The position numbers and the translations under genes are program-made. A stretch of DNA of 63,798 nucleotides, counting the filler, from Actinomycetota bacterium (GTDB lineage Bacteria; Actinomycetota; Acidimicrobiia; Spongiisociales; UBA4744), in assembly GCA_013152275.1 (NCBI GenBank). It is 6 parts of 6 records of this genome, joined end to end, with 100 filler letters (N's around TTAATTAATTAA, not from the genome) between each part and the next. Parts side by side here need not be neighbours in the genome. Positions count along the whole stretch, not along the records: positions 12,673 to 23,675 come from JAADGS010000044.1; 5 more parts are not named here. One strand, 5' to 3'. Below the pieces are notes generated by a model. That model was not told the DNA's origin and ran no database searches. It was given only the letters and a program-made list of their open reading frames with translations. Of this stretch, positions 1 to 63,798 are shown piece after piece (the stretch's first letter is position 1; each line of letters opens with the position of its first letter).

Positions 1-2
1 CG

Positions 3-173
3 GCAGCTTCACTCGTCATGACCGGTGTGCTGGTCCTCGCCCGAGATCCTCTCGGATTCACCTCCGGTCCGTGGCTGCTCGGATGGGGACCAGTCCTCGG
101 CGTAATGGTCTACGGTGCTGCCATCCTCTTCGCCAGCCGTATCCTTGGTTACAGTCTCCGGTTTCGAGCCTGA
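3..173 (+). CDS. C-terminal fragment of a hydrophobic membrane protein (possibly Wzx-type flippase), truncated by window start
   Basis: My translation of frame 3 gives AASLVMTGVLVLARDPLGFTSGPWLLGWGPVLGVMVYGAAILFASRILGYSLRFRA-stop; two hydrophobic segments; lies just upstream of glycosyltransferase genes. Confidence 0.45.
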   Translation, partial: AASLVMTGVLVLARDPLGFTSGPWLLGWGPVLGVMVYGAAILFASRILGYSLRFRA

Positions 174-291
174 TCACCGATCCTCCTCATGAATCGATAT
201 CGGTCCGAATGACGACACGCGGCATGCGACGGCCTGGGGGTAGGCTCCCTGGAATGTGCGAGGGGCCCGACTCGACGATCACGGTGACCGA

Positions 292-1263
292 ATGAGCGAC
301 ACAACCAGACCCACACTCAGCGTTGGACTCCCCGTGTACAACGGTGAACGGTTCCTCGAAGAGACTCTGGATTCGATCCTGGCTCAAACCTACGAGGATT
401 TCGAGCTCATCATCTCCGACAACGCGTCGACAGACGGAACCGAGATGATCTGCCGCCGGTACGCATCGCAGGACGCCCGAGTCCGGTATGTGCGACAGCC
501 GACGAACCTCGGAGCGGCGAACAATTACAATCATGTGGTCGCCCTCGCACGCGGCAGGTACTTCAGATGGGCGGCTCACGACGACCTTTGCTCGCCTACG
601 AATTTCGAGCGCTGCATGGAGATCTTCGACTCGGCCCCCGCAGACGTTGCGCTGGTCTACCCCCAAACACTCATCATCGACGCGAACGGCGACGTGATCA
701 GACCATACGAGGATGGCCTCGACCTGCGGGACCACAGGCCTTCCCGCAGGCTTCACAAACTCATCGTGAACCTCGGACTCTCCAACGCCATCTTCGGGAT
801 CATCCGCTCGGATGTCCTGCGGCAAACCCGTCTCGTCGGACCGTTCGTCGGATCCGACGAAGTGCTGCTGGCCGAGATCAGCCTTCTTGGTCAGATGTGG
901 GAGGTTCCCGAGCGTCTCTTCCTCCGCAGACTTCATGCCCAACGATCTCTGGAGGCGTTCCCCGATTCTCATGAGCGAACTTCATGGTTCGATCCGTCCG
1001 TCAACAATGCCTGGGCCCTGCCAAGAACGAGGATCCTGCTGGCGGACTCTCGATCGGTTCTCACACTGCCTCTCCCACCGGCCACCCGGCTTCGTGCCGT
1101 CCTGACGCTCTTCGGAACCTACCTGTCCCGCTGGTGGAAGGTCATTGTCCGTGAAGTGCAGCGAGAGATGGTCCAGACACTGGCACGGAACCGGTCCCGG
1201 TTCCGTGGGGGTACCGACAAGCCACACCATCACCAAGATTCCAGAGAACCGAGGGAGCTCTGA
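292..1263 (+). CDS. Glycosyltransferase family 2
   Basis: SVGLPVYNGERFLEETLDSILAQTYEDFELIISDNASTDGT GT-A N-terminus; WAAHDD DxD-like motif; ATG at 292. Confidence 0.92.
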   Translation: MSDTTRPTLSVGLPVYNGERFLEETLDSILAQTYEDFELIISDNASTDGTEMICRRYASQDARVRYVRQPTNLGAANNYNHVVALARGRYFRWAAHDDLCSPTNFERCMEIFDSAPADVALVYPQTLIIDANGDVIRPYEDGLDLRDHRPSRRLHKLIVNLGLSNAIFGIIRSDVLRQTRLVGPFVGSDEVLLAEISLLGQMWEVPERLFLRRLHAQRSLEAFPDSHERTSWFDPSVNNAWALPRTRILLADSRSVLTLPLPPATRLRAVLTLFGTYLSRWWKVIVREVQREMVQTLARNRSRFRGGTDKPHHHQDSREPREL

Positions 1264-1268
1264 TACGT

Positions 1269-2396
1269 GTGGGTGCGGTCTGCCTCTTCGACGATGTCGC
1301 GAGTGGACACCATCCCCGCTTCACGGCGGAACTCGTGCGGGGAACCCTGCTCCGGGGCAGGCGCTGCCTGGTCGCATGCCCCGACCTCGAAGAAGAACTG
1401 GCCGTGCGGCCGGATGTGGTCTGGCTGCGCGTGGCGGCCGGGGCGCTCCGAAAGCCGGCAGGCGGCCATCGAATGCTGCGAAAAGCCCTACTGGCGTGCC
1501 GACGGCAATCCGTCGAAGCGTTCTGGGATCTCTACCTCGACAAGAACGTGTGGGCACTCCCCCGCGGACTGAAGACCGTCGAGGTTCGGGTCCACGTGCT
1601 GCACGCCGTCAACCAGTACCAGTATCAGGATCGGGACACGATCGGCAAGCTGCGTACCGCATTCCTCCGGCGCCGGCTCGAGACTCTCACCTCCGACGGC
1701 GCAGTGATCGTGGTCCATACGCGACACGCTTTCGACGTCCTCGCCGGATTCCTCCCCACAGGTCGACTACTGCATGTCGGGTATCCGGTGGAAACACCGG
1801 ATCCGATCCCGGATCGGCGGATGGACGGAGATCTACGGCTGCTCTTCGTCGGTGAGGCACGCCGGCAGAAGGGTCTTTTCGAGCTGCTCGAAGCCATGGA
1901 GATGCTTCGACAAGACATCGGCCTGGACGTCGTGGGGCCGCAACCGCCCGGATTGCGAGATCTGGTGACGACAAAACACCCCACACTCGACATCCGTTGG
2001 ATCGATCGGTTCGTGACCGACACGGAACTGCGTCAGGCCTTCCACCACAATCATCTCGTTGCACTCCCCTACCAGACGGTCTTCAGGGTACGGGGAGGCG
2101 CCTCCGGAGTGCTGCTCCAAGCGCTCAGCGAAGGAGTGCCTCTTGTCACGACACCCTCTCTGGCCGGCCAACTACCCGATGGGTACGGAGGCGCCCTCGT
2201 CGCCGCTTCCGACACGGCGGAGGCCTTGGCGGATGCCCTCACTCGCGCCGTGGATCGGATCTCGGAACTGGCAACGAGCGCCGCCATCGAGGGGCCGGCG
2301 TTCGTGAAGGCCTTTCACACGTTCGACCGCTATGTCGATGCGCTGCTCAGGATCGACGGAACCGGGCCGATGACTCCTTCATGGAACGCTCCTTGA
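1269..2396 (+). CDS. Glycosyltransferase family 4 (GT-B fold)
   Basis: LLFVGEARRQKGLFELLEA and ALPY...ASGVLLQALSEGVPLVTT C-terminal GT-B motifs. Confidence 0.85.
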   Translation: MGAVCLFDDVASGHHPRFTAELVRGTLLRGRRCLVACPDLEEELAVRPDVVWLRVAAGALRKPAGGHRMLRKALLACRRQSVEAFWDLYLDKNVWALPRGLKTVEVRVHVLHAVNQYQYQDRDTIGKLRTAFLRRRLETLTSDGAVIVVHTRHAFDVLAGFLPTGRLLHVGYPVETPDPIPDRRMDGDLRLLFVGEARRQKGLFELLEAMEMLRQDIGLDVVGPQPPGLRDLVTTKHPTLDIRWIDRFVTDTELRQAFHHNHLVALPYQTVFRVRGGASGVLLQALSEGVPLVTTPSLAGQLPDGYGGALVAASDTAEALADALTRAVDRISELATSAAIEGPAFVKAFHTFDRYVDALLRIDGTGPMTPSWNAP

Positions 2397-3580
2397 CACA
2401 TACACACCGGACCCCGCTGCATCCGGCGATCGTCGTCGTCGCGTACAACCGCCCCGCGTCACTGGCGCGGCTCTTCGGAAGCCTGGCACGCCTCAGAATA
2501 CCGAACGAGTCTCAGGTGCCGCTGGTCGTGAGTGTCGACGACGGGTTCGCCGAGACCGTTCGTGTCGCCGACGAGTTCCACTGGCCCCACGGTCCGAAAC
2601 AGGTCATTGCCCGATCCCATCGCCTTGGTTTGCGCGAGCATGTCCTGTCGTGCGGTGACCTCTCTGCCGAGTACGGGGCAGTCATGGTGCTCGAGGACGA
2701 TCTGTACGTCTCTCCCGATGCGTACCGCTACGCCGATGCCGCCGTCGACTACTACGACGATTCGGAGAAGGTGGCGGGCATCTCGCTCTACTCGTACCGT
2801 ATCGACGAGTACCTCGGCCTCACATTCCACCCCTTGGAAGATGGTTATGACACCTTCTTCATGCAGACTCCCTCCTCTTCCGGGCAGGTCTGGACAGCGC
2901 GTCAGTGGAGCCGTTTCCGCCGCTGGGATGCAGAGAATCCTCTCCTCGCCGGCATACACTTTCCCCGGAAAGCCTCGACGTGGTCCACCGAACGGTCCTG
3001 GAAGAAGGCGTTCCTCGGCTATCTCATCGACACGGATCGGTACTACGTGTTCCCGCGCGTCGGTCTCACGACCAACTGCGGCGACCCGGGCACGCACTTC
3101 CACAAAGAGGCCATCAACACGGCCGGACGTCTACTCCTTGGAGAACCCCGCTGGAGATTCGCTGCGTGGAACACGGACGCCCTCAGATACGATTCCTGGT
3201 TCGAGCCGCACACCGAAACCATCGAGCGCTGGTGGCCCGGCTTCGGTGGACACGAGGTGACCATCGACTTCTTCGGCAGCAAAGACCTCGACGGCATCGA
3301 CACGCCACTGCTCCTGTCGAGCAAGCCTTGTGCCGCACCCGAAGCCGATTTTCCCATGATCCTGCTGCCGTTTGCACACAATCTGGCCCTCTCCGGCCAG
3401 GGAGAGTTCTTTCACCTGGGACGCGCCTCGGACTTCAAACCGCTGCCGGCACGGAAGTGGCGCAGGATCTTCGAAACCAGTAACGGCCAGATCGGACGCG
3501 AGATCAGCGCCGGAATCCTCTGGGACCGCGTCGTGCGCCATGTGACACGCGACGCCGGCGATCCCCGGCTCGTGGACTGA
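2393..3580 (+). CDS. GT-A fold glycosyltransferase (GT2-like)
   Basis: AIVVVAYNRPASLARL and VLEDDLYVSP motifs; start taken at TTG 2393 overlapping upstream stop (ATG 2381 is an alternative). Confidence 0.8.
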   Translation: MTHTHRTPLHPAIVVVAYNRPASLARLFGSLARLRIPNESQVPLVVSVDDGFAETVRVADEFHWPHGPKQVIARSHRLGLREHVLSCGDLSAEYGAVMVLEDDLYVSPDAYRYADAAVDYYDDSEKVAGISLYSYRIDEYLGLTFHPLEDGYDTFFMQTPSSSGQVWTARQWSRFRRWDAENPLLAGIHFPRKASTWSTERSWKKAFLGYLIDTDRYYVFPRVGLTTNCGDPGTHFHKEAINTAGRLLLGEPRWRFAAWNTDALRYDSWFEPHTETIERWWPGFGGHEVTIDFFGSKDLDGIDTPLLLSSKPCAAPEADFPMILLPFAHNLALSGQGEFFHLGRASDFKPLPARKWRRIFETSNGQIGREISAGILWDRVVRHVTRDAGDPRLVD

Positions 3581-3665
3581 GCCTGGCGTTCGCCCCACGG
3601 CCGCTCGACCATGGGCATGTCGCCCACAGGGCGAACCGATACCCCGAAGTCCTGCCGAGCGACTC

Positions 3666-4973
3666 CTACAAAGTCGAGACGTTCGAGCGTACGATTCCGC
3701 GCCTTCGGTAGGCGTCGCGGGTGTCGAAGACGAGAGGAATCGCATCGGCAATGGCTTCCAGATCGAGCACGTCGTGATCGGTGAGTATCACGGCCAATGA
3801 GAACCCGGCCAGTTCCTCGGGAGAAGCACCGGTCGGCACGAAACCGTGGGCCCGGATGCCTTGCTCTCCCACGACAGGATCCAGCACCCCGATCGCAGCG
3901 CCTCCGCTCGCCAGCTGGCGCAGGACGTTGACGGCAGGCGATTCCCGTGAGTCGGCGATGTTCGCCTTGTACGCGAGACCCACTCCGAGAATGCGCGTCC
4001 CACGCAGCGGAAGGCCGTGTTCGTTGAGAACCTCGGCGGCCCTGGTGGCCGCGTAGCCGGGCATCGCAACGTTGACCTGCTCGGCGACATCGATGAACCG
4101 CGTCGGGAAGCCTGCAGCACGCGCACTCCAGGCCAGAAACTGCGGATCGAGGGGAATGCAGTGCCCACCGACACCGGGACCCGGATAGAACGCGCGGAAC
4201 CCGAATGGTTTCGTGGCCGCGGCGTCGATGACCTCCCAGATGTCGATGCCGAGCCGGTGGGCAAGCTGTGCCATCTCGTTGACGAGCCCGATGTTCACCG
4301 CGCGGTACGTGTTCTCCAGCAGCTTGGCCATCTCCGCCACCCGGGCCGACGACACGAGCGTCACATCCGACATGAACCTCGAGTAGGCGGCTGCCGCCAC
4401 TTTGCCCGACTCGGGACTCACGCCGCCGACGACCTTCGGGATGTCCTGCAACCTGCGGGGATTCCCCGGATCCACACGCTCGGGGGAGAACGCCAGATAG
4501 ACATCTCGATCCAGCTCGAGTCCGTTGGAGGTGATCGCAGGCAGGAAGAACTCCTCGGTCGTTCCGGGATACGACGTCGATTCGAGAACGACGAGTTGAC
4601 CTGGTCTCACCGCAGTTTGAAGTGTTGCAGCCGCCTGTCCGATGAAGGACATGTCGGGCTGGCGGTTCCTCCCAAGAGGACTCGGCACACACACGAAGAT
4701 CGCATCCACTTCGCCCAGTGCGTCGGGAGAGGCCGTGACCTCGAACCCCTCCGCGAGGGCTTCCTTCACGGCAGCATCCGAGATGTCGTCGACGTGGGAA
4801 CGCCCGGATCGCAAACCTTCGACCACTTCGATCGAGTCATCGAATCCGATACATCGCAGACCGGCATCCAGGATGGCCATGGCGAGCGGCAGCCCCACAT
4901 AGCCGAGGCCGACGACACCCGCCTTCCACTTCTCGGTCCCGAAATATGCGACCGACTCCTCGAAGTCTCTCAT
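3666..4973 (-). CDS. Nucleotide-sugar dehydrogenase (UDP-GlcNAc/ManNAc 6-dehydrogenase family)
   Basis: GVVGLGYVGLPLA Rossmann motif, ESTSYPGTT, SPERVDPGN, catalytic GPGVGGHCIPLDP. Confidence 0.93.
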   Translation of the reverse strand: MRDFEESVAYFGTEKWKAGVVGLGYVGLPLAMAILDAGLRCIGFDDSIEVVEGLRSGRSHVDDISDAAVKEALAEGFEVTASPDALGEVDAIFVCVPSPLGRNRQPDMSFIGQAAATLQTAVRPGQLVVLESTSYPGTTEEFFLPAITSNGLELDRDVYLAFSPERVDPGNPRRLQDIPKVVGGVSPESGKVAAAAYSRFMSDVTLVSSARVAEMAKLLENTYRAVNIGLVNEMAQLAHRLGIDIWEVIDAAATKPFGFRAFYPGPGVGGHCIPLDPQFLAWSARAAGFPTRFIDVAEQVNVAMPGYAATRAAEVLNEHGLPLRGTRILGVGLAYKANIADSRESPAVNVLRQLASGGAAIGVLDPVVGEQGIRAHGFVPTGASPEELAGFSLAVILTDHDVLDLEAIADAIPLVFDTRDAYRRRGIVRSNVSTL

Positions 4974-5514
4974 ACGTCTCCCACTGTCCAGCCTTCAGAA
5001 CATGCAGCATCGACGATACTTTCCAGGGATAGTACTCATCGGCATCCCCCGGCTCGCTTCAGGTTCTCACGCTCGGACGCACACGATCGGTCACCGACCG
5101 CTGCCCGCGCTTCAACCGGACGGGACGCTCTCACCAATCGTCGTTCTGCAGAAGCACGACCCGACGTCACCCACACTCCCGACGAATCCTGTCGATCTCT
5201 CCGGCGGACAACCATGTCCTCCAGGTCTCGAGGGACTTCCGCGCCGACGATGCGGCCTCGATGCATGCCCACGGTTCCCGGCAGGGAGGGTCCTGCGTGA
5301 CGGCCTTTTGCTGTCGCCCGACCGGAACTGCCGAGATCGCGCCAGACCGGTAGTATGCCTGATTGGCATTGTCTGTCAGAGGTGGGCATGAATCCACTGC
5401 ATGTGCGGCGAAAACTCGACGAACACCCTGAAACCCCCACCCCGGATCGGCGGAGATCGGCACACGTGCCGACTGCCGATGCACGTCCCTTCTGACTGGT
5501 CCGGTGAGTGAGAG

Positions 5515-6687
5515 ATGCCACCCGAACCCATTCAGGTCGCCTGGTTATTGGGAACCGACCTCCGGCCATACAGGATCCCGTTCCTCGCTCGACTTGCGGA
5601 ACGGCAAGACATCGAACTCACACTGTGTTTCGGCGGCGCCAAACCTGGCCTCGGAGCTCCGACACGTCCACCATCCGTCCCCGATCCTCGTATCCGGGTT
5701 CGGCCGGTGATCAATCGGTACTGGCCTCATGGCAAGCATCGGGTCGCGTGGCAGTCCGGCGCACTATCGATGCTGACCGGCGACTTCGACGTCCTCGTGC
5801 TCCCCGAGATCGTCCACAACTTGACGGTGTGGTCCATCGTTGCTCTCAGGCGCATCTTCGGGAAACGAATAGTTCTCTTCGGCTTCGGGTACCGTCCTCC
5901 CCCGGCGACATTCCTCGCCCGCGTTCGAGAAAAGGCTCGCCATCTCCTCATCTCACGCGCAGATGCGATCATCTCCTACACAGAACGCGGCCGGGAGGCC
6001 TGTCTGGCAGCAGGAGTGGACGGCTCACGCCTGTTCGTCAGTCAGAACACCCTGGATACCGAGTACTTGCGAGATCTCGCTCGGAACGTGCGTCCCGACG
6101 ATCTGAACGAGATCCGCGATCGTCTGTCTCTCACCCGTCACGTGCTGATCTACGTCGGGCGCCTCGTACCGGAGAAACGAGTGAACGTGCTGGTCGACGC
6201 CGTCGTCGGCCTCCACCGGCAAGGAATCACGTGCTCCTTACTCGTCATCGGCGATGGCCCGGAGCGCCAATCACTCGAGAAACGCGCCGCCGGGCTGGAC
6301 GACATTCACTTCCTCGGTGCAATCTACGACGACGAGCTACTCGCCCGATACTTCCTGCTGTCCGACATGTTGGTCATCCCGGGAGGAATCGGGCTTACCT
6401 GTGTCCACGGATTCAGCCACGGCGTCCCGAGCATCACCACCTCCGACACGTCCGTAGTCCAAAGCCCCGAGTATGCCTACCTCGAGGATGGTGAGAACTG
6501 TGTCATCGTGGACCGTCCCGATCCGTCGGCGTACGCCGAGGTGCTCAAACGACTGATCGATCATCCGCAAGAACTCGACACTCTCCGCGCCGGAGCAGCG
6601 CGCTCGGCGGAGCAACTGACAATGGCCGAGATGGTCGAGCAGTACACTGCCGCCATTTCCTTCGCTGCCGGACACCCACAAAGCTGA
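5515..6687 (+). CDS. Glycosyltransferase family 4
   Basis: YVGRLVPEKRVNVL...IGDGPER...PGGIGL GT-B motifs. Confidence 0.9.
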   Translation: MPPEPIQVAWLLGTDLRPYRIPFLARLAERQDIELTLCFGGAKPGLGAPTRPPSVPDPRIRVRPVINRYWPHGKHRVAWQSGALSMLTGDFDVLVLPEIVHNLTVWSIVALRRIFGKRIVLFGFGYRPPPATFLARVREKARHLLISRADAIISYTERGREACLAAGVDGSRLFVSQNTLDTEYLRDLARNVRPDDLNEIRDRLSLTRHVLIYVGRLVPEKRVNVLVDAVVGLHRQGITCSLLVIGDGPERQSLEKRAAGLDDIHFLGAIYDDELLARYFLLSDMLVIPGGIGLTCVHGFSHGVPSITTSDTSVVQSPEYAYLEDGENCVIVDRPDPSAYAEVLKRLIDHPQELDTLRAGAARSAEQLTMAEMVEQYTAAISFAAGHPQS

Positions 6688-6700
6688 GGTCGATCCCGGC

Positions 6701-8200
6701 TTATTGCCGTTGCATCGAACCCGATGTGTCCAACCCATACGAGGTCCACTCATCAAACGTCCGCGGCTTGCCCAACCACCAGAAGTGCTTGCCCCCACCG
6801 ACGATGGAGTAGTTGTTGCCTTCGAATCGATTACCCCATTCGGTGTACACGGCGTTTCGGTTCTTGGATCGAACCGACACGATTCCCGTGTACCCGTCGG
6901 CCATCTCGACCTCGTTGTCGTGGACATAGAAGTTTCTCAGCTCGTACGGTCCGTACCGGCCGTCGCCGCGGTCACGTGCCAAGCCACCGATGCCGTCGAA
7001 GTTCCCCTTCACTACATTCCCGGTGACCTCGACATTCGGCGATGAGCTGACGAAGATCCCCGCCCCGGCCACGGTGTTGTCGTTGCCGAATCCATTCCCT
7101 TCCACCACATTGTCGATGATGACGGCGTCGTAGCTGATCTCGTGCTTGATCCCCGCGTGGTAGTTCGCGACGACAAGGTTCGACTCATAGCGGGTATCCA
7201 TGTTGTCGATATCGGTCCACAGCCCGGGCCCGATGTTGTGGTGGACATAGTTGTCGATCACCACCAGCCCAACCGTCATGACGAACTTCGCACCTCCACC
7301 GCCCCAGTAGGGATTGAAACCCCCGATATTGTTGTACGCGATCTCGTTCCCCTCGACGAGAATGCCCTGCCCGCTGCCTCCAACACCCAGCTGGCCGTTG
7401 TGATGGATGTAGTTCCCCAAGATGCGGGCCCCGGGCCCGGCCTTCACACCGATGCCATGGTTGAGCCTGATCTCGTTCTCACCGACGGTCCAGTCCGGTC
7501 CGGTCCCCTTTTCCCCGATGGCGCCTCGTTGGGCCGGATTCGCATACTTCTCGATGACAAATCCCCGGATCGTGACGGAACCGGCTGCGCCCCTGAACGC
7601 GTAGGGCACGACGGCGATCTCGACCTTGTTCCCGGACGGGTCGTCTGCGAGATAGACGGTGTCATTCTCATAATCGAAGAACCACGAGCCGGGTTGCAGC
7701 TCGTCGATACTTCGAACCTGTGTCAACAGCTCGTCGTTGAAGTAGACATCCTCCGGAAAAGTGCAGGCCGATTGATCGGAAAGACAGGAGCCGCGACGTT
7801 CCCCTTCCTGATCGAGCCCTCCCTCGGACCAGAAATCACCGTTCTTCTCGAGATCGGTGAGGAGCCGGGCTCCAGAAAGTATTGCACCGCGCCTACCGAC
7901 AAAGATGTCACCCTTCTTGGGAACGATCTGGATCTCCCGATAGATGCCCGGGCTGAAGGAATAGGTCGTGCCGGGCGGATTTGCGCCCAAGATCGCCTGC
8001 ACGTCATCGTCCGGGACGATCTCGACGGCGGCACCATCTGGAGCGGTGGTACCCGGCATCAGATCGGTCGGCGCAATCCAGACCGTGCTGGGCACGGAGG
8101 GGAGTACGGCAAAAGGATCGGTGTTTCCTGGCGCGCTGCTACATGCGATCAGGAGAGTCGAGCCGATGAGAGTCATCATCACGCGACGCAACGTGAACAA
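6701..8200 (-). CDS. Secreted lipoprotein with right-handed parallel beta-helix repeats (pectin-lyase-like fold)
   Basis: Lipobox LLIAC; repeated GN/N-rich turns (ENEIRLNHGIG, GNYIHHNGQLG, DNYVHHNIGPGLWTD). Confidence 0.8.
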   Translation of the reverse strand: MFTLRRVMMTLIGSTLLIACSSAPGNTDPFAVLPSVPSTVWIAPTDLMPGTTAPDGAAVEIVPDDDVQAILGANPPGTTYSFSPGIYREIQIVPKKGDIFVGRRGAILSGARLLTDLEKNGDFWSEGGLDQEGERRGSCLSDQSACTFPEDVYFNDELLTQVRSIDELQPGSWFFDYENDTVYLADDPSGNKVEIAVVPYAFRGAAGSVTIRGFVIEKYANPAQRGAIGEKGTGPDWTVGENEIRLNHGIGVKAGPGARILGNYIHHNGQLGVGGSGQGILVEGNEIAYNNIGGFNPYWGGGGAKFVMTVGLVVIDNYVHHNIGPGLWTDIDNMDTRYESNLVVANYHAGIKHEISYDAVIIDNVVEGNGFGNDNTVAGAGIFVSSSPNVEVTGNVVKGNFDGIGGLARDRGDGRYGPYELRNFYVHDNEVEMADGYTGIVSVRSKNRNAVYTEWGNRFEGNNYSIVGGGKHFWWLGKPRTFDEWTSYGLDTSGSMQRQ

Positions 8201-8697
8201 CGGAACCTCCCTACCAACACAACCAGAACCGTGCTCAGCCTAGCTGTTCCGGCTTCTTGGCCACCAGGTCCCGGCGAAAGCCCGGTCCCCACGTGGTTCT
8301 TCGTACAAGGAACACCGGGCCGCCACGCCGCCAGGCCGATTCGATCGCGGCGGCAAGGGCACGGCCACCGAGAGTCGAGGTGGATCCACAGGGACTCACG
8401 AGCATGACCCGTTCGGTCGGGTTCATGGGCGCGGTTCGCCGAGGCATCCACCCGTCGCCCGCTTCTGGCACAACGACGAGCGGTCACCCGAACCGGTTTC
8501 GGACCCATCTCCACACATGCCGGTGGACATACCGGGACGCAGCGAACGCACACGCGCACCACCGTCCACAGAGACCCTCCGGCGATCACCTGATGGGGTC
8601 ATGGCCTCACAACCTCGCAGTCCCGGCACCTCGACCGCCAACTCTCCACGCACTGCAGACCTAGACTTCCGGGCTGAACTCGCGGAAAAGGCGGAGT

Positions 8698-10077
8698 GTG
8701 CGATCGCTAACGTGGACGGCGGCCATCTGGGCGGTTGTGCTCATCTTCATTGCTCGTGGAAGCCTCCGCGAGATCCTCCACAAGCCGGAATCGGGCTGGT
8801 CCATGGAGCGTCTCGCCATTGTCCTGGTGCTCCTCGGTTCTTTCACGAACGCCGCCAAGGCAACCGCGAACGAGGTCCTCGCCGATCCGGTCATTCTCGA
8901 GAGAGTCGTCAGGGGCGCGCTTGTTCTCCTGGGCGGCTTGGTCGTTGCCCCATCCTTGCTCCGTAACCTCCGATCGGCTGGAACGAGAATCGGTCCCGGA
9001 TTGACTGCTCTGTGGGCCTACATCCTGGTCGCAGCCCTTTCCGTCCTCTACTCGGTCGCACCCATCGTGACCGCACCGAAGGTGGTGGAACTCTTGGTCG
9101 GCTTGGCGATCATTACGTCGATCGCCACCTCCTCGGCCCCAAAAGAGCACCTTCGACAAGCCATACAGTTCATTGTCATCCTCGAAGCTGCTCTCATCAC
9201 GACGGCAGTCATCGGGTTCTTCGTACGGCCGGGCACCTTTGCCATGATCGGGTACCGCCCCGGGTTCCTCCTGCCGACCACGATGGGCAGCCCCTGGGCT
9301 TCATCCAACAGCCTCTCCGCCTCTGCAGGCCTGGTAGCCGCGTACGCCCTGGCGAGCTACTTCCGGGGCGGCACGCTGCGAGTGAGAGCAGGCTGGATGA
9401 CCCTTTTCGCGATCGGCACCATCGGAACCGTCCTCGCCTCAGGACGTCAAGGCGTGGCAATCTGGATGGTCGCGATCGGAATTCTCTTGTGGCTCCACCG
9501 GCGACGCCTGTTCCTCTTGCTGCTGGGCCCGGCCACCCTTGGAATGGTGTTCCTCAACTGGCAACAGCTCCTCAGCATCCTGTCCAGGAATCAATCCGCC
9601 CAGTCTCTGGCCCTCTTGACAGGCCGGGTCCGTTTCTGGACGGCAGCTCTCAGCTCACTCGCGGCTCACCCGTGGACAGGATTCGGATTCGGTGCCGGCG
9701 GACGTTTCGTGGCACTGAGAAGCATCGGCGAAGGCTCCCGATCGAACCTCCACAGCGGCTATCTGGAAGCTCTTCTGGGCGTGGGTCTCATCGGAACGAT
9801 CCTTCTTCTCTTTGCGGTCGTGTGGGCCGCCTGGTGGTCCGTGCGGCAACTTCGCCGACGAATCCGAACGCACTACGCGATCCTCATCGTGCCTCTCATC
9901 TTGCACACGTTCGTCGACTTGGGTTTCGGGGCGTGGCTCAAAGCGGATTTCCTCCTCCTGGCAAGCCTTGTCGCCCTCGCAGATCTCGATCGGCGGGCAT
10001 CACGAATCGCGCGCGCTCAACCCCCGGACCTGGATTCCTCTCGATGGTTGACAGACTCTCGACGGGGGCGCCGATGA
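8698..10077 (+). CDS. O-antigen ligase / Wzy polymerase family membrane protein
   Basis: Many TM segments; LTGRVRFW...PWTGFGFG...NLHSGYLEALLGVGLIG Wzy_C motif. Confidence 0.85.
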   Translation: MRSLTWTAAIWAVVLIFIARGSLREILHKPESGWSMERLAIVLVLLGSFTNAAKATANEVLADPVILERVVRGALVLLGGLVVAPSLLRNLRSAGTRIGPGLTALWAYILVAALSVLYSVAPIVTAPKVVELLVGLAIITSIATSSAPKEHLRQAIQFIVILEAALITTAVIGFFVRPGTFAMIGYRPGFLLPTTMGSPWASSNSLSASAGLVAAYALASYFRGGTLRVRAGWMTLFAIGTIGTVLASGRQGVAIWMVAIGILLWLHRRRLFLLLLGPATLGMVFLNWQQLLSILSRNQSAQSLALLTGRVRFWTAALSSLAAHPWTGFGFGAGGRFVALRSIGEGSRSNLHSGYLEALLGVGLIGTILLLFAVVWAAWWSVRQLRRRIRTHYAILIVPLILHTFVDLGFGAWLKADFLLLASLVALADLDRRASRIARAQPPDLDSSRWLTDSRRGRR

Positions 10078-10925
10078 CTCGGCCGAACTTCTTCCTGGTC
10101 GGTACGACCAAGGGAGGAACATCGACCCTCCATAGATGGCTCGAACGGCATCCGCAGATCTTCCTGCCCGCTCGCAAGGAGTTGCACTACTTCTGCCATT
10201 GCCCGGACCGTGGACTGAATGCAATCCGTTCATCCGACGAATACGAGAGAATCTTCTCATCGGCCACACAGCCAATCGTTGGGGAAGCAACCCCCTGCTA
10301 CATGTACTATCCCGACGTTGCCGACGCCATCCACGCGGAGTTCCCCTCGAGTCGCATCCTCATCACGCTGCGGGATCCCGTCGAACGATTCTGGTCGCAC
10401 TACCTGATGAACGAGGTGTACCTTCCGACAGGTCTGCCACCCGAGGAGATCGTCGACATGAACCTGCGCGGCGAGGCGTCGACGGCATTGGATGACCTCG
10501 TCGGAGTGGGGATGTACCACGATCAGGTCGAGCGATTCATGTCGACGTTTGGTCACGACAGCGTGCTCGTGACATTCCTCGAAGACATTGCGGCAGAGCC
10601 GACTCGCGTCTCCGAGACCATTCAACGGTTTCTCGAGATCCCGACGATCGACCTCGACACGACACAACGGGACAAACAGTACGTCGCACCCCGCAACCGA
10701 GTCGGGAAGATCGCTCTCCGGAATCCCTGGGTCCGGAGTATCGGAGTTGCGATTCTGCCATGGCAGGTCCGCCGGTTTCTGCGGACCAGGATTCTTGGTG
10801 ATCCTGGACTCAAACCGGTGATGTCCGAAGATCTTCGTGAGCGGTTGTGGAGCCTGTACCGTTCGGACAGCATCAAACTGGAAGCGTTGCTGAAGCGACC
10901 GCTGCCGTGGTCCGGCCATCGATAG
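10074..10925 (+). CDS. Sulfotransferase (PAPS-dependent, Sulfotransfer_1/3 family)
   Basis: PNFFLVGTTKGGTSTL 5'-PSB motif, KELHYF, GEATPCY, LRDPVERFWSHY 3'-PB motif; ATG overlaps upstream TGA (ATGA). Confidence 0.9.
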   Translation: MTRPNFFLVGTTKGGTSTLHRWLERHPQIFLPARKELHYFCHCPDRGLNAIRSSDEYERIFSSATQPIVGEATPCYMYYPDVADAIHAEFPSSRILITLRDPVERFWSHYLMNEVYLPTGLPPEEIVDMNLRGEASTALDDLVGVGMYHDQVERFMSTFGHDSVLVTFLEDIAAEPTRVSETIQRFLEIPTIDLDTTQRDKQYVAPRNRVGKIALRNPWVRSIGVAILPWQVRRFLRTRILGDPGLKPVMSEDLRERLWSLYRSDSIKLEALLKRPLPWSGHR

Positions 10926-10993
10926 CGCTGTGGCGGTTGTGGGGTGTCAGTCTCTGCTGGGAGGCCCTGGTGTGTCGTGTGTGATGGTTCGTC

Positions 10994-12572
10994 TTAGCGG
11001 AACGTGCCGTCTTGGTCTTGACCGTGACTCTGCCACACCTCGATGGTGACCAGGTCGTATCCCCAACGGAACGGCTTGGCGTTGCCACTCACCTTGTAGG
11101 TGTTGCGCACAAACCGGTAGTCAACGGCTTGTCCCCATACGGGCCGGAAGCCACAAAGAACCCCGTCTGACCCGAAGACATCTCAATATAGTTATCGTGC
11201 ACATACAGATTCTTCAGCTCAAACTCACCCAGTGACTTCCACGAAGCCGGATCATCATACCGGTCGTGCTGCACCGCACCGATACCGTTCTTATTGCCAA
11301 CGAGAGTATTCCCATACACCTCAACGTTAGGGCTGTTTGCGATCAGGATCCCCGCACCCTTCACATCGTGCGGGTTCCCAAACCCATTCCGCTTCAACGT
11401 GTTATTACGAATCACCGCCGAGTAACTGATCTCATGCTTGATACCGGCATGGTAATTATCCTCAACACGGTTCCCCTCATACAAGACACCGTCATTGTCG
11501 ATATCCGTCCACAACCCCGGCCCATAATTGTCATGCGAATAGTTGTTACGAACGACCAGATTACGGGTCATCACCCACTTGGTGCCACCACCACCCCAAA
11601 ACGGATTCACCGTCTTCTCATAGTTGTTGTAAGCAATCTCGTTACCCTCAACGAGAATGTTCGAACCAGACCCACCCAACCCAAGCTGCGTATTGTGGTG
11701 AACATAATTGTTGAGCACCTTCCACCCGGACCCCGCCTTGATCCCAATCCCATGGTTGTACCGGACCTCATTATCATCAACAACCCAACCCGTCGCCCCA
11801 TTCGAACTGTAAATCGCACCAGTCTGCTGAGGGTTGGCGTACTTCTCCACCACAAGACCGGTAATCGTCACATCATCGCCCGACCCATAAAACGCGAACT
11901 CCGTCACATCCTCACCCGTCAACACCGCCCCAGGCTCACCAACAAACACATCCCCATCCTTCGGCTTCACCGACTGACGCCGATGCACCCCCGCCTTGAT
12001 CACAAACGTCGTCCCCGCCGGATACGCATCCACAGCCGCCTGCAACGAATCACCCACAAACACATCCACCCCACCCGACACCGACACACCCGCCGTCGTT
12101 GACGTCGTAGAAACCGGCGCCGTCGTAGACGTCACAGAAACCGGCGCCGTCGTAGATGTCGTAGAAACCGGCGCCGTCGTAGACGTCACAGAAACCGGCG
12201 CCGTCGTAGACGTCGTAACACCCGACCCCCCCATCGTGAACGAAACACTCACCACCACAGACCCGTTCACCGTCGCAGAAATCACATGCCCACCCACACC
12301 CAACTCAGACAAACGCACACGCTCCCGCCACGGATACCCATCATCCACATACACCCGAACACCACCATCGGTGTTCCACGTCACCGAAGACGCATCCTGA
12401 GGCGACAAAAACACATAAAACGAACCCGCAGGCACCACCACACCATCAACAAACGGCGACCCCGACTCAACATCCCCAACCTGCGTCGACCACGACAACG
12501 AATACCCCGAACCAACCACCGCAACCGACGTCGACGTAACCGACACACCCTCCGTCGTCGACGTCGTCGACG
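10994..12572 (-). CDS. Large secreted beta-helix protein, paralog of 6701-8200; 5' end missing at contig edge; frameshifted near 11120
   Basis: Shared blocks with the paralog (EKYANP, WGGGG.K.VMT, GPGLWTDIDN, NYHAGIKHEISY); the paralog-like C-terminus YRFVRNTYKVSGNAKPFRWGYDLVTIEVWQSHGQDQDGTFR-stop continues in another frame to 10994. Confidence 0.75.
12091..12217. repeat. 27-bp tandem repeat (~4.5 copies) encoding Thr/Ser-rich linker TSTTAPVS(V/T)
   Basis: GAAACCGGCGCCGTCGTAGA(C/T)GTC(ACA/GTA) repeated. Confidence 0.9.
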
Positions 12573-12672
12573 NNNNNNNNNNNNNNNNNNNNNNNNNNNN
12601 NNNNNNNNNNNNNNNNTTAATTAATTAANNNNNNNNNNNNNNNNNNNNNNNNNNNNNNNNNNNNNNNNNNNN
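12573..12672. other. Artificial contig-joining linker
   Basis: N-run/TTAATTAATTAA (stops in all frames)/N-run, 100 nt. Confidence 0.98.
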
Positions 12673-12889
12673 CATCGACCCATTATCGACCTGCCCGACC
12701 GGGAGCGTATGTCCGGTGTGGGCTCAAGGGGTCAGCACAACGCTTCAGCGAGACAGAGCGTCTCCATTCCAGCACACCCAGCCAGATCTGGATGGGGCAG
12801 ACGGCTCCTGTGTTACGGTGCGCGAAGCATGTAGTTATCGGAACGCCCCCGGACTTGTCCCGCACGTGAACTCCCCAGGAGGTTCCCTC

Positions 12890-13206
12890 TTGTCCCTACA
12901 TGCTTCCCTCGACCTAACAGGCCATGTGGCGCTCGTCACAGGCGCAAACCACGGCATCGGCGCGGCGACAGCTTGTCGCATCGCCGAACGTGGCGCCTCG
13001 GTAGTGATCACCTAGCTACCGATCGGGGATGCTCCCGATCCAGGTATCCCCGACACCTACCGCAACAACCGTGCCCAAGATGCTGACGCTGTGGTCCAGC
13101 GATCTCTGCCAGCGGCGGAACGGTGGTGGCGATAGAGGCCGATCTCAGCGATGGCGAAACAATCAGCCGTCTGTTCGATGCAGCCGAAGCTGACCTCGCT
13201 CGTTGA
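12890..13206 (+). pseudogene. Short-chain dehydrogenase/reductase remnant
   Basis: LDLTGHVALVTGANHGIGAATA Rossmann motif, in-frame TAG at 13013-13015, later frameshift to AIEADLSDGETISRLFDAAE, then truncated. Confidence 0.75.
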
Positions 13207-13283
13207 AAACCCCCAGATCTGCTCACTGGAATCCCTCGCCACCAGGTCTTGTCGTGTCATATCCGATAAGAGATACTGCGAGT

Positions 13284-13787
13284 GTGTCGATAGTGAGAGA
13301 TCTTCGCGAATCCGCTGAATTGACTCAGGTCGAGTTGGCTGAACGGGCGGGTACGTCGCAGCCGGCGATCGCCGCGTACGAGTCGGATCGCAAGAGCCCG
13401 ACGTTGCGGACCCTGAGGCGGCTCGCGCAGGCTGCCGGCCGGGAAGTGGTGGTTTCGTTCGCTCCGCCGTTGACGAGGGAGGAACGTCGAAGTCTGGCGT
13501 TGCATCGGGCGATCGCCCGCAAGTTGCGGGAGGTACCCGACGAGGTGCTGGTCCGGGCTCGGCGTAATCTCGCTCGCATGATGGAGCGGCATCCGGCTGC
13601 CCGGGGACTGCTCGAGGAGTGGGCCGTGATCCTGGAGAGGCCCGTCGACGAGATCGTCGAGATCTTGACGGATCCTCGGCCCCATGCCCGTGAGCTGCGC
13701 CACGTCACTCCGTTTGCCCGGGTGTTGACCGCCGCCGAACGGACCCGCGTATACGAGGAGTTCGCTCGAAGCGAGGCGCTGCGTTGA
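13284..13787 (+). CDS. XRE-type HTH protein with C-terminal helical domain (putative antitoxin)
   Basis: LRESAELTQVELAERAGTSQPAIAAYESDRKSPTLRTL HTH_3; translationally coupled to downstream nucleotidyltransferase-like ORF. Confidence 0.8.
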   Translation: MSIVRDLRESAELTQVELAERAGTSQPAIAAYESDRKSPTLRTLRRLAQAAGREVVVSFAPPLTREERRSLALHRAIARKLREVPDEVLVRARRNLARMMERHPAARGLLEEWAVILERPVDEIVEILTDPRPHARELRHVTPFARVLTAAERTRVYEEFARSEALR

Positions 13788-14089
13788 CCAAAGACGAGTT
13801 CGATCATGCGATCCGGGCGGCAGGTGCGATGCTCGGTGTGCCTGAGATTCCGGTGATCGGCAGCCAGGCGGTGCACGGATCCGTTTCCGGGGACCTGCCT
13901 GAGGAGGCGCTACGGTCGGTAGGGGTCGATGTTGCCGTGTTTGGTGATGTGGACGGGGCCGAGGCCGATCTTCTCGACGGGTCGATTGGCGAAGCGTCGA
14001 TCTTTCACGAGTCGTTCGGGGTCCCCTCGCATCGTGGTCGAGGGGAGACGCCGTACCGGGTCAGGGCGTTGGCTGTCGTGTGGGCGTAA
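13784..14089 (+). pseudogene. Truncated nucleotidyltransferase-like (DUF6036-like) putative toxin
   Basis: HAIRAAG...VIGSQAVHG...DVAV...DGSIGE.S.FHESFG N-terminal motif; sequence loses family character after ~14020 and overlaps a convergent gene. Confidence 0.6.
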
Positions 14090-14537
14090 GTTCGATGACG
14101 GGGATGGCGCGGCTGGTGCGTTGTCGATAGCGCTCAAAGGTTGGGTAGATGGCGACGAGCGCCGGCCATATCCGTTTCGCCTCGTCGGCCGGGAGCACTC
14201 GGGCGGTGTGGGGGATTGTCTCGCCGCGAATGTCGACCTCGACTTGCGGATGGGCGACGAGGTTGCGGTACCAGTGGGGCACGGTGTCGCTGCCGGCGAA
14301 CGACGCGGCGACGTAGCGGTTGCCGTCGTGCTCGGCGTAGTAGAGAGGCGTCGAACGGGGTTCGCCGCTGGTCCGGCCGCGGGTGGTCAGTATGAGGGTG
14401 TCGACGCCGAGGGGCCCGGCTCCGTGAAAGAGGCGATAGAGGGCGAGGTGGAGTCGTCCTCCGGTTCGTACCACGCCAGGACGGAACCAGATCGTCAGGA
14501 AATTGGCCAGGTATTTTGTGAGGTTGCGCATCTGCAA
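14061..14537 (-). CDS. Deazaflavin (F420)-dependent nitroreductase family protein
   Basis: LILTTRGRTSGEPRSTPL, AASFAG...PHWYRNLVAHP.V, YRQRTSRAIPVIEL motifs. Confidence 0.9.
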   Translation of the reverse strand: MQMRNLTKYLANFLTIWFRPGVVRTGGRLHLALYRLFHGAGPLGVDTLILTTRGRTSGEPRSTPLYYAEHDGNRYVAASFAGSDTVPHWYRNLVAHPQVEVDIRGETIPHTARVLPADEAKRIWPALVAIYPTFERYRQRTSRAIPVIELTPTRQPTP

Positions 14538-14556
14538 TCCGCTCCTATCGGTCGGG

Positions 14557-14895
14557 CTAGGACTCTCCGAGGGGTGCTTGGCCGGTGCCGAGCAGCTCGT
14601 CGGCGAGTCTTCGTACGGCGCGGCGACCCTCCTGGAGGGCCTCGTTCCCGCGTGGAGAGATCCGATAGACCCGCCGAGCCTTACCGTTCATGGTCTGGGG
14701 TTCCGAGGTGACGAGCCCTTCGGCTTCCATCTGGTGCAAGGTGGGGTAGAGCTTGCCGGGGCTGATGTCGTAGCCGTGTTCGGCGAGTTCGCGGCTTAGC
14801 CAGGCGCCGTGCACCGGGCCTTCGGCGGCGTGGTGGAGGATGTGGAGGCGTACCGCCCCACGAACAAACTCTCTGATGGTGCGCTGGCTCTCCAC
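14557..14895 (-). CDS. PadR family transcriptional regulator
   Basis: LHILHHA...HG..LSREL...ISPGKLYPTLHQMEAEGLV...RRVYRIS; GTG start at 14895. Confidence 0.88.
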   Translation of the reverse strand: MESQRTIREFVRGAVRLHILHHAAEGPVHGAWLSRELAEHGYDISPGKLYPTLHQMEAEGLVTSEPQTMNGKARRVYRISPRGNEALQEGRRAVRRLADELLGTGQAPLGES

Positions 14896-14908
14896 GGCGT
14901 CCCAAGCA

Positions 14909-14932
14909 ATATCGTAAACCGATATCAGTATA
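14909..14932 (-). promoter_or_regulatory. Putative -10 box (TATACT) and PadR operator ATATCG-N5-CGATAT
   Basis: Perfect 6-bp inverted repeat 14909-14925 lying between TATACT (14927-14932, minus strand) and the padR start. Confidence 0.6.
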
Positions 14933-15121
14933 CGATGATGCTGTCGAGCAGGCAAGAAACTCCGTGGACTCCAAGGCGAACAGGCCTGACATCCGTTTCT
15001 CTTCGCCATCTACGGCGTTCGGCTGCGCGATGCGAAGCTCGCAACAAGGTCTTGCGTCCTCGGTTGGGCCTCTGCCGCCGATCAGATGGTGGAACATGGC
15101 GAGGTGTCGTAGGCTCGGGTG

Positions 15122-16855
15122 ATGACGAGTCTCGGTGAGGCTTTCAATGTTCGGGCGATCACTGATCTGGCCGGCGCGCGGGTCTATGCGCGTGGGGTTG
15201 CCTATCACGCCGATGGGCGTGTCGAGCCCGACGCGAGAAGCGATCAGCGGTTGGAAGCGACAGTGCGTGGCTCGGTTCCCTATGCCGTGGCACTGTGGGT
15301 CGATCGTGACAAGGCGGGATGGTCGTGCAGTTGCCCGGCCGCCGAGGACGGTTCGTTCTGCAAGCACTGTGTCGCGGTTGCATTGCTGTTCGCCCCTCGT
15401 TTGGATCCCGGGGCCGGCGCAGTGCCAGGACCGGTCGAATCGGCACACGGACCGGATGTTTCGTCTCACGTCGAGGGACTGTCGCGCGAGCGGCTGGTCG
15501 AGCTCGTGCTTGAGCAGTGTGAGACCGACTGGCAGCTTCGAGAGCGAATGGTTGCCGAGGCGAGGGCCGCTCGTGGCGATGGTCCTGATGTCGGGTCGTG
15601 GCGACGTCGCATCGATTCCGTGTTCGCTCCCTATGGCGATTTCGTCGGCTATCGCGAGGCGAAAGGATGGGCCTCGGACGTCTTTGATGTGATCGACGGG
15701 CTTGGGGATCTCGCGAATGCCGGACATGGTGATGAGGTGATCGTGTTGGCCGAGCATGCGCATCGTTGCGCCGATGCTGCGATCAGGTACGTTGACGATT
15801 CCGATGGTTGGCTCACCGATATCGAGGAGCGGCTGAGCGACCTGCATCTGAGCGCGTGCGAGGCTGTGCGTCCTGACCCTGTTGGTCTGGCGCGTCGTCT
15901 CGTCGATCTGGAATTGACGTCTGAACTTGACGGATTCCATCGCGCGGCAGCCACGTACGCGGACCTGCTCGGCGAGACTGGACTCGCGGAGTATCGGCGG
16001 ATCCTGGAACCGCGATGGGAAGCGGTCAAAGATCAGACAGATCGATGGTCAGGCGATCGGTTCTCTGTCGAGCAGGCCATGATCGGTGTTGCGTTGGGTT
16101 CGGGTGACCCCGACGAGTTGATCGAGGTACGGAGTGGAGATCTCCGAACACCTGATGGCTATCACGAGATTGCCGGGGTGCTGGCTGGGGCCGGTAGGGT
16201 CGAAGAGGCGGTCGAGTGGGCCCGGCGGGGATTGGCCGAGTACGCGGATCGCACCTGGCAGCTATCGGGGCTGCGCGATTTCCTTTCGGGGATCCTTCGA
16301 TCGCAGGGTGAGCACGCGCAGGCGGTCGGCTTGTATTGGGAAGGTTTCGAGACCGCGCCGTCTGTGTCGAGCTACCGCCGGCTCCTTTCTGAGGCGAGTC
16401 CAGACGCCGAGTCGTGGTCGGAACGCTGCCTCGAGACACTCAGGGAGCGCGTGGCCGAAGCGCGCCCGGGTGACGATGTCCGCCGGTCGCATGCCGTGCC
16501 TCGTCCCTCCGTGGCACTCGTCGAGATCCTCATGTACGAAGGTGACATCGAGGGTGCCTGGACGATCGCCGCCGAGTATGGGTGCGACGACAGGACGCGG
16601 CTGACGCTGGCTCGTGCCCGCGAGGCGACACATCCGCTCGATTCGATCTCGGTGTACGAACGCGAAGTCTTCGCGCTCATCGACCGGAAGAAGAACCGCG
16701 CCTACCAGGCCGCTGTCGACTTGTTGGATCGCATCCGTGTCCTGGCCGACGGTGCGGCGCAGCCCGAACGGTTCTCCGTGCTCCTCGAACGGGTTCGTAC
16801 CGAGCACCGCGCAAAGCGGAACCTCAAGGCCCTTCTTGATCGCAAGGGCTGGTGA
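15122..16855 (+). CDS. SWIM zinc-finger protein with C-terminal helical repeat region
   Basis: CSCPAAEDGSFCKH = CxCx9CxH SWIM motif after the ARG..Y...G.V N-terminus. Confidence 0.85.
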   Translation: MTSLGEAFNVRAITDLAGARVYARGVAYHADGRVEPDARSDQRLEATVRGSVPYAVALWVDRDKAGWSCSCPAAEDGSFCKHCVAVALLFAPRLDPGAGAVPGPVESAHGPDVSSHVEGLSRERLVELVLEQCETDWQLRERMVAEARAARGDGPDVGSWRRRIDSVFAPYGDFVGYREAKGWASDVFDVIDGLGDLANAGHGDEVIVLAEHAHRCADAAIRYVDDSDGWLTDIEERLSDLHLSACEAVRPDPVGLARRLVDLELTSELDGFHRAAATYADLLGETGLAEYRRILEPRWEAVKDQTDRWSGDRFSVEQAMIGVALGSGDPDELIEVRSGDLRTPDGYHEIAGVLAGAGRVEEAVEWARRGLAEYADRTWQLSGLRDFLSGILRSQGEHAQAVGLYWEGFETAPSVSSYRRLLSEASPDAESWSERCLETLRERVAEARPGDDVRRSHAVPRPSVALVEILMYEGDIEGAWTIAAEYGCDDRTRLTLARAREATHPLDSISVYEREVFALIDRKKNRAYQAAVDLLDRIRVLADGAAQPERFSVLLERVRTEHRAKRNLKALLDRKGW

Positions 16856-16935
16856 GTAGTTTCTGGCCACACCCGTGCTTGGGGTCTGTCAGTCCTGCTG
16901 CACGGACATGGAGGCTTGGCCACGGGAGTGCGTGG

Positions 16936-16954
16936 ACGTACATTGGCCGTACGT
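16936..16954. promoter_or_regulatory. Putative TA operator palindrome ACGTAC-N7-GTACGT
   Basis: Perfect inverted repeat 14 bp upstream of the DUF1778 antitoxin start. Confidence 0.55.
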
Positions 16955-16968
16955 AGTGTGAGGTTCGG

Positions 16969-17256
16969 GTGGCTACTGAAGCGAAGCGGAGACGTAGGGA
17001 ACGTCTCGAAGTCAGGACAGCGCCCGAGGATCGGGCGCTTGTCGATAGCGTCGTGGCGGCTTACGGGACGGATCTGACAGAGTTCGTTGTCACGAACCTG
17101 ACGGTGGCCGCGCGGCGGGCGTTGGCCGATCGATCCGAGTTTGTCCTCGACTCGGATTCCCGGCAGGCGTGGGAGAAGGTCAACAGGCGTCGAGCTCGCG
17201 ATCTGCCCGGGTTGCGTGAGCTGATGCAGCGTCCGTCTCCGTTCGTTGACGAGTGA
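16969..17256 (+). CDS. DUF1778 (TacA-like RHH) antitoxin
   Basis: RRERLEVRT...DRAL...LTEFV...ARRALADRSEFVLD...LRELMQRPSPF pattern; coupled to a GNAT-toxin N-terminus. Confidence 0.85.
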   Translation: MATEAKRRRRERLEVRTAPEDRALVDSVVAAYGTDLTEFVVTNLTVAARRALADRSEFVLDSDSRQAWEKVNRRRARDLPGLRELMQRPSPFVDE

Positions 17257-17381
17257 CGGACCGGCATCGGCCACCGAGGCTCATCGAACCCGGCGACGAT
17301 GTCGACGGGTTCCAATGCCGACCTGATGACGAACAAACCCGGTGGTTGCGCCACCACGCCCGTCAGGCGAGTGCCACAGGT
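17253..17381 (+). pseudogene. N-terminal fragment of a TacT-like GNAT toxin, interrupted
   Basis: PRLIEPGDDVDGFQC....QTRWLRHHARQASATG resembles the GNAT toxin N-terminus (F.CG...L..WL...A); then runs into an inverted integrase fragment. Confidence 0.65.
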
Positions 17382-17567
17382 GAGCGACCAATCCTTGTCG
17401 TTGCGGCCGTTCACCTCCTTGGCGAGACGCGCCGCCAACTCTTCGGCGTCGTCCCTGCTGGAGCCGCCCGGGTGCCAGGTGCGGCGTTCCCGTCCGGTGA
17501 CCGGGCCGAGCCCTTCGTAGACGACTGCATACCAGCGGTCACCCTTCGTTGCGATACAGTCCTTCAC
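17375..17567 (-). mobile_element. Remnant of tyrosine integrase N-terminal arm-binding domain
   Basis: KGDRWYAVVYEGLGPVTGRERRTWHPGGSSRDDAEELAARL, typical actinobacterial integrase N-terminus; no catalytic domain follows. Confidence 0.65.
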
Positions 17568-17729
17568 GGTTGTCTCCGTTCCGGGTTGCCGACGTTCGGG
17601 AACCCGGTAGAAGAATCCGGGACCCGGCCCCGAAGCGCACCAGGCAATCCGAAGGCTCCGAGGTGGTCGGACTCACACGAAACAGTCTCCGGTAGCCCCG
17701 GACCGGTTCAGAGCTAGCGTAGGCACCGG

Positions 17730-18263
17730 ATGGACCAGGGATCCTCAATCGCGAAGTGTCGTGGCGCGGGAGAGCCTCTTCGAGTCTCGCGTTTTCGGCC
17801 TGAGCAGGCGGTTGATGTCGCAGGGTGGCAGTACCCGCCGCCCTACGACATGTACTCCAGCACCGAGGCCCTCTCCGGTCGACTTCTGGTTGATGAGGGA
17901 GATGGCCTCGGCTATTTCGTGTTGACGTTGCTCGGATCTGATGAGGCGCTCGGCTTCTGCTGCTACGGGCCCGAGGCGCGTGTTATCAACGAACCAGAAC
18001 CGCTTCCCGGGACACTCGATGTTGGTGGCGGTCTACGGCCGGATGCAGTTGGGCGAGGGATTGCGTCCAGGTACATGCCGAGCGTGTTGGAACACGCGGC
18101 CCGGCTCCACCACCCAAAGTGGTTTCGTGTTGCAGTCGCAGCATTCAACGAACGCTCTGTGGCGCTGTGTACGACTTCGGGGTTCGTGAGATCGAGTTCC
18201 TTCGCCGGCCCCGACGAGAGGGAGTTCCTGGAATTGTATCGCACCAGGGTCAGCTTCCAATGA
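17730..18263 (+). CDS. GNAT family N-acetyltransferase
   Basis: WQYPPPYDMY; DVGGGLRPDAVGRGIA acetyl-CoA motif; VAAFNERS...GF. Confidence 0.85.
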   Translation: MDQGSSIAKCRGAGEPLRVSRFRPEQAVDVAGWQYPPPYDMYSSTEALSGRLLVDEGDGLGYFVLTLLGSDEALGFCCYGPEARVINEPEPLPGTLDVGGGLRPDAVGRGIASRYMPSVLEHAARLHHPKWFRVAVAAFNERSVALCTTSGFVRSSSFAGPDEREFLELYRTRVSFQ

Positions 18264-18428
18264 ACGGCGCAAGTCTCCCGGGATCTCAGCGTTCAATCTG
18301 GGCATTCTGTGAGCTTCGTCCTGGCTGCCCAGTTCGGTATGGCTATCAAGAGGCGTATTCGACGGAGGTGCGTGCACCGTGGTGGTGTACGAAGGCCTGT
18401 GGGCCCTTCCCTTAGAGTGAGAGCGCTG

Positions 18429-19241
18429 ATGGACGCATGGACGGCTGCGAATCGCGCGAATTGGGACGATCGGGTACCGATCCACAGAGCTTCGGCCTTC
18501 TACGACGTGGAGGGTTGGCTGGCGGAGAGACCAGGACCTCGGCCGTGGGAGCTGGAGGTCCTGGGAGATGTGGCCGGGCTCGACCTGGTTCATCTGCAAT
18601 GCCACTTCGGTCTCGATACGTTGGCCTTCGCTGACGCCGGCGCTCGCGTCACGGGGGTCGACTTCTCCGGCGCCGCGATCGAGCTCGCCCGAGAGCTGGC
18701 GACGTCGGCCGGCCTGGCGGACAGGGCACGCTTTGTGGAAGCCGATGCGCTCACGGCAGCAGAAGTCCTCGCCCCGGAGACCTTTGATGTCGTCTATGTG
18801 AGCCTCGGGTCGCTGTGCTGGCTGCCGAGCGTGACCGCGTGGGCAGGTGAGGTCGCCGGCCTCATTCGCCCCGGTGGCCGCCTCTACCTACACGACGCCC
18901 ATCCGCTGGCATGGGCCATGGCCGAGGGCGACCTACGGGTCGAACAGTCCTATTTCGAGGAGCCGGAGCCCCTGGCGGTGGACAGCGACGTCACCTACAC
19001 CGACGGCGACGACCGTCTGATCCATGCTCGGCACTACGAGTGGAATCACTCGATCGGCGAGACCGTGGAGGCGGTCATCGGCGCCGGGCTGAGGATCGAG
19101 CGGTTGGTCGAACACGACTGGACGGTGTGGCGTCGCTTCCCTTGGCTGCAAGCCACCTCCGACGGTCGATGGGTGATACAGCCGGGCCGACCCCGGGTGC
19201 CGCTGACCTTCACCCTTCTCGCCACTCGCGGGGACGGTTAG
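18429..19241 (+). CDS. Class I SAM-dependent methyltransferase
   Basis: NRANWDDRVPIH, LVHLQCHFGLDT, VTGVDFSGAAI, FDVVY motifs. Confidence 0.9.
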   Translation: MDAWTAANRANWDDRVPIHRASAFYDVEGWLAERPGPRPWELEVLGDVAGLDLVHLQCHFGLDTLAFADAGARVTGVDFSGAAIELARELATSAGLADRARFVEADALTAAEVLAPETFDVVYVSLGSLCWLPSVTAWAGEVAGLIRPGGRLYLHDAHPLAWAMAEGDLRVEQSYFEEPEPLAVDSDVTYTDGDDRLIHARHYEWNHSIGETVEAVIGAGLRIERLVEHDWTVWRRFPWLQATSDGRWVIQPGRPRVPLTFTLLATRGDG

Positions 19242-19383
19242 CCGAGGCGGGTCGTTCCGTCGGTTGGCCGCGAGCGGAGGAGACGTCTCGATGTTGAAGA
19301 CAGACCGAGGCGTCCTCCCGCAGAGGCACGATGGACGGTTGTTGTTGGGAGCACTCACGTGTTCTCGGCTCGCTTCCACCGGA

Positions 19384-19587
19384 TCTCCATCGCGCGTCCG
19401 CCGCGCGAGAGTGGGATCAGACGGGAAACAAGGAGAAACGTTGAGAGGCGAAGACCCGGTTCTGCCGGGCGTTTCTCGCATTTCCCCCGGTCAGTGAAAC
19501 TCGCAGAATCGCTCACAACCGGAAGGTCGCGGGTTCAAATTCCGCCCCCGCTACGAACGCAAATCCCTGTGAACACAGGGGTTTGCG
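19384..19587 (+). repeat. att-like direct repeat copy 1: ~127-bp arm, degenerate 3' half of tRNA-fMet (19511-19554), hairpin (19558-19587)
   Basis: GCTCACAACCGGAAGGTCGCGGGTTCAAATTCCGCCCCCGCTAC resembles tRNA-fMet 3' half; homologous to 22857-23060. Confidence 0.85.
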
Positions 19588-20099
19588 GCGTTCTCCGCTT
19601 TGATCGGGTGGTCTCGGTTGTCCCTCCTGAAGTCCGACGGTCGGCGAAGCGCCAATTCTCTCATGGTCGAGCTTTCTGACGGAAGGTGGCTGGTTCGCCA
19701 TATGGCCGCTCTTCGAGCGGCAACGAGTACTGCGAGTATTTCGCCTGGCCGGATCGAAGGTGGGTTCAGAATGCTCCGGCAACGGCGCAGGGCGAGCGTT
19801 GTGTCTTGTTGCATGAACCGAACCGGGTCAATCCCACCAGTGGGCTTGGCGTCTGGGTTGGCGGGTGGCTACTCCGGCGAGGAGGGCGTTGAGGCCGTAT
19901 TCGAATTGGTCGTTGGCGACGAGTTGTGTCATCTCCGATCAGGTCGGCGTAGCTGCAGCCGCTCCTGGCCGGCATCTGAAGATCATCTTCTTCAACGATC
20001 CGTGCAGCCGCGCACTCTCGTACGTGAGCTACTGGAACAACCACGGGGAGCATCTCCATGTACGGTATTGTCAGGTCTACTATCCGAAGTCGAGTTCAC

Positions 20100-21311
20100 A
20101 TGATTGCCAGGCCTTCGTTGTGGGTGTCTGTGGTTGTGTCGGCTCTTGTGTTGGTGACTGCCGGGTGTGGCGAGGCTTTGGTGCCGCAGGACTCGGTCGG
20201 CGGGTCGGCGTCGGTTACGGCACAGACGCCCTCTTCTCCGACTGTTGAGGCTACAACGTCATCGTTGGCGACCCTCCCGAGCACTCCCTCAGTCTCGGTG
20301 GTGGAATCCGACTCGGTGCGGCCGGTGCAGATGCTGCCGGCAGAGTCGATGTCGGCCGGAGTTGAGCCGGGCCCGCTGGTTGGAGCGCAGGCCGTCAGGG
20401 GCGAAGCGGCCCTCGAGGACGGTACGGTGAGTATCCCGGTTGCGTTCCTGATCGACGCGGATGGGTCGTATCGGGTGGAGGTAGGGACCGTTCGCAACGA
20501 ACTGTTCGCCTACGACGCGTCGACGATGACTGCCCAGATGTGGTCCGACGACGTTGGAGGTGCCATCGTCGACGGGGTCGCACCGTTCGGGCCGTTTGAG
20601 TTCGGGAGCCCGCTGCACACGTATCTTCGTATGCAGTACCGGGCGGCCAGTTTCCTTGTCGACATGTCTCCCATGATGTTCTCTGACGTCTCGGCACTGG
20701 AGGCGATTCTTCCCGCCGTGGATGCGGACGGTTCCGAAACGCCCGGCGGGCCGGTGCGGTTCGTGGTGGACGCCACCACACGTATGCCGCTGCTGGTGGA
20801 CGACGGTGTGGTGCGATTCAGCGTGCGTGCGCTCGTTTACATGGACAGCGCCGACCGGAGTCTCTACAGCCTGGGACTGGACTCTGCGGCTACGTCGCTC
20901 GCATTCCACGTCTCGCACGGCTTCACCCCGATTGATACCGAAACCGCATCGAGCGTGTTTCCCGGTGCCGTCTCGAGCCGGCTCCCAGGAGGTTACGTTC
21001 TGAGTGCGGCATATGCCGATGCGCAGGGGCGAACCGTCCTCGTATACCGCCGGAGAGGGTTCGACACCGTCACGATCGCGTCGGCTCCGGTCGATCTTGC
21101 AGACATCTACGACGGGGACCTATACCCTCCATCAGGGCAGGCGGAAGCCACGGACATCCCGAACGTGACTGTGGTCACCGGCCCACCCGGGCACATCCTC
21201 ATGCGCGCAGGCAACTCGGTTATCACCATCAACGGAACAGAACGGAACCTGATGCTCGAGACCGCCAAGCTCATCGCCGACACCCACCAGCGAACCGACC
21301 CGCAGAGCTGA
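20100..21311 (+). CDS. Hypothetical lipoprotein
   Basis: Signal peptide with lipobox VTAGC, S/T/P-rich linker, long ORF. Confidence 0.7.
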   Translation: MIARPSLWVSVVVSALVLVTAGCGEALVPQDSVGGSASVTAQTPSSPTVEATTSSLATLPSTPSVSVVESDSVRPVQMLPAESMSAGVEPGPLVGAQAVRGEAALEDGTVSIPVAFLIDADGSYRVEVGTVRNELFAYDASTMTAQMWSDDVGGAIVDGVAPFGPFEFGSPLHTYLRMQYRAASFLVDMSPMMFSDVSALEAILPAVDADGSETPGGPVRFVVDATTRMPLLVDDGVVRFSVRALVYMDSADRSLYSLGLDSAATSLAFHVSHGFTPIDTETASSVFPGAVSSRLPGGYVLSAAYADAQGRTVLVYRRRGFDTVTIASAPVDLADIYDGDLYPPSGQAEATDIPNVTVVTGPPGHILMRAGNSVITINGTERNLMLETAKLIADTHQRTDPQS

Positions 21312-21922
21312 TCACGCCCAGGTGGGGCAACCTCCCCGGTTCCCACACCTAAACCACGCGCAAAGGGCGAACACCAGTACCGGCGGGTTGCGTGAGGCCC
21401 GGTATCTCAGGGATGGCTACTGTGCTGGAAGTTCCACTCTCGAGAGCTGCTTGAACGCGACCTGGTACCCGTGTCGATGGGATGAATGCAGCAATACGCA
21501 CCTGTCGATGTACGACTCGGGGAGTGACACACTGCATGTGGCCTTGCGCTCCAGAAGTCAATGGGACGGGGGCGTGACGACTCGAAGCTGCCGGTGGGGT
21601 AGTTACGGGCCTCCATGTACTTGCTGCCTCCACGACGCAGACGTGCACGAAGGACTGATGGACACGCTCGATCCCAACGGAGACGGATCTCGAACCCCAC
21701 TGGCCGTTGCCATCCTTTCTCTTACGACGAGCAGCATCATGCGAGCAGCATGGCTGCGTTCCACGACCGGTTATGACATCGAGATCGTCAAGACGGTACG
21801 GACGTCGGAGAACGCCCGCTATTCGACGGTCTACGAGTCGACCTACGGCTGTACAAGGGGACGAGCCTGCAGGTGCACGAGTGCATCGGCGGTGGCAACT
21901 ACTATCGATCGACGTGGGGACC

Positions 21923-22690
21923 GTGACGAGCCTGACCGGTAGACGCCTGGTGCTGCTGCTGGCGGGGCTGAGCTTTCTGGCCGGGTGTATGCAGGCGGAT
22001 TCCGGTACTTCGACGGTTCCGGCGACGGCGACCAGTGCCGTCTTGGAGACGACGACATCGAGTACCACCGTTGTCCACACGGCGGAAACGCAGCCCGGGT
22101 CCCTCGTGTCGTGTCCCGGTCCGATCGAGGGTTCGGCCGAGGTCCGCGGCGATCTCGACGGTGACGGTGCGGAGGAGACCGTCCTGGTCGAGCGGCCACC
22201 GGGTGGTGAGACGGTGATTCGGGTGTGTGGTTCGCGTCTGCGAGTCGCTCCATATCACGTCGGTGACGTCAACAAGCCGGTCGAGGTGTATGGCATCGAC
22301 ATCGAAGGTGACGGCATAACGGAGCTGCTCGTCGGCGCCCCAACTGGTGCGGGGCCGTTCGCGGGGACGGTCCTGCGCTTGGAAGGTGACGAGCTGGTCG
22401 ACACGAGACTGTCGTTGACGGTGATCTTCGCGGGACGGGAAGGAAGTAGCTTTGGGTGCGTCGATGTGGACGGCGATGGTGTACGTGAGCTGGTGTCGTA
22501 TACCTATGAGTTCGACGGCGACACGGTCGATTCGTCGACCACGATGACGTGGGCCCGGACGGTCCTGCTCGGCCCTCTCACCGGCACTACGACAACCGGC
22601 ACGTTCGACGTTGGGGAGCAGCGCGAGGATGTCGAGGTTCTCATGGCGGGTACCTGCGGCGACGACGTCGACATCAGAGCGTACCCGTGA
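21923..22690 (+). CDS. Lipoprotein with FG-GAP/DxDGDG calcium-binding-like motifs
   Basis: Lipobox FLAGC; GDLDGDG, DIEGDG, DVDGDG motifs. Confidence 0.75.
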   Translation: MTSLTGRRLVLLLAGLSFLAGCMQADSGTSTVPATATSAVLETTTSSTTVVHTAETQPGSLVSCPGPIEGSAEVRGDLDGDGAEETVLVERPPGGETVIRVCGSRLRVAPYHVGDVNKPVEVYGIDIEGDGITELLVGAPTGAGPFAGTVLRLEGDELVDTRLSLTVIFAGREGSSFGCVDVDGDGVRELVSYTYEFDGDTVDSSTTMTWARTVLLGPLTGTTTTGTFDVGEQREDVEVLMAGTCGDDVDIRAYP

Positions 22691-22856
22691 CAGATGAGAA
22701 CGGCCGGACTGGTGTTCCCCCGGTTTGGCAGAGTCGGAATGTTTGAATCGGTGGGGCCTGAGATCCGGCTGCAACCACTTCTGATTCCCGAGTCGACGCT
22801 GCCGGCAGGAGCGTCTCGGGGGAGGGCGACCGGCTGCCCCCCGGACATCTCGAGCT

Positions 22857-23060
22857 TCTCCATCGCGTCTCCACCGCGCGAGAGAGTGGGATGGCGCGGG
22901 AAACAGCGAGAGACGTTGAGAAGCGAGAACCTGGTCAGAACAGGCGTTTCGCGGGTTTCCCCAGATCGGTGAGCACCATGTTGGGCTGATAAGCCGAAGG
23001 TCGCGGGTTCAAACCCTGCCCCCGCTACGAACGAAAGCCCTTCCACCACAAGGGTTTTCG
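22857..23060 (+). repeat. att-like direct repeat copy 2: arm, degenerate 3' half of tRNA-fMet (22985-23028), hairpin (23032-23060)
   Basis: GCTGATAAGCCGAAGGTCGCGGGTTCAAACCCTGCCCCCGCTAC; same spacing from TCTCCATCGCG as copy 1. Confidence 0.85.
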
Positions 23061-23241
23061 ACTTTTCTCCGATCTCCACGAGCGCCCTCATGCGGCTCCA
23101 TCGCGCGGCGGGGACAAGTCGTCGAGATCCAGACCGCGTGGGTGTCGTCGTCGATGTGTGTGATGACGGAGGAAGCTGCCCTCTGCGGGGTTCGCGTGGC
23201 CGACGAAATGCGGTTCCTTGCTCCCGTAGTGTGCGGGGGCG

Positions 23242-23675
23242 ATGAATCCTCCTCGGATGATCACCACCGAACGACTGGTCCTGCGTCCGCCGGCTACGTC
23301 GGACCGCGATGCCGTGTTCGCGTACGCGTCGGATTCCCAGGTGATGCAGTACCTCTCGCGGGTCCCGACGACCGATCCGGCGGACTCGGCCGCCTTCCTG
23401 CAACGGTGCTTGCGCGTGTGGGAGAGCGGCGAGGCCTATGTGTGGGCGATCACGCTGCCCGATGGGTCGCTGATCGGGATGATCGAGGGGCAGCCCTCCA
23501 AGCACGGCTTCGAGCTCAGCTACGGGCTGAACCGCGTCGCATGGGGGAACGGATACATGACCGAGGCGCTGCAGGCGATTGTCGGCTGGGCGCTCAGCGA
23601 ACCTGAGGTGTATCGGGTGTGGGCGTACGTCAATGTCGGGAACGTGGTGTCGCAGCGGGTTCTCGAGAAGGCCGG
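23242..23675 (+). CDS. RimJ/RimL-type GNAT acetyltransferase (3' truncated by contig end)
   Basis: ITTERLVLRP, WGNGYMTEAL, NVVSQRVLEKA. Confidence 0.88.
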
Positions 23676-23775
23676 NNNNNNNNNNNNNNNNNNNNNNNNN
23701 NNNNNNNNNNNNNNNNNNNTTAATTAATTAANNNNNNNNNNNNNNNNNNNNNNNNNNNNNNNNNNNNNNNNNNNN
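23676..23775. other. Artificial contig-joining linker
   Basis: N-run/TTAATTAATTAA/N-run. Confidence 0.98.
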
Positions 23776-24060
23776 CGGGCCGGTCCCTCGCTGGAGGACA
23801 TCGCCCTGAAAGTCCACGTCCGTCACCTTCACCAACCATGTCGTGTCCGGTCTCCGGGGAGGGTCGAAGTCACCCGAGTAACGCCGCTCGACAATCCCGG
23901 TAAAGGCAGTACTGAAGATCTGGTCCGTCAAAGTCGGCGGGATGTACGACGAGTCGGCGGTACTGGTACCGGCAGTTGTAGCGGTCGGGACGACGCTGCT
24001 GCATCCAGCCGAGAAGAGAGCAACCGTCGCCAGCACAATCACCACCCTGCGAATACTCAA
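23776..24060 (-). CDS. Hypothetical lipoprotein, 3' truncated by contig edge
   Basis: RRVVIVLATVALFSAGC lipobox followed by T/S-rich linker. Confidence 0.6.
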
Positions 24061-24064
24061 CTGC

Positions 24065-24245
24065 TCACCATCTTGCGCAACAAACCATTGTCGTCGGTCT
24101 CGAGCTGCCCGCTTCAGCCACACCAACGCGTCCATGCTCCCATTGACCAGCATGTTCTCCTCACGGTCGCTTGCACGTGCCCGTGAGGCTGACGCGGTGA
24201 TCACCCATACGGAAGGACCCTCAGGTCCCCCCGTACACCACTGGC
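24065..24245 (-). mobile_element. IS256-family remnant (transposase N-terminus and adjacent end)
   Basis: MDALVWLK then, with a frameshift, QLETDDNGLLRKMV, like actinobacterial IS256 N-termini; TACACCACT at 24234-24242. Confidence 0.55.
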
Positions 24246-25617
24246 TGGCATGATGGGTCCGGTGTTACACGCCTCGGTCGGGCGGTGAGGTTCCGGTCGA
24301 GCCGATAGCAGCGGCTCGGTTGGTCTCGGTCCGCCGTCCCGATGGCGTGTGCCACCCCTTGCGCCTGTTAGCGAGAGAAAGGGGCGGTCATATCGATCGT
24401 ATCGGGGGTTTTCGGCGGTGTGGACACGCACGCCGATGTGCATGTCGCAGCAGCGGTCGATACGAATGGTGGGTTGTTGGGGATCGAGTCGTTCCCGACC
24501 GACGATGCCGAGTATCGACGGCTCAACGAGTGGCTCGCCGAGTTCGGTCCGGTGATCCGGGTCGGGGTTGAGGGGACCGGGTCGTATGGCGTCGGATTGA
24601 CTCGACATCTCCATAGCGGCGGTGTTGAGGTAGTGGAGGTCGCTCGGCCAAACCGGCAGAGGCGCCGCCGGTTGGGGAAGTCGGATCCGATCGACGCCGA
24701 AACCGCGGCGAGAGCCCCCCTGTCCGGGACAGCGAGGGTTGTGCCGAAGCGTCGTGACGGGGCGGTGGAACAGATCCGGGTCCTGTCGGTCGCTCGCCGC
24801 TCAGCACGGGTGCAGCGCACCGCGACGTTGAACCAGCTCCGCCAGATCGTCTTGACGGCCCCTGATGCTGTGCGGACCCGTTTCAAGGACCGTGCCAGGA
24901 CCGGGCTTGTGTCCGAGGCGGCTGCGATGCGGCCCCGCAAAGGACACGACCCGGTCGCCTACACAACGTTGGTGGTGATCCGCGGACTCGCTCGTCGCAT
25001 CCGGGACCTCGATGACGAGATCGCCGGTATCGACGACGCCCTCAAAGAACTGATCGACGCCACCGCACCGTCGCTACACGACTGTCACGGCGTCGGCGTG
25101 GACACTGCCACGACCCCGCTGGTCGCTGCCGGCAACAACGCTGACCGGCTCACCTCGGAACGGTCACGGGCGCACCTGTGCGGCGTCTCACCGGTCCCGG
25201 CCGGGTCGGGCAAGACCAGTGGACGGGTCCGGCTGAACCGTAGCGGGAACCGGCAAGCCAACGCGGCGCTCCACCGGATCGTGCTGACCCGCATGGCGTC
25301 GGATCCCGAAACTCGCAACCACGTGCGACGCCGCAGCGCCCAAGGCCTCTCCAAACGCGAAATCATGCGCTGTTTGAAACGCTACGTCGCCCGCCAGACA
25401 TACCAACACCTACCCCGAGCAGCATGACGATCCGGCGAGTGGGGTCTGACCCGATACACCACCGACGCACCCCCACGTGCTGCTGTCCTCCGGACGACCT
25501 GTCGACCCCACCCGCCCACCAGGGCAGTGTGACCTAATAAGAGCCTGCCCACCCGACGGTGTGGCCCAACCCAGTCCTGTCCACCCAACCCGCCACCACA
25601 TTGACATAGGAGATTCG
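24242..25617 (+). mobile_element. IS110-family element with non-coding ends
   Basis: Transposase flanked by ~145-bp left and ~190-bp right non-coding regions; right end has TTGACATAGGAG; boundaries approximate. Confidence 0.75.
24390..25427 (+). CDS. IS110-family DEDD recombinase/transposase (start codon appears as ATA)
   Basis: GGVDTHAD, VGVEGTGSYG, GKSDPIDA, SPVPAGSGKT, GNRQANAAL, RCLKRYVAR; RBS GAAAGGGG at 24377-24384 before ATA at 24390. Confidence 0.9.
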   Translation: MSIVSGVFGGVDTHADVHVAAAVDTNGGLLGIESFPTDDAEYRRLNEWLAEFGPVIRVGVEGTGSYGVGLTRHLHSGGVEVVEVARPNRQRRRRLGKSDPIDAETAARAPLSGTARVVPKRRDGAVEQIRVLSVARRSARVQRTATLNQLRQIVLTAPDAVRTRFKDRARTGLVSEAAAMRPRKGHDPVAYTTLVVIRGLARRIRDLDDEIAGIDDALKELIDATAPSLHDCHGVGVDTATTPLVAAGNNADRLTSERSRAHLCGVSPVPAGSGKTSGRVRLNRSGNRQANAALHRIVLTRMASDPETRNHVRRRSAQGLSKREIMRCLKRYVARQTYQHLPRAA

Positions 25618-25933
25618 CCCATGGACGTAACTCGAGACTGCGGGTCCTCTCAGGGACAAGAGTATCCGGCAGACCCGGGCGGGTTCACTCAGGAAAGGGC
25701 GTTTCCAATGAGCGTGGTCACACAGAGATCCCGGGCTGTGCACAGCCCACTCGGCCGGCGTCTTTCGTAGCGGAAAGCGATTCTTCCCAACCCGACATAG
25801 CCGTCAGAACAGATCCGTTTCGCGGCGCTTCGCGTCGGGATCATCGCTGAAGTGCAGTTGGTGATGGGAGAATCGTGTCCACCGACTTGGCTGGTCGTGC
25901 GAGTAACCGGTGAAGGATTGAGAGAGGACAGGT

Positions 25934-26479
25934 GTGACATCCGCTGACGGCAACGTTCCAGTTCAACCGTTCCATGAGACGTTCGAACGTTTCTACGGTC
26001 GCGAGTACCGACAGGTCGCTGCACTGGCGTACGTTCTGACCGGTCGGAACGGTGCCGCTGAGGATCTGGCACAGGAGGCGTTCATCGCTGCCCTGCGCAG
26101 TTGGGATCGGATTGCTCTCTATGACAAGCCTGAAGCGTGGGTGCGCCGTGTCGTTGCGAATCGGGCCGTGTCGTTTCGGCGACGTGGCATCACCGAGTTG
26201 AAACTGTTACCCAGACTGTTTCGCCTGTCGTCACCCGGGCCGGCCACGGAGATGGACGGGGAAGCAACCCAGGTGTGGGACGCGGTGCGGACGCTACCAA
26301 GACGACAGGCACAGGCGGTGGCACTCCGCTACCTGGATGATCTCTCACTCAAGGAGATCGGCGTGATCATGGGATGTTCTTCCGGGACGGTCAAGACCCA
26401 TTTGGCGCGAGGGCGACAGCGGCTGGAACGAGTCCTCGGAGCACAAGCCGGCGAGGAGGTTGACGGGCATGTTGGATGA
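25934..26479 (+). CDS. ECF RNA polymerase sigma factor (SigE-like)
   Basis: AEDLAQEAF region 2; LPRRQAQAVALRYLDDLSLKEIG...GTVKTHLARG region 4. Confidence 0.92.
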   Translation: MTSADGNVPVQPFHETFERFYGREYRQVAALAYVLTGRNGAAEDLAQEAFIAALRSWDRIALYDKPEAWVRRVVANRAVSFRRRGITELKLLPRLFRLSSPGPATEMDGEATQVWDAVRTLPRRQAQAVALRYLDDLSLKEIGVIMGCSSGTVKTHLARGRQRLERVLGAQAGEEVDGHVG

Positions 26480-27236
26480 ACGGCTCAGACACGCCGCGGA
26501 CGAGGCGCACAGGGTGGCGGGCATGTTCGAGCGGCCAAGAATCGAACAGCGACGCGTCTGGATGTTCTCTCACCGACTGGTCCGAGCTTTGACGGCGGTA
26601 GCCGCTGTCGCTGCCCTCATTGGTGTGGGTCGCATCATCGCCGAGACACGACAGACCGACGGCCCAACGGTCTTTACCCAGCCGGCTGTCCAGATCAACG
26701 CCGATCCACAGGTCGTTCAAGCCTCTCGGGCCATTCCGCCGAACCTCGACGTCCCCGGATCCGCGATTGAAGTTCCTCTACAACCCATCACAGAGTTCCT
26801 CCCGGGTGACGCCTCCTACATCCGATCGTTCATCCCCAACCCGGATGAGATTGTGGCAATAGGACAAGTCGGTCCTGGCGTTCACCGTGTCTTTCTCGTC
26901 ACCGGACCGTCCGCCCCCGACGGTTCACAGGTGGCCTGCATCATCGAAACATCAGGCCGTTCAGGCTCGTGCGTCAGAGAGCAAGACTCCGCTCCACCGT
27001 TCGGCGTTGCTGCCGGGTGGGGCACTGACACGGGACAAGAGTTCAGAGTCGTGATGGGAATGGTCCCAGAGTCCACGTCCGTGGTGATAGTGACGACACC
27101 GCGAGGCACTTTCTGGCAGGTTCCTCGCGGAAGTATCAGCTTCTTCGTCCTCCAGGTTTCGCCCGACCAGACCCTCGAATGGCAGCTCCTCAATGCAACA
27201 GGTGACGTGCTCGACAACGGCGGCTACCGCCAGTGA
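26469..27236 (+). CDS. Single-pass membrane protein, probable anti-sigma partner
   Basis: Overlaps sigma gene; RBS GAGGAGG; DERLR..A N-terminus, one TM (ALTAVAAVAALIGVG), extracytoplasmic domain. Confidence 0.7.
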   Translation: MLDERLRHAADEAHRVAGMFERPRIEQRRVWMFSHRLVRALTAVAAVAALIGVGRIIAETRQTDGPTVFTQPAVQINADPQVVQASRAIPPNLDVPGSAIEVPLQPITEFLPGDASYIRSFIPNPDEIVAIGQVGPGVHRVFLVTGPSAPDGSQVACIIETSGRSGSCVREQDSAPPFGVAAGWGTDTGQEFRVVMGMVPESTSVVIVTTPRGTFWQVPRGSISFFVLQVSPDQTLEWQLLNATGDVLDNGGYRQ

Positions 27237-27344
27237 CCGGGCCACCCGACACACGTGACCGAACCGGTGTCGGTCACCGACCGGTGGACGACGTTGGCAG
27301 CGACCCCCGGTCGCCGAGTTCCAAGACGGCGGACATCGTGTAGT

Positions 27345-27894
27345 TCGCCAACGCCACCTCTCACTTTTCGTGCCTCTTCAATTCCAGTATCAGTATCCCT
27401 GTCCTAGTGTCCGAGAACCTGTCAGCAGGTCCCAACTGGGAGCGCCGAGTGAGTGATGTGCCGGTGATCTGAACCGGCTTCTTGGGAGACTCGTGGCCAT
27501 AACTTCGATGCCGTGTCTCGTGGGTTCGGGAGACAGGTCGGACACGCCGAGGGTGCGGCCAGGGCAGCCGCAGGTGGTCCGGTATCTGGAGTTCGTCGCG
27601 GCGTGTGGTCAACTGAACACGGTGTCGCCGATCATGTATGGCGTGGTGAGGAATCTCAATGAGTATGTCCGAGGAGTTTCAATGAGCGTGGTTATGGTCG
27701 GGCACACGTCGCCAACGCCACCTTTTCTTTTTCGTACCCCTTCATTTTCGGTGTCAGTAACCCTTCCCTCCGAGTGACAGACAGCCCGTCACCAGCCGCG
27801 ATGGACACACATGGACTGATGGGGACCACGTGGCCAGTGCCACGTTCCCTTCTTTTTCGGCACCCGTCCAATCGCAGTGTCTGTGACCCTGTCA
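27345..27894. repeat. Three degenerate ~60-bp direct repeats (27345-27404, 27709-27768, 27831-27894)
   Basis: Consensus GCCAACGCCACC..TTTTCGT.CC.CTTCA....GT.TCAGTA.CCCT; copies 1 and 2 match at 45/56 positions without gaps by my count. Confidence 0.75.
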
Positions 27895-28110
27895 GCCCGA
27901 TGACAATACGCCGTATCCAGCAGCGAGCCTGAGGGTCTCCGATACCGACGTTTCCCAGATCCTGCTACGAAGACCGGCGAATTGACTGTTGACGACGCCA
28001 CACCTAGCACGAGCCAGGTTCGGCCGGTGGAAAGGCCGAGACCAAAGCACCTTCCTGTGGATGCCCCTGCAGAACACGCTCGGAGAAACGGGGGAAGCTC
28101 ACCACCGCTG

Positions 28111-28263
28111 ATGCGCGGTCTGAAACGCGAACGAACCGCGAGTGTGAGCATCCGCTGTCACGCGCTCATACAGAACATCCGCTGTGGCCACTACGAACTC
28201 GGCATCCACGCACGAGCGCATCGTCGCATCGCGGGCGCATTCAGGGAACTTGCCCGAACAATC
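28111..28263 (+). mobile_element. IS6-family transposase C-terminal remnant
   Basis: MRGLKRERTAS...HALIQNIRCGHYELG...AFRELARTI, like actinobacterial IS6 C-termini. Confidence 0.7.
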
Positions 28264-28353
28264 CGAGTGAACAGAAACACCCAAATCGTTCCCGTGTGGA
28301 GTGACACGACTCGACGCATTAGTGGCGTCGAAGTCAACGCTCGGAGGCGTCGC

Positions 28354-29088
28354 TTACGTGTCGACTTGGCCGAACAAGCGCTGCGCCAGCTCGTAGTCCT
28401 CGAGCGTGTCGATCTCCGCCCAGCGTAGCCCGGTGATGTCGAGGGCCTTGAAGGGCTCTCCCGCCTGGACGATCGCGTCGTACGCCACCTCGTAATACCT
28501 TTGGTGGTTGGCAGGATCCTCCATCATCGCCTCGAGCGTCGTGAACAGCGTCTCGCAGGACCGCTCGTCGATCCGCTCGATGCCGATCGACTCACCGGCA
28601 GCGCTCGTCACCGGGACGTCGTTGCCGATGCGCGAGATGTTCCCCTCGGCGTCGCACCGCACCTTGATGACCTCCTCGTCGACCGCGGTGCGATCGACGC
28701 AGGCGTAGCTCCAGCCGGCGGCCGCCGCGACGAGCCTGGCGAGAATCTCCTCATCGAAAATAACGTCACCGTCCAGCTTGATGAAGGTCTCACCCTCGAG
28801 CTGGTCCCTCGCGAGCAGCAGGGAGTAGCCGGTGTTCGTCGTCCGATAGTCGGGGTTCCGCAGAATCGTGATCTCCACGAGAGGGAACGCCTGCAGGAGG
28901 TACTGCTCGATCGCTGCCTGCATGTGCCCGCAGACGATCACGATCGATCGCACGTCGTGCTTGGTGAGCTTCCGGATCATGTGCTCGAGCGTGTTGCTGT
29001 CGCCAATCGGTAGGAGCGATTTCGGCGTGGAGACCGTCAACTCCGCCAGCCGGCTGCCCATGCCGGCGAGGAGGATAACGGACTTCAT
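28354..29088 (-). CDS. Phosphocholine/phosphonate cytidylyltransferase-like NTP transferase (LicC/PntC-like)
   Basis: ILLAGMGSRL...PKSL, NPDYRTTNTGYSL, KLDGDVIFD, GESIGI, WAEIDTLEDY. Confidence 0.88.
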   Translation of the reverse strand: MKSVILLAGMGSRLAELTVSTPKSLLPIGDSNTLEHMIRKLTKHDVRSIVIVCGHMQAAIEQYLLQAFPLVEITILRNPDYRTTNTGYSLLLARDQLEGETFIKLDGDVIFDEEILARLVAAAAGWSYACVDRTAVDEEVIKVRCDAEGNISRIGNDVPVTSAAGESIGIERIDERSCETLFTTLEAMMEDPANHQRYYEVAYDAIVQAGEPFKALDITGLRWAEIDTLEDYELAQRLFGQVDT

Positions 29089-29107
29089 GAGATGGCCGCG
29101 TTCATGG

Positions 29108-29902
29108 CTACTTCCGGAGCGGGTAGGTGAGTGATTCCGGTCGGCGTGCGAGCTGGTTGCCGCGCTGGACGAGCCGGACGAACGCGATGAAGATCTGACT
29201 GATCCCGAAGATCCAGATCCAGAGATCTGGTCGCTGCACAAGGGCGGCAAGCGCGCCTAAGGTGACGTGCTCGGCCTCATCGAGCGCGAAGAAGGAGCGG
29301 TTCCGAAACCAGAGCCAGGCGAGCTTCTGCCGGAGGTCTTTTGGTTCCGTCCTCCTGGCATCAAGGTCGACGTAGAGTGCCTGCCGGAGTTCGCGAGACT
29401 TGTCGAGATATTCGTTGTCCCGGCCTACTGCTCCCAACATCGTCTCGAGTTTGATGTAGTACCGAAACAAGAACCCGAAGCACGACATCAGGCCGAGCAA
29501 CAGGAACAGGCTTCTGCCCGTGCGGTCGTACGCCGCGATGGCCATCGCGGCGTTGATGATGAAGATCTTCAGGACGTCGAGCGTCTTGTCCAGGTAGTCG
29601 CCGATTGCCGACGTTTTGCCGGTATAGCGGGCAAGTTGGCCATCGAGGCAGTCGAGGACGTACGACACCGGCAGCAGGACGGCTGCAAGAACACTCCAAG
29701 CTCCGCCCACGACGATGAGACCTGCCGCGGCGCTGTAGAGGCCAAACGAAAGGAAAGTCACATGGTTCGGTGTCAGAGACGCGATCTTGCTAGCCGGGAT
29801 CAGCAACGTGTTGGCGAGCCTGGGGTACCAGAGGTCCCCCCAGTTGCTGAAGAAGTTCGGCTCGATGACGGAACCCCGGGGGGGATACTCAGGAGATGAC
29901 AC
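29108..29902 (-). CDS. CDP-alcohol phosphatidyltransferase family protein
   Basis: TPNHVT and DCLDGQLARYTGKTSAIGDYLDKTLD signature. Confidence 0.92.
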   Translation of the reverse strand: MSSPEYPPRGSVIEPNFFSNWGDLWYPRLANTLLIPASKIASLTPNHVTFLSFGLYSAAAGLIVVGGAWSVLAAVLLPVSYVLDCLDGQLARYTGKTSAIGDYLDKTLDVLKIFIINAAMAIAAYDRTGRSLFLLLGLMSCFGFLFRYYIKLETMLGAVGRDNEYLDKSRELRQALYVDLDARRTEPKDLRQKLAWLWFRNRSFFALDEAEHVTLGALAALVQRPDLWIWIFGISQIFIAFVRLVQRGNQLARRPESLTYPLRK

Positions 29903-31292
29903 GCGTCGACCTCTCCGCCGGAACAAACTGAAGCGGCCCGGCTGTCGCGTCTGTACCTTGCCGCATGACGCCTTGCACTTGGCGCAGCGCATCGCGCGTA
30001 TCGTTCTTCCGCAGCGCGCCGATGTGGCCGATCTGGAACATCCTTTCCGCGAACGCGCCCTTGCCGTTGTAGACCACGATCCCTCTGGTCTTCAGGTGGC
30101 GTCCCAAGTGTTCGAACGAGAGGTATTCAGGCAGTAACACGCAAGTCAGAACGCTGGAGTTCATTCCGTGATAGTCGGCGTACTCAAGCCCCATCCGTAT
30201 CAGCCGTTCACGCGCGAACAACGCCCGCGAACGGATCACTCCTCGGGCCCGTTTCAGGCCCAGTAGGGTGCTCTCCTCGAGCGAGGCGTGAAGCGAGACA
30301 AGCACGTGCACTGCAGGCGTGTTTGGTGTCTGCGCATAGTCGCGCATGTATCTGCAGTGGGTATGGAGATTCAGGTACTGCGGCCCGGCCTGCATTGAGG
30401 CCGACTGCTCGAGAACGCTGCCCTTGACAACAACGATCCCCACGCCGGGCATGGCAGACAGCGCCTTGCCCGACGTGCCGGTGAGGATATCGATGCCCCA
30501 CTCTTCGGCGGCGATCTCCTCAGCCCCGATGCTGCTGACCGCGTCAACCGCGATCAGCGCGCCATGTCGATGGGCAAGTCGGGCGATTGCCGCGACAGGA
30601 TTGAGCATCCCAGTACTCGTCTCATGGTGCACGACGACGACCAGGTGGTAGGGCCTCACCTTGAGCTCCTCTTCCACCTTCTCGAGATCAATCGCCTCCT
30701 GCCATGCGAATCTCAGCTTCCCAACGTCGGGGTTGTGCTGTCGTGCGGCAGTCAGGAGCCGCTCCCCAAACTCGCCGTTGCTGACTACGAGGGTTGGACC
30801 GCTGGGGACGATGCTCGCCAACATGGCCTCGTTCGCCGCTGTTCCCGATCCGGTGATGAATGCAATCTGGTACGAGCTATCTGCGCTGCCAATCCCCACG
30901 ACAGGCTTCAACATCGCCGCGCTCTCAAGCAACAGCTTCGAGAACTCTGGCTCACGGTGACCAATGTTCGTGTTGCTCACGGCTCGTATCACGTGGGCGG
31001 AGAGCAAGACGGGCCCGGGGCAGAGCAGTAGCGGCCCCCGCCTTGCCGCGCGGCGTCTCGAAAGGAACGACCCGAGAAACTCCACCAGGCGGCCGCGTCG
31101 CGGAGAACGGACTCCAGCGGCTCGAGCCGTCCGGCGCAGGACCGGCTCGCGAACACTAACGGGGGTGCCGGACGCTACAACCCGCGTGCTTGGCGTTCCG
31201 ACGTCGCCAACGACCGAGGTCTGCACCGGCACGGCCCGTTCGAACAGGTCGGAGAGATGGCTGGTGGCCGCGACACCATCCGAGCCGTTCAC
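29889..31292 (-). CDS. Class V PLP aminotransferase (PhnW/AepZ/serine-pyruvate-like); start uncertain
   Basis: LLCPGP, GHREPEF, TGSGTAANEA, HHETSTGMLNP, DAVSS, SGKAL (PLP lysine). Confidence 0.85.
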   Translation of the reverse strand: MNGSDGVAATSHLSDLFERAVPVQTSVVGDVGTPSTRVVASGTPVSVREPVLRRTARAAGVRSPRRGRLVEFLGSFLSRRRAARRGPLLLCPGPVLLSAHVIRAVSNTNIGHREPEFSKLLLESAAMLKPVVGIGSADSSYQIAFITGSGTAANEAMLASIVPSGPTLVVSNGEFGERLLTAARQHNPDVGKLRFAWQEAIDLEKVEEELKVRPYHLVVVVHHETSTGMLNPVAAIARLAHRHGALIAVDAVSSIGAEEIAAEEWGIDILTGTSGKALSAMPGVGIVVVKGSVLEQSASMQAGPQYLNLHTHCRYMRDYAQTPNTPAVHVLVSLHASLEESTLLGLKRARGVIRSRALFARERLIRMGLEYADYHGMNSSVLTCVLLPEYLSFEHLGRHLKTRGIVVYNGKGAFAERMFQIGHIGALRKNDTRDALRQVQGVMRQGTDATAGPLQFVPAERSTRVIS

Positions 31293-31514
31293 ATGTGGCG
31301 CGCGCACGCCTTGGCGCGAATCGCTACCGAAATCGATGATGATCCTTCTTCCAAACTGGCCAGAACGGCTGTCAAGCTGCCGAGACGCCTCTCGGGATCG
31401 ACACTCCGGGCCGCTGTTTTGCCTATCAGCGTCAATCTTGCCACATTTGCCGGCGCTTTGTGAACGCCGGTCGAATCCGGTAGCGCGGTGGAAAGTTGGC
31501 CGACGGATGAGGTT

Positions 31515-31829
31515 GACCCGATCTCCCGCACGCCGAGGCCTCGACTCCGTAGCGACGCGATACGGTGACGTTCGAGCCGAGACAGATACCGGCTCCCCCG
31601 ATCGGCCTCGTTGACCCTCACCGGCGCCAGCCCACCTCTCTCGGCGCGCCACCGATATCCGGTCTTGCGAGTAACCCCGACACGGCGACACGCCTCGACC
31701 GTGCCCACACCCGACAAGATCAACTGCCAGTACTCGTCTTCGACAGCCAACTGCCGTTTGCGTCCTCGTCGTCCCATATCCAAGCCCTCCCCGTCTAGCA
31801 CGAGTGTTGCGACAAGTACTAGAACCCAA
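31515..31829 (-). mobile_element. IS30-family remnant (left end and truncated transposase from ATG 31777)
   Basis: EACRRVGVTRKTGYRWRAERGG...RYLSRLERHRIASL...GVREIG; upstream end GGTTCTAGTACTTGTCGCAACAC; truncated. Confidence 0.75.
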
Positions 31830-32200
31830 GCGGTGATAAAGGGTCAGTATTCACCCGGTGGCGACATTCGATTCTCTGGTTGAGGTCGCCGTGCGGCTCG
31901 TTGACGCCACATTCATTGCTGTGACTGTGTACACAGTCTGGGCGAACGCGGGCGCAGACCGAGATCAGTGTTGCCCACGACCATACATACTCTCGCCCAC
32001 GGTGACTGAAACGCGAATCTGGTGCCGGCAGCCTGATAACCCTGGGCGCACAGACTCGTCGATGCTGCCTATTCGGCAGAACCCGTCGGTGGTGACCCGC
32101 ACGTCACAACGCTGGCCCGCATCTCTTCAGTTCGGCTGTCAGCCACCAGGTCGGCTGCATCCCCGAGAACCTGTTGGCTCCACTCTCCCTGATCCCCTTC

Positions 32201-32969
32201 TCAGTTGTCGGGTGTGTCGAGTCCTTGCACGTTTTCGACGCGGGTGAACGTTGCGGAGAATCTGGTGAGGCCCGCCTGGCCCGACAGTGTGGGGAGTATG
32301 TCTTGTTTGGCTTCGAGGAGGTCTCCGGTGTGGGGGCTGAAGATGAGGGTGAATTGTTCCTGGTGGTCATCGACAGCATATGTGGCTGCTACGGCGATTC
32401 CTGGGCGCCCGAGCGTGTCGGTGACATCGCCGACGAGTTCAATGTTTGGGATCTTGGCGGCGACTCGGTATGCGGCGGCGCGCTGTTGCGGCGTAGCTGG
32501 AGCAGTGGCAAGGAAGTTGGCGATCTGTTCGAGAAGTTCGGCGGACGCGGGGTACTGACTGTTGGCCCGCTCGAGGAAGTACGCTTGGAGTGCGTCAGGG
32601 TCGGCGGGCACCTGGCTGGGATCTTCGGCGAGTCCACCAGGCCCGGCGGTGTCATCGATGTTCCGTGTCAGAACGGGTCTGCCGTCGGCTTCCCATGCGG
32701 TCTGGTCGGCGGCCGTCGGGAATCTGAGGGCGCCGTACTGGACTCGTACACGTCCTGATCCGTCGGTTGCGATCCACGTCTCATGCGTCACCGACACCAG
32801 GGCCGCATAGGCAGGCTCGTTTCGGGAGGGGTCTTCGATGAGTTGTTCTCCGACTGCCCGCACGTAGACGAATCCGCCGACGGCGGAGACTGGCCCTCCC
32901 GGCACCGTTGTGGTTGTCTGGTTCTCGGCGATATGGGCGACTGCTTCGAGGGCACGGGCGGCAGGCGTC
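32201..32969 (-). CDS. CU044_5270-like actinobacterial membrane/anti-sigma-associated protein, 5' truncated
   Basis: ETWIATDGSG, PADPDALQAY, QRAAAYRVAAKIP, VTDTLGRPGIAV motifs. Confidence 0.65.
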
Positions 32970-33069
32970 NNNNNNNNNNNNNNNNNNNNNNNNNNNNNNN
33001 NNNNNNNNNNNNNTTAATTAATTAANNNNNNNNNNNNNNNNNNNNNNNNNNNNNNNNNNNNNNNNNNNN
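32970..33069. other. Artificial contig-joining linker
   Basis: N-run/TTAATTAATTAA/N-run. Confidence 0.98.
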
Positions 33070-33070
33070 T

Positions 33071-33096
33071 TCAGACGAGTTCGATGATCGCCATCT
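33071..33096 (-). repeat. Duplicate of rplQ 3' end (MAIIELV-stop), att-like
   Basis: 22-bp exact match ACGAGTTCGATGATCGCCATCT at 33075-33096 and 34108-34129. Confidence 0.85.
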
Positions 33097-33386
33097 GGAC
33101 GCGGCCTGGGACATGTGCGAGCCGGGATCAGCGACCCCGGCTCTGGAGAATCTCGACCCGATCACCGACAAGCTGCCACCAGCAAGGAACCGGCCGAACC
33201 CTGACCGCCGGTGATCGGCGCCGTCAACCGTGTCATCACCCATTGCGGCAACAGCGCGGGCGCCTCGGGCCTGTTCGTGCTACCTTTTCTCGAGTGCGAC
33301 ACCGCCCATACGACGGGTCGCGGGAGGAGTGGGGCGTAGCGCAGCATCTTCCGATCAAGACCAAGCAGCATCAGGAGCGAACGACA

Positions 33387-33965
33387 ATGACCAGAGTTCC
33401 ACTACAGGATCCCGCTACCGCCACCGGACGGACCAAGGAGGTGTTCGATCGTGTCGCCGGCTACTACGGCATGGTGCCGACGCTCCAACAGGCCATGGCG
33501 CCGCAGCCCGAGGTCACCAATGCGCTGTGGGACCTGAGCACAGCGACGATGCAAGAGGGGACCATCCCCGGGGAGCTGAGGCGGGCGATCTTCGTGGTCA
33601 CGGCGACCGCGGGTGAATGCGACTACTGCACGGCTGCGCACATGTTGGCGTTGTTTCGTCACGGTTGGAGCGTCGAAGAGTGTGTCGAGATCGTCGAAGG
33701 GAAGCCGTCGTCACGGTTGGGCGAACCGGAGAATGCGGTCCTCGAGTTCGCCAGAGTCGTGGCCGCACGGCCTGTCGCGGTGACCGACGAGATGACCGAT
33801 CGTCTCGGACAACTGGGATGGACCGAAGCCCAGATCGTCGAGATGGTGACGACGGTGGCGTTGCTCAAGTACACGTCGACGGTGGCAACGGCACTCGACA
33901 TCCCGTTCGAGAAGATCATGCTCCCTCTCCTCGATGGCCCACCGTTCCGTTCGGAAGGCGACTGA
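33387..33965 (+). CDS. Carboxymuconolactone decarboxylase / AhpD-like peroxidase
   Basis: ECDYCTAAH CxxC-H motif; GWTEAQIVE; RBS AGGAG upstream. Confidence 0.88.
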   Translation: MTRVPLQDPATATGRTKEVFDRVAGYYGMVPTLQQAMAPQPEVTNALWDLSTATMQEGTIPGELRRAIFVVTATAGECDYCTAAHMLALFRHGWSVEECVEIVEGKPSSRLGEPENAVLEFARVVAARPVAVTDEMTDRLGQLGWTEAQIVEMVTTVALLKYTSTVATALDIPFEKIMLPLLDGPPFRSEGD

Positions 33966-34103
33966 CTCTCGTCGCATCCGCATGTCCCCGGTGGCGGAAA
34001 CGCCATCTCGGAGTATCGGATCGAGGGAACTTCGATCGGGCGTTCGGGTAGGAGGAACGCGGTCACCCGGGGAGGCGGCCCCTACACGGCGCCGGGCGGA
34101 TCC

Positions 34104-34454
34104 TTACACGAGTTCGATGATCGCCATCTCGGCGTTGTCGCCGCGACGGGAACCGATCTTGACGATCCTCGTGTAGCCGCCCGGGCGGTCGGCATACCTT
34201 GGAGCAATCTCGTCGAAGAGTTTCGTGACGACTTCCGTGTCACCGATCACTTTGAGTACCTGACGACGTGCATGCAGATCGCCGCGCCGAGCCTTCGTGA
34301 TGAGTCGCTCCGCGAGCGGCCGTACGGCTTTGGCGCGAGTGACGGTCGTGGTGAGCTTCTCCTCCCAGAACAACGACTGTGCCAGGTTGCCCAGCATCGC
34401 CTTCTCGGCCGACGGGCTCCCGCCCAGACGCGGACCTTTTCGAGGCCGAGGCAT
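34104..34454 (-). CDS. rplQ: 50S ribosomal protein L17
   Basis: [26 protein letters not shown]. Confidence 0.97.
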
Positions 34455-35404
34455 CACGCACCCGCCGTTTCCCCGCCACCGGCGAGGCTCAAACCGAGTT
34501 CGTCCAGTTTGGCGACGACTTCTTCGAGGCTCTTGTGACCGAAGTTCGTGATGCTCAGCAGATCATCCGCCGTCTTTGCGACGAGTTCGCCGACGCTCTC
34601 GATCTGGGCACGCCGCAAGCAGTTGCGGGGACGCTCCGAAAGGTCGAGCGCCTCGATGGGGAGTTCCAGGTCGGGCGACATCGGTTCTGCGATGGCGACG
34701 TCACCGAGTTCGAGTCCGACACCTTCACCGATCTCGGCAAACAGGCCGAGCAGCTCGCGAAGCGTCTTCCCTGCGGATGACACGGCTTCGGAGGGCTCGA
34801 GCGACCCGTCGGTCTCGATATCGAGGACGAGCCGGTCGAAGTTCGTCATCTGACCAACCTGGGTCGGCTCGACCTGGTAAGTCACTTTGCGAACCGGCGA
34901 GAAGATCGAATCGATCGGGATGATCCCGATGACTTCGGCCGCCTTGTTCTTATCTGCGGAACGATACCCGACTCCGCGCTCGGCAGTGAGTTCGATTTCG
35001 AGTCGTCCGGAAGATGACAGCGTGGCGATGTGCAGGTCCGGGTTCACGACTTCGACGCTGGCGGGCGTCTTGATGTCGGCGGCCGTGACCTCGCCGGCCC
35101 CCTTCGCCGACAGATACATGATCTGCGCCGGGTCGGAAGCCTCGATGCGGAGTACGACCTGCTTGAGGTTCAGGATGATATCGACGACGTCTTCCACGAC
35201 ACCGTCGATCGTCGAGAACTCGTGCTGGATGCCTTCGATCTGCACGGTCGTGATGGCAGCACCGGGAATCCTGGCGAGCAGGGTCCGTCGCAGCGTGTTG
35301 CCCAGCGTATACCCGAACCCTGGCTCGAGCGGTTCGACGATGAACTTCGAACGCGCCTCGGAGACGGGCTGTTCTTCAATATGTGGACGTTGAACGATCA
35401 GCAC
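34454..35404 (-). CDS. rpoA: RNA polymerase alpha subunit
   Basis: [30 protein letters not shown], alpha-CTD. Confidence 0.98.
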
Positions 35405-35413
35405 GGTGGTCTC

Positions 35414-36019
35414 CTACCTCGAATAGAGCTCGACGACGAGCTGTTCACGAATCTGCGTGTCGATCTGGGCACGGTTCGGGACGTCCTGCACGACGATCGT
35501 GCGCTCGTCCGCATTGATCTCGAGCCACTCGGGCAGTGAGTGTGTCACCGTCTCGAGAGAGTGCTCGACGATGATCAGGTTGCGGCTCCGCTCACGAAGC
35601 GTGATCACGTCGCCTGCTCGGACCTGATAGGAAGGAATGTCGACCTTCTTGCCGTTCACCTCGAAGTGCCCATGATTGACCAGTTGGCGTGCCTGAGGTC
35701 GGGTTTGTGCGAAGCCCGCCCGGTACACGACGTTGTCGAGACGGGTCTCGAGGATGCGCAACAGGCTTTCCCCGGTGATACCCCTCTGCCGGGCAGCTTC
35801 CCGGTAGTAGCGTCGGAACTGGCGCTCCAACACCCCGTACATGGCACGCAGTTTCTGCTTCTCACGAAGCTGAATCTGATAGTCCGTCTCTCGAATGCGG
35901 CCGCGGCCGTGCTCGCCGGGAGGATACGGTCGCCGATCGACCGCGCACTTCTTCGACTGGCAAAGTGGCTGTCGCGCCCGACGGCACAGCTTGTGGGTAG
36001 GCCCTGTGTAGCGAGCCAT
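35414..36019 (-). CDS. rpsD: 30S ribosomal protein S4
   Basis: MARYTGP, QLREKQK, RLDNVVYRAGFA, VVELYSR. Confidence 0.97.
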   Translation of the reverse strand: MARYTGPTHKLCRRARQPLCQSKKCAVDRRPYPPGEHGRGRIRETDYQIQLREKQKLRAMYGVLERQFRRYYREAARQRGITGESLLRILETRLDNVVYRAGFAQTRPQARQLVNHGHFEVNGKKVDIPSYQVRAGDVITLRERSRNLIIVEHSLETVTHSLPEWLEINADERTIVVQDVPNRAQIDTQIREQLVVELYSR

Positions 36020-36408
36020 CAGCCCCTCCGCTTCTTCGGCCGACATCCGTTGTGCGGGAACGGAGTGACATCTTTGATGAAGGTGACCTCCATGCCCATG
36101 TTCTGCAGCGTGCGGACCGCCGTGTCCCGACCTCCGCCGCTCCCCGAGACGATCACGTCGAGTTTGCGTACTCCGTGCTCTCCGGCCTGCCGGGCCGCCT
36201 CTTCCGCCGCGACCTGCGCCGCGTACGGAGTCGATTTGCGCGAACCTTTGAATCCCACCGTTCCCCCGGACGTCCACACGATCGTGTTGCCGTCGAGGTC
36301 GGTGATGTTGATGATCGTGTTGTTGAAACTCGCCGTGATGTGGGCCTGTCCGTGAGCGATGTTCTTCCGCTCGCGACGACGTACCCGCTTTGTTTGCTGC
36401 TTCGCCAC
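36019..36408 (-). CDS. rpsK: 30S ribosomal protein S11
   Basis: [32 protein letters not shown]. Confidence 0.98.
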
Positions 36409-36414
36409 TGAGAC

Positions 36415-36792
36415 CTACTTCTTGACCTTCTTCTTGCCGGCGATCGCCGAACGCCGTCCCTTACGAGTTCGGGCATTCGTGTGCGTCCGCTGGCCGCGCA
36501 CCGGGAGACCCCGGCGGTGGCGAATGCCCTGATATGTCCCGATCTCGATCTTTCTCTTGATGTTCTGGGCGACCTCTCGGCGCAAGTCACCTTCCACCCG
36601 ATAGCCCTGATCGATGAAACGTCGAATGCGGATCACTTCATCGTCGGTCAGATCACGAACTTTCGTGCCGGGATCGATATCGAGACCGAAACAGATCTGC
36701 TGCGCCCGTGTGCGACCCACACCAAAGATGTACGTCAGACCGATCTCGACTCGCTTGTCTCTCGGAAGGTCAACTCCCGCAATTCGCGCCAT
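36415..36792 (-). CDS. rpsM: 30S ribosomal protein S13
   Basis: [29 protein letters not shown]. Confidence 0.98.
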
Positions 36793-36795
36793 TCC

Positions 36796-36909
36796 TCACC
36801 CCTGCCGTTGCTTGTGCCGCGGGTTGTCGCAGATCACCCACACACGACCATGCCGCCGGATGATCCGACATTTCTCACACATCTTCTTCACCGAAGGTCT
36901 CACCTTCAT
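36796..36909 (-). CDS. rpmJ: 50S ribosomal protein L36 (not in ORF track)
   Basis: My translation [37 protein letters not shown]. Confidence 0.96.
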
Positions 36910-37127
36910 CTGTATCTCCACACGATCCGGCCCCGCGTCGGATCATACGCCGACAACTCGAGGTCAACCCTGTCACCAGGCAGGATACGGATATACCGCA
37001 TCCTCATCTTGCCTGAAACATGGGCAAGTACTTCAAGGCCGCCTTCGATCTCCACCCGGAACATGGCGTTCGGGAGTGTCTCGAGGACGGTCCCCTGCAC
37101 TCTGATTACATCGTCTTGCTTTACCAC
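36906..37127 (-). CDS. infA: Translation initiation factor IF-1
   Basis: [28 protein letters not shown]. Confidence 0.96.
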
Positions 37128-37168
37128 AGAAAACCTAGAGAATAGTCCCAAGAGACCGAAGGAGGAGG

Positions 37169-37945
37169 CTAGCCGCCATGGGCGCCCTCAACCAAATCCG
37201 GCTCTTGCGTCAGCACCCGGACTCCGCCATCCGTGAGAGCGATGGTGTGCTCGAAGTGTGCCGATAGACTACCGTCCGCCGTCTTCACCGTCCAACCGTC
37301 GGACTCGACCTTCGTGGCCTCACCGCCCATGTTGAACATCGGCTCGATGCAGATCGACATGCCACGGCGTAGTTTGAGACCCGTTCCCCGAGCGCCATAG
37401 TTGGGGATTTGCGGATCCTCATGCATCTGGCGACCGATTCCATGACCCAGATACTCCCGTACCACGCCAAGTCCTTGACGCTTCGCCTCACGCTCCACCG
37501 CATATCCGATGTCACCGATCCGGGCACCTTCTCTGACTTGATCGATACCCGCCCACAGCGCGGCCTCCGTCGTGTCGATGAGCCGCTGCACGGGCTTTGC
37601 CACTTCACCGACGGCGAACGTGGCGGCAGCGTCGCCGTGGTATCCCTGGTAGATGGCCCCGGCGTCGATCGACAGGATGTCACCTTCGACGAGCCGGTAT
37701 GAAGAGGGGATGCCGTGCACGATCACGTCGTTGGGAGATGTGCAAATGTGCGCAGGGTATCCGTGGTAACCGAGAAACGATGGTGTGCAGTCCCGAGCCC
37801 TGATGATCTCGGCTGCGACTTCGTCGAGCTCCTTCAACGTGACACCGGGTGCGATGAGGACCCGCACGGCGGAGAGGACCGCGGCGACCGCCGCCCCCGC
37901 AACGCTCATCTTGTCGAATTCCTTCGCGTTCTTGATGGTGATCAT
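37169..37945 (-). CDS. map: Methionine aminopeptidase type I
   Basis: [30 protein letters not shown]. Confidence 0.97.
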
Positions 37946-38571
37946 AAGACTTCGATGATTCGGGACCGGATGTCGTCGACGGATCCGACACCGTCGACCT
38001 CCACCAGAATGTCGGCGTAGTAGTCGATCAGCGGCGCCGTGTTCATCCGGTAGATGGCAAGCCGATTCCTGACGACCTCCTCCGTGTCGTCACTGCGCTG
38101 AAACAGCGGCAGCCCATCCACATCGCAGACTCCTTCGACCTTCGGAGGCCGGTCGGTAACGTGGTACACATGCCCTTCCGCGCAGCTCCGCCTGCCGGTG
38201 ATGCGGCGAACGATCTCTTCCTCGGGTACCACAAGTGACACGACCCGGTCGAGACCGTCCTCACCAAGCAGTTCATCGAGAGCCAGCGCCTGGCACCTGG
38301 TGCGTGGGAAACCGTCGAGGATGAAGCCTTTAGCCATGTCTTCACGTTCGAGCCGGTCGGCCAGCATGGCGACGACCAGGTCGTCGGGGACCAGGTTCCC
38401 GGCCTCCATCATGGTTTTCGCCTTCCGACCGAGTTCGGTGCCGCGAGCGACGTGGTCGCGCAGCATGTTGCCCGTGGAGATATGGCCGATGCCCAGATCC
38501 GAAGCGATCATTACGGCTTGGGTTCCCTTGCCTGCTCCGGGCGGTCCGAGAAACAGGTATCTGCGACCCAT
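37942..38571 (-). CDS. adk: Adenylate kinase
   Basis: GPPGAGKGTQA, HISTG, GFILDGFPRT. Confidence 0.97.
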   Translation of the reverse strand: MGRRYLFLGPPGAGKGTQAVMIASDLGIGHISTGNMLRDHVARGTELGRKAKTMMEAGNLVPDDLVVAMLADRLEREDMAKGFILDGFPRTRCQALALDELLGEDGLDRVVSLVVPEEEIVRRITGRRSCAEGHVYHVTDRPPKVEGVCDVDGLPLFQRSDDTEEVVRNRLAIYRMNTAPLIDYYADILVEVDGVGSVDDIRSRIIEVL

Positions 38572-38607
38572 CCGATCACCACGCACGCTCGGCGAGCGCA
38601 CACTCGC

Positions 38608-39930
38608 TCACGTCAGGAACCCTTCGTAGTTCCTCATCGTCAGCTGGCTTTCGATCTGCTTCATCGTCTCCAGGGCCACTCCGACCACGATGAGGATGGA
38701 TACGCCACTGAATCCGACCGGCACATTGAAGATCGCACTCGCGATCGCAGGCAGGACGGAGACGATGGCAAGGAACAGCGATCCCGGCAGCGTGATCCGG
38801 TTGAGGATGTGTCCGAGGTGCCGTGCGGTCTGGCTGCCGGGACGCACACCGGGGATGAACCCACCTTGACGCTGGATGAGCTCGGCCTGACGGACGGGGT
38901 CGAACTGAATGGCCGTATAGAAGTACGTGAAGAAGATGATCAGGACGAACAACAAGAAGATATAGAACGTACTCGTCCCGGCACTGTTGCCGATGTTGAT
39001 GCTGATCCAGTTTCGAAGCGAGGCGAGGAATGCTCCTTTGTCCGTTGGTATCGCCGTCGCGATGAGGACGGGGAAGTACATGACCGAGGTGGCAAAGATG
39101 ACCGGGATAACTCCGGCCGTATTGACCTTGAGCGGAATATAGGTGCTCTGTCCACCCAGCACTCGCCGGCCGCGCACGCGCTTGGCGAACTGGATGGGAA
39201 TCCGGCGCTGGCCCTGCTCGACGTAGATGATCCCGACGATCAGCACCAGGAACACCAGCATGAAGACCGCAAAGATCGATGCACCACCGGATCGACCGTT
39301 TCCCAGGGTGTTGGCCCAGATCTGCGAGAAGCTGGCCGGCAGCCGAGAGGCGATCGCGATGAAGATGATCAGGGACATGCCGTTACCGACTCCCCGTTCG
39401 GTGATCAGTTCACCGAGCCACATGATGAATGCCGTGCCGGCGGTCATCGTCAACACGATGAGGGCTACGCGTGCCGGCGTGTAGATGGGAATCAAAGGGA
39501 TGCCCTGGGTGAGCGTTCCGGCGCTGAACAGGAACGTGAGACCGGTCGACTGCAGCAGCGCCAGCACGACCGTTATATACCGGGTCCACTGGGTGATCAC
39601 CTTCTGACCCGTCTCACCTTCGTCCTGCAGTGCCTGCAGCTTCGGGATCACGACGGCGAGCAACTGCATGATGATCGCCGCGGTGATGTACGGCATGATG
39701 CCGAGGCTGAACACCGAGAAGCGCTGTAACGCTCCGCCGGAGAACAGGTTCAGCAGGCCGAGAATACCGGCCTGCTGCTGATTCGCGGCCAGCTTCTGCA
39801 CCGCGCTGAGGCTCACCCCGGGAACGGGAATGGCCCCCCCGAGGCGGTATACGGCGAAGATGAACAGCGTGAACAAGATCTTTCCACGAAGATCGGCGAT
39901 CTTGAACATGTTCCGGTAGATAGAAAGCAT
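38608..39930 (-). CDS. secY: Preprotein translocase SecY
   Basis: LGIMPYITAAII, WLGELITERGVGNGMSL, GFIPGVRPG. Confidence 0.98.
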   Translation of the reverse strand: MLSIYRNMFKIADLRGKILFTLFIFAVYRLGGAIPVPGVSLSAVQKLAANQQQAGILGLLNLFSGGALQRFSVFSLGIMPYITAAIIMQLLAVVIPKLQALQDEGETGQKVITQWTRYITVVLALLQSTGLTFLFSAGTLTQGIPLIPIYTPARVALIVLTMTAGTAFIMWLGELITERGVGNGMSLIIFIAIASRLPASFSQIWANTLGNGRSGGASIFAVFMLVFLVLIVGIIYVEQGQRRIPIQFAKRVRGRRVLGGQSTYIPLKVNTAGVIPVIFATSVMYFPVLIATAIPTDKGAFLASLRNWISINIGNSAGTSTFYIFLLFVLIIFFTYFYTAIQFDPVRQAELIQRQGGFIPGVRPGSQTARHLGHILNRITLPGSLFLAIVSVLPAIASAIFNVPVGFSGVSILIVVGVALETMKQIESQLTMRNYEGFLT

Positions 39931-39943
39931 CTCAGAGACTCCG

Positions 39944-40411
39944 CTAGCGCTCGATGACTTCGACCGTGCCTCCAGCGGCCTCGATCTTCGCGACCGCCGA
40001 CTTGCTGAAGGCGTGTGCCTGGACGGTGAGCGCTCTCGTGATCTCGCCTTCGCCGAGCACCTTGACACGCCCGCGCTTCTTGACCATGCCCCGCGATTTC
40101 AGTTCCTCCGGGGTCACGGTCGTACCCTTGGAGAACACTTCCAGTGCCTCGACATTGATAACCGCGAAGTACTCCTTGTTCGGGTTCGTGAAACCGCGCA
40201 TCTTGGGAAGCCGCCGCGTGAGGGGCATCTGCCCACCCTCGAAGCCGATCCGAAGTTTGTTCCTCGCCTTCAGCCCCTTGGTTCCCCTGCCCGCGGTCTT
40301 TCCGCGCCGACCGCCCTCGCCCCGACCCACCCGACGTTTGGGCCGTTTCGAGCCGGGCGCAGGGCGCAGGTGATGGAGTTGAAGCTTCGTGATCTTCTCT
40401 TCGTCAGCCAT
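39944..40411 (-). CDS. rplO: 50S ribosomal protein L15
   Basis: RVGRGEGG..GKTAGRG, FEGGQMPL. Confidence 0.97.
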   Translation of the reverse strand: MADEEKITKLQLHHLRPAPGSKRPKRRVGRGEGGRRGKTAGRGTKGLKARNKLRIGFEGGQMPLTRRLPKMRGFTNPNKEYFAVINVEALEVFSKGTTVTPEELKSRGMVKKRGRVKVLGEGEITRALTVQAHAFSKSAVAKIEAAGGTVEVIER

Positions 40412-40412
40412 A

Positions 40413-40447
40413 TCAGTTCTCTGTCCTCGGTTCGCAGTTCTCGGTCC
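40413..40447. repeat. Degenerate heptamer tract (TCAGTTC TCTGTCC TCGGTTC GCAGTTC TCGGTCC)
   Basis: 7-nt periodicity in rpmD-rplO spacer. Confidence 0.7.
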
Positions 40448-40471
40448 CTCGTCGCATCGACCGATAACCGA

Positions 40472-40660
40472 TTACTTGTCCTCTTCAACCTTCACGAGAT
40501 GTCGCACCTTGTGCAACATCCCGCGAACTGCAGGAGTGTCCTCGTGCCGGACCGTCTGGTGCATGCGCCGCAGTCCGAGACTCCGAACCGTCGCGCGATT
40601 CTTCGGTTTCTGTCCGATCGTGCTCTTGACGAGCGTCACGGTGAGCGTCTGCTTCGCCAT
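40472..40660 (-). CDS. rpmD: 50S ribosomal protein L30
   Basis: [25 protein letters not shown]. Confidence 0.96.
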
Positions 40661-41208
40661 CAGTCCGAGCCTCCGGCCCTTCGCAGTTCGGCCGAGCGGT
40701 AGGCGGCGAGAAGCCCGGGCGGTGCTATATCTTCCGGACGCTTGCCTCGCGCGGCGGCAACGGCCTCGGGGCGCATCTGAGAGAGCAGGCCGTTCATCGT
40801 CGCCTTGGCGACGTTGAGATGGGTCGGCGAGCCGAGCGACTTGGCCAGAGCATCCTGAACCCCTGCCGCTTCGAGCACCTGCCTGACCGCTCCCCCGGCG
40901 ATCACACCGGTACCGGGAGAGGCCGGTTTCAGCAGAACTCGAGACGCGCCCTGCACTCCGATGACCTTGTGGATCAGAGTCGAACCGGCCATCGGGATGG
41001 CAACCATGCTCTTGCGAGCTTCTTCCATGCCCTTCTGGATCGCCGCCGGCACTTCCTTGGCCTTGCCGTAGCCGATGCCCACCTTGCCGCGGCCATCCCC
41101 GACGACCACAAGTGCCGTGAACGAGAACCTCCGGCCACCTTTGACGACCTTGGCTACCCGGTTGATCTGTACGACACGCTCGTCGAGTTGTTGCTGCGTT
41201 TCAGCCAT
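40660..41208 (-). CDS. rpsE: 30S ribosomal protein S5
   Basis: [25 protein letters not shown]. Confidence 0.98.
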
Positions 41209-41217
41209 TACCTGCTC

Positions 41218-41564
41218 CTAGAACTTCAGCCCGGCTTCGCGTCCGCCAATGCCTTCACCCGCCCGTGGAATGGGAATCCGCCGCGGTCGAAGACGACCTC
41301 GGTGATGTCGGCTTTCGCGGCACGCTGTGCGAGCAACGCTCCCACCTCTCCAGCCGTATCTCTGTTCAGCGTCTTGCCTCGAAGCGCCTTCTCCTGCGAA
41401 GACGCTGCCGCAAGAGTCCGTCCTGCATCATCGTCGATCACCTGTGCGTAGATGTACCGGTTGCTGCGAAAGACGGCCACCCTGGGACGTTCACTCGTCC
41501 CACGCAATGTCTTGCGAACCCGCCGATGTCGGCGGCGACGCGCCTCTTCTCGTGAACCTCTCAT
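41218..41564 (-). CDS. rplR: 50S ribosomal protein L18 (apparent frameshift near 41240)
   Basis: [17 protein letters not shown]; canonical REAGLKF-stop lies in another frame ending 41218. Confidence 0.93.
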
Positions 41565-42103
41565 CGGGCAACTCCTGCCTTCCCGGCCTTCCTGCGCACG
41601 TACTCGTCGACGTACCTGATGCCTTTCCCCTTGTACGGCTCCGGAGGCCGGACCTTGCGGATATTCGCGGCCACCTGGCCGACGAGTTCCTTGTCGATGC
41701 CCGACACGACCACGTGGGTCGGGTTCGGGATCTCAAAGCTCACTCCGGCCGGGGCCTCGATACGCACAGGGTGGCTGAAGCCGACCTGCAACTCGATGAC
41801 GGCCCCCTGAAGATTCGCGCGGTAGCCGACGCCGACGATGGAGAGCTCCTTACGGAAGCCCTGTGTGACGCCGATCACCATGTTGGCGAGCAGCGCACGT
41901 GACAGGCCGTGCAACGCACGGGACTCCCGCTGGTCGTCCAAGCGTTCCACTTTGGCCACATCATCTTCGACGGTGATACGAACCTTTTCATGAAACGTGC
42001 GCTCGAGCGTACCTTTCGGACCCTTTACCGAGACACGCCGACCGTCGACGATGACGTCGACGCCCTGCGGGATCGGGATGGGTGCCTTACCGACGCGACT
42101 CAT
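41561..42103 (-). CDS. rplF: 50S ribosomal protein L6
   Basis: [20 protein letters not shown]. Confidence 0.97.
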
Positions 42104-42104
42104 C

Positions 42105-42500
42105 TCACCACACCTCACACATGATCTCGCCGCCGAGACGGCGCCGACGCGCCTCCCTGTCGGGCAGCAGGCCCTGCGACGTCGAAATGACCATGACACC
42201 AAGTCCTCCGTGGGAACGCGGTAGGTCACTTGCACCGCTGTAGATCCGCCTTCCCGGCTTCGACACCCGTCGAATCCCCTGGATCACGCGAGAGCGACCC
42301 GTTCCGTATTTCATTTGCAGAACGAGTTCCCGCCGAACGCCCGCCTCACGGCTTTCGAACCCCTCGATGAACCCTTCGGCTGCAAGGATGCTCGCAACCT
42401 GTTGCTTCAGCTTTGATGACGGCATGGCGACGACGGCCTTTCCCGCCTGGTTGGCGTTGCGGATCCGTGTCAGCATGTCGGCAATGGGATCGGTCATCAT
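42105..42500 (-). CDS. rpsH: 30S ribosomal protein S8
   Basis: MTDPIADMLTRIRNA, RVSKPGRRIY. Confidence 0.97.
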   Translation of the reverse strand: MMTDPIADMLTRIRNANQAGKAVVAMPSSKLKQQVASILAAEGFIEGFESREAGVRRELVLQMKYGTGRSRVIQGIRRVSKPGRRIYSGASDLPRSHGGLGVMVISTSQGLLPDREARRRRLGGEIMCEVW

Positions 42501-42502
42501 GA

Positions 42503-42688
42503 TTACCACGAAGCCTTTCTCACGCCGGGGAGCTCACCTCTGGATGCGAGTTGGCGCACACAAATGCGACACATGCCGAAGTCGCGCATGTACGCTCGCG
42601 GCCGACCGCACCGTTGACATCGGTGGTACTCCCGCACCTTGAACTTCGGCTTTCTCTTCGCCTTTGCGATCAGACTCTTCTTCGCCAT
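42503..42688 (-). CDS. rpsN: 30S ribosomal protein S14, zinc-binding type Z
   Basis: RCQRCGRP...[13 protein letters not shown]. Confidence 0.96.
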
Positions 42689-42701
42689 TCGCTCCCTCGT
42701 T

Positions 42702-43259
42702 TCAAACCTTTGCGTCCTGCCTACGGAACGGGAACCCGAACGCATCCAGGAGAGCCCGCGCACCTTCGTCTGTCTCGGCGCTCGTGCAGATCGTGATGTC
42801 CATACCGCGGATCGACGTCACCTTGTCGTAGTCGACCTCAGGAAAGATCAGCTGCTCGGTCACGCCGAACGAGTAATCGCCACGCCCGTCGAACGACTTC
42901 GGGTTCAGTCCCCGGAAATCTCTGATCCTCGGAATCGCGATCGCGATGAGGCGGTCCAGGAACTCCCACATGTAGTCGCCACGCAGTGTCACGGATGCGC
43001 CCACGGGCATCCCTTGCCGGATCTTGAAGCCGGCGATCGACTTCTTCGCCCGGTTGAGCCGCGGCTTCTGCCCCGTGATGACCGCGAGCTCTTCCATGGC
43101 CGCATCGACCTGCTTGGAGTCGGTTGCACCTTCACCGACGCCCATGTTGACGACGATCTTCTCGAACCTCGGCACGCGCATCGTGTTGCCGCTGCCCAGC
43201 TGTTTCCCGAGCGCGGAGACAACCTCTTGCATGTACTTCTGCTTCAACCGTGGGGTCAC
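42702..43259 (-). CDS. rplE: 50S ribosomal protein L5
   Basis: [26 protein letters not shown]. Confidence 0.97.
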
Positions 43260-43561
43260 AGCTCACCTCCGCATTTGACGCAGACGCGGTACTTGATCCC
43301 GTCCTCGTCCACCTTGTATCCGATGCGCGTGGGACCACAGTCGTCACAGAGGATCATCACGTTGGAGGAGTCGATGGGCATGTCCTTGTCGATAATGCCA
43401 CCCTGCATGGTTTGTCCTTGCGGGCGTTGGTGTTTGCGAGCGGTGTTCACACCCTCGACAATCACCTTGTCCTTCTTGTTGATGACTCGAGCAACGCGAC
43501 CTTCCACACCGGCGTCCTTGCCGGTGATGACCTGCACCTTGTCACCTTGTCGAAGTCGCAT
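43256..43561 (-). CDS. rplX: 50S ribosomal protein L24
   Basis: [14 protein letters not shown] motif, VEGVN, SNVM. Confidence 0.96.
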
Positions 43562-43929
43562 CACAGCACCTCCGGCGCCAGGGAGATGATGCGCATGTAC
43601 TTCTTCTCGCGGAGCTCACGGGCCACAGGGCCGAAGATCCGGGTTCCACGCGGCTGGCTGTTGTTGTCGATGATCACACAGGCGTTGTCGTCGAAACGGA
43701 TGTACGTTCCGTCCTTGCGCCGGTAACCCTTCGCGGTCCTCACGACGACGGCCTTCACGACCTCGCCCCGTTTCACCGCTCCTCCGGGAATGGCATCCTT
43801 GACGGTCCCGACAATCGTGTCGCCGAGGCCGGCGTAGCGCCGTTTCGACCCGCCCATCACGCGGATACACAGCAGCTCCTTCGCACCGCTGTTGTCCGCA
43901 ACCCTGAGCCTCGACTCCTGCTGAATCAT
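43561..43929 (-). CDS. rplN: 50S ribosomal protein L14
   Basis: [28 protein letters not shown]. Confidence 0.98.
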
Positions 43930-44183
43930 CGCGCCCGCTCCACGATCTCGACAACCCTCCACCGCTTCGTCTTCGAGAGCGGTCTGGTCTCCATGATTCG
44001 TACCGTGTCGCCTGTGCGCGCATCGTTGGCCGCGTTGTGGACGTGGTACTTCTTGCGCCGGCGAACGATCTTGTCGTAGCGTGGATGACGGACCTGCTGC
44101 TGGACCTCAACGGTCACCGTCTCGTCTCTCTTATCTGAGATGACCACGCCGACGCGCGCTTTGCGTCGTGCTCGATCCTCCAT
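43926..44183 (-). CDS. rpsQ: 30S ribosomal protein S17
   Basis: [19 protein letters not shown]. Confidence 0.96.
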
Positions 44184-44410
44184 CACACACCTTCCTCGGC
44201 TGCGGCCTGCTCTCGCCAGGCCTGAATCTCCTGCTCCCGCATCACGGTCAGAATGCGAGCAATGTCTTTGCGAATCTGGCGGATTTGTGACGCGTCGTCC
44301 AGCTGGTTCGTGGCCAGTTGAAAACGCAGATTGAAGAGCTCAGCCTTCGCCTCCGCGAGCTTATCTTCGAGTTCGAGAGCGGTGAGCTCACGCAAGTCGA
44401 TAGCTTTCAC
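44183..44410 (-). CDS. rpmC: 50S ribosomal protein L29
   Basis: [22 protein letters not shown]. Confidence 0.96.
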
Positions 44411-44820
44411 GTGTCCTCCCGAGTCACGAACTTCGTTTTGATGGGGAGCTTGTGTCCCGCTCGACGCATCGCCTCACGCGCCAGTTCCTCCGAAACACCG
44501 GAGAGCTCGAACATGATTCGACCCGGTTTCACCACGGCAACCCAGAACTCGGGGTTGCCTTTCCCCGATCCCATCCGGGTCTCGGCCGGCTTCTGTGTCA
44601 CAGGCTTGTCGGGGAAGATGGTGATCCATACCTTCCCCCCGCGACGAATCGTCCTGGTGATGGCCACACGGGCAGACTCGATCTGTCTCGCGGTGATCCA
44701 ACCGACCTCGACGGCCTTGAGCCCGTAGTCACCGAACGAGACACTCGTTCCGCCCTTTGCCGTGCCCGTCCTGCGGCCACGATGTACCTTCCGGTACTTG
44801 GTGCGCTTCGGCATCAGCAT
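44407..44820 (-). CDS. rplP: 50S ribosomal protein L16
   Basis: [18 protein letters not shown]. Confidence 0.98.
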
Positions 44821-44823
44821 GGC

Positions 44824-45957
44824 CTACTCGCCCTCCTCGTCGGCCTGCGCCTTTTCGGCGACGGCCGGCTCGACCACGGCCTGCTCGAGCTCGGGGGCTT
44901 CTTCGGCCTCGACCTTCGCAGGGGCGCCTTCGACCGGTTTCTCGACCTCGACGGTCTCGGTTACATCGGATGTCGCCTCTTCGACGACGGCGCCTTCAAA
45001 GCTCTTCGTCTCGAGAGCGGCGCTTTCCTCGGAGAGTGCGGTCTCGACGATCACCGGACCTTCGGTATCTTCGATGTCCTCGCGATATGCGCTCTCGGCT
45101 TCCTCGCTGGAGACCTTCTTCGGCCCGCCGGCCTCGACGACCCGCTTGCCTTCCTTGCGCTTGCCGCCACCGCTATCGACGACCCTCCGGCCGCCGCCGG
45201 CCTCGATGACCCGGCGTTTCTTGCGTCCTCCAACGGCCTCTTCGGCTCGCGCCTTGGCAGGCGTGACTCTTCCGGGCTTGCCCGATGCCATCGCGATCTC
45301 GGCGGCGAGCTTCTCCCGCGTCGCTTTCAGCGATGCGACGAGATCACCCTTGTACGTCCACACCTTCACGCCGACGGCACCTACGGTCGTGCGTGCCGTC
45401 GCCGTGCCGTAATCGATGTCGGCCCGAAGCGTATGCAGCGGCACTCTGCCTTCCCGATACCACTCCCGCCGGCCCATGTCCGAGCCGCCGAGGCGCCCAC
45501 TGCACTCGACCCGGACGCCCTGCACGCCGGCTTTCATCGCGGCGGCGACCGTGCGTTTCATGGCCCTTCGGAAGGAGACTCGGCCCTCCAACTGATCCGC
45601 AACGCTGCGTGCCAGCAGTTGAGCATCCTGATCGGGATCGCGTACTTCGATCACGTTGTACTTGACTCTGCGGCCCGTCAGCTTCTCCAACCCGGCCCGA
45701 ATCCGCTCTGCCTCTGTGCCGCGGCGCCCGATCACCACGCCCGGACGCGCCGTGTGCACTTCGATGACGACCTTGTCACGAGTTCGCTCGATCTCGATGC
45801 GAGAGATCGCGCCACGAGGCAGTTCCCTGTTCACGTACTCGCGGATCTTCCAGTCTTCGTTGACAAGCTCGACGTAGTCCTTGTCGCTGTACCAGTGCGA
45901 CTTCCAGTCGGTCACAACACCGAGGCGGAACGCATAGGGATGTGTTTTCTGGCCCAT
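44824..45957 (-). CDS. rpsC: 30S ribosomal protein S3 with long C-terminal extension
   Basis: [25 protein letters not shown]; basic then acidic tail. Confidence 0.96.
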
Positions 45958-46298
45958 TACGCCTCGCTCTCTTCGGTCACGACAATGGTGATATGGCTGG
46001 TGCGCTTGAGGATGCGGGTAGCCCGTCCGCGAGCACGGGGGCGCCACCGCTTCAATGTGGGACCCTCGTTTGCATACGCCTCCGCGACCACCAGCTCATC
46101 GGCATCGAGCGAATGGTTGTGCTCGGCGTTGGCCACTGCCGAGTCGAGGACCTTTCGCACCGTGTCCGCGGCTCTGCGCTCGGTGAATGCCAACACGTGG
46201 CGCGCTTCTTCGACCGGGAGCCCCCGGACGAGGTCGAGCACCCGCCGCACCTTGTACGGCGACTGACGTATGTACTTGGCTTCCGCTCGTACCTTCAT
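45957..46298 (-). CDS. rplV: 50S ribosomal protein L22
   Basis: [22 protein letters not shown]. Confidence 0.97.
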
Positions 46299-46579
46299 CG
46301 TCTGTTCGCTGCCTTTTCCCTGGAGCCCGCGTGCCCGCGGAACGTCCTCGTCGGGGCAAACTCGCCCAACTTGTGTCCGACCATGGACTCCGTCACATAC
46401 ACCGGAACGTGCTTGCGACCGTCGTGGACGGCAATGGTGTGGCCGACCATCTCCGGAATGACGGTGGAGCGTCTACTCCAGGTCTTGATGACCCGCTTCT
46501 CGCCCTTTCGGTTGAGCTCCTCCACCTTTTTGAGGAGGTGCTCATCGATGAAGGGACCTTTCTTCAGGCTCCGCGCCAT
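46295..46579 (-). CDS. rpsS: 30S ribosomal protein S19
   Basis: [23 protein letters not shown]. Confidence 0.98.
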
Positions 46580-46582
46580 CGT

Positions 46583-47414
46583 CTACCTCCGTCCTCTACG
46601 CGATCGTCGCCGCACAATGTCTCGATTGCTTGCCTTGTTCTTCTTCCGCGTCCTGCCTTCGGGCTTGCCCCACGGGCTCACCGGATGCCGGCCTCCGGAC
46701 GACCGGCCCTCACCTCCACCGAGGATGGTCGACCGGGTTCATCGCAACGCCACGGCTCTGGGGTCGAACGCCCTTCCATCGAGAGCGTCCGGCCTTCCCG
46801 ACCTTGACGAGTTCTGCTTCGGTATTGCCGACCTGTCCCACCGTGGCGCGACAGTCGAGCGACACCATCCGCATCTCGCCGGAGGGGAGCCGCAACAGCG
46901 CACGGTCGCCCTCTTTGCTCATGAGCTGCACCGAAGCGCCTGCCGAGCGAGCTATCTTAGCCCCTCCGCCGGGGCGCATCTCTATCGCGTGGACAACCGT
47001 ACCTGCGGGGATGTTGCGCAGCGGCAGCGCGTTGCCGGGATTGATCTCGGCGCCGGATCCGGACTCGAGCATCTCACCCACCTTCACACCGACGGGAGCA
47101 AGGATGTATCGCTTCTCGCCGTCCTTGTAGTGCAGCAGAGCGATGCGGGCGTTGCGGTTCGGGTCATACTCGATCGCTGCGACCTTGGCCGGGACGCCGT
47201 CCTTGTTTCGGCGGAAGTCGATGATGCGGTACCGGCGCTTGTGACCGCCGCCGCGATGGCGCGACGTGATGCGTCCGTGCGTGTTGCGACCGCCGGTCTT
47301 GGTCTTCTTGGAAAGAAGTGCCTTCTCGGGCTTCGACTTCGTGATCTCGGCAAAATCCGAGACCGTCTGGAATCGCCGCCCGGGAGAGGTTGGCTTCTGT
47401 TTCTTCGTTGCCAT
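46583..47414 (-). CDS. rplB: 50S ribosomal protein L2 (apparent 2-nt deletion near 46722)
   Basis: [24 protein letters not shown]; conserved [19 protein letters not shown] continues in another frame to stop at 46583. Confidence 0.95.
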
Positions 47415-47416
47415 CG

Positions 47417-47704
47417 CTACACCCCAAAGATGTCGATCGTGGCACCAGGTGCAAGCTTTACGAGTGCTCGCTTGGTGTCTTGGCGTCGGCCGACGACCCA
47501 ACCGGTCCGCTTCTGCTTGCCGCGGCGGTTGAGCGTGTTCACTCGAAGCACCGTGACATCGAAAATCTCGGCTATCGCCTTGGCAATCTCTGTCCGATTC
47601 GCACTCCGAACGACGTCGAATGTGTATGTGTTGTGCTGCTCGATGAGGTCATAGGACTTCTCGGAGACAACCGGAGTCAGGATTACGTCACGCGGATCCT
47701 TCAT
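47417..47704 (-). CDS. rplW: 50S ribosomal protein L23
   Basis: [17 protein letters not shown]. Confidence 0.96.
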
Positions 47705-48380
47705 CGCTCACCTCCTCATCCTGTACAAAATCCGTTTGGGTCACGTCGTAGGCACCGTGCCGTCCCACCGAACCGATCGTGTCCGTAGTGAACAGCAAGG
47801 TGTCCGCCCACAACACGTCATAGGTCGTCAGCTGGTCGGGTTCGACGATCGCGACCCCGCGAAGGTTCCTGAAGGAACGTTCGGGGATCCGGTCACTACG
47901 ACCCAGCACCACCAAGACCTTGCGTTCGGCACTGATTGCCTCGAGGAACGCCTTGGCCTGTTTTGTCTTCGGCTCCGTCCAGTCGAGCGTCTCCACGATC
48001 TTGATCGCTCCCTCACGCGCCCGGGCCGAGAGAGCGCTGCGCAAGGCGAGGCGTTTCATCTTCTTGGGGGTTCGCTGTGCGTAGCTGCGGGGATGTGGAC
48101 CGAACGCCACACCACCACCGACGAAATGCGGAGCACGGATCGACCCCTGTCGAGCCCGTCCGAGTCCCTTCTGTCGCCACGGCTTCCTGCCACCGCCACG
48201 AACCTGACCGCGAGTCTTGGTCGAAGCCGTTCCGGAACGTGCCCCGGCGAGCTGTGCCGTGACCACTTGGTGCATCACCGGCCCGTTCGGTTCGATACCG
48301 AAGACTTCCGCGTCGAGCGCGAGGTCGCCCTTTCGGGAGCCGTCACTCGCGAACAATGCTGCCGAGCGTGTATCAGCCAC
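47688..48380 (-). CDS. rplD: 50S ribosomal protein L4
   Basis: [19 protein letters not shown]. Confidence 0.97.
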
Positions 48381-49005
48381 GAGCCTTCACCGCCTCTCGC
48401 ACCAGCACAACCGAGCCCTTTGGTCCGGGAACGGATCCGCCCAGGAGCACGAGCCCCCTGGCAATGTCGATATCGACGACATCGAGATTGAGCAGTGTGA
48501 CGCGCTCGCCACCCATGCGACCCGGTAGCTTCCTGCCTTTGAACACCCTGGCCGGGGTTGCGCACGCGCCGATCGAACCGGGCGCACGGTGCACCCTGTG
48601 CACACCATGGCTGGCACCCTGGCCGGAGAAGTTGTGACGCTTGATCACTCCCTGGAAACCCTTGCCCTTCGAGATCCCGGCGACGTCCGCTTTCGCACCT
48701 TTGGCCAGGACATCCGCGATCGTGATCTCCTGTCCCAGCTCGTAGGCATCCGGATCGTCCACGCGCACTTCGACGAGGTGCCGCCCCGGAGCCACACCCG
48801 CCTTGGCATAGTGGCCGGCCAGCGGGCGATTGACCGAGCTCACTTCCTTGTAGGCGATCTGTACGGCGGCATAGCCGTCTGTCTCCGGTCTTTTGATCTG
48901 AACCACCCGGCATGGGCCGGCCTTGATGACGGTGACCGGAATGGCCCGAGCATCGTCGTCGAAGACCTGCGTCATGCCCAGTTTCTCTCCGAGGATGGCT
49001 TTCAC
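48373..49005 (-). CDS. rplC: 50S ribosomal protein L3
   Basis: [30 protein letters not shown]. Confidence 0.98.
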
Positions 49006-49313
49006 AGCTTGATCTCCACTTCCACACCTGCCGGAAGGTCGAGGCGCATCAGCGAGTCCACGGTCTTGCGTGTCGGCTCGATGATGTCGAGCAGGCGCTT
49101 GTGGATCCGCATCTCGAAGTGCTCCTGGGAATCCTTGTGGACGAACGGCGACCGGATCACGCAGTACCGATGGATCTCCGTCGGCAACGGAATCGGCCCC
49201 TTCACCTTCGCCTGGGTCCGGGTCACGGTCTCGGCAATCTTGCGCGCCGATTCATCGACCAGCTCGTGGTCGTACGCCTTCAACCGGATTCGAATCTTTT
49301 GTCCGTCTGACAT
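49002..49313 (-). CDS. rpsJ: 30S ribosomal protein S10
   Basis: [27 protein letters not shown]. Confidence 0.98.
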
Positions 49314-49347
49314 ACATGCTCGTTTCTTGTCTGGTATCCGGTTGTGG

Positions 49348-49514
49348 CTATTTGATGACGTTGATGACGGTGCCGGCACCGACGGTACGGCCACCCTCAC
49401 GAATCGCGAACTTCTGACCCTCATCCATCGCGATCGGTGTAATCAACTCGACCGTCATCTCCGTATTATCACCAGGCATCACCATCTCGGTCCCCGCAGG
49501 CAACGTCACCGACC
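49348..49514 (-). CDS. tuf: Elongation factor Tu, 3' fragment (copy upstream of rpsJ)
   Basis: [41 protein letters not shown]. Confidence 0.96.
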
Positions 49515-49614
49515 NNNNNNNNNNNNNNNNNNNNNNNNNNNNNNNNNNNNNNNNNNNNTTAATTAATTAANNNNNNNNNNNNNNNNNNNNNNNNNNNNNN
49601 NNNNNNNNNNNNNN
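49515..49614. other. Artificial contig-joining linker
   Basis: N-run/TTAATTAATTAA/N-run. Confidence 0.98.
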
Positions 49615-49775
49615 CGCCTATCGTCTGGTCCCCCGGGCGGGGCTGGATGGCTGACGATCCCCCTGTCGCCGAACCCAGGGCTCAGGGGGGTCGCCACGAC
49701 CCCCCTGAGCCCTGGGTTCGACGACAGGGGGATCGTCACCCATCCAGCCCTGCCCGGGGGACCAGACGATAGGCG
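49615..49775. repeat. Long inverted repeat: 79-bp arms, 3-nt loop, 3 mismatches; overlaps rel 3' end
   Basis: 49615-49693 is the reverse complement of 49697-49775 except at 3 positions. Confidence 0.9.
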
Positions 49776-51910
49776 TCATAGACGCCCTCGATGCCGCGCA
49801 GCGCGTCGATGAGACGATCGACCTGTCCAGGGTCGGAGAGCTCCACCTCGTACCGCAGGACAGCCGTTCGATCTTTGCTCGTCGTCGATGAGGAGGCCCG
49901 AATGTCACCACCGATGTCGGAGATCCGTTCGGTGACGTCGCGTAGCAACCGGGGACGGTCGAGAGCTTCGATCTGGATCCACACCGAGAAACGGCCGACT
50001 CTCTCAGGAGCCCAACTGACATCGATCATCCGTTCTTTCCCCAGTGACGCGATATTCGTGCAGTCCGAGCGATGCACGGACACGCCTCGTCCGACGGTGA
50101 CGAATCCGACGATGTCATCTCCGGGCAACGGTGCGCAGCACCGGGCGATACGCACCCATACGTCGTCGAGCCCCTCGACGATCACCCCGACGCCCGTGTC
50201 CGGTCTCGGTCTCACCGGCGGAGGTTCGGGAACCGCCAATTCCACAGCTTCTTCTTCTTCGGGGCGGGCAAGACGCAGAAGACGTGCGACCACGGTCGAT
50301 CCGGACACGGTTCCCTCGCCCACGGCCACAAACAGTGACTCTATGTCTCGCTGCCCCAGGCGCTCGGCCACGGAGGCGAGAAGCTCGTCCCTACGCTTGG
50401 CGTGCAGTCCAAGACCCTCCTTGCGCAAGAGCGAGAGGACCGCCTCGCGCCCATCGGTCAGCGCCGCTCCTCGGCGTTCCTTGCCGAACCACTGTCGAAT
50501 CTTCGCCCGTGCCCTGGACGTGCGAACGAAAGCCAGCCAGTCTCTGCTGGGCCCCGCATCCTGGGCTTTCGATGTGACGATCTCCACGATGTCACCGGAC
50601 TCGAGCTTGGTGTCGAGCGGTACGAGCCGTCCGTTCACCTTGGCGCCGATGCACCGATGCCCTACCTCCGTGTGAACCCTGTATGCGAAGTCGACAGGTG
50701 TCGCACCCTTCGGCAGCGTTTTCACGTCTCCCTTGGGGGTGAGCACGAACACCTCGTCTTGATACAGGTCGAGTTTGAGCCCTGCGAGAAACTCGTTGGG
50801 ATCCTCGTATTCGTCCTGCAGGAATCGCAGGTCGGCCATCCACGGGAGCGTGTCTGCCGATCTCCCCTCCTTGTAGCGCCAATGCGCCGCGATGCCGAAC
50901 TCCGCCCGCTCGTGCATCTCGCGAGTCCTGATCTGTACTTCCAGCGGCCCTCCGCCCGGACCGATCACGGTCGTGTGCAAGCTCTGGTAGAGGTTGAACT
51001 TGGGCATGGCGACGTAGTCCTTGAATCGGCCGTGAACCGGCGGCCACGTCGCGTGCACCAGCCCGAGCACCGCGTAGCAGCCCCGAACATCGTCGACGAT
51101 CACCCTGATACCGATCAGATCGTGGATGCGCTCGAACGGAAGCCCGCTGTTGACCATCTTGCGGTAGATCGAGTATTCGTGCTTCGGTCGGCCCGTGACC
51201 TCGCCTTCGATGTGGGCATCCTCCATCAACTGTTTCACTTCTCCGATGACGACACCGAGGTACGCATCGCGTTGTGGCGCGCGTTGCTTCAGCAGGGCCT
51301 TGATCTCCGCGTTGCGCCGCGGGTAGAGGATCGCGAAACAGCGATCCTCCATCTCGTGTTTGATCTCTTGGACCCCAAGACGGTGCGCGAGCGGCGCGTA
51401 CACGTCGAGGCTTTCTCTGGCGATCCGCTGCTGCTTCTCTTCGGGGAACGGCCAGATCGTGCGCAGATTGTGCAGCCGGTCCGCGAGTTTGATCAGCAGT
51501 ACACGCACGTCTCTTGCCAACGCGATGACCATCTTTCGGATCGTGGCCGCCTGCGCCTCCTCTCGCGAACCGAACTTGATCCGGTCGAGTTTCGTCACTC
51601 CATCGATGAGAGAGGCGACCTCCTCTCCAAACTGCTCCCGCACCTCTTCGACCGTCAGGTCGGTGTCTTCGACGGTGTCGTGCAGGAGGGCGGCACACAG
51701 CGTCTCCGTGTCGAGGCCATAGCCCGCCAGAATCTCGGTCACGGCGACGGGATGGGTGATGTAGGGATCGCCCGTCTGACGAATCTGGCCCTCGTGCTGC
51801 CGTCTGCCGAGTTCGTACGCCCTTCGGATGGCTTCGGCGTCGCCGTTCGGATGGTGCGCGGCGTACGCGCTCAGAATCCGATCCATCGCCTCATCGGTCG
51901 GATCAGTCAT
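49736..51910 (-). CDS. rel: Bifunctional (p)ppGpp synthetase/hydrolase Rel
   Basis: HD domain (PYITHP, ALLHDTVED), synthetase (YQSLHTTV, EVQIRT), TGS (TPVDFAY) and ACT domains. Confidence 0.97.
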   Translation of the reverse strand: MTDPTDEAMDRILSAYAAHHPNGDAEAIRRAYELGRRQHEGQIRQTGDPYITHPVAVTEILAGYGLDTETLCAALLHDTVEDTDLTVEEVREQFGEEVASLIDGVTKLDRIKFGSREEAQAATIRKMVIALARDVRVLLIKLADRLHNLRTIWPFPEEKQQRIARESLDVYAPLAHRLGVQEIKHEMEDRCFAILYPRRNAEIKALLKQRAPQRDAYLGVVIGEVKQLMEDAHIEGEVTGRPKHEYSIYRKMVNSGLPFERIHDLIGIRVIVDDVRGCYAVLGLVHATWPPVHGRFKDYVAMPKFNLYQSLHTTVIGPGGGPLEVQIRTREMHERAEFGIAAHWRYKEGRSADTLPWMADLRFLQDEYEDPNEFLAGLKLDLYQDEVFVLTPKGDVKTLPKGATPVDFAYRVHTEVGHRCIGAKVNGRLVPLDTKLESGDIVEIVTSKAQDAGPSRDWLAFVRTSRARAKIRQWFGKERRGAALTDGREAVLSLLRKEGLGLHAKRRDELLASVAERLGQRDIESLFVAVGEGTVSGSTVVARLLRLARPEEEEAVELAVPEPPPVRPRPDTGVGVIVEGLDDVWVRIARCCAPLPGDDIVGFVTVGRGVSVHRSDCTNIASLGKERMIDVSWAPERVGRFSVWIQIEALDRPRLLRDVTERISDIGGDIRASSSTTSKDRTAVLRYEVELSDPGQVDRLIDALRGIEGVYDAYRLVPRAGLDG

Positions 51911-52427
51911 AGGTGACGAGGGCATGGAATCCCACGTCGTTGAGTGATGCCCGCCCTCCGAGGAATCCCAATTCTATGAAAACGGCCACGCCAACGACCT
52001 CCGCCTCGAGTTGCTGCACGAGACAGATCGCGGCGGCGGCCGTACCGCCCGTTGCGAGAACATCGTCGACGATGAGCACGCGGTCACCCGGACGTACGGC
52101 GTCACGATGCATCTCCAGCGCATCGCTACCGTATTCGAGCTCATAGGTCTGTCGGATGACCTCTGCGGGGAGTTTCCCCGGCTTTCTGATCGGGATGAAA
52201 CCTGCCTTGAGCTGCTCCGCGACAGGAGTGGCCAGGATGAACCCGCGGGCTTCGATGCCTGCCACCTTGTCGATCGTTCCCAGAGGATACGGAGCGCACA
52301 AGCCATCCACCAGGTCGGCAAAGGCCCGCGGATCTGCGAGGACGGGTGTGATGTCCTTGAACACCACTCCCGGCTTCGGGAAGTCTGGAATATCACGAAT
52401 CAAGCTGCGAAAGGATGGATGTTGCAC
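51903..52427 (-). CDS. apt: Adenine phosphoribosyltransferase
   Basis: IPDFPKPGVVFKDITP, EARGF, VDDVLATGGT. Confidence 0.96.
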   Translation of the reverse strand: MQHPSFRSLIRDIPDFPKPGVVFKDITPVLADPRAFADLVDGLCAPYPLGTIDKVAGIEARGFILATPVAEQLKAGFIPIRKPGKLPAEVIRQTYELEYGSDALEMHRDAVRPGDRVLIVDDVLATGGTAAAAICLVQQLEAEVVGVAVFIELGFLGGRASLNDVGFHALVTYD

Positions 52428-52594
52428 CGGAGAAGTGTACCGCACGGGCTCGCTCCCCTCGCGTACCCGACAGTTGGTACTCGGTACACGGCCTTGCGTA
52501 TCGCGGCGTGACGGAGATCCTAGGCCGCCGAGCGACCGTCAAAGCTCCTGTCGGAGGTCGAAACGGCGAGCGCCGGCGGTTGGAAAGCCGACTC

Positions 52595-53704
52595 CTAGCG
52601 CCGGCGGCCCTTCTTCCCCTTCTTCGGTGGTCGCGGGGCGGCCCCACTCTTGCGTTTCGGAGCCGCCTGCGGCGTCTTCGGAGCGGCCTGCGGTGTCTTC
52701 GAAGCCGCGGAGCTCTCGACGGCGGCCTTCTTGGCTCCCCGGCGGCTTCCATCGGCTCGCCCCCGTTCCTTGCGGCGACGTACCCGCTCCCACTCTTCTT
52801 CGTGTTCTTTCCACGTCGCGAGGATCGGCGACGCCACTCCGATCGAGGAATAGGTGCCGGCCGCGATCCCGACGAACAGAGCGAGCGCAAAGTCGCGAAG
52901 TGTGTGGGCGCCGAGGAGGAACGAACCGACGAACAACAGGCTTCCCACCGGTAGGAGGCTCGTCAACGAGGTGTTGATGGAGCGCATCAGGACCTGGTTC
53001 ATCGAACGGTTGACCAGCTCCGAGAGTGTCATCCGGTCGGTGTGCAACTCCTCGATGTTCTCCTTCACCTTGTCGAATACCACGACGGTGTCATAGAGCG
53101 AATAGCCGAGAATCGTCAGCACACCGATGACGGTTGCCGGTGTCACCTCGAATCGTGTGAGAGCGTAGACACCGAACGTGATGATCAGGTCGTGAAAGAG
53201 CGCGGTGATCCCCGAGACGGCCATCTTCCATTCGAGTCGCCACCACATGAACAGGACGACTGCCGCCAGGAACACGACGAGCGCAGTCACCGCACGTCTG
53301 GTGATTTGCGCGCCGAAGGTCGGACCGACCTCATCGATGGAGACCTGGTCGAGCGATGATCCTGAGACCTTCGCGACGGCTTCCTGGAACGCTCGGGATT
53401 CGGCTGGACTCAGGGTTCCGACCTGCACTCGGATGTCGGCACCGCCCGCGAGCATCTGGATCTTTGCGTCGCCGAGCCCGAGTGGCGTCACCGCGTCCCG
53501 GACGGCCGCAACGTCGACACCTGCCACGTTGGTGACCTCGACGGCCACACCGCCCTTGAAATCCAAGCTCAGATTGAGACCGAAGATGGCGATCGCTACG
53601 AGCGAGATCAGTATGAGCGCCGACGAAATCGCGAGCCAGATCCGCTTTGCCCCGACAAAGTCGAAGGAGGTCTCTCCCCGATACAGACGGGTGACGAGGT
53701 TCAT
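52595..53704 (-). CDS. secF: Protein translocase subunit SecF
   Basis: LDFKGG, GYSLYDTVVVFDKVKE, RSINTS, GTYSSI. Confidence 0.96.
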   Translation of the reverse strand: MNLVTRLYRGETSFDFVGAKRIWLAISSALILISLVAIAIFGLNLSLDFKGGVAVEVTNVAGVDVAAVRDAVTPLGLGDAKIQMLAGGADIRVQVGTLSPAESRAFQEAVAKVSGSSLDQVSIDEVGPTFGAQITRRAVTALVVFLAAVVLFMWWRLEWKMAVSGITALFHDLIITFGVYALTRFEVTPATVIGVLTILGYSLYDTVVVFDKVKENIEELHTDRMTLSELVNRSMNQVLMRSINTSLTSLLPVGSLLFVGSFLLGAHTLRDFALALFVGIAAGTYSSIGVASPILATWKEHEEEWERVRRRKERGRADGSRRGAKKAAVESSAASKTPQAAPKTPQAAPKRKSGAAPRPPKKGKKGRRR

Positions 53705-55221
53705 GATGCCTCCTGCACTCCGCCGGCGGCGGCGCGGATACTGAAGAAGCCGCCCTCCCCCAAGGGTCCATGGGAGATGATACTGACGGCGTTTCGAGTG
53801 AAGAAATACGCAACGAGAATGTCGAGGAACGTCGCGATGCCGAGTGTGAGAGCGAAGCCCTTGACGGGACCCACGGCGAGCAGCCACAAGAGCCCTGCGG
53901 CGAGAAACGACACGGTATCCGCGGTGAGGATGGTGTGAAACGCTCTTGTGAAGCCCTCATCAACGGCTGCGCGCATCGTTCTACCTCGATGGAGCTCTTC
54001 TTTGATGCGTTCGTAAAAAACGATATACGAGTCCGCGGTAATACCGACCGAAACCACGATCGCAGTCACGCCGGCGAGCGTGAGCGTGAGTCCGGAGGTC
54101 TTGCTGAGCAATCCGAGGACGATCAGCATCAACGAACCGAAGACACTCAGTCCGACGATCGTCACCACACCCAAAGACCGGTAATAGAGAATCATGTAGA
54201 TCGCCACCAGGATCAGACCGCCGAGACCGGCCACGAGGCCGAATCGCAGCGAGTCTGCACCGAGGGTCGCCGAGACGCTCTGCACCTTGTCACGTTCGAA
54301 GGCGATGGGAAGGGAACCGTACCGCAGGACGACGGCGAGGTCCTGCGCCTCACTCTGTTGAGTGTCCCCGGCGCCGATGGTGATGACCGCGTTGCCTCCG
54401 GCGATTCCAAGGTTCGGATCGACGGTCTCTGCCACCTGTGGCGAGGAGATGACCTTTCCGTCGAGCACGATGGCGATCTGCCGTCTTGGATCCCCGGCCG
54501 GATACTGCGCGGCGGCCTTGGTGATCTCTTGAAACTTGCGGGCTCCGTCGTCGTTGAAGCGCAGATTGACCTGCCACTTGCCGTCGGCACCGAAGTTCGC
54601 CAGCGCCTCGGTGAGGTCCTTGCCGGTCAGCGGGTCAGGCTTGCCTGTCTCAGGATCCAGCAGCGTACCGACCTCGTATCCGGCGATCAGCTTTCCCTCG
54701 GCGTCATACTCGGGGAGCCAGGCGTCCAACAGCGCCGGATCATCCTTTATGGTGTAGCCCGTCGTCGGATCCACGTTCTCGGGAAACGTGGTGGTCGTCG
54801 TCGGCTCGGTCGAAGCCGTGGTCTCGCCAGGCGCCGTCGTGGTCGTCGTCAGGGGCTGAAGCAGAGGACTGCGAAGGAAAGAGGCCTTCACCGGTCTGAA
54901 GGACAGCACGCCTGTCTGGCCGATTGCCTCCAGCGCTCGCTCACGATCGGTGACCCCCGGTAGTTGAACGAGCACACCGTTCTTCCCGCTGATGGAAATC
55001 TCGGGCTCCTGGACACCGAATGCCTCGATGCGCGCCCGCATGATCTCCACGGCTTTCTCGAGCACGTCGGGATCGGTCCCCTCCGGGGCTCGCAGGATGA
55101 CGGAGGTTCCACCCTTGAGGTCCAGACCGAGTTCCGGAGTCGTGTGCGTCGCCACGATCGCGGCCACGCCACCATAGGCGAGCACCAGCACGATGATCAG
55201 AGTGATGACGCGCCGAGCCAT
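53701..55221 (-). CDS. secD: Protein translocase subunit SecD
   Basis: LGLDLKGG, IAIVLDG, VFYERIKEE, VKGFALTL. Confidence 0.96.
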   Translation of the reverse strand: MARRVITLIIVLVLAYGGVAAIVATHTTPELGLDLKGGTSVILRAPEGTDPDVLEKAVEIMRARIEAFGVQEPEISISGKNGVLVQLPGVTDRERALEAIGQTGVLSFRPVKASFLRSPLLQPLTTTTTAPGETTASTEPTTTTTFPENVDPTTGYTIKDDPALLDAWLPEYDAEGKLIAGYEVGTLLDPETGKPDPLTGKDLTEALANFGADGKWQVNLRFNDDGARKFQEITKAAAQYPAGDPRRQIAIVLDGKVISSPQVAETVDPNLGIAGGNAVITIGAGDTQQSEAQDLAVVLRYGSLPIAFERDKVQSVSATLGADSLRFGLVAGLGGLILVAIYMILYYRSLGVVTIVGLSVFGSLMLIVLGLLSKTSGLTLTLAGVTAIVVSVGITADSYIVFYERIKEELHRGRTMRAAVDEGFTRAFHTILTADTVSFLAAGLLWLLAVGPVKGFALTLGIATFLDILVAYFFTRNAVSIISHGPLGEGGFFSIRAAAGGVQEAS

Positions 55222-55223
55222 GG

Positions 55224-55508
55224 TCAGCTCTCTCGCTTCCCGGCAATTGCCCGCCGGGAAATGCGCATCCGTCCTTCTTCGAGTCCGAGCACGACCGAAT
55301 CTTCATCAAGTGAGACCACGACACCGTACACACCGCCGTACGACTGCACCTTGTCGCCGATCTCGAGGCTCGCGGCGACCTCCCGCTGCTTCTTCGCCCT
55401 GACACGCTGCGGTCGGATGAGCAACACATAGAACATCCCGATCAACAACGCAAGGAAGACCAGCGAGGTCCAGGAGCTTCCGCCCGTTGTCTGTGCCAAT
55501 ACCAACAC
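55224..55508 (-). CDS. yajC: Preprotein translocase subunit YajC
   Basis: FYVLLIRPQ, GDKVQSYGG.YG; position between tgt and secD. Confidence 0.9.
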   Translation of the reverse strand: MLVLAQTTGGSSWTSLVFLALLIGMFYVLLIRPQRVRAKKQREVAASLEIGDKVQSYGGVYGVVVSLDEDSVVLGLEEGRMRISRRAIAGKRES

Positions 55509-55552
55509 GTCTACCTTCTTCGTGAGTGCAGCCCGCGCCAAGCGGGCGGCGG

Positions 55553-56671
55553 TCATGCTAGCGAGTCATCCGAGCCGGTGGAAACTCTCCTCGCGAGGGT
55601 CGCGCGCCGAAACGATCGCAACTCTCCCGATTCGATGCTCTCGCGTATCCGGCCCATCAACGACGCCGTGTAGGCGAGATTGTGCACCGTGAGCAGCCGA
55701 AGACCCGTCGGTTCGCCCGTCAGAAAGAGGTGACGCAGATACCCCCTGCTGTGCGCCATGCACGTCCGGCAACCACAGTTCGGATCGAGTGGCCCGCCGG
55801 AGCGCTTGAACTCCGCTCGGCGGATGCCGTAATCACCGGTCGAAGCCAGCACCTTCCCATGGCGAGCGAGCCGTGTCGGCCAAACGCAGTCGAACAGATC
55901 CACACCCCGCAGGACACCGTCGAGCATCCCTTTGGTATCGCCCAGTCCCATCGTGTAACGAACTCGATCTTCCGGAAGTTCCGCGACCACGACTTCGATC
56001 GCACGATTGCGCTCGGCTTCCGACTCCCCCACGGAGAGCCCCCCGATACCGAACCCGTCGAATCCCAGAGTCGCCGTCACCGCCGCGCTCCTCTTCCGAA
56101 ACTCGCGGTCGGTGCCGCCTTGGACGATCCCGAAGAGCGCCTGATCTTCCCTCTCACGCACCTTTGCCGCCCGGGCGGACCACCGCAGCGTCCGTTCCAT
56201 GGCGTATTGGACGTCTTCTCGGGATGCCGGCAGGCCGATGAGAACGTCCAAGACCATCGCGATGTCGGAACCGAGATTCTCCTGGACGGCCACGGCGCTC
56301 TCCGGCGTGAGTTCCACTCGGGAGCCGTCGTATGAGGATCGGAACTCCACACCTTCCTCGGTCACCTTCGCGTCGAGCGAGAAGATCTGGTATCCACCGG
56401 AATCGGTCAAGATCGGAGCATCCCAGCCCATGAACGCGTGCAGGCCTCCGAGGTCACGGACGACGTCATCCCCCGGGCGGAGCATCAGGTGGTAGGTGTT
56501 GGCGAGCACCATCTGTGCGCCTGCCTCGGCCAGATCGCGCGTATCGACCATCTTGACCGTGCCCCGGGTTCCCACCGGCATGAATGCAGGGGTCCTGACC
56601 ACACCGTGTGATGTCGCCAGGGTTCCTGTTCGCGCTGCTCCGTCGATCGCCCCGATTTCGAACCGCATCAT
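55553..56671 (-). CDS. tgt: tRNA-guanine transglycosylase
   Basis: TPAFMPVGT, NTYHL, TDSGGYQ, GIVQGG, FDCVWPTR, CGCRTC zinc site. Confidence 0.96.
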   Translation of the reverse strand: MMRFEIGAIDGAARTGTLATSHGVVRTPAFMPVGTRGTVKMVDTRDLAEAGAQMVLANTYHLMLRPGDDVVRDLGGLHAFMGWDAPILTDSGGYQIFSLDAKVTEEGVEFRSSYDGSRVELTPESAVAVQENLGSDIAMVLDVLIGLPASREDVQYAMERTLRWSARAAKVREREDQALFGIVQGGTDREFRKRSAAVTATLGFDGFGIGGLSVGESEAERNRAIEVVVAELPEDRVRYTMGLGDTKGMLDGVLRGVDLFDCVWPTRLARHGKVLASTGDYGIRRAEFKRSGGPLDPNCGCRTCMAHSRGYLRHLFLTGEPTGLRLLTVHNLAYTASLMGRIRESIESGELRSFRRATLARRVSTGSDDSLA

Positions 56672-57669
56672 CGCTCCGCGTACATGGCGTCCCCGAATGA
56701 GAGGAAACGGTAACCGCGATCGAGGGCCGTCGCATAGACACTCCTCCATCGCCTACCGAGAAAGGCCGCCACGAGAACGACAAGCGATGACCGGGGGATG
56801 TGGAAGTTGGTCACCAACGCATCGACGACGGTGAAGTCGTAGCCCGGTCGGATGAACAAGTCTGTCGAGTCTTGACCCGGTCGCACCTCGTTTCCGACCG
56901 ATGCGGCCTCGAGGGCCCTCACGACGGTGGTTCCGATGGCCACGACACGACCGCCACGCCTGCGGGTCTCGGACACCGCGGCGGCCGTTTCGACCGGTAT
57001 CGAGAAGCGTTCCGTGTGCATCTCATGATGTTCGACGTACTCGGTATCGATCGGTCGGAACGTATCCAAGCCCACCTGGAGGTCCACGGTGGCGACACCG
57101 ACCCCACGATCGCCCAGCTCGGCCAGAACGGGACCACTGAAGTGCAGGCCGGCCGTCGGCGCAGCCGCCGATCCGACCTTGTCGGCAAACACCGTTTGGT
57201 ACTCCTCCGGGTCGGATGGTCCGGCCGTGATGTACGGCGGAAGAGGCACTTCTCCATGAGCGGCAATCAACGCCTCGATATCGTCGCCCTCCAGGTCGAG
57301 CAGTGCCTTGCCGCGGACGGGATCCTCGAGGATGCGTCCGCGCAACTCCCCGAATCGCAGCCTGGTTCCCGCGCGCAAACGCCGGGCGGGTCGAACCAGG
57401 GCCTCCCAGCGACCATCGTCCAGCCGGGTCAGGATCAACGCCTCGACCGCACCACCTGTCTCCTCCTTGTGGCCGTGGAGGCGAGCCGCTCGCACCCTCG
57501 TGTTGTTGACGACCACCAGGTCGCCCGACATGAGCAGGGCAGGCAGATCCCGGAACGTCCGGTCGGTGAGATCCCTCACGTCGAGCAGTCGGGCCGCATC
57601 CCTGGGTGCGACCGGCCTTTGGGCGATCGCGTCCCTGGGCAGGACGTAGTCGAACTCGCTGGTCCGCAT
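56668..57669 (-). CDS. queA: S-adenosylmethionine:tRNA ribosyltransferase-isomerase
   Basis: PLPPYI, YQTVFA, AAPTAGLHF, TNFH, YRFLSFGDAM. Confidence 0.96.
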   Translation of the reverse strand: MRTSEFDYVLPRDAIAQRPVAPRDAARLLDVRDLTDRTFRDLPALLMSGDLVVVNNTRVRAARLHGHKEETGGAVEALILTRLDDGRWEALVRPARRLRAGTRLRFGELRGRILEDPVRGKALLDLEGDDIEALIAAHGEVPLPPYITAGPSDPEEYQTVFADKVGSAAAPTAGLHFSGPVLAELGDRGVGVATVDLQVGLDTFRPIDTEYVEHHEMHTERFSIPVETAAAVSETRRRGGRVVAIGTTVVRALEAASVGNEVRPGQDSTDLFIRPGYDFTVVDALVTNFHIPRSSLVVLVAAFLGRRWRSVYATALDRGYRFLSFGDAMYAER

Positions 57670-57686
57670 GACCTGCTCTGTTCTCA

Positions 57687-57786
57687 NNNNNNNNNNNNNN
57701 NNNNNNNNNNNNNNNNNNNNNNNNNNNNNNTTAATTAATTAANNNNNNNNNNNNNNNNNNNNNNNNNNNNNNNNNNNNNNNNNNNN
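57687..57786. other. Artificial contig-joining linker
   Basis: N-run/TTAATTAATTAA/N-run. Confidence 0.98.
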
Positions 57787-57915
57787 GACCACAGGGGCCT
57801 CCTCGACCACAGGGGCCTCCTCGACCACAGGGGCCTCCTCGACCACAGGGGCCTCCTCGACCACAGGGGCCTCCTCGACCACAGGGGCCTCCTCAGCCAC
57901 AGGGGCCTCCTCGAC
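57787..57915. repeat. 18-bp tandem repeat (GACCACAGGGGCCTCCTC, >=7 copies) encoding EEAPVV
   Basis: Direct inspection; runs into the contig end. Confidence 0.92.
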
Positions 57916-58467
57916 CTCGGAAGCTGCTCCTTCAACCGGGGAATCCCCGGATGCTTCTTTCTTCTCGAGCAGTTGTGAGAGCATCGACGCCGCGTTGCGC
58001 GGCAGGGCCTGCAACAACCCGGCGAGTTTCACCATGGGTGCCTCGAACGCACCGGCCACCCTGCCAAGCAGGACGTCGCGCGGCTCGATGTCGGCAAGTC
58101 TGGCGATCTTCTCCGGCAGGAGGATCTCTCCGGCCAAGATGCCGCCCTTGATGATCAGCCGCTCGTGCTCCTTCGCGAAATCACGAAGTGCCTTCGCGAC
58201 CGGGACCGGATCGTTGGCGGCAAACGCCAGCGCCGTCGGACCGGCAAGGACATCGTGGAGTCCCTCCAGGCCTTCTGCATCGGCGGCCAGTCGGGCCAAG
58301 GACATCTTGACCACCTTGTACTCGCCATCGGCTTGCCGCAAAGCGGCCCGAAGGGTCTGCTGCTCGGCAACCGTCAGACCGCGGTACTCGGTGACGAATG
58401 TCGCCCTCGCTTCGGTCAGCCGCTGTCGGATCTCTTCAACTGCCTGGACCTTGTCAGGTCTTGGCAT
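57787..58467 (-). CDS. rplJ: 50S ribosomal protein L10 with acidic repeat tail, 3' truncated by contig edge
   Basis: TEYRGLTV, YKVVK, GPTALAF; position downstream of rplA. Confidence 0.95.
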
Positions 58468-58519
58468 TGCTCCTCCTCTATAAGTAAGGCTCCTCGCCGA
58501 ATTACGACAGGAGCCACTG

Positions 58520-58592
58520 TGAGCGGAACCTGCGTGGGCCGGGGGATTTCCCCATTTGAGCTCTGCGAGCGCCAACGGTCTTCGGTCGAGGT
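58520..58592 (-). promoter_or_regulatory. Putative L10 leader (autogenous translational operator)
   Basis: Minus strand CCGAAGACCGTTGG...GGGGGAAATCCCCC...CCCACGCAGG just upstream of rplJ; resembles the known L10 leader pattern. Confidence 0.65.
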
Positions 58593-58658
58593 GATAGGAG
58601 TTGTGGCCGGCACGATAGCAGTCTCATGACACAGCCGGCCATTCGGCCACGACCCGAC

Positions 58659-58727
58659 GTCGCCAGTCGCCAGTCGCCAGTCGCCAGTCGCCAGTCGCCA
58701 GTCGCCAGTCGCCAGTCGCCAGTCGCC
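58659..58727. repeat. Perfect heptamer microsatellite (GTCGCCA)x9 plus a partial copy
   Basis: Direct inspection. Confidence 0.95.
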
Positions 58728-59021
58728 GAGACGTTCCCGGCAAGACGACACCGCGTCAACTACTGCAAACTGGCCAACTGGCCTCTGGACATCGCCCCTC
58801 GGCTGTGCGACACTCATGGCGGACAGCTTCGGGGTCTCCGTTCAGGCGCAAGGCGCCGCAGGAGAAGACGTAGACAAAGGGCAACCGGGGTCGCTCCGGC
58901 CGAATGTGCAGCCCCTACCCTGCACTCGCCGTTGAGAGGCTTCGGGAGAGGCGGCCGCCCATCGCCGTCGCCCAGGCTCCCCGCATGGAGCCGGCGTCTC
59001 TCCGTTCGGAGACCCCGATAT

Positions 59022-59056
59022 CCTTGAAGGCCCGGGCAGAGCCCGGGCCTTCAAGG
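59022..59056. terminator. Perfect 16-bp stem hairpin downstream of rplA (possible terminator or REP-like element)
   Basis: CCTTGAAGGCCCGGGC-AGA-GCCCGGGCCTTCAAGG; no U-tract. Confidence 0.5.
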
Positions 59057-59166
59057 TGCCTTTCCTGGTACTTCGTACCGCGACCTCGCATCGAAGCAAG
59101 ACCTCGGGGCGGGTGTAGCGGCTGTCGGCCCTCCGAGGCACGTGCCATTCATCGCCCAGCGAGTTC

Positions 59167-59883
59167 CTAGTGCACCAGAGCGATCAGGTCGTCGACGGCC
59201 CCGACATCCACCTTGACGCCTGGCCCCATCGTCGAGGACAAGCTCATGTTGCGAAGGAATCGACCCTTGGTGGATGCGGGCCTTGCACGAACGATCTCGG
59301 AGGTCAGGGCAGCGAGGTTTTCGAGGAGCTTCTGAACATCGAACGAGACCTTCCCGATGGGAGCATGTATGTTGCCGTAGCGATCGTTGCGGTACTCGAT
59401 CTTTCCACCTTTGAAGTCTCGCACCGCCTTCTCGACATCGATGGTGACGGTCCCGGCCTTGGGGTTCGGCATGAGCCCACGAGGGCCGAGTACCCGGCCG
59501 AGTTTGCCAACCTCGGCCATCATGGAGGGAGTGGCGATCACCACGTCGAAATCGAGCGCCCGACCTGCCTGAATCTCTGCGGCGAGTTCCTTGCCGCCGA
59601 CGATGTCCGCACCGGCGGCTTCGGCCTCACGGGCCTTGTCGCCATCGGCAAAGACTGCGACCCGAACCGTCTTGCCGGTTCCGTGCGGCAGGCTGACGGT
59701 GCCGCGCACCAACTGGTCGGCCTTCCTCGGATCGATCCCAAGTCGGTACGCCACTTCGACGGTCTCGTCGAACTTCGCGTAGGCGAACATCTTGACCAGT
59801 TCGATTGCTTCTTCCGGCGAGTACGCCGTGTGGATGTCGTACCGCAGCGCGGCTTGCGAGTAATTCTTGCCGTGTTTCGGCAT
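59167..59883 (-). CDS. rplA: 50S ribosomal protein L1
   Basis: [37 protein letters not shown]. Confidence 0.98.
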
Positions 59884-59982
59884 TGTTCACCTCCGTGGTT
59901 CAAACGGCCCGCTCTCCGACGAGCCTCCCATCTCCGTTTTGTACCGAGTGCCCGGTACCTGGTCCGGACGTCCGAGCCTTGC

Positions 59983-60411
59983 TCAGGCATCCACCGTTAT
60001 TCCCATCGAACGCGCCGTGCCCTCGATGATCTTCATCGCCCCTTCGATATCCACCGCATTCAGGTCCGGCATCTTCGTCTCGGCGATCTGACGAATCTGC
60101 TCACGGGTCACACTGCCCACTTTCTCCGATTGCGGCGTCGCCGAGCCCTTCTCGACACGTGCCGCCTGACGCAGGAGGACCGCCGCCGGCGGCGTCTTCG
60201 TCACAAACGTGAACGTGCGATCTTCGTAGATCGAAATCTCGACAGGGACAATGGTTCCCGTCTGGCTCTCCGTTGCAGCGTTGTACGCGCGAACGAAGTC
60301 CATGATGTTCACGCCGTGCTGACCCAGCGCGGGGCCGACCGGTGGAGCGGGAGTTGCCTGTCCGGCGGGGATCTGCAGTTTCAGAATCGCGGCCAGTTTC
60401 TTTCGTGCCAT
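59983..60411 (-). CDS. rplK: 50S ribosomal protein L11
   Basis: [28 protein letters not shown]. Confidence 0.98.
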
Positions 60412-60420
60412 TTCATGTCC

Positions 60421-60448
60421 TCAGTCTTCGGTTCTCGGTCTTCGGTCC
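60421..60448. repeat. Degenerate heptamer tract (TCAGTCT TCGGTTC TCGGTCT TCGGTCC)
   Basis: 7-nt periodicity in nusG-rplK spacer; same family as 40413-40447. Confidence 0.7.
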
Positions 60449-60510
60449 CGGCCAACGGCCACCAGCGCACAACCCTCTTACCGGCTACTGGAGGCTGGAA
60501 GCCGACTTTC

Positions 60511-61089
60511 CTACTGCTTCTGGATGTCGCCGAACCCCAACTCGACAGGGGTGTCGCGACCAAAGATATTCACAAGGACGGTGACCTTCTGCTGATCGAC
60601 GTCCATGTCTTCGATGACACCGTTGAAATCGGCGAACGGTCCGGTGACCACACGCACCGTCTCCCCGATCTCCCATGCCGGCTTGAAGCGAGGTGCCTTC
60701 TTCTTGGGTTCGATATCCTGCACGCCCAGGAACCGTTCGACTTCGCGCCGTGACAGCGGTGTCGGTTTCACGCCGGAGCCGACGAAGCCGGTCACACCCG
60801 GAGTGTTGCGCACGGCGTACCACGAGTCGTCATCGAGATACATCCGCACGAGGAGGTATCCGGGGAAGACCTTCTTCGGGACGGTCACCTTGCGCCCACC
60901 CTTGAACTCGACGACGTCCTCCATCGGAATGACGACCTCAAAGATCCTGTCTTCGATGTGCATCGAGCGTGCCCGCGACTCGAGGTTGGCCTTGACCTTG
61001 TTCTCGTACCCGGAGTAGGAGTGCACGACGTACCAGTCGCCTGGCAGGTCGTATGGGCTGACGGGTCGTTCTTCGACGGTTTCGGTCAT
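60511..61089 (-). CDS. nusG: Transcription factor NusG
   Basis: WYVVHSYSGYENKVK, FPGYLLV, VRNTPGVTGFVG, IFGRDTPVEL. Confidence 0.98.
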   Translation of the reverse strand: MTETVEERPVSPYDLPGDWYVVHSYSGYENKVKANLESRARSMHIEDRIFEVVIPMEDVVEFKGGRKVTVPKKVFPGYLLVRMYLDDDSWYAVRNTPGVTGFVGSGVKPTPLSRREVERFLGVQDIEPKKKAPRFKPAWEIGETVRVVTGPFADFNGVIEDMDVDQQKVTVLVNIFGRDTPVELGFGDIQKQ

Positions 61090-61391
61090 CAGATCCCCAG
61101 GAAGAAGAGGACGCCATCTTTGAAGAAGAAGTCCAGAGCGAAAATGTAGATCGTCAATGCAGTCGAGGTGATGACCGTTACCGTCGTAAACGCGATGAGC
61201 TCCTCTCGGCTCGGCCAAGATACTCTCTTGAGCTCGGCCCGAACCTCACGGATGAACCGTTGCAGGCGTTGCATCAGTGAAAGCTGCTCGTTCCCGCGCT
61301 GGGGACGCCGCTTACGCTGCTGCTGCTTCTTCCTCTTTTGTTTCAGTCGCCGGTCCTCACGGTCTTGGAGCCGGCGCATCTCTCGGTTCAT
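61089..61391 (-). CDS. secE: Preprotein translocase subunit SecE
   Basis: EVRAELKRVSWPSREE plus one TM segment; between tRNA-Trp and nusG. Confidence 0.95.
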   Translation of the reverse strand: MNREMRRLQDREDRRLKQKRKKQQQRKRRPQRGNEQLSLMQRLQRFIREVRAELKRVSWPSREELIAFTTVTVITSTALTIYIFALDFFFKDGVLFFLGI

Positions 61392-61406
61392 CTTCTTACC
61401 TCTCGG

Positions 61407-61482
61407 CAGGGGTGGAGGGACTCGAACCCCCAACCTCCGGTTTTGGAGACCGGCGCTCTAACCAACTTCGAGCTACACCCCT
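61407..61482 (-). tRNA. tRNA-Trp (CCA); 3' CCA not encoded
   Basis: AGGGGTG acceptor stem, CCGGT-CTCCAAA-ACCGG anticodon arm, GGTTCGAGTCC T-loop; canonical position upstream of secE. Confidence 0.95.
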
Positions 61483-61540
61483 AGGGGTTCGGGACGGATG
61501 ACGATTATACGTTCACCCGATTGAGGCTGTAAAACCCCGG

Positions 61541-61876
61541 TCAGCTCGCCGGCCGCAGCCGGCGTCGGCCCCATATTGCCACAGCAGCACCGGCAACCAA
61601 GAAGGCGACGGCGACCCGAGCCCTCGAAGGTTTGGCCGTGGCGGAGACGGGACGGTCGAGCACGGACATGACTCTGGTGACGAACCACCGGGGGGCAGAC
61701 ACGGTCTCGCTCTTGAATTCGAGGAGGGCCCTGCGAACGGTCCGATACCCCGCGACGTCCGCCTGGCAGACGAGACAGTGGTCGACATGTGCCTGGTCGG
61801 CTTCACCGAGTGGCACGTTGCCGAGAATGTGTCCGGGTAGCAACATGCGCACCTTCCGGCATCGCAACCAGCTCAT
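61541..61876 (-). CDS. Zinc-binding anti-sigma factor (zf-HC2/ZAS)
   Basis: C...HVDHCLVC (HxxxCxxC) plus C-terminal TM; coupled to ECF sigma. Confidence 0.82.
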   Translation of the reverse strand: MSWLRCRKVRMLLPGHILGNVPLGEADQAHVDHCLVCQADVAGYRTVRRALLEFKSETVSAPRWFVTRVMSVLDRPVSATAKPSRARVAVAFLVAGAAVAIWGRRRLRPAS

Positions 61877-62436
61877 AGCTCTTCCCGCAAGTACTCACGC
61901 AACTTGACGTGGGCACGATGGAGCCGCACCTTTGCGGCCGTCACGGTGATACCGAGCACCTCGGCAATCTCCCCGTGGGTCCAGCCTTCAACGTCCTTGA
62001 GGACGACGAGCTTGCGATGCACCTCGGGCAAGCGAGCGAGCGCACTCTGCAACGCCATGCGCAACACGGCGCTCTCGCCTGCTCGTTCGGGAGTGAGCCA
62101 GCCCGGGTCTGCCACATCACCGGCCTCGTCGAGCGACCCGGCCGACCGGCGCTTGGAACGGGTCCGTAACGTCCATGCCGTATTGACGGTGATGCGGTGG
62201 ATCCAGGTGGAGAACGCGGCGTCACCGCGGAACCGTGGGAGGGCCCGCCACGCCCTGATCATCGCTTCCTGTGCCACATCTGCCGCCATCTCTCGGTTTC
62301 CCACCAATCTGAGCGCCAAGCTGAACACTTCGTGTTGATGCAGTTCCACCAACCGTTCGAACGCCTCCGAGTCTCCGGCGCGGGCACGGTTGACCAGTGC
62401 ATCGATCTCACTGCGTTCGACCCCCGGGTTCGTCAT
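61873..62436 (-). CDS. ECF RNA polymerase sigma factor
   Basis: DVAQEAMIRAWRALPRFRG..AFSTWIHRI; LKDVEGWTHGEIA...AAKVRLHRA. Confidence 0.92.
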   Translation of the reverse strand: MTNPGVERSEIDALVNRARAGDSEAFERLVELHQHEVFSLALRLVGNREMAADVAQEAMIRAWRALPRFRGDAAFSTWIHRITVNTAWTLRTRSKRRSAGSLDEAGDVADPGWLTPERAGESAVLRMALQSALARLPEVHRKLVVLKDVEGWTHGEIAEVLGITVTAAKVRLHRAHVKLREYLREEL

Positions 62437-63278
62437 CGCGTTACCGTCACGTCGGCCGTCAGGTGCGTCGCCGTCTCCGATTGCAGGGCCACCCGAAATC
62501 GACCGGGAGCACCGTCGATGACCTCGCCGACGACCCGCGTCTCGACGTTCGGCCGTAGCGGAGCACGAAACCGAAACCGCGCGTCGGCAATCGGGCGCTC
62601 TCCCGGCACGTAGCGTGCCACCGCCTGTGTCACCCACGCTGCAGACAGCAGGCCGTGCACGATGACGCCTTCCAGACCGGCGGCGACGGCACTGGCATGA
62701 TCCCAATGTATGGGGTTCCAGTCGTGAGACGCTCCCGCGTACCGGACGAGGTCGGCGCGGCTCGCGGACTTGGCGAGCGGCTCGATGTGCGCACCCACCG
62801 ATGGAAACTCGAGAGCAGAGGCACGTTCGTTCCGCCCGCGTTCGGCGACGTCCGGCTCATCGACATCGCTACCTGTCGGTGCCGTCTCGGTGGACGCAAC
62901 GAACGTCGACCGTCCCGCCATGATCGGCTCTGCGCCGACGACCTCCAACCCGAACGTGATGAACGCCGCCCCGCCGCGGGAACGGACCCGCTCGACGGTG
63001 CCCGTCACCGACAATGGTCGGCCGATCTGCAGGGGACGGTGCCAGGTGAACGTCTGCTCTCCATGCAGGACGGATCGGACCTCACCCACCACGATCGGAT
63101 CGGCGAGGAACGCGGGGGCGACGGCGAAGAGCAAGGCCCCGGCGAACGAGGGCGGAGCGAAACAGCGCCAACGGTCGGGGTCGTCTCCGGTGGCCTCCAC
63201 GTACGCGCCCACCTGTCCAGCGTGGATCTGCACCTGGACCGGGCCGTAGCGGCAACCTGTCAGTTCGTCGAGGCTCAT
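62433..63278 (-). CDS. Double hot-dog MaoC-type dehydratase (HadA/HadB-like fusion)
   Basis: VLHGEQTF N-terminal domain; YAGASHDWNPIHWD...HGL hydratase-2 motif. Confidence 0.88.
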   Translation of the reverse strand: MSLDELTGCRYGPVQVQIHAGQVGAYVEATGDDPDRWRCFAPPSFAGALLFAVAPAFLADPIVVGEVRSVLHGEQTFTWHRPLQIGRPLSVTGTVERVRSRGGAAFITFGLEVVGAEPIMAGRSTFVASTETAPTGSDVDEPDVAERGRNERASALEFPSVGAHIEPLAKSASRADLVRYAGASHDWNPIHWDHASAVAAGLEGVIVHGLLSAAWVTQAVARYVPGERPIADARFRFRAPLRPNVETRVVGEVIDGAPGRFRVALQSETATHLTADVTVTR

Positions 63279-63393
63279 GTCGGCTCCGTTGGACGCGGCG
63301 TCGGGGTGGACGTAGGCCCACCCCGACCGAGGAACCCCTTCTCTCCACCCGCAAGCGAAGCCACGTTACTACGGAGCGACAGCCCGCGTCGGC

Positions 63394-63555
63394 TCAGCGA
63401 GTCTCTCTGTGGGCGGTGTGCTGTCGACACCATGCACAGTACTTCTTGAGCTCCAGCCGTTCTTTCGTGTTGCGCTTGTTCTTGGTTGTTACGTAGTTGC
63501 GTCGCTTGCACTCGGTGCAGGCCAATGTGATTGGCGGACGCTTGTCAGATGCCAT
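63394..63555 (-). CDS. rpmG: 50S ribosomal protein L33, zinc-binding type (not in ORF track)
   Basis: My translation [53 protein letters not shown]. Confidence 0.96.
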
Positions 63556-63583
63556 GGTTCTCTACTCGCTTTACTTCTCTTCG

Positions 63584-63611
63584 TGCGCAATGCGAAGTGT
63601 GTAATACGCAA
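63584..63611. repeat. Degenerate heptamer tract (TGCGCAA TGCGAAG TGTGTAA TACGCAA)
   Basis: 7-nt periodicity in tuf-rpmG spacer. Confidence 0.6.
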
Positions 63612-63631
63612 TGCTGCCGATCCGGTTGTGG

Positions 63632-63798
63632 CTATTTGATGACGTTGATGACGGTGCCGGCACCGACGGTACGGCCACCCTCACGAATCGCGAACTTCTG
63701 ACCCTCGTCCATCGCGATCGGTGTAATCAACTCGACCGTCATCTCCGTATTATCACCAGGCATCACCATCTCGGTCCCCGCAGGCAACGTCACCGACC
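63632..63798 (-). CDS. tuf: Elongation factor Tu, 3' fragment (second copy, upstream of rpmG)
   Basis: Same C-terminal peptide as 49348-49514; one synonymous difference seen. Confidence 0.96.

Follow-up and report, generated by a model that had tools for sequence, protein, structure and literature searches.

Paired tRNA-fMet-half repeats in an Acidimicrobiia-type genome, best read as worn joints of serial island insertion

The two direct repeats that bound a 3.3-kb segment of contig C2 are best read as the worn joints of serial island insertion, a known accretion mechanism, and not as a new integron-like system. With a probability of about three in four, the segment is a fused, decayed remnant (chimeric, of the cis-mobilisable type) lying in a tandem-accretion island at tRNA-fMet. 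The initial annotation had proposed an integron-like cassette mobilised in trans, a view that is not supported for this segment: its ends belong to types E and A, its junctions are decayed, and the genome search recovered no cognate integrase.

Sequence Data and Sampling

The window, that is, the whole stretch of DNA analysed (63,798 nucleotides), consists of six contigs joined by N linkers and belongs to genome G000, an assembly of 100 contigs. Contig C2 corresponds to window positions 12673-23675, just 11 kb. Three DNA runs from one hydrothermal-vent study contain the stretch, and its source may be among them; none of the runs listed for the stretch was an RNA run. Junctions were typed in G000, 16 genomes from the unit search, 21 multi-core contigs and 23 of 242 A-pattern loci, giving 137 junctions (one of them counted twice, in L118 and G117) and 64 core-to-core segments. 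The segment analysis covers 58 segments with a length of at least 700 bp, the six shorter ones being dropped; since the surveyed genomes are related and feature-selected, segment counts are descriptive and not tests. Tallies of the unit and of tRNA-fMet 3' halves include the unpublished genomes G023, G034, G195, G249, G279 and G404.

The Two Junctions

Both repeat units lie where they had been described (19384-19587 and 22857-23060) and align with each other at 73.8% identity over 210 columns (BLASTN against the genome, E 3e-29), the distance from core to core being 3,474 bp. Each one contains a right arm, a tRNA 3' half and the left arm of a next element, which agrees with the arm-core-arm layout that had been attributed to tandem integration at tRNA-fMet. 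The earlier description was also accurate in its details: the tRNA halves begin 127 and 128 bp past the arm start, their loops read CTCACAA and CTGATAA, and the hairpin sequences downstream of them are unlike. ARAGORN called no tRNA on C2.

In junction 1 (+ strand), the type-A right arm (19384-19510), aligned with the A right arms of 24 relatives, carries the 11-bp direct repeat TCCATCGCGCG, the second copy of which is mutated, and a GGGAAACA..ACGTTGAGA block. It is followed by the core (19511-19557), a tRNA-fMet 3' half starting from the anticodon loop CTCACAA and identical to the tRNA of contig C3 at 44 of 47 positions, and then by a terminator-like hairpin with a type-E left arm (19558-19713), 78% identical to C21:6381-6582 across 203 nt that take in the core. 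When this arm is aligned with the five other E left arms, one of the two CTGAAGCCA repeats proves to be lost and the remaining copy to be mutated. In junction 2 (+ strand), both repeats of the type-A right arm (22857-22982) are mutated relative to the relatives' A right arms; the core (22983-23031), with loop CTGATAA, matches the C3 tRNA at 45 of 49 positions; and the hairpin and type-A left arm (23032-23110), aligned with 23 other A left arms, have one repeat remaining, so that each left arm has lost one. Base 22988, in the loop, is a C in run X1 (35/35 depth, two contigs) and a G in the assembly; the G may be strain-specific.

Cargo and Surroundings

Between the units, as had been claimed, there are two open reading frames with lipobox-like signals and no integrase match. 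Lipoprotein 1 (predicted, 20100-21311, +, 403 aa) has no Pfam or NCBIfam family and, among 8,000 scored candidates, no homologue except itself; it may bear a weak resemblance to LolA/RseB-like DUF4367 proteins (Atlas features 0.93, with the family on 35-65% of members and just two distant relatives). A putative Cys-rich open frame of 206 aa (21322-21942, +) comes from the ORF listing, has no Pfam match and is absent from the gene-model calls. Lipoprotein 2 (21914-22690, +) contains FG-GAP-like repeats (Pfam FG-GAP_3, E 1.4e-6) and has DNA homologues of 65-66% identity in G002:C8 and G238:C43. Just before the second arm lies an orphan IS left end (22709-22766, +), presumably IS3-like, which has 80-86% matches in six genomes and is followed in one of them (G099) by an HTH_Tnp_1 transposase; it appears to be a deletion scar within the segment. 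In a search of 401 genomes with two candidates scored per genome, no copy of the 3.3-kb cargo as a block was found in the 400 others, matches being limited to the lipoprotein-2 homologues in two genomes and the IS end in six.

The GNAT and methyltransferase genes reported on the exterior of both units were recovered with Pfam: they form the cargo of the segment ending at junction 1 (17730-19241, +) and, beyond junction 2, a GNAT gene (23257-23675, +) continues into contig C63 through a 91-nt exact C2/C63 overlap. Further upstream, the contig contains (i) an HTH antitoxin-like gene with a truncated partner (13293-14089, +, Pfam HTH_3), cargo of the same island, where 832 nt share 94.5% identity with a 1.4-kb segment of congener G001 (contig C84) that is bounded by cores there and by none in G000; (ii) as further cargo, a TacA-like antitoxin with the cut start of a GNAT toxin (16969-17380, +, Pfam TacA1), a pair that also precedes an A right arm in G027; and (iii) a type-C tyrosine integrase reduced to a 5' fragment, together with its inverted TTCTACCG arm and most of a C right arm, the core of which is missing (17361-17720, -). 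The integrase fragment itself (17361-17617) lies 1.8 kb upstream of junction 1 and is 78-80% identical to the integrase starts on C21, and the whole feature can be aligned to G178:C20, where the C right arm is complete and has its core. The idea that the C integrase has no right arm of its own, which had arisen from the lack of a direct-orientation C motif at typed right arms, was dropped, the G178:C20 sequence being an inverted C right arm with its core.

A Longer Array in This Genome and Its Congeners

A check for more copies turned up further tRNA-fMet halves in the assembly on C21 (two), C14, C36, C92 and C63, and the array head that had been looked for is present at the end of C3, with an intact tRNA-fMet, a C-type TTCTACCG arm and a tyrosine integrase broken by a frameshift. 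Contigs C3 and C21 overlap by 66 identical nt, C2 and C63 by 91, and the end of C21 matches C2 positions 47-98 (52 nt, 96%); because this short match is also present on C6, we only infer the C21/C2 join. With that join, the halves on C21, C2 and C63 are all on the + strand of the chained contigs. Every integrase copy in the chain is broken (C3; C21, in three pieces; and window 17361-17617). The junctions of G000 are A|E (junction 1), A|A (junction 2) and, on C21, A|A and E|E.

The backbone preceding the tRNA is common to G000 and its congeners G001 and G002 (85-89% identity), as is that of C63 (87-91%), both lying on congener contigs that carry att junctions. Content is thus variable, as had been supposed: the three genomes share both backbones and not the array, and the arrays of G001 and G002 begin with other arm types. 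Contig overlaps and congener synteny would place the two repeats in a longer array headed by the intact tRNA-fMet and the frameshifted integrase.

Arm Types and Integrases

Arms can be classified by their 11-12-bp direct repeats into types A TCCATCGCGCG, B TTCTAACGG, C TTCTACCG, D TGTCAAAC and E CTGAAGCCA, together with rarer ones. At least five arm types occur at tRNA-fMet in the relatives, each of them somewhere beside its own integrase: the type-A integrase in L076, L182, L243 and G024 (76-85% mutual identity), B in G001, C in G003, D in G056 and E, partial, in G040. Identity between the integrases of different arm types is 25-47%, and the three integrases scanned in full are of the phage type (Pfam). 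An A-to-A element with an A integrase extends over 69 kb in G024. G000 itself yielded no integrase of type A or E, the best matches being 44.6% (A) and 42.8% (E).

The 204-bp unit matched 44 of the 61 genomes searched, and the tRNA-fMet 3'-half pattern was found in 219 of the order's 261 genomes; a manual tally gives two or more copies in 90 of the 261 and three or more in 31. Right arms of type A are present in at least 13 of 60 relatives, and an A integrase (80% or more) in 1 of 60. A-arm records with titles are mostly Acidimicrobiia or Actinomycetota, and the A-arm pattern had no match among viral contigs. Identity to the tRNA starts at, or just before, the anticodon loop. According to the excerpted text of one source, this loop is the usual 7-bp overlap (PMC8371274), and another states that identity within the overlap is required (PMC2817482).

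Damage and Mismatch of the Segment

Since junction 1 is A|core|E and junction 2 is A|core|A, the 3.3-kb segment has an E arm on its left and an A arm on its right. Right arm and core deviate at 11 (junction 1) and 13 (junction 2) of 101 conserved columns, compared with a median of 3 for 24 A junctions outside G000, two of which reach 11; this comparison is biased toward intact arms, because 13 of the 24 were found by a perfect-repeat pattern and all 24 shaped the consensus. Outside G000, the loop is an intact CTCATAA in 60 of the 65 internal junctions typed, compared with none of the four in G000, and in the assembly the 7-bp overlaps at the two segment ends differ from each other (CTCACAA versus CTGATAA). 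Given these ends, the IS-end remnant inside it and the lack of a cognate integrase hit in G000, the 3.3-kb segment would not be a self-contained cassette.

Contigs of the three runs contained no in-register empty site or circle for the segment; because contigs drop rare forms, this is no evidence of absence. The one joint seen across the segment, from 19557 to 22989 in run X2 (3,431 letters skipped, short side of 25 letters) was discarded as an empty site, being 43 nt out of register.

Modularity across Relatives

Among the 58 segments, 41 have no integrase match, 7 have a fragment and 10 a full-length integrase. Both arms could be typed in 24 of them (9 matched, 15 mismatched; the other 34 untyped). 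Segments are mostly multigene and range from under 1 to 74 kb, with a median of 5.7 kb for the integrase-less ones. Matched arms together with intact loops are seen in four segments that lack an integrase (2.2, 2.3, 5.7 and 12 kb, in G047, G192, G043 and G117, respectively). Only one pair among the 58 shares 80% or more reciprocally, in the first position in G033 and the third in G131; it is 88.7% identical over 8 kb starting exactly at the left core, with unlike right ends. The window segment matches none of the other 57. An AbiE-like pair stands alone between B arms in G047 and inside a larger segment in G001. Hence, of the variable and modular cargo that had been suggested, variability is borne out and modularity mostly is not: apart from the one recurring pair, shared cargo is nested and its ends lie off the cores, a pattern that would correspond to accretion followed by deletion.

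Each of the eight typed C-left segments is closed by an A arm, the C element's own right core having been lost, and these closing A arms are not one clade. A single origin of these C-left/A-right hybrids was unsupported (6 changes versus a shuffled mean of 4.8).

Proposed Mechanism and Alternatives

In the preferred reading, which follows a model found also in PMC5704250, PMC3146451 and the tycheposon preprint, unrelated integrative elements with phage-type tyrosine integrases that cut the tRNA-fMet anticodon loop would have inserted serially at a single gene, each insertion restoring the tRNA gene and shifting older elements outward. Comparison of sequences shows the junction left behind to consist of the newer element's right arm, the tRNA 3' half and the older element's left arm; the order of the integration events is one that we infer. 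Later deletions, some at IS ends, would have removed integrases and internal junctions, and a deletion fusing an E-type left end to an A-type right end would yield the 3.3-kb integrase-less remnant. Alone, the segment is probably immobile and would move only as a passenger in a larger composite excised in cis. Such cis-mobilisation may still occur, since in Streptococcus agalactiae a composite is reported to excise through att sites that are highly dissimilar (PMC5704250).

Some observations sit uneasily with this scheme: (i) the relatives' junctions are mostly well kept, though 41 of 58 segments have no integrase match; (ii) A right arms outnumber A integrases (at least 13/60 versus 1/60), both of these points going beyond what decay by itself predicts; and (iii) there are four matched, intact segments lacking an integrase, as well as an intact junction 2 loop in run X1. 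The 41 segments, the excess of A arms and the four matched segments could point to actively shuffled non-autonomous cassettes with working att ends, moved in trans or in cis by rare incoming integrases, of which the window segment would be an ageing one. The helpers would be A-type ICEs or the small element of type C that has only an integrase, and arms could be exchanged among types. This explanation, which draws as well on the 5.7-kb median of the integrase-less segments, the 8-kb core-starting block at different positions in G033 and G131 and the closure of the eight C-left segments at A arms of more than one clade, is considered unlikely. It is opposed by the single reciprocal pair in 58 segments (with differing right ends), the nesting of other shared cargo with ends away from cores, the mostly multigene segments of under 1 to 74 kb, and the damaged and mismatched ends of the window segment, which has no match among the other 57; moreover, plain accretion predicts position shifts too.

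Local duplication of one attR region, or mis-assembly or mis-binning, would dispense with independent integrations altogether, and an assembly in 100 contigs that breaks at repeats invites the suspicion. Nevertheless, it can be given very little credence: the units are 74% identical with unlike left arms; the two A right arms do not stem from a recent duplication, because they lie apart in a 42-arm tree (many branches of which are weak, the junction 2 arm being on a long one); one X1 contig covers 19627-22957 and shows 11 differences, the contigs on either side being of similar depth (depth being no copy number); and the layout recurs in the single-contig genomes G047 and G043. Equally remote is a reading of the unit as a transcribed structured RNA, or as a small repeat element containing a tRNA half. 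The constant spacing from arm to tRNA half and the hairpin after each core would suit it, against which stand the lack of any Rfam match on contig C2 at E up to 1 and the occurrence of the arm repeat across the core and beside integrases at many different tRNAs, like arm-type binding sites.

Finally, it is a doubtful, speculative proposal that the tRNA-fMet site is a gene-capture platform in this order, with the window as an aged example. A 1.5-kb type-C integrase-only element would land at the head, lose its own right core and excise through to the next intact core, picking up integrase-less segments with well-kept A-type ends, which would be re-dealt as cassettes across genomes.

Relation to Known Systems

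Integrons consist of a row of accessory genes with recombination sites between them and an integrase at the head. The array resembles them in having accessory genes between recombination sites and a head integrase. The integron likeness claimed for the segment is not sustained, however: the integrases are phage-type and far below IntI cut-offs (for the four tested, TIGR02249 scores of 37-43 bits against a cut-off of 265, hence not IntI), the segment is without a match among the other 57, the sites are tRNA halves with direct-repeat arms and by their layout not attC, and the segments are mostly multigene with unlike arms. Regarding trans-mobilisation, the att ends are neither matched nor intact and no cognate integrase was found in G000 (a helper could arrive from outside).

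Tandem accretion and CIMEs were reportedly described by Pavlovic in 2004 and Bellanger in 2011. The features of an accretion island were found here: an intact target gene at the head, partial copies in one orientation, chimeric junctions, variable content and same-site integrases (a broken C-type in G000; intact A, B, C and D and partial E in relatives). As for a CIME, no integrase match lies between the cores and both att ends are present, with differing types and mutations; since its two ends derive from separate elements and carry mutations, the window segment is more likely a fused remnant than a clean CIME.

The review PMC5704250 treats accretion, chimeric attI sites and the decay of elements to CIMEs, and the likeness to those systems lies in the stacking at a gene 3' end, the decayed members that keep att sites after losing their integration genes, and the chimeric junctions with distant integrases (PMC5704250). 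Unlike in those systems, one tRNA here serves at least five arm/integrase types. In Dehalococcoides, as far as the accessible text goes, 15 tandem ssrA islands without an integration module were proposed to be cis-mobilisable or fixed (PMC3146451); these are likewise tandem islands with repeats of the target 3' end between them, but they involve a serine recombinase and a tmRNA target, instead of tyrosine integrases, anticodon-loop cores and long arms (PMC3146451). The excerpt of the tycheposon report on Prochlorococcus describes successive integrations that leave partial tRNAs and fragmented integrases, newcomers pushing older elements into the island in a similar way; unlike tycheposons as depicted there, the window segment comes from a different phylum, and no replication module was seen in or beside it (bioRxiv 10.1101/2020.12.28.424599). 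SXT/R391 elements form unstable tandem arrays and hybrids, according to the passages seen of PMC5812530. The matches listed in the literature search included none on such arrays in Acidimicrobiia.

Biological Meaning

In Acidimicrobiia-type genomes, the tRNA-fMet gene is a heavily used integration hotspot, a single tRNA being shared by five or more integrase systems, which accounts for the breaks that assemblies show there. The arms amount to a readable code by which junctions can be assigned to their parent elements, which aids annotation. If the capture model were true, the site would represent a tRNA-anchored, integron-like form of gene exchange in a group from which few mobile elements have been described.

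Window composition and the type-C element

The window consists of six unrelated contigs joined by NNN-TTAATTAATTAA-NNN linkers, and the contig that bears the two tRNA-fMet-half junctions occupies positions 12673-23675. Adjacency across the linkers does not correspond to genomic adjacency. At the extreme start of contig C13 (window 49615-49775), there is an inverted repeat of 79 nt with 96% identity and a spacer of 3 nt, which may be an assembly artefact.

The type-C element is approximately 1.5 kb long and contains only an integrase, bracketed by inverted TTCTACCG arms. Instances of this element are located at (i) window 17361-17720; (ii) G178:C20 (locus L331), near position 1404; and (iii) G003:C47 (L019), 3266-4600, G178 and G003 being related genomes. 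It has been observed with its right core in G178 only. Eight typed segments open with a C arm, and in every one of them the core that follows bears an arm of type A.

Type-B arm and split tRNA-fMet halves

In the source genome (G000), contig C92 (L005) is unlinked to the main array; its stretch 102-2847 holds AbiE-like pairs and, after them, a B-type right arm and a decayed fMet core. An insert of roughly 150-190 nt recurs in some tRNA-fMet halves, where it parts the T arm from the variable loop. Such halves are found in G000:C36 (L003), at 1111-1311 and 4817-5022, and in the related genomes at G001:C114, G001:C94 and G042:C6, as well as at loci L116, L129 and L306. In G042, a tandem pair of these insert-split units lies behind the tRNA.

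Distribution of the A-type arm

A 69-kb A-to-A element (G024:C148, 37291-106646) carries the A integrase together with a gene resembling a relaxase, others resembling conjugation genes, and clusters that look like defence loci, the names having been assigned by eye from translations. Small, integrase-less A-to-A elements exist at tRNA-Pro (3.1 kb, L054; 5.5 kb, L175). The A arm repeat is common to integrases at tRNA-Pro, Ile, Ala, Val, Gly, Glu, Leu, Thr and Arg (loci L051-L292).

A second att array, at tRNA-Asn, is located in G000:C14 (L002; 16-450, 1136-1513 and 7496-7781); there, 180 nt behind the tRNA-Asn, lies a right arm of type A whose fMet core has decayed. In G001:C94, an Asn-type arm, an A arm and a partial fMet core occur together.

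The GGGAAACA..GAGAA block of the A arm recurs in a tRNA-Arg half and in an orphan arm, at G000:C51 (L006), 600-800, and C73 (L007), 2900-3000. This block is perhaps a site for an excisionase or a host factor.
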